A DNA stretch of 64,000 bases from Selaginella moellendorffii (Eukaryota > Plantae > Lycopodiophyta): the NCBI RefSeq assembly GCF_000143415.4, contig NW_003314313.1, positions 895,430 to 959,429 of the forward strand, read 5' to 3'. The translations under genes were made by a program, and so were the position numbers. The notes under the pieces were generated by a model, which had not been told where the DNA came from, did not search any database, and saw only the letters and a list, made by a program, of their open reading frames with translations. Shown one piece after another: positions 1 to 64,000 of this stretch. Positions within the stretch are counted from its first letter, which is position 1; each line of letters begins with the position of its first letter.

Positions 1-13
1 GATCTCATCTCAG

Positions 14-306
14 GTTTTAAAGAAGCAGAGAACGCATGTTGTGGTGGTGGTCCATTTAACGCAGCAGAGTTTTGTGCTGATGTTGATAAACATGATTGGA
101 AGCCAGATCACAAGAACAAGTACCAACAATTTATATGTAGCAATCCAAAGGACTACCTATACTTTGATAGCAATCACTTCACTGAAGCTGGCAATTGGAT
201 GATGTTGAAAAACTTCTGGTATGGATCTTATGCTATAGCAAAGCCTAGTAGTCTTAGTTTCTTCCTCTCTAGATTTACAATCCCAAATCCACCACCAAAG
301 CCTTAG
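14..306 (+). CDS. GDSL esterase/lipase, last exon (gene starts upstream of window)
   Basis: Manual translation after CAG acceptor: GFKEAENACCGGGPFN...ICSNPKDYLYFDSNHFTEAGN...KP*; ACCG and block V DxxH motif of GDSL lipases. Confidence 0.85.
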
Positions 307-789
307 AAAGAGTTTAGTTTTTTATATTGCAAATAAATATAAATAGGTTTCTTCTTTGGTAAACTCTTTAAGTTTTACATGATTTTCAACAATGACTTAA
401 CCTCAAATTTTCTCCTAATTCGCATCTCTGGTTTAAAGTTTTCTCGCAAATTCAGTGGTTCTCTTAGTGCTAGCATCAACATCCAGAGCAAACTTGGAGG
501 ATTTATTCGAGCAGCTTCCCGGAACACCTTCAGGATTTTCATCCATGCGCTTCCTTGACTAAGAACTCCGCCAAGAGGAACGTTTGCAATCTCCTGGCAG
601 CGACAAGCAAGCAATCTCCCCTTAAATCGCAAAGCATCTCCTCCAATCTCGACAACTCCACTGCTCATAGCTTCACGAGGATGAAAACGGGCCATCTCTC
701 CCCCATCGAGAGATCCCCCGAGCTAGCAGAATAAAAAAGCCATTCGGGGGCGTGTAGTTCTCACTAGACATTAACTCTAGATATAGCAA

Positions 790-1030
790 CATGCGGACAC
801 GAACTTCTCCACATTCAGCCGCCTGTTCTCCATGACCAACATCACTGCTGAGATACGCTCCTTGCTCATCCCGGACAACTCTATCCTCGACAGCTAACGT
901 GGGGACCAACCTCGAGGCACGGGCTTGACATAAGAGATCATGGAGATGACCAATGGCTCGCAAAAGAGCTTCTCCCCGCTGCGAGATGATGGCGTACAGG
1001 GCCAAGATGAGCGACATGAGGTGATTGCCC
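790..1030 (+). pseudogene. Possible fasciclin-like arabinogalactan protein relic
   Basis: DTNFSTFSRLFSMTNITAEIRSLLIPDNSILDS* resembles the FLA FAS1 H1 region (FSTF..L..T...EI...TV..PDN); in-frame stops. Confidence 0.35.
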
Positions 1031-2156
1031 AGGCCGAAGGTGCATAGCGATTGAGCAGCGCTATAACAACAAACGCCACCTTAGTGTGTCATGAATTTCC
1101 CAAACCATCAACCACTAACCCTGCTTTTGGGGTGTTTAGCGTGTTGGGCTCAAAGATTTCCAATAGAAATTTGACTTTAGGGAAGGAGTGCTTGCATTAA
1201 GATCTCCCCAAGAAAAAGAGATTTGCAACAAGAGAGTGTAGGCCAAGGCAAACGACACAACTCCAGGTGGAAATAGAAAAACTAGGATGCACAGGTTTCA
1301 AAACTCTTTTATCGCAGGAACCCTGAAAAGTTGGTGTGTAGCACCTCAACACAGATCAAGCTGGTGCAGCGTCTGCCACGAAAGGCATGCACTCGCCCGC
1401 GCAAGCTGAGCCAATGCATCGATCAAACACACGTAGTGCTCCAGGCTCGCAGCACCTCCAGCAAAATCCCTCCCCCGCAACTGCGGCAAAGAGTGCCACC
1501 GCATGGACATAATGCACAGCTTGCCTGCAAGCGGCCAGGAGAGACACGAAGGTCTGCCTAGATCCCTTGCAGCTGCATCATGCCGAAGAGCTGCAAAGTC
1601 TGCCCCAGCGCTGCTGTAGTGAACAGGCTGAGGCATAGGCAGAGATGAGCGTGCTCCCAAGTGGCAAAGTGCCGCGAGATGACCTGGCAAATCTTAAAAC
1701 CAAGAAGCAACGGTCTTTAGTTTTTTCCATCCTGCATGAGCTGTGAACTGGATCAAAACAGTGTAAAGACGCAAAACCTGTTTCATGGTTTTGAGGCTGA
1801 CGAAGCTCCCCTTCGAATGTGCTTGCAAGAAGTGCCAGCTGGAGCGGCGGCTCGACGCGGGCCTTTTTTTGGGAATTTTTTAGCATATGGACCTGCTGGT
1901 TATGCTATCTTCATCGCTAACTTTGAGTTCCGGTTGAAGGGAGGGACAGATGTCTCCAGGATGGTGGCGAAGCTGGAGCAAGTGTTGGCGACGAAGCTCC
2001 AGGACGAGGAGGAGAGGCAGTGCATGAGAGCAATCCATTAGTCGGCTTATCTCATTACTACCAGCAGGTCGAGATTGGAAGGATGTGGCGATTATTCTGG
2101 CGGGCGAGGTGCAATGCACAGGTCCACAGGGGGAACGAGGGGAGCAAAGGGAGCCT

Positions 2157-4620
2157 TCAGATGATGGCCGGGTACGCACAGGACACGGAAGTAGCGAGGA
2201 GGATGATGGAGGAGTGGAAGGTGAAGTTTGGGAGCCATAAAGATCTCTGCTGATGGGAGTTCTTTTGTGTTCTTCTTGACACAGTTAAGTGAAATTCCAC
2301 TTGACTTCGCAGAATCCGTGACTGCTCCTCCCATAATCCGACGCTGGAGAGATGTGGAGACTCGTGAAGATTGACGACAGAGACAAGGCAGCGTACTCTC
2401 TCATGTCTTGGGACGTCCGGCAAGCGGCCAGGAGTCGCTTCCGACCCCATGCTAGTCACCATTGCCAGTGCGTTGCTAAGCTGGTTGGCCCGGCCGAGCA
2501 TGTCTACCACGCACGCCTTGTGCTCACACCTCGGACTCACTCCATACTTGGAGAGCATTGCGTCAAAGTACCTCCTGCCTCTAGTCACCATGCCGGCGTG
2601 GCTGCACGCAGCGAGGAGCGTCACACTGTCCGGCTCAACGCCTTCGTCGTCCACAGCCCGGTGAAACACATCGAGGACCTTCTCAGCGTCGCCCTGGCGG
2701 CTGTATCCAGCTGCGAGAGCGTTCCATGCTACCAGATCTGGAGTTTGAGCTGCGTCAAACGCCTGCTGTGCGTCGATCATACTTCCGGCTTTTCCAAACA
2801 CGTCCACCATGCTGTTGGAGAGCATAGTGTCTTTCTCGCTCCATATCTGTATACTTCCCCAACGATGGCTTTAGTGACTTCCAGCGATCCCTCAGAAGAT
2901 CTTCCCTTGAGCACGGGGACGAAGACCCGGGCATCTAGAGCACAGAAAGCCGGACCGAGTTTCAGTTTCATTCCCGCAAAGAGTTCCAGAAATTTTCTCC
3001 ATCACCAGAGTCCGCGTACCACATGTCCACGAGACTATACCACGGTGTGGCATCCCGTCGAAAACTCCCTGAAAACTCCCACACTTGCATACATCTCCAT
3101 CAAACTACTGGCCAAAACGAAGTCCCAATCCCTTTCTCCAGCGACGACTCTTTGACAGCCTTTCCATCCACCTGAGTGGACTCTTCCATTGCAGCGGCGC
3201 GCATGCAAGCCTTGTGTGCCGCTGTGACGATGCTCGAAGACGTGAGCTCAGGAACCTCTCCGCAATGATCAACACAGGCCAGAACCAGCGAAGTCCACGA
3301 CATGACGTCGTGGGAGCACATCTGGTCGAAAACTCCTCGAGCATTCAGCTAAGGTGCTAGCCTTAGTCGACGATCACATCCGTCATACAGTATTGTCTCA
3401 AATCTTCATGAACTGCCAGTGTTCTCTCCAAGCTTGACCAGTTTTCCATTAACTTCCACGGCCCCTTCCTTGGCCGCCAAGCCGTGACAGGCCTTCGACG
3501 CAGTAACTGAAAGGGCCACTGTTTTCCATCTGAGAAAACAAATCCAAAACTACCTCTGCTTGCGATCTCCACGTATCCCAGCATGGGCACCGTCCGGCTG
3601 TGGCAAATCATGCTCCTAAAAACTCTGTCAGCCTCCACCATGCTTCCACACTTGGCATACACGTCTACGAGAGTGTTCGCGAAAAACTCGTCCCTCTGGT
3701 ATCCTTTCTCCGCAGCTTGGATGTGAATTGCCATCCCTTTCTCCAGAGGATCCGCTTTCACCATCTTCCCTTTGATGCTTGTGGCTTCTTCTGTCACTGC
3801 TAGTCCAATGCAGGCCTTCAAAGTGTCGACAAACGTCAAGGCATCCGCTGTAGTAGCGCTCCCAAAGCTTTCCAGTCCCACCACTAGCGTGTTCCATGAT
3901 ACCACACTGTGGCAAGGCATCCTGTCGAAAACTCCTCGGGCATCTGTTTTGGCAAACATATCGTTTCCAACGAAAACATCCACGCCCACTTTCATAGCCG
4001 TTCCATCCAAAGCTTCTCCCCACTTTTCTCTCCCAAAGCATCGAGCATCCGGCTTGATCTCTCCAGCTTCTATGCTATCGAAAAACTCGAGAGCTAGCTC
4101 ACTCTCCCCGTCTTCTACGTACCCGAGCACTATAACAATCCACGAGATCACACTGTGCCGGGAGCTTGGCGTACATTTCCACCAGCGAGCTCGCTACGCA
4201 GCTCGAGAGTGGATTCTTGTGCTTTGTTGTAGAGCTTTCAGCTCACCGATGAGTCTCGCTTCTTCTCTGACCGCTAGAGCCGAGCAAGCCTTGACCACCG
4301 CGAAGAAAGTAACGGAATCCGGTGCGCAGCCTTGGCTTTCCATCCATGAGAATGTGGCCCAAGATCCAGGCCACTACATTGTGGAAAGGCATCCTGTCAA
4401 ACCCGGGTCTTCTACTTCCGGTCCACCTCTACACTTACCTGATAATCTACATTTACCTCATAACCAATTCCTCGGCAATCGGGTTTGCATTATTTTATTA
4501 TCAAACCTTCTACAGTTCCTCCCTCGCAATCCCGATTCTAAGACGATGGGCTCGGATAAATCCACGCCTTGGGTGGCGAGCAAAGCCCTCAAAGAGCACC
4601 GTCCAGGCTTCAAGATTGTT
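2157..4620 (-). pseudogene. PLS-class pentatricopeptide repeat (PPR) pseudogene
   Basis: Fragments in several frames: NSMVDVFGKAGSMIDAQQAFD..DLVAWNAL, LLAACSHAGMV..GRRYF, ACVVDMLGRA, ANTLVDVYAKCGSMVEADRVF; many frameshifts. Confidence 0.85.
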
Positions 4621-4959
4621 AGTAAGCTAGCCACCACAAACTGCGTTGTAATTTGCTTTTTGATTTGGAGTGGCCAGTTCTCTTCTTTGCTTTCATGGAC
4701 TCAAGCTCGAAGAGAAAAAAAATCTGGATCAGCTACTAGCTAAAGACGACATCCAGTCGATTACACAGCAGCCAGTTTCAAGTCCTCAGCGCCACCGTCT
4801 CAAAGCCCTGCGATCGAGTGACAAAAGACGTCCTCTTTGATAAGAACCGCGAGACAACCGCACCAGCTGCTGGCAGACGATCCACGGAGCTCCCACTTTC
4901 TTGGACCCAAAGTCCATTTGCTGGAGCAACGCAAGCATCATGACGAAGGGATTAGCAAA

Positions 4960-5330
4960 GCAAAAGTTCCAAGGAAAAGCTCTTGAGCAAGATAGTTTAT
5001 ACGGCCACCAACATGATCGTTCTTTGTGAAGGTCAAATTTCTCGTTGGACGTAGCATGACTTCCATCTGGAAAAGTATAATAGAAACGAGAAGATGAGAG
5101 AAGGCATATTTCTTTCTCTGTGAACTCACCCAGGCTGACGACTCGTCTTGAAGTTTTGATCGCTGAATCCAATCGAGATCACTCCTCTTTGTCCTCGATC
5201 GCACACGGCCATCTCAAAGCAGTAGCGAAGCCTTCTGGATGGATCCAGCATATTTCCTGGACGTCCCCACTCGCTTCAATGCCCCAGTTGCTGTAGACTC
5301 TCGGCCTTCGACATAGACATTGGTCCTGCA
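4960..5330 (-). pseudogene. RanBPM-like SPRY-domain gene relic
   Basis: YCFEMAVCDRGQRGVISIGFSDQNFKTSRQPG (5130-5227), an intron, then TFTKNDHVGGRINYLAQELF; matches plant RanBPM SPRY motifs; frame broken. Confidence 0.65.
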
Positions 5331-6642
5331 ACAAGCCGATACAAAGTTAGGTTCAGGGAAAAACGAAAACTCTCGATCTCTCAGGGAAAAACGAAAAGAT
5401 GAGCAAGACTAAAGATGGAACGAAAACTGACCCTTTTGGTGAGCTTTCTGGAAAGCCCCAGCGTGAAGACGCAAACTCATTGCCACTGCGTGCTCCGCAT
5501 AAGTTTTCCAATGCTCTCCTTCAAGCTGCTTCCTGTTGTTCCAAAGTTCGCCAGTGGAATGATATTGGTGGCAAAAATCCTCTCCACTGGTTTCTGTCCC
5601 ACCGATCCAAACAAGATCCCCAAGGAAAACAAGAAGAGAAAAAAGCATTGAGAACGATTCATCAAATCAAGCAAAAGACGAGAATCACACACTACCTCGT
5701 AAATGCCGGGCCTTGTTCATGTATTTGGTGTGGTTCATCCTCGCCCGTCTCCGCGGCTGTCTCAAATCTCCTCGTCATGATCCCTTCCAGTTTGGTGCAA
5801 TGAGCGAGCCCAGAAACTGTAGCTCTGCTTCTGGCGCCCAAGAATCTAGCAGCTAGATGGCAAACCTCGATTCCGGAGCGCGCGCCATAGCTGCTCTTTT
5901 AGGGCTCTTCGCGAGGTGGATATTCCACAGATAATTTTGAGATTTCCCGCCCTGCCAGAAAGCCCTAAAATATAAAAACGTTTAAGAAGGTTTATACGGA
6001 CGCAAGCGCACTCAAGGCGATCCTTCTGCTTTGCAGCAGTGATTCTTTCTCTGCTGCAATCCTGTGTGAGTGGTGGTAGTACACTGGCGCGTTCTTCAGG
6101 TGGTGACGTGATCGCGGCATTATTGAGCGTGACAAAGGTGTGTTCTGCTTGATCTTTGATTTCTGGCCCCCCTCTCGCTGCTTAAACTCTGTCCGAGCCA
6201 GGTTCATTGATCGCGTCGCGGGGCGAGTCACTAGTGCCACTACTGCGCTCAAGCGGGTCCTTGGAGCTCGGCTCCCACGGCTTGTACTCGGCCCCTCGGT
6301 TCCTCTTCCGTGGAGATCCTTCGCAAGACCTTTCATACCTTTAGTGCCGTGGGAGTTTTTTATTCAGTCATGCGAAGCACAAGCACGCAACCACTTCCGA
6401 GGTACTTCTTTTCTTCTTTGCTTGCTTTTCTCTGCCTTTAGCTTCTTGTTGTCGTTGTTGTTAACTTACACTGCTCGTGGATTCGGTCGTTGTAGTGCTA
6501 CAGCTGTTTTCCAGATTTTACTGCTTGCATAGAAGTGGGATCTTTCTTTTGTCTTTCTGATTTAATTTCTCGATATCGATCATACTTCTTGTTGAAACTA
6601 TAGTCATCTGTGTTGGTTTCTACGGATCTGAAAACTCAGAAG

Positions 6643-8463
6643 ATGTTGAGCTCTAAGTTTTCTGTCCCAATGCTGCCTCTTGCTGCTGCGTTGCTCCTTT
6701 GGGTTCTCGCGACTAATGCCGTGCTTGCAGCTCCCCTTTCTCCAGTTCGCTGCGATGTTGCGACGGGGGCGTGCATGGTTTTCAACGCATATGGAACTTG
6801 GCCGGACAGGAGCTTTTGCAAGGTAGGGGAAGAAGCGTTCCCCTCCACGGAGCAGGAGCTGGTTGATATAGTCGCACATGGTGTGAAGAACAGGATGAAG
6901 ATGAAGGTTGTGAGTAATTCAGCTCACAGCTTTCCCAAGTTCGCGTGTCCTGGAGGGACTTCTGGCCTTGTAATCAGCACGGCAAAATACTCCAGCAGGG
7001 TAGTGATAAACGCGAGCTCCATGACTGTAACGGCAGACAGTGGTGTAGAGCTCTCAAGACTTTTACAGGAGATCGGAAGTCATGGCCTGGCTCTTCCTTC
7101 GTCGCCTTATTGGAACGGGATTTCGCTGGGAGGGCTGTTAAGCACAGGGTCTCATGGAAGCTCCTTGATGGGGAAAGGAAGTGCTGTCCACGAGTATGTG
7201 AAAGCGATGACGATGGTCGTTCCAGCCACAGAGCAGGAAGGGTTTGCGAAAATTGTCAAGATCACTGACCAGGACGAAGACTTTATGAATGCTGCCAAGG
7301 TCTCACTCGGAGTTCTGGGGGTGATATCACAGGTGACTTTGTCACTGCAGCCGATATTCAAGAGATCAGTGACAAAGTTTGAGGCATCCGACGTAAATCT
7401 GGAGAAAGAGATTCTAGAGTTTGGGAAGAACCACGAGTTTGGAGACGTCTCCTGGTATCCATCGAAGTACAAAGTCATCTACAGAGCAGACGACCGTGTT
7501 CCTGTGAGTACCAGCGGAGACGGTGTGAACGATTTCACTGGATTTCAACCGACGCTTGCCACTGCAGTTGAAGCTCAAAGAATTCTAGGTACGTACTGTT
7601 TCTGTTTGATCAAACAGTAGCGACTCAATGTTCTTTTCTTTACAGAGGAAGGTTTCGAGATATCAGGTGACCACACTGGGAAGTGTGCCACTGGATTGGT
7701 GCAAACTCAAGCACTTTTCGCTACAGGGGAAGGCTTCAAGAGCTCAGGTGGAGTTTTCACTGGCTACCCGGTCGTTGGTTTCCAGCACAAGATCCAGTCC
7801 TCTGGCGGCTGCCAAGCCTCACTCTCTCAACAACTCGTCTGTCCATGGGATCCCACAGTGAGAGGCCTGTTTTACCATCAGACCACCGTCTCCATATCGG
7901 TGGACAAGATCCAGGAATTCATTACCGACGTCAAGACACTTCGAGCTCTAAATCCCGCCGCTCTGTGTGGAGTGGACCTCTACAATGGCTTCCTCATGCG
8001 CTATGTCCGAGCTTCATCTGCATATCTGGGAAAGCAATCCGACGCAGTGGACGTGGACATAACTTACTACCGAGCTCGCAGTGGAAACACTCCCAGGCTG
8101 AACGAGGACGTCCTGGAAGAGGTGGAACAGATGGCTTTGTTCAAGTATGGAGGTCTCCCGCACTGGGGGAAGAACAGGAACATCGCGTTTGGGACTCACA
8201 CGGCTGCCAAATATCCCAAGCTGCAAAAGTTCCTGGTGGTGAAGAGCAAGTTTGATCCGGATGGTTTCTTCTCGAGCGAGTGGTCCGATTTTGCGCTTGG
8301 AATCTCTGGTGGAAGTAGTAATCTTCCACACTGTGCTCTCGAGGGTGAGTGTGTTTGCTCGCTCGACTCTCACTGTGCTCCCGAGAACTATTACTTTTGT
8401 AGGCCAGGGAGAGTTTACACGGATGCGCAGGTTTGCCGCTTTGTCCCGCCTGGGACCGCCTGA
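6643..8463 (+). CDS. L-gulonolactone oxidase-like FAD oxidoreductase (GulLO), secreted; intron 7589-7645
   Basis: Signal peptide, NAYGTWPDRSFC, HSFPKFACP, GLLSTGSHGSS, GLPHWGKNRN, Cys-rich C-terminus CALEGECVCSLDSHCAP; GT-AG intron joins ORFs 6610 and 7696. Confidence 0.92.
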
Positions 8464-8539
8464 AAGAATCGTTGGTATATTCCAATCCTGCCAGGATCAA
8501 TGACGATCTTATCGGTGACCCTCCAAGTTTATGACCTGT

Positions 8540-9600
8540 GAATTTAAATCGCTACGCCCTGTCTCCGGCAGTGGCGTTGATTGTGCCGGACCATGAATCC
8601 ACTAAGCCACGTAACCGAGAAGGATTACTTGCATCCTGTGATGAGTCTATTCAAGCAAGATCGCGCAATTTAGGTAAAAGGAATCTTTCTCAGTCTGTAA
8701 GGTTCCGAGGAAGAAAGAGAGCGTCTAACCAAGAGCTTGAGCTGCTAGCTGCTGAAAGTTGAAGAGCAGGATGGAAAATCATGAAGTACTCTTCCCCTTG
8801 CCTGTAATCGGGCATATTCAACTTGGAGCTCGTCTTATCTCGCATGGCCTCGCAGTGACTTTTGTTACCACCAATAAGCGATACTATGGACGACGCCGCA
8901 GATGTTTTCAGGCTCGCAATCAATCCTAAAGATGCCAACAACACTGGGTCTGGGACGCAGTTCTTCTCATGTTCAAGCTTCGTGGCGAATTTGAGAGGTT
9001 GCCTGTAGATCATGGTTGTTGCCTGAACGCTGATTTTATCAGGGAGTGTGGCATGGTTTGGGATCCCGAAAGCCTCCTTCTGGACGTCATCTGCTACATT
9101 TCTGTTGTGCTTGTACCAGTCGCAGGAATTGCTTGACAAGTACGATTCACGTTTTTCCTGCTTCCGGAGTTCGCGTTTGTGCATACCAGCTGAAACGGCA
9201 GATGAGTTTGTTTCTTGCTTCGAGGGGCTTCCAAAGCTGCGGGCCCGTTTTCCACGTGGAGAGATCCTGGACGGCAAGGTATTCTGATGAACACATTCAG
9301 CGAGCTGGAAGCGGAAGCTGAAGCTGTGGAAGTTATCCACAAAATGGTAAAACATTTCGTCGCTGCTGCCCTCAGCTTTGAGCTCAGCCGGTGGCGAAGT
9401 TCTTAAAAATGGCTCGACAGCGTCGCATTCGGCACACTGGCTGGTTTGCAATCCATGCTTGAGGAGCTTGCAAAAGGCAGCCAGTAGAATTTCATATGGG
9501 TGTTCAGAAGCAATCTTGTGCAGAACAAACAAGAGGTGTGATGAACAGTTTAAGCACCTTAAATTTCTCCTAATATATTTTGCCACCCTCTTCAAGCTTT
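8540..9600 (+). pseudogene. UDP-glycosyltransferase pseudogene fragment
   Basis: FGIPKASFWTSSAT and GILMNTFSELEAE motifs typical of plant UGT N-terminal/middle regions, in different frames with stops. Confidence 0.6.
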
Positions 9601-9709
9601 ATTAGGGTTCATTTTCAAATCGGAGTCTAATGGAGATGAAGCCGCTTTTGTAAGTGAACCGGCTTTGAGAAGATCAGGGGCGGCGGAAAGCAGCAGCAAG
9701 AAGCGGAGG

Positions 9710-11419
9710 ATGGCTTGGGCCGCGACCAAGAGGTTTGCGGAGGGTAATGGTGTTGATAGGGAGAGGAACTACTACATCCCGCCGGATGGGGATGCTCAGG
9801 AGCTAATAGATGGGCTGTCCAGTGGGGAGTATGTGGTTCTATATGGTGCCAGGCAGACAGGAAAGACGTCCATGGCTTTCTACAGCATCGAGATTCTCGC
9901 GTCCAGGGGTTTCACTTGCATTTACATCGATTTTCCTGCACAGTCTTCCACCTTGTCCTCGCTGGACGATTTCTGGAAGCTCTTTACACAGCGGGTCTAC
10001 GAGTCGAGTGGTGACGCGCTTCCCGCACCAGACTTTTCTGGCGTTGACAGCGAGGCCTACCTCCGCAGGTTGCTTGCGGGTGGCAATAAGGATATCATTC
10101 TAGTCGTTGATGAGGCCAACCATCTATCCCGCATCCCGAACACTTACAAGGTCTCCTTCCTTAACAACCTACGGCATCTCAAGCAGCTAGGGAGGAGTCG
10201 CCTGTTGTCGCTCTTGTTCGTTGGCACTGCTTCACTTCTAGACGACCTGATGATCGCGAACAAGTACAGGAAATGGCTCGACATAAAGCCGTCATTTTCT
10301 GGCAACGTGTATTCACCCTTCTCCACCGACGGCTTGTACACATCTAAGAACTTCACAAAGGAGGAAGTATGGGAGCTCATCTCGCAGTTTGTGGCTCACA
10401 AGAAGGTGGAGGTGGAGAGGGATGTATCCGACAGCATCTTCAGGATCACAGGGGGGCGAAAGGGGCTCGTTGGTGTTTGTTGCGCGCTACTGGCAGGAGA
10501 CAAAAGCATGCGAGACTTTGGGCACAGGAACTTGGGGATGTGGAGCAACTTCAAAAAGGTGCACCTGATAGAGAATGTTTTTGCAAGGCCGACGTACAAC
10601 GCCATGTGGGAGAACTGCTACGCACTGCAAGGAGACAAGAAGCAACTCTTGCTCAACATGCTGCAGAAGGGCGGCAAGCTTGAGCTCCAGTGGGAGGACC
10701 GGCATTTACTCGGAACGGTCAACTTTTTGGTGGCGGAAGGAATCCTAGTGGACTCCGGCGACAGGGATGGGTTCTCTGTGCTGCACTTTTCGTCTGAGCT
10801 GCTGCACTCTTTGCTGCTGAAGCAGATTTGCATAGAGGAAGATGATCTTCTAGTGAAGACAGGTCCCTTGCCTTTCAACAGGCTGTGGGTCATCCAAAGA
10901 ACTATAATGTTGCTGGACCTGGATATTCTCCTGCAGGAGGAGTCGTGCAATGTGGATGGGAACACGTCAGAGTATGGCCTGCAATTTGAGTTCTTTGTCA
11001 AGTTGAAGAAGGTGCTGAAGCTGGGTTACCCGTATCTCAAGTGGAAGGTCATTCCAGAGGCCACGCATGAAGAGAATTGGAGGCGGAGGCTGGACATACT
11101 CGCCAAAGACGGGGACATAGGCTGGTTTGGCTTTGAAATTCTCAGGCAAGGTTCCATGGATGACCTGATCGAACACTATAACCGAGCCAAATGGTACGCA
11201 GATGTGCATTCCTGTGTTGTGTATATGATCAATTTCGTGTTGGAGGGGGAGGGGGTTGAATTCAAGGGGGAACCGGGGGGTCCAGTCACAGTTTACAACG
11301 TTTACATCCGCGGCACTGAAGCAAACATGGTTGGAGGCTGGTATGCTGATGCTGGCCAGCTGGACGTCAACCTGCATCTTGCTAACGTCAGATCGACACT
11401 CACCTGGGCTTTTGACTAG
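9710..11419 (+). CDS. Intronless P-loop (AAA/STAND-like) ATPase with C-terminal PD-(D/E)xK restriction-endonuclease-like domain (CR/Crinkler-like)
   Basis: Walker A YGARQTGKTS, Walker B IILVVDEAN, FTKEEV..L..Q and ITGGRKGLV helical region; C-terminal SEYGLQFEFF..VIPEA..RLDIL..GFEI. Confidence 0.75.
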   Translation: MAWAATKRFAEGNGVDRERNYYIPPDGDAQELIDGLSSGEYVVLYGARQTGKTSMAFYSIEILASRGFTCIYIDFPAQSSTLSSLDDFWKLFTQRVYESSGDALPAPDFSGVDSEAYLRRLLAGGNKDIILVVDEANHLSRIPNTYKVSFLNNLRHLKQLGRSRLLSLLFVGTASLLDDLMIANKYRKWLDIKPSFSGNVYSPFSTDGLYTSKNFTKEEVWELISQFVAHKKVEVERDVSDSIFRITGGRKGLVGVCCALLAGDKSMRDFGHRNLGMWSNFKKVHLIENVFARPTYNAMWENCYALQGDKKQLLLNMLQKGGKLELQWEDRHLLGTVNFLVAEGILVDSGDRDGFSVLHFSSELLHSLLLKQICIEEDDLLVKTGPLPFNRLWVIQRTIMLLDLDILLQEESCNVDGNTSEYGLQFEFFVKLKKVLKLGYPYLKWKVIPEATHEENWRRRLDILAKDGDIGWFGFEILRQGSMDDLIEHYNRAKWYADVHSCVVYMINFVLEGEGVEFKGEPGGPVTVYNVYIRGTEANMVGGWYADAGQLDVNLHLANVRSTLTWAFD

Positions 11420-11989
11420 TCTCAGGATGCTCAGCGTTTAGGCAAATTCTGAGAAGCCCAAACTCCAAGTGGAACGGAATACGTGCATCCAATCTTGTAA
11501 CCCAGAATCATCGAACTTAGAGCAGCATATTTGTTGCGCGCTGTTGGCAGGAGACAAAAGCATGCGAGACTTTGGGCACAGGAACTTGGGGAGTTCGATG
11601 TTGAGCTGAAATTACACTAAAATTTACTTTTTGAAGTAGTTTTTATTTCAAAAAGTAATTGATTTTCATTTTAAAATTTTATTACAACCACTGTAGCATG
11701 CAGATAAAATAAATGAATTAGTAAAATAATCCTGATTAGTTCAGCCTAGGAGTCAATGCATAGGAAAAGAAAAATTCAACTTTGACAAGCTAGCTGCATA
11801 ATGGCAGATTATTTGCCCAGGGCTACAAATCAATCCAAGAATACTGTTACCACATTATTTTGCCCTTCTCATGTCATTTCCTCTTGACAAGGATCAGATT
11901 TATGTTAAAAGTGGACCTCTGCAATGGCTTCCTCATGCACTATGGCCTGCATATCTGGGAAAGAAATCCGACACAGTGCCACCCTATGG

Positions 11990-12260
11990 CAAGATCCCCA
12001 AGACTGTCACACACCGGTAAGAAGATGACCACATCTAGCTCCAGATCGATGGTATCCAAGAGCTCCAACACCAATATCCAGTCCAGCCTCTGGCATATGC
12101 CACTAGAACTACATTCCAGAACACCACATTCTTTCCCTGGCTCTGATCGAATGCCTTCTTGGCCTCGTAGATCCTTTTGCTCATGGGCTGTGTGAGCACA
12201 GCAGTCACACTACCGGAGCGAAGCTCAACAACACTCCTCCAAACAGCTTGGGGCATGTCA
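11990..12260 (-). pseudogene. PPR gene fragment
   Basis: RIYEAKKAFDQSQGKNVVFWNVVLVAYA PLS-PPR-like motif, broken frame. Confidence 0.55.
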
Positions 12261-12370
12261 AAGGGGGAAAAAAAGGATTCAAGAGAGGGGAAGCTTGCAA
12301 CCGATTTGCAACATATTATTGTATAAACTTCCTACAAAATTTCTAGATAACTTTCTTGAGATATCTGAAA

Positions 12371-14913
12371 CTAGACGGCCACTGGCTCGGGCCTCTTTGC
12401 ATGCTCTCCAACCTGGGTAAATGAAAAACGAAGATTGGATCACACGCTAAACAAAAACTTGAAGCCAGCGAACCTTGGCCGACTTGAATAACTCGTCCAA
12501 AACTTCCGAGAGGGTGGGATGCGCGTGGACGGCAAACTTGATCTCCTGGACGATTCAACCATGTAAGAAAAGAAGAGTGTGTGAGGGAATTATCACATAG
12601 CAAACCTGGACTCTAGTTCCCAAAGCCATGGCGTTGGAAGCCTCGTGGATGAGATCAGCTGCGTGTAAGCCAATTATGTGAACTCCCAAGATTTCCCCGG
12701 TATCTTGGCGATAAATAAGCTGCAGGAATCAAATCAATCAACCGTGTTACGACGAATTATTTTATTACCTTGGCCATTCCATCGCCTTCGTTCTCGGCCA
12801 GCGCCTTTGTGTTGGCCTTGAAACTCGTCTTCGCCACGCTCACCGTGAATCCTTGCTCTTTGCCCTTCTCCCTCGCTTGAGGCTGGAACGCATGAAGTAC
12901 ACTGCTTACAAAAAGCGAACTCCGAGAGAATGCGTATGTACCTCAGTCATGCCAGTCATGCTTATCTCTGGATGTGTGAAGCAAGCTGCTGGTATGCTTA
13001 AATGGTTTAGGACATTGTCGTTTCCAGCAAGTCTCTCAATAACTGCAAAAGAGACACGATCACGGTCACATCATACAAAACATGTTTCTCTCGAGATTAC
13101 CTGAAATGCCCTGAGCACTGGCAGCGTGAGCAAGCATCAGTTTGCCATTTGCATCGCCGATGCAGTACAAATGAGGTACCTAAAGCAAGACAAAAGTCAT
13201 GTATGTAACTTGTCAAACGAAGACAACCAACCAGTTCGCCTCTCCCATCTAGCACTTGCATTCGCTCGTCGACGGGAACAAATCCTCGTTGAGTTACAAC
13301 ATTAACCTGTCAAACAGTGCACAAGATGAATGGATGAAACACGAAAAATAAAAGTATTCACTTACATTTTCAAGGCCCAATCCTTTCGTAAATGGTGCCC
13401 TACCCGTTGCGATCATTGCTGCATCGACCTGAAGCAACCTCAGTCCTCAGTTATTAGTCGTTTGAGAGCTGAACAGTTACCTCAAGTGTCTCCTTGGGCT
13501 CCTTCGTCTTCGTGTCGACAAGTTCTATTAAAACTGGACGCCCGTCTTTAGCTGGAGTTATCTGCATACAGATAGTTGAACATACACATGCCAAGCAAAG
13601 ACGCAACAAAGCTACCTTCTTTGCGAGCACGCCAGTGTGGAAATCAATTTTTCGAGGATTGATCAGCAGCCTCTGAGCAAGCTTCCCGATTTCAGGATCA
13701 AAGCCTGGCATCAGTTGATCCAGAGCTTCCACAAAAGTCACCTGCACATCGCGTATTCTGTAGAAAAAGGAAAGAAGAAAAACTCGCAAACCTCGCTTCC
13801 AAGGGCAGTGTAGACGTCACTGAATTCCAAGCCAATGTAGCCACTTCCGACAATGGCAATCCAATCTGGTATCCATTCGAGCTTCAAAGCGTGGTCGCTC
13901 GTGAAAACGGTCTTGCCTGAGTGTAGTCAAGTAATAAATTCGTTTAGTGATCGATCTTAAAAGGAGTGAAACGCTCACCATCTATTTCAATCCCCGGTGG
14001 AACAAATGGAACTGATCCGGTAGCGATGATGATATCTTTGGCTGTGATAACTTTGTCAACATAGCCGATCTTGCCATACCTCACTTTTTGAGGTGCCTGT
14101 AGAAACACAAGCATTGTGAGAACCTTAAGATACGAAGAGTTGAAGATACTGACCACAACGCTGCCAACACCAGTCAAGATGTCCACTCCCAGAGCCTTCA
14201 TAGAATTCGTGAGGTTTGCACGGATTCTGGTGGCGAGATTGTTTGCGTGATCAGCGACGGCTTGTCTGTCATAGCCCGCCGCAGCAACCTACGGAAAAAA
14301 GCGAAAGAAGAAATTCACGTAGAGCTTCCTAGAACTCGATCCAATACCAGCTAGAACTTACTTGAATTCCAAGAGCTTTGAGGTGGTGCTCGCTCTGGAG
14401 CTCACGCATGCGTCCACTCACGGCCAGGAGCGCTTTGGAAGGAACGCACCCTCGATTCACACAAGTCCCTCCAACAATGTCTGCTTCGATGATGGCGGTC
14501 TTGAGCCCCTGGACGAAGAGAAAGAGATCTCTCGCAATTCACTTCTCTCCGAGGCTAGACGCGAAGAAAAAGAAGGAACTTACTTGCTCTACAGCGTGAA
14601 GAGCAGCGCCATGGCCGCCAACGCCAGCCCCGATGATGATCACGTCGTAATCGAAAGGCTGCGGCCCTCCATTGGACGACGAGGCGCGAGCAGCCATGGA
14701 TCGCCTGGCGCCGGATCTCGATCTCCTCGCTTGCAAGCTCTGGATCCATGGATCGGAAGCCCGGAGGCTCGCGATCTCCTTGCGAAGGCCACAGAATCCA
14801 GCGCGGCGGCCATGCGAAACCCTGGCACTGTAGGATTCCGAGCAGCAAGAAGAAGCGGCCATGGATTCCATGGCGCGCACGGCCATTGGAGCGGCAGCGG
14901 CAGCAGCAGCCAT
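12371..14913 (-). CDS. LPD: Plastid dihydrolipoamide dehydrogenase (E3), multi-exon
   Basis: Transit peptide, [68 protein letters not shown]; last exon [13 protein letters not shown]. Confidence 0.93.
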
Positions 14914-15660
14914 GGATCGAGCGAAAGAGAGGAAGCGCTGCGAGCGATGGCTGGGAAGAATCCGGGGCCTCTTTACATGCGAATGTGAGATCGCCTCTAA
15001 ACCACACAAATTTTTTTAGGCAGTCCGCTTAAACCCTTGCCCCTGTTCGTGGTAAAATTGGGCGGAGATCGCGACTGCCGAGATGCGGCATCCGGGAGAA
15101 CCGATGCTTGCCTGGAAATGTTTTACAACAAGGAAGAAAAGAAACAAAAAACACGCACACCATTTTGATTTTATTCTCCGGTCGCTCAACCACCAGGAAA
15201 TCTTCCAAGTTCCAACAGGAATGGAAGCTTCTTTCCGATTCCTCGCAGTACCGTGCGCGAGTTCTTCGACGATCGAATCGATCGAATCGCGAGGAATATT
15301 TCGATGATCGATGAGATAGAACCCTAAAAATCAAAATGATTTGGCGTTTCGGCTTGCGCCAAGGGTTCCCGACGGGGATGGAGGCGCCGCGATTCCTCGT
15401 CGTAAGTGTGTGAGATTTTGGATGCGCCCGCCAGGATTCTGGCTGGCGCCTCGAATCCTGGCAAGCTTTCCAGCAGTTTTTCCCTGGATTTTCGATTGAT
15501 TGATCGATTTCGTTAGAGGGATGGTTTTGACCTAGCTATAGTTTGGTTTTAATACGTAAGGCAGTTGTGCTAGCAGCACTAGATAACTGACTGCTTGCAT
15601 TGTTGGAGGAAAAATTGTTTTTTTGTGTGCTCGTAGCAGAGGATAGAATTTAGGAAGACA

Positions 15661-16905
15661 ATGGGGCATAGGAGGAAACAAGGAGAGGAGAGTTCTAGTG
15701 ATAGTAGCTTATCCACAGACACCTCAAAGTCTTTCGTTTCCTCGGGTTACTCCAGCCCCGATGCGAGGAGACGAAAAAAGAGGCGACGAGAGAAGCGCGT
15801 GAGTGAGAGTGAGACGGATTACTCCTCTTCCGACGACGAAGCCAGGCAAGTGTCTAGAGCTTTTGCTTTTGCTCGAGTGGTGTGTGTTATTGTTCTATCC
15901 CATTCCAAATGCTGCTGTGGCAGGAAGAGGGAGAGGAAGAAGCAGCGACGTAAACGAAGGCAAAAACGAGAGCACCACCGAGCGCACAGAGAAAAGAGTA
16001 GCGGCGAGAAGAAGAGGAGGAAAGAGAGGCATGAATCGAGGAGGCCGAAGAAGTCTCGCAAGCAGCACCATCACGAGACGGAGGATGACGAGGAGCACGG
16101 ATCAAACAAGGCAGCTACGCAAGCCAAGCTCCAGGTAATTTGATCTTGCGTTTCGTAGCGAGGTGTAAAAGGTTTCCTCTTTTCATTTTCGATGCAAAGG
16201 TGACGATGGAGGCACGAGAGCAAGAGAAAAATCTCATCTATCAAAACGCTCAGCTCGCAAAGGTAAATCAAAGTAAACTCTTATTTCTTTTGCAAGGACA
16301 AACTTTACATAGCCACTGACGAATAATGTGAGCAGGCCAGGCTCAATGGAGAGCTGCGAGAAGTTCAAGCCCAGCAAGCCAAAATGCAAGATATGTACGG
16401 AACAATCGACTGGAGGTAACTTCACAGAAGAAAAACCTTTCAGTGCTTGCTCTTGATTTTTTCGGTTGTCTCCAGAGCCCGGAAAAAACTGAGACTTGAG
16501 AAAAAGGTAAGTACGCATTGTGTTGCAAAACAAACCAAAATCTTCTCATTTCCAGAAACTAGAACGAAGTGTAGCCGCGGGTAAGAAGCTGGCACAGATT
16601 GAAGAGGAGGAGAGTGCTCGCATGGATGCCTTCCGCGTTGCGGTGAGCGCCTTGACTTCCCTCTTCTCTCGTCTTTGCGCTGCCAAAAAAAAAAAGTGTC
16701 GAGATTGGAGAGATGCGTTTAGGATTAATACATGTCGTTTGTGATGGTTGCATGGAAGCTGGGCTTGCCGACTGCTGAAGCCCAGCGTCAAGCCGAATGG
16801 AGGGCCGAAGCTACCCGCGCCTTGTCGTCACAACAAGAGCCTTCTCCTCCTACGCCCTCCAAGCCTCCCAAAAAAGCCATTATCGGGCCTCAACTTCCTC
16901 GTTGA
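15661..16905 (+). CDS. Ser/Arg/Lys-rich, probably nuclear protein of unknown function, multi-exon
   Basis: ATG 15661, basic low-complexity exons with short GT/GC-AG introns, C-terminal exon ending KKAIIGPQLPR*. Confidence 0.6.
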
Positions 16906-17608
16906 TTTGAAAAGGTTCGTTGCTCATTCTCACTCTTTTTTTTCATGGCTCATCTGAGTTTTCATCGCAGGTCGTCTCGTCCAACTGGAGGTAGAATTTG
17001 TTATCAGAGAGCAACAGCGAAACAGAGTGGTTGTCTTACCATCTTAAAGTTCCCCGGCACCGAGAAGCAGCGTTCCTCTAGAGCAAAGGATGTAACTGCT
17101 TGCTTGCTCCACAGGCTGAGATAAAATAACCACGATCTGTGCGGAAAATTCTTTCACCAGATAAATCTTCAATCATTCATCCATTCGCATTTAATCGCTT
17201 TTGTTCAATTGCTTTTGTTCGCACCAACAGAGAACTGCCACAAGGACCATACCAAGAAGGAAACTACAAGATTGCACCAACCTCGAGGCTATAGAGTCGT
17301 AGCCATGTCTTGGAACGCAGTATCACTCAAGAGGGCCCATGTAAAATTTGTCACTCGGTCTTAAAGGAGCACCAGGTTTTAGAGTTGCAGCAAAAGACTT
17401 TTCCCTGGCTTTTAAAAGCTGTAGTCTCGAAGTTGCGAGCTGCAAAAACGCGATCAAAAGAATCTAAATACATCCATACCTGGCAGAGTGCGTTTTGATT
17501 GTCTTAATAGCCATCGTCCACACTGCAAGGAAACGCTTCTCTCTGCTGCTTCCTTTGCCTCATTCCCTCCTCCTCCTCAAGGAGCTCAGCGTCTCAGAGT
17601 TCAGAGGT

Positions 17609-19156
17609 ATGGCTCTACAGACGACAGCAGCACTCCAGAAGTCCGAAATTAACGTCGAAGAGCTTTGCCTGGTTGCTCCTGCTCAAGCCACTGACGATCA
17701 GCCGCTCTACCTCTCCAATTACGATCAGCAAGTCCTGTTTAACCTCGAGTCTGTGTACTTCTATCCCCCGTCACCGCACAGGAGCGATGAGAATGTTGTC
17801 GACGTGCTACGAGCCGCACTGAGCAAACTTCTGGTCCCGTACCACTTCATGGCTGGAAGGCTGAGAATGAACGCCCGAGAGAAACGTGTCGAGGTAGATT
17901 GCAACCGAGCAGGAGCACTTTTCGTCGCAGCCACCACCAATGTCACACTCGCAGATCTTCAAGACGGCCCGACTTTGGTCAGTCTTCTCAAAGACTTCAT
18001 TCTGCACTCGCCCGCCTCGCACCAAGTTTCCGATGCCCCGCTTCTCACACTCCAGGTGCCTTCTTCTCTTGTATACTAAGCTTCTTGAGCTCATCAAATA
18101 GTGCTTCCTCAGGTGACCAAGTTCAAATGCGGAGGCTTTGTCGTTGGCATTTCGAGAAACCACGCTCTCGTTGGCGGGACTTCGGGGGACGACTTCCTTG
18201 CAAACTTAACCGCTGCTGCAAGAGGACAAGAGTTCCCAGTGAAGCCGGTAGCGGATAGGAGGCTGCTCAGAGCCAGAGATTTACCCAATCCCAGCTACGA
18301 GCACTTCGAGTATATGAAAGTTGACCAAGTACCCCAGGACAGCTACTTCACGACTCCCAATTCACTGTCTCAACTGAAGCTGAATGGTAACTTTGGAGCA
18401 CACTTTGGACTCTGGAAAACCTTCAATTTTCCCACCGAAGTGCTGAATTCTCTGAAGGCCCGAGCTCTAGCAGACGGTTTGCTGTCCAGGTGCACAACCT
18501 TCGAAGCGCTCGCCACCAAAGTCTGGCAAGCCCGAACCCAGGCTCTAAGCATGGATCCTGATCAAACTTCCAACTTGGTCTTTGTTGTCGACAGCCGAAA
18601 GGTACTGACTCCATCTCTTCCGGTAGGATTCACTGGCAACACCCTCAGCTTAGCCTGTGCCAGAATGCCACCTCGAGATCTAGCTGAGAAACCGTTCTCG
18701 GCCTGTGTCGAGGAAGTCCAAGTTGCCAAAGCCAGAATTACGGACGGCTACGTGAGGTCTGCAATAGACTGGCTGGAGCTGAATCACGCTGTCCCGGCTG
18801 TTAACAGTGGCATCTACCTTTCGTCCTGGGCGAATTTTTCCTTCCACAAAGTCGACTTTGGCTGGGGACCTCCCAGCCATACAATCTTCATCCCCGGCGA
18901 GAGAGGCAACAACTGCGTTATTTTCCTTCCCAGCAAGCAAGGCCTCGATGTCTGCCTCGCTCTAGAACCGCATCAAGCGTCGGCCTTCCAAAACTGCACA
19001 GGGAGTATCCTCAAATGGCCACCACCTCCCCGTTCCCGTGCCGAAAGCTATGCGACACAACAACGAGCTGGAACCGGTAACCAAGCACGTTACTACTCCA
19101 CTTCTAGTAATATCATAGGTGCCTTGAGAAAGAACTTAAAAAGATGGCGAATCTGA
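17609..19156 (+). CDS. BAHD acyltransferase (HHT/ASFT-like); intron 18056-18112
   Basis: LYLSNYDQ, LSKLLVPYHFMAGRL, QVTKFKCGGF, DFGWG; HxxxD motif reads HALVG. Confidence 0.9.
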
Positions 19157-19328
19157 AAGTCGCATGTGACAAAAAGCTGTGGAAAGGAAAAAGAATAATC
19201 CACTCACAACTATATGCTTTGAGGTAGCGCCAAAAGACCAGGACGGATTTTAATCGTATAGAATTCCCTGCAAACTGACATCCATAAGCCGGAGCACTGT
19301 AGGACATGGTCCAAAGATAAGCTACCGT

Positions 19329-20987
19329 CTAGACGGCAGCATCTGCATTCTCCAGCTCATCGAGCTCCCTCTGTTCGTCCCTTTGTTCCCGAACATCACT
19401 ATCAACCATTTGCCGAACTTGTCTGCGAGACGTTCTTCGATGTCTCTTTAGCTCAAGCATCGGTTCGGCCTGCTTAACTCCGGATTCTCTTACCTTGAAC
19501 CTGCAACCAGCCAAATTCCAGAGTTCAACATAACGAAAACCATCGAAAACAAATTTACCTCATGTCATTTTCTTGCTTTGTGCCAAAGACCGCTTTCTCG
19601 TGTTCTTCTCGTTTGTGAACTTCATTCCACAATGAAACGTAATACGGATATCTTTCCCAGTCACCACCCACTACACAGTCCGGTTCCGATATATGCTGGC
19701 AATCTGCAAATCCGCAGCTAAACTCGCTCTTCTCCAGGCGCGCCCGCACCTACAAAAACTCTTGCATCACGATAAGAAGAAGCTGAACAAAAATACCTCG
19801 GGGAAAAGCGATGCTAATGAGTTAATCGTCACCATTGACAAGCTGGGATAGCTGAAACCTGGAGTATCAGCGAGCATAGCCCCTCTAAATGGCAGATGCA
19901 AGAGAGAAACGTGCCGCGTCGTGTGTCGTCCGGATCCAGTTCGATACGACACCTCATTTACGCGAATGACTTCATCGTCAACTTCGTCTAGTGCCTGTAC
20001 ACGCGACAATTGAAGTTAGTATCAGGCGAACTTCGAAGGTATACAGACCTGGATGTCATCTGGTGGAAGGCAAGACTTTCCGCGTAGAAAGTTGATCAAG
20101 CTCGATTTTCCGACTCCACTTGGGCCAAAAACGACTGATGTTTTATCTTCGAGGAGAGGAGCCATGTCATGAAGCCCCATACCAGTCTCTACACTGCATA
20201 TGTATGGTTTATATCCCCACTCCGTCAGCCGCTTCTCCCAGCTATCTTTCATCTGAAAACTAAAAATGATCCTTCTATCAGCTTTGCAGAAGCGAAAAGA
20301 AAGAAATAAAACGGGTACCTCCTGAGTAACAAGATCCGCCTTGTTGAGCACCACTGCTAGAGGTATTCCAGTCGACTCGGCTTCGACTAAGAACCTATTC
20401 AGTATCACAGGATCCAAGCGCGGCCTATCGAGTGAGAACAGCACCAGTAACAAATCAACATTAGCCACTGGTGGATCCGAAGTCTCCGATCGTCTCTGTA
20501 GAACATCTTCAATCATCCCGCGTTTGTCTGTCCAGTCTATTCCAGAGACTAAAACACTATCACCGACCATGACTCTTCTCCTGATCTTCTTGAGAAGTGC
20601 TCTCACCACGCACAGAAGCTTAATCCCTGCTCTAAATCCCTCTTCTCGCAAGCCATCGTCGGGCGCTCCAGCTCGTTCCACCACGACAGTCATGAAATTC
20701 GCCTGCGCCGACGTTACCTGCCCGACTGCTCGATCCTCAGTTGAAAGACTGTCGAATCGCTTCACATCGGGCAATGTCGTTACATCACGCACCTGCTGAT
20801 TCCACTGGCGAGACACTTGCTTGGAATCGCCCCGCCGCTGCCGATCCCACTGCTTGTGGAGCTGCTTCCTGGCCGGGCCGTGCGCATTCTTCCTGCCGCA
20901 TCGCACCACCGGCAGCCGCTGTGTCACGAAGCCTAGACCTAGAACACACGACGAACGCCTCAAGGCGCCAATCTCCTTGAGCTCCAT
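19329..20987 (-). CDS. RsgA: Ribosome small subunit-dependent GTPase RsgA/YjeQ, organellar, multi-exon
   Basis: Circularly permuted GTPase motifs NKADL, GPSGVGKSS, GRHTT, DTPGF, Zn motif CGFADCQHISEPDC. Confidence 0.92.
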
Positions 20988-21122
20988 TGCTCAAGAACCC
21001 TAAAAACAGAGCGCTTCTTTACCCTAAACTATTTTCTTTTTGGGCGCCAAAATCAAAAGTAAAGGGGGGATTGGTGCCCTAAAATCAAAGTTTTAGGGTT
21101 TTTGGGCCCGAGGGAGGGAAAA

Positions 21123-22021
21123 ATGGAATGCGTTGTGCAAGGGATCATCGAGGCTCAGGTTTGTTCTTCGGTTCCAATCAAGCAATCGATCGATTGACAA
21201 TCGGCGCAGCACGTAGAAGCTCTGGATGTGCTGCTGCAAGGCCTGTGCGAGGGACAGCGCGAGGCTGTCAAAACCCACGAAATATGCCTCAAGAGTAAGC
21301 CCATTTCCTTTCTTTCACGGATGCTAGAGCTTTAGAATCTCTTGAAACAGGCACTGTGGCTTCGGAGCTCCATCTACTGTGTGATCTCTCCAAACGACCT
21401 CAAATTTGGTATGTTGTTCTTTCTCCGTGCAAGAAGTAAGAAGTAGACGTTACTCATTCTCAGTTTCTTTGTTTTCTTCCTTCCTCGAGGACTGTGAAGC
21501 ACATAGGAGGAGCAATGAGAGGCACTGGTGCCGAGCAGCTGCCCGCCTTGGTACGCAACATTGTGGAGTCCAAGATGAGCAACAATGCGCTTCGTTTCTT
21601 CTATGCCGTCGGCTACAAGATGGACTACGAGCTTCTCCGCGATGGTTTTGCGTACCGCTTCCAGAGAGCCTTCCCGATCACGGTCACGGTAACTTCAGTG
21701 TGTAGGCTTCCCAAGCAGCACTCGATCGACGAAGCGACACCCGTCACTCCAAACATCCAGCTCGTTGAGGTTACGGCTCCCGCTACCGCTGACAACTTTA
21801 GCGATGTCGTCCCGGCAATCTCCTCCTTTGCCGAGCACCTCTCCCCGTAAGCTTTCGTTTCTTCGTTTCCTTTTCCTTTTTTTGTTTTGTCATCGCTGAC
21901 AAATTTATCCAGGCTTGTGAATTTGTCCAAGCCTGGAAGTTTTGCAGGGATCGTTTCCACGGCCTCCACGGCGGCCGCGTCATTGCTTTCGCGAAGTGAC
22001 AGGCTTGAGCATCGCGTTTGA
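21123..22021 (+). CDS. MED18: Mediator subunit 18, multi-exon
   Basis: MECVVQGIIEAQ.HVEAL..LLQGLC, KHIGGAMRGTGAEQ, ALRFFYAVGYKMDYELLR, LVNLSKPG. Confidence 0.88.
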
Positions 22022-22154
22022 ATCATTGCAAAGATATTTGGTTATTATTAACTTTCCTCGCATACATACATATTGACATACATACACATACATATCGACG
22101 GTCCTAGCTATTTAAGTTGGCGTAGGGTAAGCTTTTCTTAGAGAGGAAGGAGCG

Positions 22155-24236
22155 ATGGACTTTTTGAGCCGGGATAAGCTCAAGGAGACGATCGAGCACA
22201 CGCAGCTCTTCATCGACGGCCAGTTCGTGGATTCGGCGTCAGGTTTGGAGCTTTTCGTGTTTCCTTGCGTTTCTTCTTCTTGGATCTTACATCTTCACAT
22301 TTTCAGGGAAGAAATTCGCGGCTTTCGACCCGAGTACTGGAGAAACGATCGCAGATGTTGCCGAAGGCGATGAGCGGGACGTGGATCTTGCCGTCCAAGC
22401 CGCTCGCAAGGCTTTCGAGGAGGGTCCATGGCCTCGTCTGGCCGGAGCTGTAAGTAGCATTTCTGGATGAGAGAAAGCTGATTTCTTTCGTGGTCTTTTT
22501 CTTTTTTGCTTTGCAGAAGAGGGGCAAGATCCTGGCCAAGCTTGCTGACTTGATGGAGGCCAAGATCATGGATCTTTCCACCTTGGAGACCCTCAACAAC
22601 GGGATGCCGCTACAGGCGACCATGTTCATGACGAATGCAGCCATCGACGTTCTACGATACTACGGAGGTATCATCGGCTCACTAACTTTGTTTTGCTCGT
22701 CTCTCCGTCCTTCCTCCGGTCTCCTTTTCCTAGTTCTTGGATTTTTCTTTCGAGTCCTGACAGTTCCTTGTAGGCTGGGCCGATAAGATCGCGGGAAAGA
22801 CTCTCAAAGGTGACGGGGATGTGCACGCCTACACGCTGTACGAGCCGATCGGCGTTGTGGGAGCTATCGTTCCCTGGAACTTCCCAGTATATCTTCTTGT
22901 GTGTAAGATTGCTCCAGCTCTCGTCTGCGGCAACACTATGGTTGTGAAACCTTCGGAACAAGCACCTCTTACTGCGCTGTGGATTGCGAAACTTGCGCTC
23001 GAGGTAAGGAAAAGATGGTATTCTGGGAGGCCCTGTTTTAACTTTGAGTTTGGTCCTGTTTTCTAGGCTGGAGTACCAGCCGGCGTGCTGAATATCGTTC
23101 CAGGATTCGGTCCCACAGCGGGAGCCGCGATTGCACGACACATGGACATCGATAAGGTACATAGCAAGTAGTTTTCCTTGGCTGTTTTCCAGGATCTCAT
23201 ACAACAATCTTTTGCAGTTGACCTTTACCGGATCGACCAACGTCGGAAGGCTTGTGATGAATGATGCCGCAAGCAGCAACCTGAAGCAGGTTACGCTGGA
23301 GCTGGGTGGGAAGTCACCCTTCATCATCTGCGAGGACGCAAACCTGGAGGTTGCTGCCTTCTTTTCACATCTGGCCATATTCTTCCACCAGGTAAGAACT
23401 CGCAACTGACATTACATGACTCATTGTTTACGCTTTTCAGGGACAAGTTTGTCTCGCGGGGTCCAGAGTGTTCGTCCACGAGAGCGTGTACGATGCCTTC
23501 GTTGAAAAGGCAGTGGCGATGGCCAAGCGGCGAGTTATTGGTGATCCGTTGAAGATCGAAGTCGAGCATGGCCCCCAGGTGTGTTTTATCTTTGTGATGA
23601 TGGTTCTGACGTATGTGCTCGTATGTGTTGCAGATCAACCAAGCTCAGGCTGACAAGATCTTGAGCTACATCGAAAGCGCTCACGCTGAAGGAGCTCGTC
23701 TCGTGACTGGAGGAAAGCGTATTGGTGACAAGGGATTTTACATCGAGCCGACCATTTTTGCTGACGTTACGGTAATATCTTTCTCTTGATTGTTTCAACC
23801 TCCTTGACTGACTCCTGACTTGTCTCTTCCTTTTACAGCAATCTATGACGATAGCGAAAGAGGAAATCTTCGGCCCTGTCCTCTCTGTGCTCAAGTTCAA
23901 GTAAGTCCCTACTTCTGTGAGTTTTTTTCTTGTTCATTCTTCTTTCTTCGTCATTCTTTTAGGACCCTGGACGAGGCTGTCAAGCTCGCCAACAGCACGA
24001 GCTATGGCCTGGCAGCGGCAATCTTCGCGAAGGACATCGACACGGTGAACTTCCTGTCGAGGTCGATCAAGTCGGGGATTGTCTTCGTCAACTCGTACTT
24101 CAGTGCTGGACCGGGAATCCCATTCGGAGGCTACAAGATGAGCGGAATCGGCCGGGAGAATGGATACGAGGGCCTCCTGCCATATCTCCAGACCAAGTCC
24201 GTGGTCATGCCACTGGCAAACTCGCCATGGCTTTGA
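22155..24236 (+). CDS. Aldehyde dehydrogenase family 2, no transit peptide (cytosolic ALDH2C-like), multi-exon
   Basis: [27 protein letters not shown], catalytic [29 protein letters not shown]. Confidence 0.92.
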
Positions 24237-24466
24237 GAGGGTGAGTACATTCATTTTGGTTTAGCTATCTTCATGTCACGTAAAAGTATGAATCTCTTTC
24301 CAGGAACTCTCAACTCAGAGCCGCTTAACAAAGCCTTCAGGCCTTTTTTTCTTCCATACCATGTGACCTCTTGCTTTCGACATTAATAAACCACCACAGA
24401 CTCTCGAGCGAGCTTTCTACATTGATGAGATGAGCGAAGGATTTACAGTGTTGTTTGGTCCCTTTC

Positions 24467-27400
24467 TTATGTTAACTCTCCACGCAAAACTAGCGTAGCG
24501 CGCTCTAAAACCCTGGACACCCTCCATATTTGATGCTGGACCGCATCCCACTTGTCTGGATTTGTCGAGCCAGAGGCCTCTACAATCGCATCGAGCACAG
24601 CGGGGAAGGCTTCTGACTGATAGCCATTGTTTTTGGATGGTCCATAGATCTGGAAACCAAAACAGTTGGATCGCTTGATTAAGAAGATTAAAAGCTTTAC
24701 CAAGTGCTTGTGCCATGTTCTTCCGGGAATGCCACCTTCCTCCAAAAAAGCACGCTCGGCCAGCATCAGCCTGTCGTTTAATGTTCTCCTCGGAAGCAAC
24801 AAGGATATCTCTCTCTCCAGTTTCTTCACAAAACCAACCAACAGAGAAATCAGTGATTTTTAAACTAAGTGTGGAGCGTGACTAGAAAAACCTTGGAGTC
24901 GTGACCGGCTTGCTTGGCTCCCTCGACAAAACTCGCCAGCGACGTACGCAGCGGCGACGCTGTTACGTTGCGCGGTGCTTTGGCTGCTCGCAATGCATCT
25001 TCCACCGCGTTTCCATACACCTGCATTGCATGGATCCAGCCAGAATGGCACAAACGGGTCACATCGATTGCGCTAGCCGGCAAGCAACAAAAAGAGTCTT
25101 AAAGAACCTGTGCCTGCGTTGCATAAGAGCCATAGTTAAATGGCAGAACGAGACAATCCGCGAGGCGTAGAGCCATCAATCCCCATATCGACGAAACTGC
25201 AAAGCTTGCAATAATATAGGAACGCTTTGTCAAGAGAGAGTTAAATATAATCACAGCTCACCGGCTACATGCCGATGGAACAACGGGTCTCCATATCGCT
25301 TCATCCAGTCGTAGTTGTCATACAGCGAATGATACACTGGATAAGCTGCACACACACACACACACAGAGACAAGCGAAAGCGCGAGCGTAAGCACTTTAG
25401 GAGACAGAAAACTTTTGCATCGATCTCACGAAAAAGATAACCTGAGAGAGTCCATACATTTCCCAAAGTACATGTCAACAGCTGGAACACCAGCGCGCTG
25501 AAGGAACGCAACGAAGTCAGAGTCTGTGCCTCCCAGCCTGTCAACCTGCGGAAAAAGAGTTACATCTCATCGCCATTTGCACAGACTATTCCACAAAATT
25601 TCACGTACCGTAGGAGAGGATTTTCCTCCTCCTCCAATTGGGCTTCTAGAGGCCCAAGAATCATAAACAGAGCCACGCCCCGTGTCAGGGTCCCCCACCT
25701 GTTGTGTCAAGAAACACACGAATCCCGAGTTAGATACAAGCTTAGCTTTTAGCCGGCATTAGCTTAGCCACCTCTTTTGTCACGTCCACCAGCAGATCAT
25801 CGAGCTGTGGCGTTGCTCCAGCGAAGAAACCGGGACCGCTCACAGCGCAGTCGACGTTGAGGTACGCTACTGCTCTTGCTCCGAGAAGGTCCAAGTTCTC
25901 TTCCACCCATTCAGTCGATCCAACCTGGAAGAGTACAGGGGACAGTACGTTATCAATGCGACGCGCTCGAAAGCGATGTCTAGATGGAGATGTTGATTGT
26001 AACTTACGGAGCCAAACTCTTCTGCGTCCCAGCTCGCCAGAACAATCGTCCGGCGTGGCTTCCACCCGGCTCTCACAAGCCTTCCAAGCCTGGAAGCTAT
26101 CTACAACCAGCAAAGTCAGCTTAAAAGCAATATGCTGGAAAAGAAAAAAGGATTACCTCGAGCAATGCTGCGGTGCCGCTGTTTGGATCCACAGCTCCAA
26201 AGGTCCATGCGTCCCGATGGTTTCCCAGTAAGATAAACCTGGCCAAAACACACAAGCACACAAGCACACACACACACACGGGTCAGTGACGTGTAAGCGA
26301 GAATGGCCACAAGGATATGATCCAAAATGCTCAATCACATGAATCCCTTTACGAGAAAAGTTTAGTACAACACACACTACTCCCTCGCAGCCCAAGGAGC
26401 AGAAAAGAAAGACACCAACAAAAAGAAGGTGAATCAACTACTTTGTGTACCTGTCCGGCTCTTCGTATCCTTTGATGGCACCCAACACATTCCGAATAGA
26501 GGCCAGTGTTTGATTTGCCTGCGATGAAAGCCAGAAACAACAAACGTCACCAAAGATTTCCACTTTGCTATCAAGGCACGTAGGCCGCTTTCCAGACCCT
26601 GACATGCAAGCAATTTGTCCCTACAAATCATCCGGATGGAATACTTGACAAGACCCGCACTCCTCGCTCCCTCTCCCTCTCTCTCTCTCACACACTCACT
26701 GCTCGATCATACATTGACGTGACAAATCATTCCACCCCCTCCAATGCCGTGAAAAAGCTGGCAAGAAAAAAAAAGGAACCAAGAATCTCTATCCCTGCGA
26801 GCGATCGCGAGCGACGCAGCCAACTTCTCTACGAGTCCAATCTCACACAGTAAAAATTCCACTTAAAAAGAGAATTTCTTCTCCCCCACCAATCACACAG
26901 ACTCGTGCACACTCTCTGATCACAGACTTTTCAAGCGTGCCCCACAGTCACAGCTAAAGAACTCTGAAAAAAAAAAAAAAAAAAAAAAGAGGAAGAAAAA
27001 CACACCACTAGCGAAGTAAAGCAGTGGTCAAGAACAACCAAGCAGAGAAGAAGAAAAACTTGCAAGAAAAGTGTAAGTTACTCACAACGTAATGGAACCG
27101 TAGCTTTGCCGGTCCTCGTCCAGTCCTGTACTCCATCGCAAATCCTCCTCGCCATCCTCGCGGAGCAACTTTACCACCCAAGCTCTCGAGGATGGGCCGA
27201 GCATCCCGAGCCGAGATTGGCAGCGATGGAATCGTCGGCAAGCCAGCTCGCGACTCTGGAATCCTCTCGGAATTGGCGGTGCTGCTCGGCCATCCAGGCG
27301 TGAGCGGGTCTCCATTGCCTTGAAAGACGGTACCTCTTTGGACGCCAGTGGGAGTGAGCCAGCTCGAGTCGGGGAAGTATCCTTGCGTTTGATTAGCAGC

Positions 27401-28210
27401 GTAATCGCCCGGGTCGGAAAAGATGATAGCCGCCACCGCGCCTCTCGAGGCGGCGTTCTCCACGATATCTCCGCGGAAGATCTGGCCATAGCGAGCGAGA
27501 ACGATGGCTCCTCTCACGTCCACGCCGAGCAGCTCCAGCTCTTGGTAGTCCTCGCTACGTCCATAGTTGACATAGACCACCTCGCCTTGGACGTCGCCGG
27601 ATGGAGAGTAAGCGTGGTAGGAGCTGATCACTGCTGCCGGACCGCCACCGCCACCATCGCCCCCTCCGGGATCCTCCTCCCGGAGCGAGAGCTCTAGCTT
27701 GAGCGAGCCATCCGGATGGAGGAGCGAGAGGTTGCGCTCCACCGGGTAGCTGAGGAGCACACTGTAATCGGCGAAGTGTGGCGCGAGGCCATAGCTCTGG
27801 AGCGCCGAGAAGACATACTCGGCGGTGGCGAAGTCGCGAGGGAGGCCGGCGACGTGCGGGTGGCGAGTGAGCTCGCGGAGGTGGCGATCCACGGTGGTGT
27901 TGCAAGCCAGGTCGAGGAAGGCGGCGTGGAAGCGCTGCGAGGAGATGGATTCGCGGCGGCGGGACCAAGCGGAGAGGGAGCGATCGATCAGAGTCGCGGA
28001 GAGGGCGATGAGAATTGCGCCGAGGAGGATGAAGAGCGCGTTGAGGAGGCAGTGGCGGAGGATTTGCTTGTGGCGGGCTTGCCTGATCCGGCACAGAGGC
28101 GATGTGGTGCTGCTGGAAGGATCCTCCTCCATGTCGAGAGGGATGAGACCCGAGCGCGCCAAGGTGTGGTGGCCATTCTCCTGTTTCGCCCACCAATGTG
28201 TGTTCCACAT
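24467..28210 (-). CDS. Glutamate carboxypeptidase II family (AMP1/LAMP1-like), multi-exon
   Basis: N-terminal TM helix, PA domain [51 protein letters not shown]-dimer C-terminus. Confidence 0.9.
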
Positions 28211-29484
28211 CTCCAAGAAAAGAAGAAGATCACCACCGCCCTTCTTCTTCTTCTTCCTCGCGATTTTTTCTTCTTCTCTGCCTTGAGAATCAATCACAAG
28301 AACGCTCCTTCTTGCCTAGAGGAGGATCGATCAAGGGAGAAAACACTCTGATCCTCACAAACTCTTCTAATCATCGAGAATTCTCTCAAAGAGGGAAGGA
28401 AAGAGCTCGCTCCAGTCTCTTCTTCTCTTTTAGAAATGGCAGTGGTACGAAAAGGAAGGGAGGCATGCATGAAAGACAAGCGCATAAAAACGCACCCCAA
28501 AAATAAGAAATCTCTCAAGGCTGCAATCGAATCGCCAAAGCAAAGCCAAGCAATTCAATGCCAGCCTTCGATCTCTCTCTCTTCTCACCCTAATCTAATC
28601 CCTTCCTTCCCTCCTCGCGATCGAATTGAAAGAACAAAGAGAGGATCAAGCACACCAGATTCTTCCTACGAGCTCTAGAATCTCGCAGAGAAATGCAAAC
28701 CCTAGGAGCGCCAAGCCCTCGCCATCGCCAATCTCTTTCTCTCTCTCGCTTGGACACAAGGTGGAAGAAGAGGAGGAAGAACACAAGGCGCAACTAGGAG
28801 CAAAGTAAATTTCGTTTTCACCGTATAGCTGGTTTATTCCCTTTTTTATAACCCAGGGCGCCGGGAGGGAAAGTGAAAGCATTGCCCGGCCCGAGGTAAA
28901 AAACAAATCCGGTTTTTTCACACGCGTCTTACCTGGCGGCAGCACGGCGCCGGCCGGCGGTTAAAAACGCTGCCAATTTAAATGAGCCTTTTATCATGGC
29001 TTATGATGGAAACCTGCGAATCAATCAGCCCTAAATCATATCAAAACCATTGGAATTGGAAAACGTAATGATATTGGATCAATCGATTTCCTGTATGGTT
29101 GTTGAAGGTTCAACATCAACGTGTCTTTTGCTAGATTAAATTTTTATTTGGGGGTGTCATGGGTGGCGGGAACAAGCGTGAATGAATGTGATCCTTTCTG
29201 TCTCAAACAACAACGATCAAAGAAAAGAATATTCACTTTTCAACAACAGCGGCGTTTGATGCAGTTTGGCTTCACACACGACGTTACACTGCATTTTTCC
29301 ACACAAAGTTAAAAAAAAAAGTAAAAAAGTGAAAAAGTAAAAGAGACGGGTTTTCTTTCTACATTTTTTACCAAAGCCAAATCTAGCTACGCCATCTAAG
29401 CTGCCACGCGGCCGGCGCTTATTGACGGACAGCGACGGCCTTTGAGTCAATGATCACAGGCCGGCGTGTTATGTTTTAACATAC

Positions 29485-29516
29485 GCCACGTCACGTCCAC
29501 GTCACGTCCACGTCAC
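29485..29516. repeat. Tandem CCACGTCACGT units containing ACGTCA/ACGT-core motifs
   Basis: gccacgtcacgtccacgtcacgtccacgtcacc seen directly. Confidence 0.7.
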
Positions 29517-30235
29517 CGTACACCTGGTGACAGCTCGGATGGGGAATGGCGACAAAATTAAGCTTTGCGTGGGGAGAGAAAACTCCCTTGGACCATGCAA
29601 CAACCACGTGAAATCGGGGATTCTTTCGGTCATGAAAGAATAGCTCTTGGTTTGTATGGTTTGGTGGCCCACATATTTTAATGATCGCTTGCCTGCCATG
29701 GTTTGGAGAGGCCTCTCCATCGCCGAGATAATGAGAGTTGCGAGCTATCTATCATCATCCATCGATCTTTTCATGTCTGTGTGTGGGTGATCGCCGTATA
29801 TCTGTGATATCTTTCCTTTCCACTATTACATATGTACTCATGAATTCAAACTGTATTAATGTGGAAAGTGTATCGCAGCTATCATGGATGTCGATTAGGT
29901 CGGGTCTTCCAGAAAAACAAACAGCCGTGGAGCCCCATGGTTCACGCTGCTGTGACCTTGTCATTGATTCGTACCCTTGAAGTGCCTTTGACAATCATGA
30001 AGGCATCTCTTTCGTGTATGAATTGTAATCACTTTTAAGTAATAATACAGGATTCCACATTGTGAGCTTATCAGGCCACGTCGAAGTTGTGTTGGTAATA
30101 TAAACACCTTCTCTCAAATGACACAATGTGGATTCTTAATGGCTTCCCAAAAGGCATTTATCTGTGCAAAGGTTATAAGATTGTGTTTACTGAGCTATTG
30201 TATGTGAATTAGCTAGTTGGTTGACTTCATATTCA

Positions 30236-30900
30236 TCACAGATCCTCTCCATCTCCCTCACGGTCTGTACGCTTTGTCTTCCAATCTGTGACTACATTGT
30301 TGTGGCAATCTGACTGGAAGATATGATATGCCATTTCACGCAGTCTTTGACACCTTCTGTCCATGTTACTTCCAGTGCTCCAATGTATATTGCAAGCAAC
30401 GGAGGTGAAGTGGACATCCTTGTCAAACACCCATGGTGGATGGAATGGGGTTGCCACTAAAGATTTCTAGCTTCACCAATCTATAAATCTCAATGATGAT
30501 GGCTATAAGCTGTCTTGGGGCATCTATTTCCAAGAACTGAATGATCAGCACGTCTAGACACCATGTCAAATGCCTTTGCAAAATCAACGAAGCCACAAAA
30601 TATGACTTGTGATGCTTGTCTCGTGCTTGTTCTAGCAGCATTCGTAATGTCAGGATGTGTCAACGCCGGCATAATGCTTGTGAAAGCCTGCTTGTCCTTC
30701 TGCATGGATATATCTCCATTTGTTTGCACTTTAGTAAAGATTCCTGATACTGCTATTGAGAACAATCTGATGGTTGCATTACATCACCTGTGGTACAATC
30801 TGATTAACTGGTTTGGATTGGTGTGACAACTTTTGCTAGCCATTGCAATTTTGTTGCCCTGAGCAGTGCAGTTATGCCATTAGCATCTGATGCTTTCCCA
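30236..30900 (-). mobile_element. Decayed non-LTR (LINE) reverse transcriptase fragment
   Basis: IFCGFVDFAKAFDMVSR motif of LINE RT; broken frames. Confidence 0.7.
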
Positions 30901-32574
30901 ACCTGAATTGTGTTGACATGAAGCTATGTTGGGATATTTATTATTGAACAATGAACAACATCATAAACTTAGGTAGAGTCAAGGGGTGAAATTCAGTAAA
31001 GTTGAAGATTTAAACCTAAGACCACCAAGTAATATATAATTATCATAAATAATAACTTCTAATTGTAATGAAGAAAACATAAATAAATCTCTCATATATA
31101 ACTTTAAAACTATAAAACATCAGAACATTTTAAAATTAAAATAACTAAATTTATTTTCTTCATCACATCTAAATCTATTGTCCTGAAAGTTTTTATCATT
31201 TTCTCAAAACAAAAATACTATATAATTTCTCTTTTGAATTATTATATTTTAATATTATTATATTTTAATATTATTTTTAAATATTTAATTATTATCATTC
31301 TCTATTTATAATTAATATTATTTACTATCACTCAATTTTTGTTGTTTTTTTGCCTTTATTTTACTAGATTATTTCAAAATAATCATCCAACTTGAGGATG
31401 TTGTATTTCTCTATGAACTGGACCCAATTCTTTCGCTCATTCACAAAATGAAACTTAACATTCCCTGCTACTTAAAAGAAATAAAGATAAAAATATATAA
31501 ATTAAATACTAGATAATGAAACTTGAAGTATTAGTGTATGAATTTACTCATGCTAAATTCTTTGAAAGTTGTAAGTGAATATGGGAGGAAAGAGGTATTA
31601 TAAATTTTTTAGTAATATATAAAAATTTAATATAATATAACTTGAAAATCAAAGATTTGCTATAAATATACTTATAATAAAAATTCATAAAAATGAATTA
31701 CTTTACAAAATTTATAGCATTTTAAAATAATTAATTATATATATTTTCTTAAACATTGAACATGTATGATTAAACATAATTTTGTATTCCATGCATTCAC
31801 ATTGTTATATTATATTTTATGCAAATTAAAACTAATTTATTTTTCTCATATTTTTACAATGTACTATTAGTAGGATTTTTTTGGGTAAGATACCTTTATT
31901 TTATGTTATTTCATAAGTAATAAAATCTAGGATAACACAAATGATTATGTATTGTTTAGAAAGTTTTCTAAGTTTTAAATCCCATTTTCAATTATAAAGA
32001 TATTAAGTTACCCATATATAAATTGATAATATTTTTTTTTTAGGAGTATGGTGAGCTTTTGTCATAACTAATATCATAAGAAAGGTATTATAAACTCTTT
32101 AAATTTATTAAAGTAGTTTAAAATATATTACTTAGTAAATAATAATATATAAGGAAAAAATACAATCATAACAACATAAAACCAAGAAACATTCTAGTAG
32201 GCTATGACAACAATGCCTTGTGTTGGCAAATGTTGCAATTAATGAATTCCATGAGGACAATAATCTATAAACTAGATGTAGCTTTAATAGTTTATAAAAA
32301 AATTATAAATATATATTTTAATATGTTGAAAAAGCAAAAGAAATAATAACTATCAAATTTCAATAGTGGTTAAGATTTATGTTTTCTTCAGTAATTCTAA
32401 GATAAAAGAAGGAAAATTTGAGAAGTAAAATAAAAAGTAAATAAAAAGTAAAAATAAAGAAATTAAAGAATAATTATTTTACAAAAAAATTAAAATACTC
32501 AAATCTGATTAAAAGTTCATCATAATGTCTATTTGATATAAATTTATAAAAATTATCTTCATATATATTTGAAC

Positions 32575-32749
32575 TGTGAGGGCCAAGTGTACGGTTACGA
32601 TGCCGTATACTAATATTAGCATAGTGGGATTTTGGTAGCTGTCGGATTGGTTTCAATCTGGACCACCTGCTCCTGTATATAAGCTAGGGTTTTTGAGCTA
32701 ATTGATATGCACATTTCTGTATTCCCTTTCCATATTCCAAGCACTCACA
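32575..32749 (+). repeat. 5' LTR (175 bp)
   Basis: Direct repeat of 37373-37547 with 8 substitutions; TATATAA box inside. Confidence 0.95.
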
Positions 32750-32750
32750 T

Positions 32751-32766
32751 TGGTGGAGATGAGGGG
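32751..32766 (+). promoter_or_regulatory. Primer binding site, tRNA-Ala type
   Basis: TGGTGGAGATGAGGGG 1 nt after the LTR; complementary to the 3' end of eukaryotic tRNA-Ala (..CATCTCCACCA). Confidence 0.75.
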
Positions 32767-32943
32767 CACCTTTGATTGCCCTTGAGGAGTGCTTGAATTT
32801 GGGATTTTGGTTTAGATCTAGCTTTTTCCATTTCCTTCTTTTTGTTATTTCCTTTCAGGATTTTGGTTTAGATTTAGCTTTTTGTATTCCCATTTCCTTC
32901 TAGCTTTTTGTCATTTTCTTTTGCTCTTTCTTTTTCATTCTCC

Positions 32944-33876
32944 ATGGCAGATCAGCAATCTCCTCCTTTGACTCTCGAGCAGCAGTTGGTCCAGTTGCTT
33001 GATGCTATGCGCTTGCAATTGAACAACCAAACTCAATTGATGGCGGCATTCACGGCACGTGGTCCAACTCCTCCTGCTCTTGGTGCCAATCCTCACGTTT
33101 GGCCGGAGTTCTTTCGTGGGAATCCTGGGGATGATGTGTACCATTGGTTTAATCACTTTACGGTGATTGCCACATACCATTCTTGGGATGATGCTCGACG
33201 GTTGCGTGAGTTTCCCACGTGTCTCCAAGGGACGGCGTTGCAGTGGTACAATGGTTTGAGCGCAGCCACTCGTGGGGATTGGAGTGTTCTCCCGGACGTC
33301 TTCAAACGCGCCTTCGGACATGCCGATGATTGTGATGATGCTTTCCAACAATTGCATCGTCTTCGCCAAGGGCCATCTGAGTCGGTGATGCAATTTGGCG
33401 TTCGTTTCCGAAGTCTTTTGCTTCGTGCGGAGCCAACTATGTTGGAGCGGATCAAGCTAGGAATGTTGTGGCCAGCACTTCGTCAAGATCTTGTTGGACT
33501 TGTGCATGCCCTTGCTCCTGCCACCCTTGACGATGCTCTTCGCTTGGCACAACGTTATGAGACGTCGCCTCTTCCACTTCTCGCTGCACGTCCTTCTGCT
33601 CCACTTCCTATGGGTGATGGTCCTATTCCAATGGAGGTTGATGCTGCTGCTGCTCGAGTCCAAGGACAAGCGCGAGGACGTGGTCGTGGTCGTGATGTTC
33701 GCTGCTGGGCATGTGATGAAGTTGGTCATACTTATCAGCGTTGCCATCGTTTTCCGGATTGGCGACCTCCATTTCCTGGGTGGAGACCTTGGCGTCAGCA
33801 ACGTCCCGTGGGTGCTACTGCAGTGGAAGGTCTGGACACCGAGGTGCATCTGGGAAACGAGGAGTTGCGCGAGTAA
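32944..33876 (+). CDS. gag: Retrotransposon Gag with CCHC zinc knuckle
   Basis: PEFFRG, LQGTALQWY, LRQGPSESV, CWACDEVGHTYQRC. Confidence 0.9.
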   Translation: MADQQSPPLTLEQQLVQLLDAMRLQLNNQTQLMAAFTARGPTPPALGANPHVWPEFFRGNPGDDVYHWFNHFTVIATYHSWDDARRLREFPTCLQGTALQWYNGLSAATRGDWSVLPDVFKRAFGHADDCDDAFQQLHRLRQGPSESVMQFGVRFRSLLLRAEPTMLERIKLGMLWPALRQDLVGLVHALAPATLDDALRLAQRYETSPLPLLAARPSAPLPMGDGPIPMEVDAAAARVQGQARGRGRGRDVRCWACDEVGHTYQRCHRFPDWRPPFPGWRPWRQQRPVGATAVEGLDTEVHLGNEELRE

Positions 33877-33913
33877 CGGAGGGATCTTGCGCGAATAAGT
33901 TAGTGACCCCTCC
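33852..33913 (+). promoter_or_regulatory. -1 programmed ribosomal frameshift signal (G GGA AAC + H-type pseudoknot)
   Basis: Slippery heptamer in gag frame, 6-nt spacer, stem 33865-73/33886-94, loop GGAGGG pairs with CCCTCC 33908-13; pol is in the -1 frame. Confidence 0.8.
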
Positions 33914-36900
33914 ATCTTTCTTTCGGGAGTATCATCAAGGGGTTCACTCGGCATCGGTTCATCTAGTGTTTACTTTCCAAGCTCGTTTTTATAACAAGAG
34001 GTCTCCTATTATTCTCTCTATGTTGGTTGATACAGGTTCGAGTTTATCTTCTATTGCTCGACCTGTTGCCACACGTTGTCGTTTACACTTGCGTCGTGCG
34101 GCGGAACCAGTTTTCATTCTTTATGGCAACGGCCGTACGCATGCATGTGCACGGGATGAGGTGGATCTGGTTGTGCGTGTGGGCGATCTCGAGCTTGAGT
34201 TGCAGTCGTTGCGGGTGGTGCCGAGTCAAGCTTTTGACCTCATTCTTGGTATGGATTGGTTGCAGCGCAATCATGCCAAGTGTGACTTTGAGGCTTCTCC
34301 CCCTTGTCTCATACTTCCTTATGTTTCATCCATTCCTTTCACTTCCATACCTCTTCGTCCCTCTACTTCTACCTTTGCTTTCATTACTTTTGTTCCCCCA
34401 CTCTTTCCTTTTGTGTTTCCATCTTGTTCTGCTTTTCCCTTTTCCGATCCCTCCGACGATCTTTGTGTTGCAGCAGTTGACCGGCTCATGAAGGAGTATT
34501 CTGATCTCTTTGAATTTGACTTATCGTCTGGGGCCAAGATTGCCACACGTCATCCGATTCCAACCGGGGATGCTCGTCCAATCAAGGTTCCTGTTCATCG
34601 TCAGTCACCTAAGGAGATCAAGATTTTATGAGCAAACGTCAAGGAAATGCTAGAGAAGGGTGTTATTCGGAAGTCGCGGAGTCCTTGGGCATGTGAACCT
34701 CATCTTGTGACGAAGCCTGATGGGAGTATTCGTTTCTGCATCGATTATCGTCCGTTAAATGAAGTAACGATCCCAGATGTGTATCCTCTTCCTCACACTA
34801 CTGATCTCTTGGATCGTCTGGGGCGAAGTCGTTGGTTCACCAAGCTAGATCTTGCTTCTGGGTATTGGCAAGTACCGATGGCCGAAGAAGATATTCCTAA
34901 GACTGCTTTTCGTACACCATTTGGTTTGTACGAGTTCTTGGTGATGCCGTTTGGTTTGAACAATGCTCTAGCAACTTTCCAGCGGATGATGGACGAGGTT
35001 CTTTGCGATATGCCGGAGGTGACTGCTAACTTCATTGATGATGTCTTGATCCACTCGGAGGGGACGTGGGAGGAGCACGTTCGTGATGTTTGTAAAGTGT
35101 TGGATCGGCTACGCGACGTTGGTTTAAAGCTGAAGCGGTCAAAGTGCGTGTTTGGGTCCAAGGACACAACTTATCTTGGGTACCGTATTTCTCGTGAGGG
35201 TTTGCAAGTTGATCCTGACAAACTTGTGGCTGTTCTAAAGTTCCCTACTCCGAAGAGTGTGAATGATATGCAACGCTTTTTGGGTAAGGTGCAGTATCTC
35301 GGTCGTTTTGTGGATCATCTTTCCGATCGCACTACACCATTGCGAGCGTTGCTAAAGTCATCGACGTCATCTTTCATCTGGTCTCCGGATTGTGAGCGAG
35401 CGTTCGTGGATCTCAAAGAACTATTGACGACTCCTCCGGTTTTGGCATATCCTGACTACACTCGACCTTTTATTTTGCGCGTGGATGCTTCTGACATTGG
35501 TCTTGGAGGTGTGTTGATGCAAGAAAGCTCGAGTGTGCCGGGTTAGCGCCATCCCATTGCATACATCAGCCGTACATTACAACCAGTGGAGATGAACTAC
35601 TCCACGACGGAGAAGGAGTGTTTAGTAGCAGTCTGGGGTTTCGAGAAATTTCATGCCTATCTACATGGTTCTCGGACGTTACTTGAAGGTGACCATGCTG
35701 CTGTTACTTCATTATTGAAGCGGAAGAACCTGGTTGGTCGTACGGCTCGGTGGGCTTTGAAGTTTCAGATATATGATTTCGATGTTGTTCATCGCCCAGG
35801 GAGTTCTATGGCTGATGCTGATGCCCTTTCTCGAGCTCCTCTTCCTTCTCCACTCACTTCTCATATTTCTGACGAACCTGTTGTTCCAGCATCTGTGGAT
35901 TTTTTAGATGAGGATTCTGTGCCGTTGGCGGTTGCTATCCTTGACGTTCAGTGTCCACAAGGTGCAGAGCAAGATCTACCTTCTCTTGATGAGGTTCGCG
36001 AGGCTCAAAAGATTGAGCCGTGGATTCGGAGGCTTCGAGATGGGTTTGAGAATCCTACATCACTTGCTGATGACTTCCCTTTCCGGCATTTACATTCTCA
36101 ATATCGCCTTGACGATGGCCTTCTTTATTTTGTGGGGACAGATCCTGATGATCATTTACGGCTGGTGGTGCCTTCGGTGTTTATTCCGCGGTTTTTCCAT
36201 GCCTACCATGATTCTCCTGTTCTAGGTGGGCATATGGGACACCGTCGTGTCACCGAGAAGCTGCGCAGGTCTTTCTATTGGCCAGAGATGCGACGTGATA
36301 TTATCCGGTATGTGCGTAGCTGCGTTTGGTGCCAAGCTCGTAATACTTCCCCTCGTGTTGCGGAAGGACGGTTGGAGTCAATTGCGGTTTCCCGTCCGTT
36401 TGAGTTGGTGGCATTTGATCTTATGGGACCTTTTCCACGGTCAACTGCTGGCAATGAGTATGTTATTATTGCTTCTAACTACTTGACTCGTTGGGTGGAA
36501 GTTGGTGCTCTTGCTAGTGCCTCTGCAACTGCTGTTGGATACTTCCTCCTCAATCGAGTGGTGTTCCAGCATTCTTGTCCAGAGCGGATTCTTTCAGATA
36601 ATGGTCCCGCATTTATGGCTGAGGCATTTCATGTTTTGACATCTCGGTTGGGGATATGCCACACTTTCACGAGTGCTTATCATCCACAATCAGACGGTCT
36701 GGTGGAACGGCTTGTTCGGACATTCAAAGGGATGATTGCGAAGTATGTGAACTTTCAGCATTCGGATTGGGATGGTTATTTGCCGTCTCTTCGGTATGCA
36801 TATGTTACAGGGGTGCAGAGTTCTGTTGGTGCTTCACCATATAAACTTTTATATGGTCATGATCCAATATTACCAATGGAGCTGGGTTTACCTTCGCGAT

Positions 36901-37340
36901 TGCCACGTGCTGCTGATGCTAGATCATGGGATCAGTATTTGACGAGCATTCTTCCACTTGTCCAAGTAGAGTCTGCCGAACACTTAGGCCGCGTACAAGT
37001 GGGACAACAACGGCGCTATAACTCTCATCATCGTCTACCTGCGGAGTACAAAGTGGATGATTTGGTGTTAGTCCGTTTTCCCCATCTTACGGTACGTGGT
37101 TTATCTAAGGGGCTTCTTGCGCAATGGAAAGGACCGTATCAAGTGTTGCGACAAATTGGACCACAAGTTTATGAGGTTCGGCATGACATTCAGCAAGCCG
37201 ATCCTCCAGAGATTGTGCATGTGCAGCGGCTAAAACGTTTCGTACAAAGGGATCAAAAGGAGTTAATACCACCTCCAGATCCACCGATGCCTCCTCCTAA
37301 TGTTCCTTCGGATCCCGGCCCATCCTCAAGAGAACCCTGA
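33858..37340 (+). pseudogene. pol: Pol (protease, RT, RNase H, integrase) with two in-frame stops
   Basis: LVDTGS; RFCIDYR, LDLASGYWQ, FIDDV; VDAS; HHCC, SDNG, DGLVER, KGPY; stops at 34629-31 (TGA) and 35544-46 (TAG). Confidence 0.92.
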
Positions 37341-37372
37341 TGGTCTTCCATTATCCCGAGAGGAGGGGATGA

Positions 37373-37547
37373 TGTGAGAGCCAAGTGTACGGTTACGATG
37401 CCGTATACTAATATTAGCGTAGTGGGATTTTGGTAGCCGTCGGATTGGTTTCAATCTAGACCACTCGCTCCTGTATATAAGCTGGGGTTTTTGAGCTAAT
37501 TGATATGCACATTTCTATATTCCCTTTCCATATTCCAAGCACTCACA
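37373..37547 (+). repeat. 3' LTR (175 bp) preceded by polypurine tract
   Basis: GAGAGGAGGGGATGA at 37358-37372, then a repeat of the 5' LTR. Confidence 0.95.
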
Positions 37548-37872
37548 GAACATTATAGATACATAGGTAATACAACAAAATTAATATAAACTATTAAAGA
37601 AATAAAGTCAATATATGATAGAATTAATTAAAACATTAAATAATAAATAATAACATTAGACAACCTTTAATCCTATATAAATAAAAGTTCACTAGAATAT
37701 ACAAAACTAAGTAGCATATACTCACGTTTCATAGAAAAAGAAATGTTATTGTTATTTCCCTACAAATACGACATTCAAGCATCAGGTTTGTAGCTAGTGT
37801 TTACACTATTTTTACAAAGAACCAAAGCAGAAAAAACTAGACGAACGAACGGGGACTTTCCGAGCCATTGAT

Positions 37873-38785
37873 TTAATTGGAGGTAGCGTAGAGTTGGGTC
37901 CACTCTCTTGCTGCAGAGGAAAGTACCAATGCATCTATCAAATTCTAACACCAAAAGAGGATTCTTGTCTCACCAGTTGCGATTGCTCCTCCTTGGTCTG
38001 TCTTCCAGTGCTTGGCGATGTTCTCGTCCAGGGGATCCTCAGGATTTGGAGCACTCAAAAGAGCTTGAATACTGTCAGACACAGAGCAAGGAGCCTAAGC
38101 ATAATAACAACGGCAAGTGATTCAGTCACCTCAAGAGCACAGTGCGAATCTGAAGAGCGGGGCTCCATTTGTCTTTCAAAATGTCTAAACAGATCCGGCC
38201 CAGCTGCAAAGACGGTGTTAAGAACAAACGCAAGCGTAGCAGTGAGTCCCACCTTGTCGATGTTCGGGTGGTAGATTTTCGTCAAGAAGCGAACCTATTG
38301 CAGTTCTTGTCAAAACAGTGAGACCTCAAGTCAGTAAGAAATAAACCAGCGAGGACAACCTTCGTACCTTTGGGGCAGCCATCGGGTATTCCTCCGGAAG
38401 AAAGAGCTCCAGCCTGAACGCGCCACCTGAGAAGAAACACAGTAGCTCAGAGGAAGAACAAAGTAACAATGAAATCTTGCCTTCATACGGTGACTGAGCG
38501 GGGCCAAGAATCATCACACTGAAGTATCGCAAATTATCTTCGGCAGGAGAAGCGCTGATACCTTCAGCTGGAAGAGAAGCACAAAACCACAAAGAAAAAC
38601 ATTTAGACATTCTAGGAATGGAATACGAAATGTCCCGACGCAATCGATCTCACCTGGCTCCGTCAGTAATCGCTGAGTTTCCTGCGGATCAAACGAAACA
38701 TGAGCTCTCACGGGAAATTATCGGAGCTACTACTGACCTTGATGATGCGCCGCGGGAGATTGCTGTTAGCAATGGCGCCCGCCAT
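37873..38785 (-). CDS. UBC13: Ubiquitin-conjugating enzyme E2, UBC13 type (UBC35/36), multi-exon
   Basis: [67 protein letters not shown]. Confidence 0.93.
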
Positions 38786-38972
38786 GGCGGCAAGATCTGG
38801 AGAGCACGGAGATGGATCGACGGCGCCGGAGCTGATGGCGCGCAAGCGAGACGATCGCCTGTCGCGAGAATCTCTTGCCCTAGAACGCAAGCACCTCTAC
38901 TTTTAGGTTGTCATCGCTAAATTCCAATATCGACGGTCAGGATCGCTGGAGCTGAATTATTAGGGTTCTTGG

Positions 38973-40490
38973 ATGAGGAGCGTTGCCCAGTGGAGGAGCC
39001 GCGCGAGATCACCTGCATTGCCGGCGCCCTGGCGATCGCGCGCTTCGGCGGTGGCGTGGGAGAGCACATCGAGCGATTCCGGGGACAAATCTGGTGAGAA
39101 ATCTGGCGATGAGGAGGAAGGAGGAGGAGGAGAGGGAAATGAGGGCAAGGGGCGCAAGATTCCATACTACAGGGACGTGGAATTCCACAAGAAGGCGTGG
39201 GACAAGAGGATGAAGCGCTGGGGCGAGGCGGAGGGCGCGGGCAATTCGGTGTACACGTTTGGGAAGCCCGAGCCCGATTACACGGCGTGCCTGCTATCGG
39301 ATGCGAGCAAGGAGAAGATGTACCAGATGCACAAGGAGAATCCAGAGGTGAATTCGGTGGACAAGCTCGCGGCCGAGTATCGCATCCGGAAGCAGCGCGT
39401 TCATGCCATTCTCTGGCTCAAGGAGCTCGAGAAGGAAGAGGAGGCGAGGCTTGGCCATCCTCTCGATGATAGCGTGGAGAAGTTCTACGAGAACATGTAT
39501 GGGTAAGTGTTCTTCCTCTCTTCCTTTTCCTTCTCTTTCGTTTGTGGCAATGCTTGTTCTACCCCATCTCATAGTCTAGAACGTCAGTGATCTCCATTCT
39601 GATCGCATCGAGAGAGCTTTCTCTTCCTTTTTCTTCTCTTTTGTTTGTGGCAATGTGTGTTCTTGATTCTCTCATTCTTTTCCTCGTCTAGATTTCAGTG
39701 ATCTTATTCCTGATGGCATCGTGAGAGTCTTCGAGTTTTTGTTCTAGGTTCCATCTAGGAGTCTAGAACTTTGTTCTTCGTTGCTCATTGATGAACGTCC
39801 TTGAATTTTTCAGGCCTGTAAGTAAGTCCTTTTTCTTCTCTTTCATTTGTGTCAACGCATCTCTCACTCGTTTCCTCGTAAATCTCATCCATCTAGGGGT
39901 CTAGAACTTCAGTGATCGCCTTCCTGATCGCATCGAGAGAGACTTCCAGTTTTGTTCTACGTCCCATCTAGGAGTCTAGAACTTTGTTCTTCATTGCTTT
40001 TACTTTCTCGCTGATGAACGTCCTTGATCTTTCAGGACTGTGCAGAAGGCACAGAAAGGCGAGAGGCACACGACGGACATCGAGATTGGTCCCGACGGCT
40101 GGGAAGGCAAGTCCCAAGACCAGGCATTGAGAGAACAATCCGAGAAGGAGGAGCGAATTCTGGTGGAAGAATTCGAGCGGAGGATGGAGTTTAACAAAAA
40201 GCAGGCAAGATACCAGTTCTCTTCTAGCTTCCATTCTTTCTTTCGTGTAGTAACACTCAACACTGGACGGATGGCAGATTTATGGCTTCGTCAAGACTCA
40301 CATCATGAGCCGGAGGCGGCCGATCGATGGCTGGAGCTACATGGTCGAAGATCTGGGCCTGGAATCCAAGAGGGGACGAAGCGGTGGAATCCGGAGTGTG
40401 ACGGAGCCCGACGGTACCAGGAGAACTCTAAACGAGGAGGAAAGAATGTGGACGAAGCGTGAGAGAGTCGTGGCTAGGCGGAAACCATAG
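38973..40490 (+). CDS. GCD1: GAMETE CELL DEFECTIVE 1-like mitochondrial protein, 3 exons
   Basis: YRIRKQRVHAILWLKELE, EEFERRMEFNKKQ, SRRRPIDGWSYMVE..G..GG. Confidence 0.8.
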
Positions 40491-40938
40491 CTCTAGAGTT
40501 CCTCGCGGTTCCTTGGATCATCTTCGTCAAGGTACTGTTTTTTATTCTCTTCTACTTCTGCGATTGATCGAAAGTTTGGATGTTCTTCCAGAAAATCTTT
40601 CTCTACTCCAGTGATCCTTGCGATTGATCGCGTTCTCCAGGAAAATCAAGCGGGATGTTTAGGTTTTTTCTTTAATGCGAGAAGGGTCAAGTGAAAATAC
40701 TAAGAAATATTCCAGGGCTTAAATAAGAGATCCCTTGGCTATGGCCAATGGTCAGCGAGAGAAAAGAATCCCTAGCGCGCAGAGAAAGGTCGTTGGCTGC
40801 GCTTTTTAAGCGCCCCGGGAGGCCACGCAGCTCTTCTTGACCCATCGATTCGATCGATCACAGGTATTTCCTCGTTTTCCTGGCCGCATTGCGCTGTAGC
40901 TGAGGTCCACTCTCCTCTCCAGGCAGGCGATCGATCTC

Positions 40939-42332
40939 ATGGCGCTGCATGCAGTGGGACATTGCTTCCAGGTATCCATCGATTCTCTCTCGAAATCTCT
41001 CGAAAATTTCTCACGATCGATGATTCTCTAGGGGACCGTGCTAGCGCCTGCTCATGGGGCCAATTTGCGCTCTTCGTCGCCATGCGTCAGCGTCAAGGTG
41101 AGAAATCAATCCATCGGGCATGATGAGCGCTATAGAACTCTTGTCTCTTTGCTTGTTCTCGAACAGATGCCTGCCGCGGCTCAAGGATTCTCTCTGGATC
41201 TTCATGCTGCGGCATACTTTGGTGAATCCAGGAAAGCTGCGAGGAGAGATTTCTTTCGAGTGAATGCCAAGGTTGCTACTACCGCTGCTCCAAATCTTGA
41301 CACCGCCAGCGACCCTCCATTGAATCTGTTCAAGCCCAAAACTCCATACACCGCGACCATCAAGTCAGTGGAGAGGATTGTTGGCGACAAAGCTCCTGGC
41401 GAGACCTGTCACATTGTGATCGATCACGGTGGAAACGTTCCTTACTGGGAAGGCCAGAGTTACGGTGTCATTCCTCCGGTAAGTTCCAGCTCTCTTTTCT
41501 CTCCTGTTCGCTATCCAGGATTTTCTTTTTCTTGTTCTGAGTTTGATGACTACTCAGGGTGAGAATCCCAAGAAGCCTGGAACTCCGAATGCCGTGCGTT
41601 TGTACTCCATCGCGTCGACGAGATATGGTGACGACTTCGATGGTAAAACAGCGAGCCTTTGCGTGAGAAGAGCAGTCTACTGGGATCCAGAGACGGGGAA
41701 GGAAGATCCTGCAAAAAAGGGAGTTTGCAGCAACTTTCTCTGTGACAGAAAACCCGGAGACAAGGTCCAGATCACAGGCAAGCTTTTCCTATACAGTTTT
41801 TGTCTAGTTTCTTCTCTCACATCCAGTGTCTACAGGGCCTTCGGGGAAGATCATGCTACTACCAGAAAGCAACCCCAAGGCAGCACACATTATGATCGCC
41901 ACTGGCACTGGTATCGCACCATTCAGGGGCTACTTGCGAAGGATGTTCATGGAGGACGTGAGCTTCAAGTTCGGCGGCTTGGCGTGGCTCTTCCTGGGCG
42001 TTGCCAACCGTGACAGCCTCCTCTACCACGACGAGTTCGAAGGCTATCTCAAGGAGTACCCGGACAACTTTAGATACGACATCGCGTTGAGCCGAGAGCA
42101 GAACAACAAGCGGGGCGGGAAGATGTACGTCCAGGACAAGATCGAGGAGTACAGCGAGGAAGTTTTCAAGCTTTTGGACGAGGGAGCGCACATATACTTC
42201 TGCGGCTTGAAGGGGATGATGCCGGGCATCCAGGACACGCTCAAGAGAGTCGCCGAGGAGCGAGGAGAGTCTTGGGAAGAGAAGCTGTCGATGCTCAAGA
42301 AGAAGAAGCAGTGGCACGTCGAAGTCTACTGA
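40939..42332 (+). CDS. RFNR: Ferredoxin-NADP+ reductase, root-type, multi-exon
   Basis: [63 protein letters not shown]. Confidence 0.95.
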
Positions 42333-42711
42333 AAGATGATCGAAGAGAGAGAGAGAGAGAGGCATTCTCTTTTGGTTTTAATCCTTTTTGCCATTGTTTT
42401 GTAACAAGGCAGGAGAATTGTCCTCCTGCGCAACCCGAAAGCAAAAAAAATAAAGCAAAACTTTTGCTCACCGATTTGAATGAGAATATTCTGATATATT
42501 CTGTATATGAGGTGGCAAATATATACATGTTTTGGTGTTGCGGTTGACGATTTTGCCCAAGGTGATGGAGCTCAAGGTGATGGTGGCGAAAGGGTGGAAA
42601 GAAAAATTGAATGGGAAGAGAGTATTCCCGTCACGAGAATACAGGAGTAAGTAGCTAGAGACGCACGACACTCTTGTGTATTGATAAGATTGTTTTCTTG
42701 CATTACACAGG

Positions 42712-42992
42712 GTAAACGTCCCCAGAAGTCTGGCCAGGCCTTGCGACTTACAGGCGCATAGACGAAACGCACAGGAAGGTGAACTATCGAACCAGCAACA
42801 CAGCCAACGAGAGATGGAAGCCTGAAGAGACGCAACTCTTCTACAAGGTGAGTTTTCTCTCTTATCAAGTTGTTTTTTTTTCTTGCCGGCTGTTGAGCAG
42901 TTTGGGACTGATTTTATCTCATCCAGCGACTGATACCCTGGCAAGTCAGAAGAACAAGTACAAACGAGAAGGACGGCATCCAACAAGAAAGA
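42712..42992 (+). pseudogene. BDP1 (TFIIIB B'') SANT-domain relic
   Basis: VNYRT...ERWKPEETQLFYK, intron, AVEQFGTDF...KNKYKREGRHP; stop and frameshift. Confidence 0.6.
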
Positions 42993-43361
42993 GGTGAATC
43001 TGTTTTAGCTCGTGCTGAGTTTTTCGTTTGCAGCTTTGAAGCAGCACCTTTTGGAAGATGTGCTGAAAGATATTGCAGAGTTTGCCTTTATGTGGGATGT
43101 TAACAGTAACGAGGTGGGATAGCTTTGCACTCAAGTTTTTGGATCGAATCTATGTGTGTGATGTGTGCCAGGGAGAAGTGAGTGTTTGTGATCCAGCACC
43201 AAACTTGGAGAAGAGCATGAAGATCACGAAGAGCTCCAGGAATACAAACGCTAAGAACATAACTATTGTGCATCGGATGGCAACTGTAAGTAGATGGCTT
43301 TCTAGTTTTTTGAGCGGATACAGAAAGCTTAAAGGTTATAGTGGTGGAAGTGTAACTTTCC

Positions 43362-43606
43362 TGTACTCCGCCGCGACGAGATATGGTGTGGTAAAACAGC
43401 GAGCCAGAAGAGCAGTCCTCTGGGATCCAAAGACGGGGAAGGAATATCCGGCAAAATTGAAGCTTGCGGCAACTTTCTCTGTTGGAGACGAGGAAAGTTC
43501 TCAAGCGGCTTGAAGACATTCTCTTTTGGTTTCAATCCTTGTTTTGTAACAGGTTGTCCTCCTGCGCGACCCGAAAGAAAAAGAAAACAGCAAGCTTTTG
43601 CTTCGC
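43362..43606 (+). pseudogene. Collapsed partial copy of RFNR exon and 3' UTR
   Basis: Matches 41600-41742, then 42361-42470, with deletions. Confidence 0.8.
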
Positions 43607-44753
<1,147 letters not shown>

Positions 44754-44840
44754 CTAAGCCCTAAGCCCTAACTCTTTTAGGGCTCTTTAAGTATTCGGCA
44801 TTTTGAATAAGTATATTCTGTTAAGGTTACTCATTAGGCG

Positions 44841-44973
44841 GCTCCAAAGAGGAAGTTTTTGCAAAGGGATTACAAGAAAGGACCTTTCTTCCAGTCGGAA
44901 AATGAGCTGATTTACAAGACGGACTTTTCAGAGCCGACTGGTGAGGACAAGCCAGACAAGAGGTTGCCCAAGG
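44841..44973 (+). pseudogene. MFAP1 C-terminal fragment (truncated copy of 54223-54358)
   Basis: [37 protein letters not shown], no ATG, truncated. Confidence 0.8.
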
Positions 44974-45689
44974 AAGTTTGGTCTTTAAGATTAGCTTTTT
45001 GATCAAAACCAAGAAGGTTGTTAGGTGAGTTTTCACAGAAAAGCTTAAATAGGACATTTTTCCTTACCTTTCTTTACAGAGCTTACTTGAAGCTGCAAAA
45101 AAGGAGTGTATCCAAGCATGAAATTAAAAAGAAACTTGTGTAGCATTTCATGTGATGGTCAGTAATGTACCATATAACCTGCCTGTACTAGAGGGCTTCA
45201 AAATTCAAAGTGCAGCTTAGAGAGCCAGAAATGCTGCCATACGGGATTGTCATTTTTGGATGAGGTATAAAAAAATTCTCTGTAAAAGAAATAGTTTTAC
45301 TTACAACTATACATGCAGCTAGAGGAGCTGTTTAGAGCAACAATACAAGTCACTAGACAATCTACTCACACAAGAGCCAAGATCCAGGAGGTATAGTTGA
45401 AGATTCTATTGTGGTTTTTATTTTCATTTGAACGTGTAGAACACAGCCTTGGCACAAAGTACCAATGGTGCTAAGCAAAGAGTAAAGAGAAAGGTTGCCA
45501 CTCAACATACCTGTCCCAAGGTATTACAATTAAAAGCAATTAAACTTACCTTTCTTATAGCATATATACATGGCTCTTAGCTAGATATTCCCAAAAATGA
45601 GGATTAATCTAAACATGAAGAACAAGAGCAGCCTGAAACTAAGAGTAGACCAACAGTCCTGAAGTAAAAGCAAGTGAAGTCTAGAAAGG

Positions 45690-46760
45690 TGACAAATGTA
45701 TGAACATGGACCAATGCACAACTTTGTGAAGCCATGGTGGTCAGCTATTAGAGAGGAAGGTTGGGATACCTCATTCCACACTAAATGCTTGGGTGGCTAA
45801 GAAGAGGAAGGATATGAGACATAGTCCATCTTTACATTTGAAAAAGAGATATTTATTGTTGTGTTGAAAGTTTCAGCAGAAGTTGGCTACCCTATGATGT
45901 AAAGTGAGCTCAAAGATGCAATTGCAAGCATTGTATCAGCAAGAGATATCACCTAGAATCCTGGTCATAAATGGTGTTTGACTGTTCATGAAGAGCATCC
46001 AAATATAAAACTCAAGACTACTCAGCCTTTGGAACTACAACAAGCTAAGAGTTTATGTCAACAGGTTGTTCAATGCTTCTATGATCAACTTGAAGCTACA
46101 TACCTTGTGAACAAATACAAAGCCAGCAACATTTGGAATGTCGACAAGATTGGTGTTTGTGCTAGTCAAAATAGATGTGCCAAAGTCCTAGCAACAAGTG
46201 GAATGCAGAGTTTGTTTCAAGCAACATTTCACATATCACTATTCTAATTGTTGTGAATATGGAGAGAGTATCATTATTTAGTTTCCATATCTTTCAAGAG
46301 GAGTGCCACATGCAAAATTAGATATCTAGCTGTGAACTTGGGAGTGATATTTGCAATAACTCCAAACGTCTGGATGCTAAATGAGTTGTGGTCTCAATGG
46401 CTTCACCACTTTGTAAAACACATGCAAGCTACTCAAGTGAAAACAAATATGCTCTTATCATTGACAATCACACCTTTTATTGCTCTTTACACCTCATAGC
46501 TAAAGATCTTATCCTCCTACTAGCACACTCATCATATAAGTTACAACCATTGGATGTGGGCTACTTTGGCCTATTCAAAATTTACTTTCAATAAGCTATT
46601 CACAAGTTCATGTATAGAACAGTGGGAGCACAAGCATCAAAAAAGGATCTCGCAATGCTGTCTAGCAAGGCAATGGTTTTAGCTCTATCACTTGAAAACA
46701 TCAAAGCCAGGTTTAGAGCAACAGGGAAATAGCCACTGAATAAGGAGGTAATGAACTCTC
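45690..46760 (+). mobile_element. Decayed pogo/Fot1-like (Tc1-mariner) DDE transposase
   Basis: HPNIKLKTTQPLE..AK, NIWNVDKIG, LIIDNH, AHSSYKLQPLDVGYFGLFK; many stops. Confidence 0.75.
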
Positions 46761-46999
46761 ACTCTGGTCCAAGTATTCTACACTCAACAAACTTGGATGA
46801 CTTTGATGCTATAGATGCAATTCTACAATTACATTACAATGTTAGTAAAGAAGAAGAGACTAAAGAAATAGCAATAAAGGAAGTACCTACTATACAGGAT
46901 CAAGAGTTTGCATAAGAAACACTAGTGGTTCTAATTTCAACAATGCTAACACCATCAACTTCAACAAATAATGATCAACAAGAAAGTGTGTCGCAACCA

Positions 47000-49900
47000 T
47001 CAACTCTAGCAAATGGTGGTGAATAGGCAAGAGTGTCATGGTTAGCAACCTTCTTGTGCCACCATCATTAGTTCCACTTTCTAAACCAAATATTGTGTTA
47101 CAAGTATTAGTAAGATTCTAGCTTCCATTACCAACTCTCAAAGCACAACAATTTGTTGTTTAGTTTTCTTTTGTCTTTGTGGTGGATGAAGCTCATCTTG
47201 CATCTCATAGAGCATTCTTCAACTCTGCATTAATTCATCATGCTTTTGGAATTGGTGAAGTCTGTGATTACATTGAAGCACATAAAAACCTCAAGAACTG
47301 GCAGTATAGACTATCCACATCCTTATGTAGTTCATGCAACTTATCAACCTCATCCCTATTATGACACTAGAGCCTACAAACATATAAACCACTTGCCATA
47401 AGAAGGCAAAAAGGTAATGGCTTACCCTTAGTCATGAAACCATGTAGCAATCATCTCATAACTGGCTCTCATTCTTGCCAATATAGCATGGAATTAGTGT
47501 TGAGGACGCATCAGAGGAACTGCTTCTTATTAAGCTATTTGAACTCCTTATGGTCTCCTAGGATTTCTAAGCAGTCCTCATCTTCTTGTGTTAACAAACC
47601 ATAGTTTCCAAGAATTTTGTGCTTAAGCCAATGTACATGTGCCATGAGGTCAAGATCATTTGCTATTGCAAGCTGCATCTTCTATAAATCCTATTTCTTG
47701 GGAATTAATGATATTGTTAATAGCCTCAATTTGCATGACCAGCTCCAACTCATTGTTGTAAGCCATGGTAGCATCTATCCATGCACTTGCTTCAACTCAA
47801 AACCACATGAATCAACAATATTATACATTGAGCACATGTTCCACAACTAGACCACTTACACTAAAGTTGTTATTGAGTAAAACATTTTTGCTAGTGGGAG
47901 TGGTGTTTAGCAGTCCTTGTTGCCAAAAGGTGGTGGTCTCTTTGTAAGATCTTCTGACCCAAAACTGTCATCACTGGCCAAGACCACCATAGGCCATGTT
48001 GCAAGTGTAAAATGTGCCTTTAGTGAGGACTTGGGTGAGGAAAGAAAGAGAGACTTACTAACACTAACTTTTGGAAATGGGAATTTTTGAGATAAGGAAG
48101 TGTTGTGAATGTGATTGCAAGTATTGAAAGTTACCTATTGGTAGGTCCTTTTAGATATTCTTTCCTTACTACCATGATAGCAAGAGGTTAGTATTGCTAA
48201 ACCCTTTATTAATTTCCACTTAAGTTAGTTGAGAAACTGGTCTTTGCATATGCACTTGGTCAAATGAGCATAAGGACAGAATTCCTAAGTGCTATTAGTC
48301 AAGTATATTTGACCTAGTTAGAAAAACTCATTTATTCACTAGTGTTGGGTCCCTTAATATTTACTAGATGATAGTTTACCATATTCAATATCATGCCCCA
48401 TATATTTGTCCTGTTCAATTTCATTGGCTATTTATAGAAAGTGTCTAAATTTGCTAATTTGGCATATCAATGGAATGAGATTATCTTGAACATAATGGTG
48501 TTGGTTCCGTATCTAAATTCATAGTCTAGAGTCATTCTATATTTAGTAAATTTTCATAACTATCCTAGAGGCTAACTTCTAAGACTAAAACTGGGGTGAA
48601 AGCCCAAAGTGTGCATTCTTCAAGAGGAGGGGGGAAGGAGCTATAGAGGGTTCTAAATATATAGTAGGGATAGTGGTAGGTTGGGTATAATTCACCAACT
48701 GAAGGTATAATTTTAGCTCCCATTTGTGTGCCTATCTTTATTTTGCATTTGGCTTGGGTTAAAGCTTAAATTCCATACCATGTTAATTAGTAAAGTACTT
48801 ATATCCTACCTTATTGTACCAATGGTTCACTCAGCAAATTATGGGAAGAAGTTGAGTATGGAAACACAAATGGACAATGTAGGGGTGGGGTGGCTGGAAG
48901 TTCTTGCAAACCCAGACGCAATTAAGAACTAATCTAAAATATTTGGAAAACACTTATATTAGCAAGTCTCTTTGAGGAAGAACATGGTTTAAATCCTCTT
49001 TGGGATGCTATGGTTGATTGGAGAGTTGGTCTTCCTCTTGAGCCAGATTGGGAGAATGTAAATTAGGCATCTGGAATGTAAAGGGGATGTGGTGACTTTA
49101 GGCTCCCCTCAACATGGATTAGGTGGCAAACTTGGGCATCTAGACTGCATAGGAGCTATTGCTATCTAGTGCAGCTGATGGCCCCATGCCTCTAGGTAGT
49201 ATGTTGCCTGCTAGAGGTGGTGTTTGTTGCAACTGAAATAGTCATGTAGGGGTGTTATCAATACCTGCTAGTGGTGGTATTTGTCACATCTATAACAGTT
49301 GTGTTCGGGTGCTACTGTGCTACTACCAATAGATTGGGCTCTTTAGGCTGGTGAAGCATTGAAGCTTTTGAGCACATGTCCAAATCCTAATGGAGAGCTT
49401 TGTGAAGGGTTGTTAGCTACTTGAGCTGGTGCATTGACAAACTATGTTCTACATGCTCGTACACGGACAGGATCATTGGAATTGAGCCCATAGGTGTGGT
49501 TTGCAAATTGGAGGTGGAGGGAAGACTAAGAGGGTTGCTTGTATCACCTGGAGCATTTATGTTCCATGGTTGAACACCTCCACTATTATGTATTCTTGCT
49601 AGGTTCTTGCTTCTTGCCTATGGGAAATAAAAAAACAAAGAGGAGAAGCTTGCCATGGAGAAAAGAGGAAACAAGGAAAAGAGAAAGAGCAAAAGGCTTT
49701 GGTAAAACGTGAGAGATCAAAGCTCCACTTCCTCCATAAAAACAAAACAAACACATGATAGTTCAAACCCTAGAAAAACATGAAAGGAATAATAATTGCT
49801 GCAATAGATCACAATTTCAAGATGTATTAAATTGTTACTGGAATTTGATTGGTAAACCCAAGACAAAGACAAACACCCTAAAACAGGGCAAAAAAGCTTT

Positions 49901-51100
49901 TATTAATAAAAAGAATTAACCAACTGTTAGTCGACTTAAAACAACATTAGTTGCAATTTCTTGAGCACTCACCACTTGACTGGTGTTTCAGAAGGAAGAG
50001 CAGTGTCAATATAAACTAGAAGAGCCAACATTAGCTAGTGCACATTTTATAGACAAATCCAAGTGACGAAGATATTACTAATCAAGATTAAGGTTTTGCT
50101 GATACATTAGAAAAGACCAATTCCTCACAACAACAAGTTCCTAAAACATCAAGCATGCTTTGGTTGATAGAAAAAAGGGAATTAATACTTGAGGGAGCAT
50201 TGCACCTTCAACATTCATAAGCATTGAACTTAGCATGTCTTTTATATCCCTTGAAGATAGTGGCCAAGCAATTCTAGAAGTGGTGTGAACATTTATGCAT
50301 ATCATCTCCAAAAAGAAGGCTTACCCAAGCTTGTGCTCCAAGGGCTAGAACAAGTTTGTTAGTACGTGAGATAGCCTGAAGAACTTACCACACCGATATG
50401 AATGCACCTTGTGTAAATTCCATGTAGCAGCCTAGTGAGATATGTCTTTGGCAAGATACAGCACAAAAACACATCACAAAATCTACTTGTGCCATGTATT
50501 GGAAACACCAATATGCCAATATCCTCCATAGGTGTTTGTAGAACCACATCATGCACTTGTATAATTCATGCCACAAGTGTTCAATGCATTGCAAGGCAGT
50601 GATGAACATGTGCAAGAAAATATTAGAGGCAAGCCTGTTTCTTGTTGATGTCCCACTAATAAAACTCCTTTCCTAAGGACCCCAACAATGTTCCATATCA
50701 TCCTCTACCACATTATGTTCAGGAGCATTGCCACTCCTAATGCATGTAGGCCACCCAAATCTGTGTACAACCTATGCATATGTGTTGAAAATTGCATGTG
50801 TTTGTTTCATGGTTGACAGCTCACAAAGTGACTATATAATGAGTTGCCCCACATATTAAAGTGTGAACATAGAATCCATATGATACAATCTTGCAGTATT
50901 CTGCCACGGAGAATTGGCTAAAACTGACAGCCCAAAAAAGTGGATGGATAGATAGATAGAGTTTTGGCCAAAGATAATGGGGTGTTTTGATATAAAGAGC
51001 CTCAAAAATTTGAGCAAGATACATATTAACGTTTAATATTATGAAAATCTCTAGAAAGTCAATTTTCTAGAAGTTCTTTGCCTTGTATTCCATACTTTCA
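47000..51100. mobile_element. Low-GC, CpG-poor decayed repeat region (probable old TE remnants)
   Basis: No long ORFs, visible CpG depletion; no family could be assigned with confidence. Confidence 0.35.
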
Positions 51101-51179
51101 CATAAATGGATCCCATATGGATGTGGATATTCAAAATCTATATTAAGCACCATCTTAAACAATATTTTTTTCAAAATAC

Positions 51180-51880
51180 CACAATGGAATATTGCACTTT
51201 ATTGAGCAAGAATGGTTTTCCAGAAAATGTGACAAGCTGGAACTTGGTGGTCCAAGGATTTAGTCACAGAGGATTCCTTGAAGATGGGAAGAGATTGGAG
51301 CAAACATCCAGAACCAAATGCTGTGACGTGGTCGATGATGCTCGCGTCTTACATCCAGATCAGCCAGCTGAAAGAGGCAACGTCAATCTTCCACTAGATT
51401 CCTCACCGGAGCATTCTCAATGGTTCAAGCTTTGGAAGTGTTTGACAAGATGGCGAGATGTCATGGAACATCGTCATCTCAGCCGATGCCATATCTTTCG
51501 TGGTTGTTCTCTCTGCTTGCGGCCACGCATAGCGTGTTAACCTTCCAGGAGATCACGTCTTTGCAAGGCATCTTGTGGAACTCCACTTGACCAGCAAGAA
51601 AGTAAGCTTGGAGCATGGAGTTCCACGAGACTATGTTCTCCACAGGAACAGCGTAAAACATTCGTTTCGCGTCCTCCACGCAACTATTCTCCGCATAGGC
51701 CGTGAGCATGGTATTCTACAAGAGGTTCCACTGCGGCATCTTCCGAAACAGGGAGAGTTCTAGCTCGCCAATCTCGCCATAAGCCTGCATCATCCGCGAG
51801 TAGATCCGTTAAGAGTGGCGCATCCACGTAGCAAACGAGCCCAAATCTTTTCCAATCCTGTCTGGGCTAATGGGCATGTA
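51180..51880. pseudogene. PPR gene fragments on both strands
   Basis: NVTSWNLVVQGFSHRG (+) and MLTAYAENSCVEDAKRMF..NIVSWNSMLQAY (-). Confidence 0.6.
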
Positions 51881-51920
51881 GATCTCTAGCACTCCATGCT
51901 AGAAACTGGATTTCACTGCT

Positions 51921-53521
51921 TTAGCTCAAAGCTTTGAGATCTTCCAAGAATGCTTGGAGGCCACGAAACGATTTCCCATGCTCTTTGTCCATAGCTTTTC
52001 TTGCAAGGATCTTCAAGTTCTCCACTCTCTCCTTCATCTCCTTCCCCTCGTCGCTATCCATCACCTTTTTTATGCCATCTTCGATCTCTTCTCGCCCGAT
52101 CAATCCCTGCACCACTGTCTTGGAGAATCTAACCCCGATCTTCCAGTCCTCCACGACGAACTTCGAGTTGGTGATTTGATCGCCCCCGTAAGGCCACCCC
52201 AGCATTGGAATGCCATTCGCTATGCTCTCCTGGACAGAATTCCATCCGCAGTGAGTGAGAAACGCTCCCATGGAGGGATGGGCGAGAACTCTCAGCTGTG
52301 GCGCCCAGGAAACGATGAATCCCTGGTTCTTGGTCCTCTCGTAAAATCCATTGTAAGATTCGGTGGAGAGTCCGCCGGCGACGAGCTCGGATCGAATCAC
52401 CCACAAGAATGGCTTCTTTGATGCCTCGAGAGCTCCCACGAGCTCCTCGAATTGCTCCATGCTCAGCACCGCGATGCTGCCAAACGAGATGTAGAGCACC
52501 GATCCATGCTCCTGCGCATCCATCCAGCGAAGGCAATCCTCATTCTCGGGGCGAAGCACCACATTCTTCCTGGAATCGTCGAGCAAGAACAGTGGCCCCG
52601 CGGGGATGAATCGAGGTCCCAGCTCACTGGTCATGAAATCGAAGGTGTGTGCCTCGAGGTCGTAGAAGGAATTGACGAGGACCCATCGCGCGCGCTTCAC
52701 GACTGGAGAGCGCTTGATGCAAATCTCCTTCCACACCTCCTGGCCCTCCGAGGCCAGCAGGTAACCAGGCAGATCGGCCAGGCGGAGAGGCTTGACTCCT
52801 CGGACATAATCGATGATCACGGAATTGGCCTCGTCCGCGGAAGCTCTCCCTGCATGCGAATTTCAGAAATTTGAACAGAGGAAAGGAAAGAACAGAGGAA
52901 TGTTAATTCCAAAGGAGGGGAAATTTGAAGGTCCAAGGGAAGAACAGGGTAAATCCGAGGGAATAATAGGGGAAACGTTCAATGCCAAGGGAAGAACAGG
53001 GAAGAACGGAGATTCGTACCTCTGCTAGATAAAATGTGATCTTTCTCCAGAAGCTCTGGAATGTGATACTCCAAGCTCGTCCATGCCGCGTTGCCCGACC
53101 AAAGAATGATCCTGGGGATTCCAAACACATCCGCCACATCCTGGGTCCAAACGCAACCGTAATCCGAGACGATACAGCTGACCGGATCGCCCTCCTCGCC
53201 GAGCTTGCGGATCAAATCCTCGAGGCCTCCGGGGAGCTCTCGCGCAGCTGCCGTGGCGTAGTCGGCATAATTTCCCATAGTATGGGCATCGGCTCCTTGG
53301 GGGAGCTTCCACGAGAATGGGATGGAATGGAGGCGCAGATCTTCCAGCCCCGCCGGCGCCACCCAGTGCTTGATGAATTCGTCGTGGAGGCTGTCGATAT
53401 TGACCAAGGAGATTGTGAAGCTTGGATCTTGAGCGATGAACTTGCAGAGATGGATCATTGGGGAGATATGGCCTTGCGCGGCCGCTGGAACCGCCAAGAC
53501 ATGGACCTTGCTGGAAGCCAT
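51921..53521 (-). CDS. UDP-glycosyltransferase (family 1); intron 52850-53019
   Basis: Catalytic QGHISP, SCIVSD, PSPG box WAPQLRVLAHPSMGAFLTHCGWNSVQESIANGIPMLGWPYGGDQ. Confidence 0.93.
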
Positions 53522-53772
53522 GGTTTTCTTGGCAGGGAGGGCACAAGAAGTTGTGGTCTGTATTCCACTTTGGTAAATGTAGTGTTTTGGTCAATTTGTG
53601 GAGATTAAGATCTGTGGTGGTTGTCCAAGGATGACTATCCCCTCGCTTGGGATCACAAAAGGAAGATTAGGAGCACAAGCATTGTGAGAGGCAACAATGC
53701 TCTTGCCCATTCTGCTCTAGAACGATTTTGTGCCGCAATGCTTGCTCGTCCAAGCTCAAATTCAGGGACTGT

Positions 53773-54071
53773 GAAGCTCGGTCTTTAGAACATCTCCTTG
53801 AATGATCTACAAGCATCGAAGAAAAATCAATCATAAAATCGATTTGACACACGATTTGCTTGGAAGTGCTTTGGACGCGCCTCTGCAGCACCTCTTGGCG
53901 ACCTCGAGCAGCTTGACGGTGAGATTTCCAGTTCCCGGCCCAATCTCCAGGACAATGCTGCACGATCGACTGGACAATGAGAGGATTCTTGAGGATGTGC
54001 TGGCCCCGCAACTTGTAGAACTGGATTCCGCCCTGGAACTGGAAGCGCTGCTTGCCGGACATTCTCCCTCT
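53773..54071 (-). pseudogene. Truncated, internally deleted 5' copy of DIM1A
   Basis: Near-identical to 44326-44750, including the intron, with deletions and a frameshift. Confidence 0.88.
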
Positions 54072-54198
54072 TTTACGGCTCCGAATATTCCGCAAAAATT
54101 TGAATATATTATATTCTTCTATTTTTCTGCTGACGTGGCACTTCCAGGGAAAAGGGCATGGATCCTTAAATATCCCTATCAAGGATTAGGGTGCAACC

Positions 54199-54619
54199 AT
54201 GGCGAAGAGTGAGAGTAGCCCAGCTCCAAAGAGGAAGTTTTTGCAAAGGGACTACAAGAAGGGACCTTTCTTCCAGTCGGACAATGAGCCGATCTACAAG
54301 AGGGACTTTTCAGAGCCGACTGGTGAGGACAAGCTGGATAAGAAGTTATTGCCCAAGGTGATGCAAGTCAAGGGTTTTGGCCGGCGTGGCCGCGTCAAGT
54401 GGACGCATCTCGTCAACGAGGACACAAGCCGATGGGACGCACCGTAAGTTTTAGTTTTTCTCCTTTTCGTTTCTTTTGTTTTCTTACCATGCTTCTTTCA
54501 GGTGGAGCTCGAATAACGAGTTTCGTGCCCAGTATGACAAGAAGATGGACAAGCCGATCGAGAGGCCCCGGGGCAGCAAAAAGATGAAGACGAGCGTTCA
54601 AGACTTGTACGAAGTGTAA
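54199..54619 (+). CDS. Stand-alone MFAP1 C-terminal domain mini-protein (120 aa), intron 54444-54501
   Basis: [72 protein letters not shown]. Confidence 0.75.
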
Positions 54620-54948
54620 CAAGCAGTCGTCTCAAAGGGTAAAAACGCTTTCCCTGTATTTACATATCAGTTATTGAACTGAGAGAAATTCAAGACTCAC
54701 CTTGATTGAAAATGGGAACCAAAAAGGCAAGAAATTTAGAACATCGATTTTTTCTCAAGAGCTACCTGTTCCATCATAAAAACAAACCAATCCTGTTGCA
54801 TAAAGAAGGGAAAGAACACCACAAATTACCTTGCGACGCTCGGATGCCTTCACAAAAACAGGACGTATTTCTTCCTCGGTTTCTGCTTCACTCGAGCTTG
54901 GAGTAGGATCGCTAGGATGATTTTCAGCCCACGGTTTCTGCAGCACAT

Positions 54949-55755
54949 TCAATAGCTCGTGTAGATGACTTCTTCATCTAGCTCCATGTTGCCCACGGAA
55001 AACCCACAGCCGGGAAGATCAAAGCACCGAATTTGTTTCGCTAGCGGTTGAAGTTCTTCTTGGACTTCGGCAGCTGTAGATTGAGAGATACCGTCACAGA
55101 AACTGAAAACGTCGCAACCTCCCCCTACTTCTGGGTGACCCTTTCCAGAGGCAATGATGCTTTCTATGAGGAGCTTGACCACTTCGATGTAATCGCCTGT
55201 CGAACGAATCTCTGCCTTGAGTTTATTCCGAGAACGAGCCAGGTGCCATGCTGCTGCCTCTCCTCCACACCCAGCGTACACTAGAGTAGGTTCAACAGGT
55301 CCCTTTATCAATTTCATCCCCTTGTTGGATCCAAACCCTGTTATGCACCTGATTCCCAGGGGCCCCATGACGATCGTCTGCACTCTAAAATTTTCTGGAT
55401 CTTCATCTGATTTTGCAAGAGCTTTTCCCATCGATGTTCCAAGAACTGCCTCGGCCTCGTCGATAGACCCATATACTTCTCGAAACAGCCCAAGAGCCTC
55501 ATCATACGAACATGATATCTGCATAAAGTCGCCTGAAGAAGCAGCGATAGTCTTGGGTCCGACCCAGCAGAGCTTCACAAACCCCCCAGCCGGACGGTTG
55601 TTTTCAGTGACAACAAGTCGGTCGGCGCATACAAAAACACTTTTTCCCACTTCAAGTGCAGTAGAAGAACGTTCCTGTCCGGAAAAAAATAAATAAATAA
55701 ACTTCGCAGAAGAAGCAGTTCTTACCTTGGAGCAATATACAGCCACGGGGACCAT
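54949..55755 (-). CDS. Diverged proteasome beta-subunit-like (Ntn-fold) domain; intron 55675-55725; in frame with upstream transporter exon
   Basis: D17, K33, G47 at canonical beta-subunit spacing, YAGCGG (GSG-like) and VGGGCDV (SGG-like) motifs. Confidence 0.55.
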   Translation of the reverse strand: MVPVAVYCSKVRTASSAKFIYLFFSGQERSSTALEVGKSVFVCADRLVVTENNRPAGGFVKLCWVGPKTIAASSGDFMQISCSYDEALGLFREVYGSIDEAEAVLGTSMGKALAKSDEDPENFRVQTIVMGPLGIRCITGFGSNKGMKLIKGPVEPTLVYAGCGGEAAAWHLARSRNKLKAEIRSTGDYIEVVKLLIESIIASGKGHPEVGGGCDVFSFCDGISQSTAAEVQEELQPLAKQIRCFDLPGCGFSVGNMELDEEVIYTSY

Positions 55756-57466
55756 CCGAAATTGCTTGTCAAGTGATCGAGCAGCTCTCAACCAAGCTAA
55801 CATGATAACCAACAGCACCATGCAAACGTAGGGAGTTGAAAGTGGTCCTAACATCAAGACCAGGGCAGCTCCCAATGGATTGCAAATAATGTCAACGATA
55901 GCTTTGCTTTTCACCTGAAAATGGAAATAGAAACACAAATATTATCCAGACAATTAGGACCAAGTTACCTTTGTATCTTCGTCAAGAGGGATGTGAGTCA
56001 TTTCTTTGCAAGGATCAAAGAGGCTGTACTTTGCGTTTTTCTTGACTATATGTTGCACAATCCCAACGTAAACAGCTACTGTCACTCCAATACCTCTGAC
56101 GAATGGAGTTTCTGAACCATTGGATAACGCCAGCGATAAAAAGGTGATTCCAGGTATCACGATTGATATAATAGCAGCCAAAACACCCCATCCGAAATTG
56201 TTGAAGATTAGCCTGCTCAGCAACGTCATACTTAAACTCATGATTCCAATCCAGGTCGAAAAATCTTCCAGGAATGTTGAGTTTGGAAGCTGTGGTAATA
56301 GAGTATAAGCGATATAACTATCATAACCACCTCACTATCCCACGTGAGATTCGCTGAGGTTGATACTAATTTCGTAGGCAATGACGAGTGTTGCAAGATC
56401 CAGGATATATCTCGACTTGACCAACAGCTTTACACTCTCACCCACGCTCGTTGTAGCCTTGATCTGCTAGAATGGTCCAGCATTAGCAAAATGCTCCCTA
56501 CAGAACTTTGAAACTGCCTTACCTTTTTCTTCCTAGGAAGATTGCGATCGTTAACAACATAAGCGTTCATCCACCAGTATATGGTACATATGGTGAAGCC
56601 AAGCATCACAACGATGCTCATCATTCCCTTGAGAGAGAACCCCCAACCATCAATGTCGGGTCCAAGGCGTCCTCGTAACTCAGCAAAGAACTTGACAGTT
56701 CGTTCTGCGAAAACAAGCGCTACGTTGGCTGCCAACCCGAACAAGGGATAAAACCGCTTTGCTTCATCCAGAGAGGTGATCTGGAAACGAAGAAAGAAAA
56801 CAAATCAGGACAGAGAAGAAACAAACGGCGTCTTACCTGGTTCGCGAATCCCCAGAAGAGGACTGATACAACGACGCTTCCCCATAACTCGGCCATGACG
56901 TAGAAAAGCACGAACGCCCAGTTGCGAAAGAGAGCAATCGGCCCCGAGAGAAGATCGTCCGCGAGAGCAGTCGTGTGGAGAATGCCTCGTAAAGGATATA
57001 GGACGAAGGCAAAACTCCCGAAAATCCCGACAAATGAAAGGACGCAAGCGTAGAAGAGAGCTTCCCTGGACAAAACGTTGGAGAGCTTGGTGTAGACGAC
57101 CGTGAAGCCGATAGCCACGGGGAGATTCACCCAGGTCTTGAGGAAAGGGATGATCTCGGCGTTGCTTCCCTTGGCCGCCACCACCAAAGCGTCCTTGGTG
57201 TCTCGCAGGACGCCATAGGCGAAGAGGATGCAGAAGAACATCAGGCACAGAGCTATAATCTTCTTCCTCTCCCCCCGGGGCACCGATGCCTCCGCCTTCC
57301 GGACCCCAGATTTCTCGGATGAAGCATGCGATCCTGAGCTGTGGAGGATGGATTTGGCGCTCGACGACGTGACTGTAACCCTGGGAGAGCATCGGATCGA
57401 AGGAGAGGCCTCATTCTTGCAAGAATACAGCGCGGCGCCGCGCGGTGGGGACGACGACGACAGCAT
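55756..57466 (-). CDS. Plastid ATP/ADP transporter (NTT/TLC family), degenerate, multi-exon
   Basis: LMFFCILF.Y.VLRDTKD, AEIIPFLKTWVNLP, FYVMAELWGSVVVSVLFWGFANQ, AKYSLFDPCKEM.HIPLDEDTK; deletions and a probable frameshift near 56345. Confidence 0.8.
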
Positions 57467-57686
57467 CGCGAGTGATATTTCGACCTGGATCGAGCAAAGG
57501 AGCCATCAGCTCACGAATCCATAGCAAGATCGATCCATCCGATCGCATTACCGTGAGAATGCGGGATCTACATCCGGCACGCCGGCAGCGACGATGCTCC
57601 TCGACCTAAAACTATCTCAGGGTTTTGGGGCCCTTTAAAATTTGGGGGGAAAGCTCAACTTTTGAAGGGTTTTGTTTTAGGGCAAG

Positions 57687-58367
57687 ATGGCGATAGATTT
57701 GGAGGAGGTCCGGGAGTGGCAACGCAAGCTCAGTAGAGCGGAAGCCTTTGTCAAGGTAATGGTCTTGACTATCTTCTTACTGGGCTCTGATTGAAATCTT
57801 GGACAGGAGAGTAAAGAGTTGTTTCCCAGGACCAAATTGATCCCAGACTACTGCCTCGTAAACCTAATCGCGGACAAGATGGAGCAATCGAGGCAAAGGT
57901 TAATGGCTTATTGGGATCCAAAGGATCCAAACAAGAAACTGGATGATGCCGAGTATGTGTTTCCTTTCTTTCTTTTGCTTTCTTCCTTGACAGTTTCTCT
58001 TGCAGACTGATTCGTAAACTTGGCTTTCTCTCGGGAATGTAAGTACTTTCGTTTTTTGCTTTGCTGTCGTGCTTCATATCCGTCTGTAGGAAGGAGGAGG
58101 TTGACCTTGCGATATCTACAAACAACCAAGAGAGGCTTTTTGGCCTTATCTTGCGACTCTTAACTCGTCAATCTTCGCCCATTCTCGGCATCGATGTGAA
58201 GGAATTGGATACAGCTTCTGCCCTGTAAGACTCATCTCTTGTTTCAATTTTTAGATCCTTTCTTAACATGGTGAGCCAGGGAAAGTGAGTTCCAAAGGGC
58301 CAGGGAAAATGGCTACGAAGGCGTGCTCATCCAAGCACTCTGCACGGCGATGTCTTACCCCGGGTAA
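57687..58367 (+). CDS. Unknown small protein, 5 predicted exons (~160 aa)
   Basis: MAIDLEEVREWQRK... joined through four GT-AG introns in consistent phase to ...TAMSYPG*. Confidence 0.55.
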
Positions 58368-59437
58368 ACATCGTACTGAAACCTGTTTATGGCAGACACT
58401 GGGAGCTGAAATAGTGTGGAGAGCAATCCTGCTTCATGGTATGTTTGATCTTAAAAAATGATTAGCAGGTCGTGGTGGACAAACTTGTTCGAAGTAGATG
58501 AGATCTAGAAACAATGCAAAGATTATGAAATGTCTCCTTGAAATTTAAACAGGACAAAGAACTATTCCATTAAGTCTCTCATCGGCCAACAGGATATACT
58601 CCGAATCTTATTCTCGCATTCTCTTGATATTTTATAATTTTCTTCCCGATACCGAGACGCATTTTCAACTCAAATGCCTTGATTACTTCAAGTTCTTTGA
58701 CTCGCTCGTGAGTGACGATGCGTTTCTCGAGCAAACTCTTATAATGCATATCCTGGACATGAGAAGATTTTATAATATCCCTCCAAAATATAAGTTTATG
58801 AACAATATCCCTTACGCCCTAACCCAATATGACTTGGTTTTCAGGCTAGTTCATATCAGAGTGCATTTATTTGGACCATCGGATTTTTTTTTTTTTTCAT
58901 AGCAACCAGGATCTTTTAAGCTCAATTTCCCAAAAACACTCTTTATAAGAAAGCCTGTTCTCCTTGTGCTTGATCTAATTTACTTTCTGGTATAGAAGTA
59001 GCAGCAGCATATTTTCTTTAGGACTGTATCAGTTTGAAAAAACAAAAATGTAAAAAGAAAAGTCAGGAGAGCTCTAGGAACTTTCCTTGTGGTACTAATC
59101 GTTAATTGGCAAGTAGCTTGAGGGTCGAGCAATGAAGGATCATCCAAAATGCAACCATTATAAACTAGAGCCATTTAGATCTTATAGAAACTGTGAATTC
59201 TGACTTGGATCACAATACGCTACTGTGGTAAATCCTTCGCCATGCATGGGCGAGCCTCGCTCCAAAACCAAACGTTCGAAATGCATTCCCGCCAATCTGA
59301 GGCCATATGTTTTACCGTCATACAGATGACTCTAGTATGACTTTTAATTTATAACTATAAGGATTATAAAAGAGGTTTGTCGTACACAGAAAAAGTGCGT
59401 ATTGCAGAGATTGATAACATTTCAGATATCTTTTGTA

Positions 59438-59866
59438 ATGAATTTTAAAACGATTCTAGTTCTCTTCATGCTTATGCAAGGAGGAAATACTTATTCAGCA
59501 GGGTCATTTCAGCACTGTTTGGAAGATTTTAAAGTAAAAACGGAGGCAACCGACTATTGCAACTGCGCAGCAGCAGCTTGGGGTAGATTTTCTCAAAATG
59601 GATACAAAACTGGCACTTACACAGCTAGGGTTGGGCCCCTGGTTGTGGTTCTAGTCATTAACACATTCCATGCACGCTCGCTTTCTGATTTTCTTGAAGC
59701 TATTCGAAGTATATGGGAGTTATGCTTCTCTGATAACTACAATGGAAGTGTGGTTCTCCTTAAAGATGGATCAATGGCGGTGAGGGTGGAACATTCTGGT
59801 CATGATGAACTGTTAGTTTTTACTCCACTAAATTGTCAGGATAGAATCCCGTTTTGCATTTGCTGA
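59438..59866 (+). CDS. Small secreted cysteine-rich protein (142 aa), intronless, unknown family
   Basis: MNFKTILVLFMLMQGGNT signal-peptide-like N-terminus, 7 Cys, TATAAAA ~70 bp upstream. Confidence 0.6.
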   Translation: MNFKTILVLFMLMQGGNTYSAGSFQHCLEDFKVKTEATDYCNCAAAAWGRFSQNGYKTGTYTARVGPLVVVLVINTFHARSLSDFLEAIRSIWELCFSDNYNGSVVLLKDGSMAVRVEHSGHDELLVFTPLNCQDRIPFCIC

Positions 59867-59898
59867 GGTATTAATATATGTGTTTTTAGTTTTTTTAA

Positions 59899-61872
59899 TC
59901 AAGAACCCTCATTTTCATATCTACACACCCTTGCAGCTGTGAAAACTCTCCCTGGCCGACAGTGGTAACTCTTCTCCGGTGCGCAATGCTCGTCTCTCGA
60001 GCAAATGCACAGACCCTCCAATGCACACCCAGGATTTTTCTGCTCCTCCATAGCTTTGATCCCGAGAATGCGATCGCTCCAGCGGGTGGAGAAGAGTCCA
60101 CTGGGATCCATATTCCTCATCTCTTTCACAAATCTCTCGAGCCTTAGAGATCTGCCAGTCCCAGGATTCGAGAAGGTGACCGGTGTGTTTTTCCCCCAGT
60201 GAGGAACGCCTCCGTACTTAGAAATGGCCATTTGTTCCACCTCTTGCCACACGTCCATGTTGAGCCGCGGCATGCTCCCATTTCGTGACCGGTAGTACGT
60301 AAACCCCAGATCCACTCCGTCGAATGGCTTGCCGAGCAACGCCCGGGATGCGGCCACGTAGCGCAAGAGGACGCCGGTGTAGAGGTCGATCCCACACAAC
60401 GCCCCGGCATCTGGGTGGGAATCTCTCAGATGCTTCACGTCCGCGATGAAGGCCGCGATGCTCTGGGCTGGGATTGTGATGCCGGATTCGAGGTAGAAGA
60501 GCGCATGCTTGGCGGAATCCCAGCCACAGATAAGCAGCCGCGATGTGGATTCCTGGCAGCCACCGGCGGTTTGGATTTTGTGCTGGAATCCCACCACTGG
60601 GTAGCCCGTGAAGAGCCGCAGGCCATGTGTGTTCTTGAGGCCGTAGCCCAGGCTTTCGAGCAGCGATACCTGTGCCTGTGACGCGATGCACTTGCCATTG
60701 GACGATCGCTTCGCCTCCAGCGTCTCCTCTGTCCGGATCGATGGAGCATTAGCGTGGGTTCTTGGCTAGGATTCTTACCGAGAGCTCTTTGGGCGACGAT
60801 GGCAAGCGCCAATGTGGGCTGAAAGCCAACGAATTCGTTGATTCCATTGCCGGGCGTGTTGGCGGGAACGCGATCGTCGATCCGGTAGACGGCCTCTCGC
60901 TTGGATGGGTACCAGGTCACGTCGCCGAATTCGTGCTCGTTCCCAAATGCCACGATCTTGTCTTCCAGCCCCGCGTCGGAGGTTCTCATGTTGGTGATCG
61001 ATCGCTTAAACATGGGCTCCAGCTCCAGCGTCACCTATAATGGATAGAATTGATCGATCGCGAAGATGCCACTGCCAGATCTAGAAGAAAACCGAGAGCT
61101 CGAGTGAGAAAAGACCTTTGAGATGACTCCCATCGTTCCAAGTGAGACGATCGCGGCATAGAAGAGATCGCCATCGCCGGGGGTGAGAGTGACGATCTTC
61201 GCAAACTCTTTGTGTGAGGAAGAGGAGGAGGAATTCTTCCCGGACGGTACCACCATGCGAAGTTTGAGGACGTGATCGTGGAGAGCTCCTCCTTTGCCAC
61301 GCCAGGAGCTCCCATGGGATCCAGTGCTGAGGATCCCAGCGACGGAGAGGCCATTCCAGTAGGGAGACGCGGCCAGTGCCAGGCCGTGCCGCGCGGCCTC
61401 GTCGAGCACCGCCTGGAGCTGCGCGCCACCATCCACTTCCACGGCCTTGGAATTCACGTCCACGGCAATCCCGCGGCTGTAGTCGGCGGTGCTAATGGCG
61501 AGGAGGCCAGCGGCGCCGCTATGACCGCCACCATCGCCATCTCCTGGGCATGCCAGCGGAGGAATGCTGTGACTAAACTTGGTCACGGCTTTCATCTTGA
61601 GCTTGTTCTTGGCTCCATAGCTCACTGCTTCCAGGAGCTCCTCCTCGTTGGATGGATACACGATCTGGGAAACCTTGCAAACCTTTTGGATCGAATCGAT
61701 CATGAGAGTGGTTTTTTTGGAGAAGCGATGAATTTACCTGTCTGGTGTTCCATGTCCCATACGAATTGGTGATGAAACAATCTCCAGAGGCGTCGCAAAA
61801 TACTGGATCCGGAGGAAACGCGTCAGCCAGCAGCAGCAGCGTAGCAAGAACAAGGGGGAGCAACATTCTCAT
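59899..61872 (-). CDS. Second L-gulonolactone oxidase-like FAD oxidoreductase; introns 61683-61737, 61035-61115, 60729-60778
   Basis: Signal peptide, NSYGTW, SHSIPPLACP, GILSTGSHGSS, GVPHWGKN, CALEGLCICSRDEHCAP. Confidence 0.92.
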
Positions 61873-62281
61873 TCTCCGCGGAATCGATCCAAATGACTGA
61901 ACGAGAGCGCAAAGAACATCTGTAGAACAGTGAAAGAACTTTAGAAAAGCGGGTCCTTTTGCAGTGTAGTCCAAGCGAGAAGAGAGAGAGGGAGTGGTCC
62001 ACTCATCATCTTGAAAGCTCGTTGCAATCACTGGAACTTCATGCTTTCTCTTTGGATTTGGAGCTCACCACCTTTAAACGTCATGTCCAACTCAAAGAGA
62101 CAAATACAGTGGAGAATGGCTATGGCTTCCATCAATCTCAAACAGAGCCTCCATCCATACCTCCAAAAGATTGAAAATGGCTAGGAAATCCAAGAAGAAC
62201 AGATGGATTCTCGGCTTAAAATAATGGTTTCATAGGTCAGCAATGGCAACTAAGTCCACTGCTAGAAGTAAAGGCAAGTGA

Positions 62282-64000
62282 ATGGCTGCTTTCTCGCCCC
62301 CGCCCAGACTCTTGCTGCTCAAGCCACTGTCGCTGTCCAACGGCAGCACTCGTGTCGCGCCACCGCCGCCCTCTCTCGTGGCGTCTTGGAGATCATCCCT
62401 CCTCAAATCCAGAAACCAGGTAAAGTTCTCTTTTTTTGCTTCAAGCTTGGTTTTCTAGAGATTGAAAGAGGAGAACCTTGTAGACTACTCGCAATTCCAT
62501 GGATATGGAGCAGCCGCTAGTCGATGGCGATGCTCCGCCAGATCGATTCAAGGAGACCAACTGGAGAGCTGTCACACTTCCGTAAGTCCACCTGTCTGTG
62601 GATTAAAATGTGAAGTCCATGTATCTTTTGGATGCTAGATTTTTGTTTCCAGCTCTGGGTGGGCTCTTGTTTGGCTATGATATTGGAGCAACCTCTGGAG
62701 CTTCCATATCTTTGACGGTAAGTTCCCTTTTGCCTTTGTGGAGAAGGAAAAACGAGTCTAAATTATCTTCGGAATTGCTTGATTTCTTGCAGTCTCCAGA
62801 GCTGAGTGGCACAGATTGGTACCAGCTTACGTCGATTCAAACGGGGCTAGTGGTAAGTTTGTCAAGTTTTTTCTTTTTTCTTTTTTCTTGGCAAGGAAAC
62901 CTTTTTTCTTTTTCCAGGTGAGTGGTTCACTCTATGGAGCTTTGCTGGGATCCATTCTAGCATACAATGTCGCAGATAGGCTTGGTATGTTCATGCCTGT
63001 TTTCCTCTCAATTCCATTCAACTGTTTTCCTTTTTTCGTTTTGGTTTGTGAAGGACGACGAAAGGAGCTTATCTCCGCTGCTGCTATATACTGCATTGGA
63101 TCACTAGTCACAGGTCTAGCTCCAAACTTTCCTGTCATTCTCGCTGGAAGGCTGGCTTTTGGATTTGGCATTGGACTGGTAGGCAAACAAACACAAGTTT
63201 TCTCGAAATGTCCTGAGAAGTTTATTCATCTTTCTTTTCTCTCACGCAGGCAATGCATGGAGCACCAATGTACATCTCCGAAACATCACCATCTAAAGTA
63301 CGAGGGACACTTGTATCTCTGAAGGAAGCCTTCATAGTTCTTGGCATTTTGGTAAGCAAGCCACCACCTTCTTTCGTGTTTTAAGCCACTTTTTGCAGCT
63401 TGGATATCTAGCCGGCAGCGTAGAAATCTCCACTGTCGGAGGCTGGCGATGGATGTACGCATTCGCGGCACCGATCGCGATCATCATGGGAATTGGGATG
63501 TGGTGGCTGCCACCCTCGCCGCGATGGCTACTCTTGCGAGCGGTGCAAGGCAAAGGTGACATGAGCGAGCTCACGCGACAGGCTTGCGAGGCTTTCAAGA
63601 GGCTTGGAGGGGGATCAAGCAACATCACCCAAGAGGCTGTGGATTTGCAAGTGGATGAAACTGTCAAGTCGCTGGAGAGCTTGAGCAGGGAATCTGAGAG
63701 CGCGCAGCAAAGCGTCTGGGAGTTGTTCCGAGGAGGCAACTTGAAAACTTTGACGATTGGAACCGGCTTGGTCTTTTTCCAACAGGTTTGTTTTCTTTGT
63801 TCATGCTCGAGCAAAGTTTCATATTTTGTTCTGGTTTCTCTGGGATGTTTCTTTCAGGTGACTGGCCAGCCAAGCGTCCTATACTATGCAGCCACGATCC
63901 TCCAGGTGAGTGGCAGCATGTCCTTTAGTTTCTTTTTCGTTTTCTGAGTGAAACTTCGATCCAGAGTGCTGGATTTGCTGCTGCAACGGATGCAACACGA
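62282..64000 (+). CDS. Sugar/H+ transporter of VGT/pSuT (D-xylose-proton symporter-like) clade with transit peptide; runs off window
   Basis: FLFPALGGLLFGYDIGATSGA, SGSLYGAL, GRRKEL, PPSPRWLLL, FQQVTGQPSVLYYA. Confidence 0.9.

Follow-up and report, generated by a model that had tools for sequence, protein, structure and literature searches.

An apparently decaying nucleotide transporter copy in Selaginella moellendorffii is spliced onto an exon for a putative, highly diverged proteasome beta-like domain

The window analysed here, a stretch of 64,000 nucleotides from Selaginella moellendorffii, is plant-like nuclear DNA in which introns are short. Its minus strand carries one transcription unit, from 57579 to about 54650, whose exons 1 to 4 code for a TLC/NTT-family nucleotide transporter and whose fifth exon holds an open reading frame (ORF) of 241 residues. 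All five exons lie on a single spliced minus-strand RNA contig. The fusion therefore exists at the RNA level, with the NTT part and the domain joined on one spliced transcript. The explanation that we favour, with moderate confidence, is that a decaying NTT duplicate is transcribed and spliced onto a highly diverged, inactive and lineage-specific domain of the proteasome (Ntn) type. Neither the host part nor the domain would appear to be functional in this copy. The features of the locus are summarized in Table 1.

Two sets of RNA data cover the unit. The contigs X1 and X3 represent two runs of one study and are spliced, hence RNA-derived; X9 and X10 are stranded raw reads from a second study. 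Record 7 of X3 (1989 nt) spans 57319..55125 with four introns removed (56836-56781, 56522-56464, 55968-55915 and 55725-55675), all of which read CT..AC on the plus strand, that is, GT-AG on the minus strand. The first two flank NTT exon 2, and their joints (56780/56837 and 56463/56523) are found in both X1 and X3. Record 6 of X3 continues from 55141 past the stop codon of the ORF and has two further minus-strand introns removed. X1 displays the same joints as X3, or loose ends that match them. At the 5' side the contigs extend up to 57579, beyond the ATG at 57466. Stranded reads from X9 and X10 provide thin cover across the whole unit, with zero raw-read depth across 56288-56451, and they fall on the sense side only. 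Their first mate is always on the plus strand, which is expected for minus-strand RNA and opposite to the orientation over the strongly expressed plus-strand neighbour at 57600-58400.

Table 1. Features of the minus-strand transcription unit, in positions of the window
Feature	Position	Strand	Description and evidence
NTT exon 1	56837..57466	-	ATG 57466; putative transit peptide and TLC positions 4-173; PF03219 205 bits; X1 record 4 covers 56837-57579
NTT exon 2	56523..56780	-	86 codons; TLC positions 174-254; Pfam 71.9 bits
NTT exon 3 (as in RNA)	55969..56463	-	first part similar to AtNTT1 271-301, last part to 318-427; middle disrupted
In-frame TAG TGA in NTT exon 3	56332..56337	-	local translation of spliced RNA; sequence
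54-nt in-frame GT(GGGA)..AG segment	56290..56343	-	kept in both RNA contigs; no joint reported
NTT exon 4	55726..55914	-	last TLC segment (AtNTT1 429-491), 10-residue gap, linker RMVPVAVYCSK; no stop; Pfam 18.2 bits
51-nt GT-AG intron	55675..55725	-	X3 record 7 has joint 55673/55725 (cut +1), X1 a loose end
Proteasome-beta-like domain ORF	54952..55674	-	241 codons; stop TGA 54951-54949
3' untranslated exons	54653..54948	-	introns 54829-54766 and 54700-54654; X3 record 6 has joints 54762/54827 and 54652/54700, X1 a loose end

The junction between the two parts falls within a 329-residue open frame of the ORF listing (54949-55938, minus strand), the first 60 residues of which resemble the end of the TLC profile (PF03219 429-491) and residues 429-491 of AtNTT1 (PDB 9j3j). 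There is no stop after ..AARSLDKQF and the frame goes on as RMVPVAVYCSK. The intron that follows has GT at 55725-55724 and AG at 55676-55675, is 51 nt long and keeps the frame; exon 5 then opens with GAA CGT and reads ERSSTALEVGK. A sequence-only reading of this DNA had described exactly this arrangement, a last NTT exon without a stop joined in frame through a 51-nt GT-AG intron, and both the sequence and the RNA contigs bear it out. It had also asked for RNA evidence spanning both parts, and a single X3 contig joins them. The last coding exon of the NTT gene would thus have lost its stop and come to be spliced onto the 241-residue domain exon. The splice acceptor precedes by one codon the position matching the mature N-terminus (Thr1) of real beta subunits, an arrangement that would put the upstream gene in place of a propeptide.

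The NTT part is recognizable from end to end and is damaged. Its exons span the whole length of PF03219 (profile positions 4-173, 174-254, 266-303, 320-429 and 431-491 in Pfam), and AtNTT1 aligns, with gaps, over residues 271-301, 318-427 and 429-491. Like the plastid ATP/ADP transporter NTT1 (PF03219; PDB 9j3j), exons 1 to 4 correspond to TLC 4 to 491 and begin with a transit-peptide-like N-terminus. Unlike NTT1, the locus is interrupted by TAG TGA in exon 3 and lacks 10 residues of the last membrane helix, and the normal C-terminal tail and stop are replaced by the splice into the proteasome-like exon. The Pfam score per residue drops along the gene, from 205 bits over 163 residues in exon 1 to 18 bits over 51 residues in exon 4, where the 18.2 bits compare with a cut-off of 21.

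No single unbroken frame carries all the membrane helices, given the gap in exon 4 and the two stops in the expressed RNA. Exon 3 is contiguous in X1 record 4 and X3 record 7, with 0 differences from the genome, and the frame from ATG 57466 ends at TAG TGA after 338 codons (..INLSESHVG, then the two stops). The canonical sequence at this site is INLVEVTWKSK, and TWDSE, similar to TWKSK, is present in the +1 frame within 56290..56343, which suggests a one-base insertion together with a short stretch that used to be an intron and is now retained. The same frame is open again from 56331, for 425 codons to 54952. The probability that 425 codons after the stops remain open by chance is about 1e-10, and their openness fits either very recent decay or a minor isoform lacking the 54-nt segment, whose excision would eliminate both stops. 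Overall, the NTT copy is apparently a low-expressed, decaying duplicate of a plastid NTT gene.

The sequence-only reading had raised the prospect of a full-length chimeric transporter-Ntn protein. Since the RNA form seen carries the in-frame TAG TGA in exon 3, a full fusion protein from this RNA is unlikely. A working chimera would need a minor or tissue-specific isoform that removes 56343-56290, and its product would be an envelope transporter of about 747 residues with a C-terminal proteasome-like domain serving as a non-catalytic binding or regulatory module. The segment does have some properties of an intron: its ends are GT and AG, its acceptor is rich in pyrimidines, it keeps the frame, and its 54 nt are within the typical intron size of this gene (47-64 nt). 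The open 425 codons and the frame-keeping intron before the domain would also suit such a protein. However, both spliced contigs, a type of data in which rare variants are lost, keep the segment and have all the other introns removed. Its donor, GTGGGA, differs from the six donors that are used (GTAAG, GTAAC or GTGAG), and its removal would cost about 12 residues relative to AtNTT1. The helix gap in the last NTT exon, the two introns after the stop codon and the low expression further argue against a working protein, and we consider a functional chimera quite unlikely.

On the favoured reading, a decaying duplicate, ribosomes that start at the NTT ATG would produce only a truncated transporter of 338 residues. 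The RNA itself is a likely target of nonsense-mediated decay, going by the general rule, because it has early stops and because two introns follow the ORF stop codon, both of them in the 3' untranslated part and more than 100 nt past that stop. The contig depth over the unit is about 11, more than tenfold below that of the neighbouring gene (150-190), which fits nonsense-mediated decay. The locus would then be a chimeric transcript heading to a pseudogene, not a working transporter-protease.

Contig depth also bears on whether the domain could be a gene of its own behind a dead NTT gene, starting at ATG 55755, as had been proposed from the sequence, or translated from ATG 56241 of an internal transcript. 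Both starts are available in the sequence: ATG 55755 lies ten codons before the intron, and ATG 56241 opens a frame of 395 codons. The depth over the NTT exons, however, matches that over the domain exon (11.1 in X3; 11.8 versus 10.3 in X1), and a single contig runs through every exon. Neither the RNA contigs nor the reads showed an internal transcript start, at ATG 55755 or elsewhere, and no pile-up of read starts was reported. The separate gene from ATG 55755 is accordingly not upheld, and we judge an independent gene of either form to be very improbable.

Chance cannot account for the length over which the domain ORF stays open. At this composition, 241 open codons have a probability of 2e-6, and 0 of 20,000 shuffles stay open. 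Its relatives are not found by ordinary searches. Word-indexed searches of the 241-residue ORF were blank at E<=0.01 and at E<=10, as was a word-indexed search with the 329-residue ORF limited to residues 90-190. Only four spurious matches, artefacts of repeat proteins, were returned by phmmer against 1.84 billion representatives. Pfam, searched with the whole ORF and with six pieces of it, gave no match to PF00227 at E<=10, and NCBIfam was also blank. The ORF had no match among PDB sequences, nor by tblastn in plasmids or in the window itself, and a look-up of the exact 241-residue product showed that it is not on record.

For more sensitive comparisons, profiles were built from 9 HslV sequences (E. 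coli and plasmid records) and from 88 actinobacterial 20S beta subunits (22 of them non-redundant), the latter picked from genome contigs with the pattern HGTTIVA. In HMM and hhalign comparisons with HslV and PrcB, the ORF scores no better than shuffled ORFs. With filters off (--max), the PrcB HMM gives it -1.1 bits, a value equalled or exceeded by 46 of 500 shuffles, and the hhalign probability is 0.33. AlphaFold predictions made without an alignment have low confidence, with a pLDDT of 42 for 241 residues and 39 for 197 residues. Two fold searches with these models, Foldseek against PDB and VIA wide, yielded unrelated helical proteins, which are noise. The fold check that the sequence-only reading had called for therefore returned no Ntn-fold match, from models that are unreliable. 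In the AlphaFold output, four predicted strands are followed by two long helices, a further pair of strands, another pair of helices and a strand after the GGG motif. This predicted order fits that of strands and helices in beta subunits.

Likeness to beta subunits comes from a fixed register. With Arg counted as position 1, D17, K33 and G47 stand at their fixed spacing. When the first 47 residues are compared without gaps to the 22 PrcB sequences, this register scores 6.4 and is the best of 194 offsets, the next one scoring -10.1; its score is reached by 8 of 20,000 shuffles (p about 4e-4). Against the 9 HslV sequences the same register ranks third among 197 offsets and is reached by 52 of 5000 shuffles. 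The sequence-only reading had placed D17, K33 and G47 at canonical beta positions and had noted Arg instead of Thr at the position of the nucleophile, and both statements hold in the register that scores. In that sole register Arg occupies position 1 and Glu precedes it at position -1, instead of Thr1 after Gly-1; Ser2, Ser3 and Thr4 come next after the Arg and are out of register. It had further proposed that YAGCGG and GHPEVGGGCDV echo the GSG and RDxxSGG motifs. These two are the best or tied-best positions in the ORF for the GSG block and the helix-4-SGG block, and they occur in the expected order, but neither is significant singly, the block scores being at chance level (reached by 533 of 1000 and 237 of 1000 shuffles, respectively).

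Protein language-model features point to the same family. Among the 30 nearest ESM-Atlas clusters to the whole domain, 25 belong to PF00227, with a score of 0.95 and 189-196 of 256 features shared, a score that shuffled proteins reach once in 100, a third of shuffled proteins also getting ten hits to a single family. Residues 56-241 alone give 19 of 30 nearest clusters in PF00227 with a score of 0.93, and no other named family. The nearest clusters are prokaryotic proteins of 241-254 residues. From the language-model features and the fixed-register test we infer, with good confidence, that the ORF has a proteasome-like fold. The proposal of a very diverged beta-like domain thus finds support in ESM-Atlas, the register, the block order and the element order, and obtains nothing from HMMER, Pfam, hhalign or AlphaFold.

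A rather unlikely alternative is that the 241-codon ORF is a lineage-specific orphan unrelated to proteasome subunits, its motifs and its language-model neighbours being coincidental. Every alignment-based test other than the fixed-register one is at chance level, AlphaFold without an alignment gives no confident structure, and the rates at which shuffled proteins obtain high scores and same-family hits in ESM-Atlas would all be compatible with coincidence. Against this, the proteasome family had been named earlier from the motifs alone, and PF00227 is the only named family in the feature search. Two queries brought it up, the second of them lacking the N-terminal motifs. In addition, the register that proved best among the 194 offsets was specified beforehand, and the three motif blocks follow one another in the expected order.

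A diverged proteasome-type domain therefore remains the preferred identification, and most likely the domain in this copy is catalytically dead or decayed and not a protease. This is suggested by its sequence, because it has Arg at the nucleophile position, Cys for Ser129 (G-C-G at the GSG block) and Gly for Ser169 (G-G-G at the SGG block); a clear Asp166 is also missing. In comparison with 20S beta subunits (PF00227, for example actinobacterial PrcB), the ORF has the first 47 residues without gaps in the canonical register, the same D17/K33/G47 positions, GSG-like and SGG-like blocks in the expected order, a predicted order of elements that fits, and neighbours from PF00227 in feature space. 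It differs from them by the absence of HMM-level similarity, by these substitutions at Thr1, Ser129 and Ser169, by the lack of a clear Asp166, by about 13 extra residues before the SGG block and by a tail of some 50 residues at the C-terminus. The prokaryotic proteasome homologues HslV, Anbu, BPH and connectase are relatives that also have one domain and a similar size, and D17 and K33 of HslV coincide with those of the ORF, but the HslV profile gives the ORF no signal. Unlike these proteins, the domain described here has no partner ATPase or operon context and belongs to a spliced nuclear plant gene.

Genuine beta subunits remove by self-cleavage everything that stands before Thr1. As in ubiquitin fusions and in the propeptides of beta subunits, the host protein here is located exactly at the place of the propeptide; unlike them, this copy is without Thr at the cleavage position. 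Because of the missing Thr, self-cleavage is not expected in this copy, as judged from its sequence.

Within its 3' untranslated part the unit overlaps a transcript converging from the plus strand, at the 3' end of the latter. Other gene fragments in the neighbourhood are an expressed but truncated C-terminus of MFAP1, on the plus strand, and part of an rRNA adenine dimethylase gene. The dimethylase piece is matched only partly by transcripts from a related copy elsewhere, which have about 22 to 26 nt between 53957 and 53958 that are absent from the window. A guessed origin of the 3' untranslated exons from the N-terminal portion of an MFAP1 gene received no Pfam support and was dropped. Capture by a transposon was likewise rejected, as there are no inverted or long direct repeats in the 50-62 kb region.

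The known proteasome-type Ntn domains are stand-alone subunits of barrel-shaped proteases, whereas the domain described here forms the 3' exon of a transporter gene. Our literature search found no paper on such a domain being specified by the terminal exon of a membrane-transporter gene or of any unrelated plant gene. Taken alone, the locus is probably a dying chimera. It also indicates that a homologue of proteasome subunits can drift beyond the reach of profile methods and yet be detected by a fixed-register test and language-model features. A bolder reading, which we hold to be unlikely, is that the domain is one copy of a module peculiar to spikemosses and propagating as a 3'-terminal exon: with its own splice acceptor, one codon ahead of the site of self-cleavage, it would ride on the transcript of whichever gene it landed behind, intact copies would cleave themselves free of the host protein, and the NTT locus would be a decayed insertion. 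If such a self-cleaving 3'-exon module were true, it would represent a new expression route for a selfish or recruited protein module. It would raise the question whether the domain is a self-cleaving passenger that uses the expression of host genes or a lineage-specific protease that has been recruited to many compartments.

The apparently decaying plastid ATP/ADP transporter copy (the NTT gene) and its proteasome-beta-like domain exon have close neighbours on both sides. The immediate upstream neighbour of the NTT gene is a highly expressed gene in divergent orientation, which contains three GT-AG introns of 51-55 nt each. The upstream ORF in the 5' leader of the NTT gene runs across the NTT start codon (57466) in a different frame. 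At the other end, the MFAP1-like gene is convergent on the 3' end of the spliced transcript that joins the NTT exons to the domain ORF, and the two are fused within one RNA contig. RNA from the MFAP1-like gene is present and spliced (intron GT..AG, 54444-54501); the PF06991 match of its ORF (ATG 54199) is limited to the final 72 positions.

Features surrounding the transporter-domain locus and elsewhere in the window
Feature	Position	Strand	Remarks
FAD_binding_4 ORF, second in window	6610-7620	+	
Ty3/Gypsy-type retrotransposon pol region (RVT_1, RNase H, integrase)	33700-37340	+	
UDP-glycosyltransferase gene, one flank of locus	51921-53521	-	
rRNA adenine dimethylase gene fragment (DIM1-like, PF00398)	53830-54060	-	frame break
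MFAP1-like gene, truncated	54199-54652	+	PF06991 match
Upstream ORF, 45 codons, NTT 5' leader	57548-57414	-	
Highly expressed gene	57600-58400	+	RNA contig depth 150-190
L-gulonolactone-oxidase-like gene (FAD_binding_4, ALO, GULLO2-like), other flank of locus	59899-61703	-	

The retrotransposon pol region adjoins a strongly AT-rich stretch at 31-33 kb (GC 0.19-0.29).

The DIM1-like stretch looks like a pseudogene fragment. It is matched only partially by the RNA reads of a related copy elsewhere; in those reads, positions 53957 and 53958 are separated by ~22 to 26 nt absent from the window.
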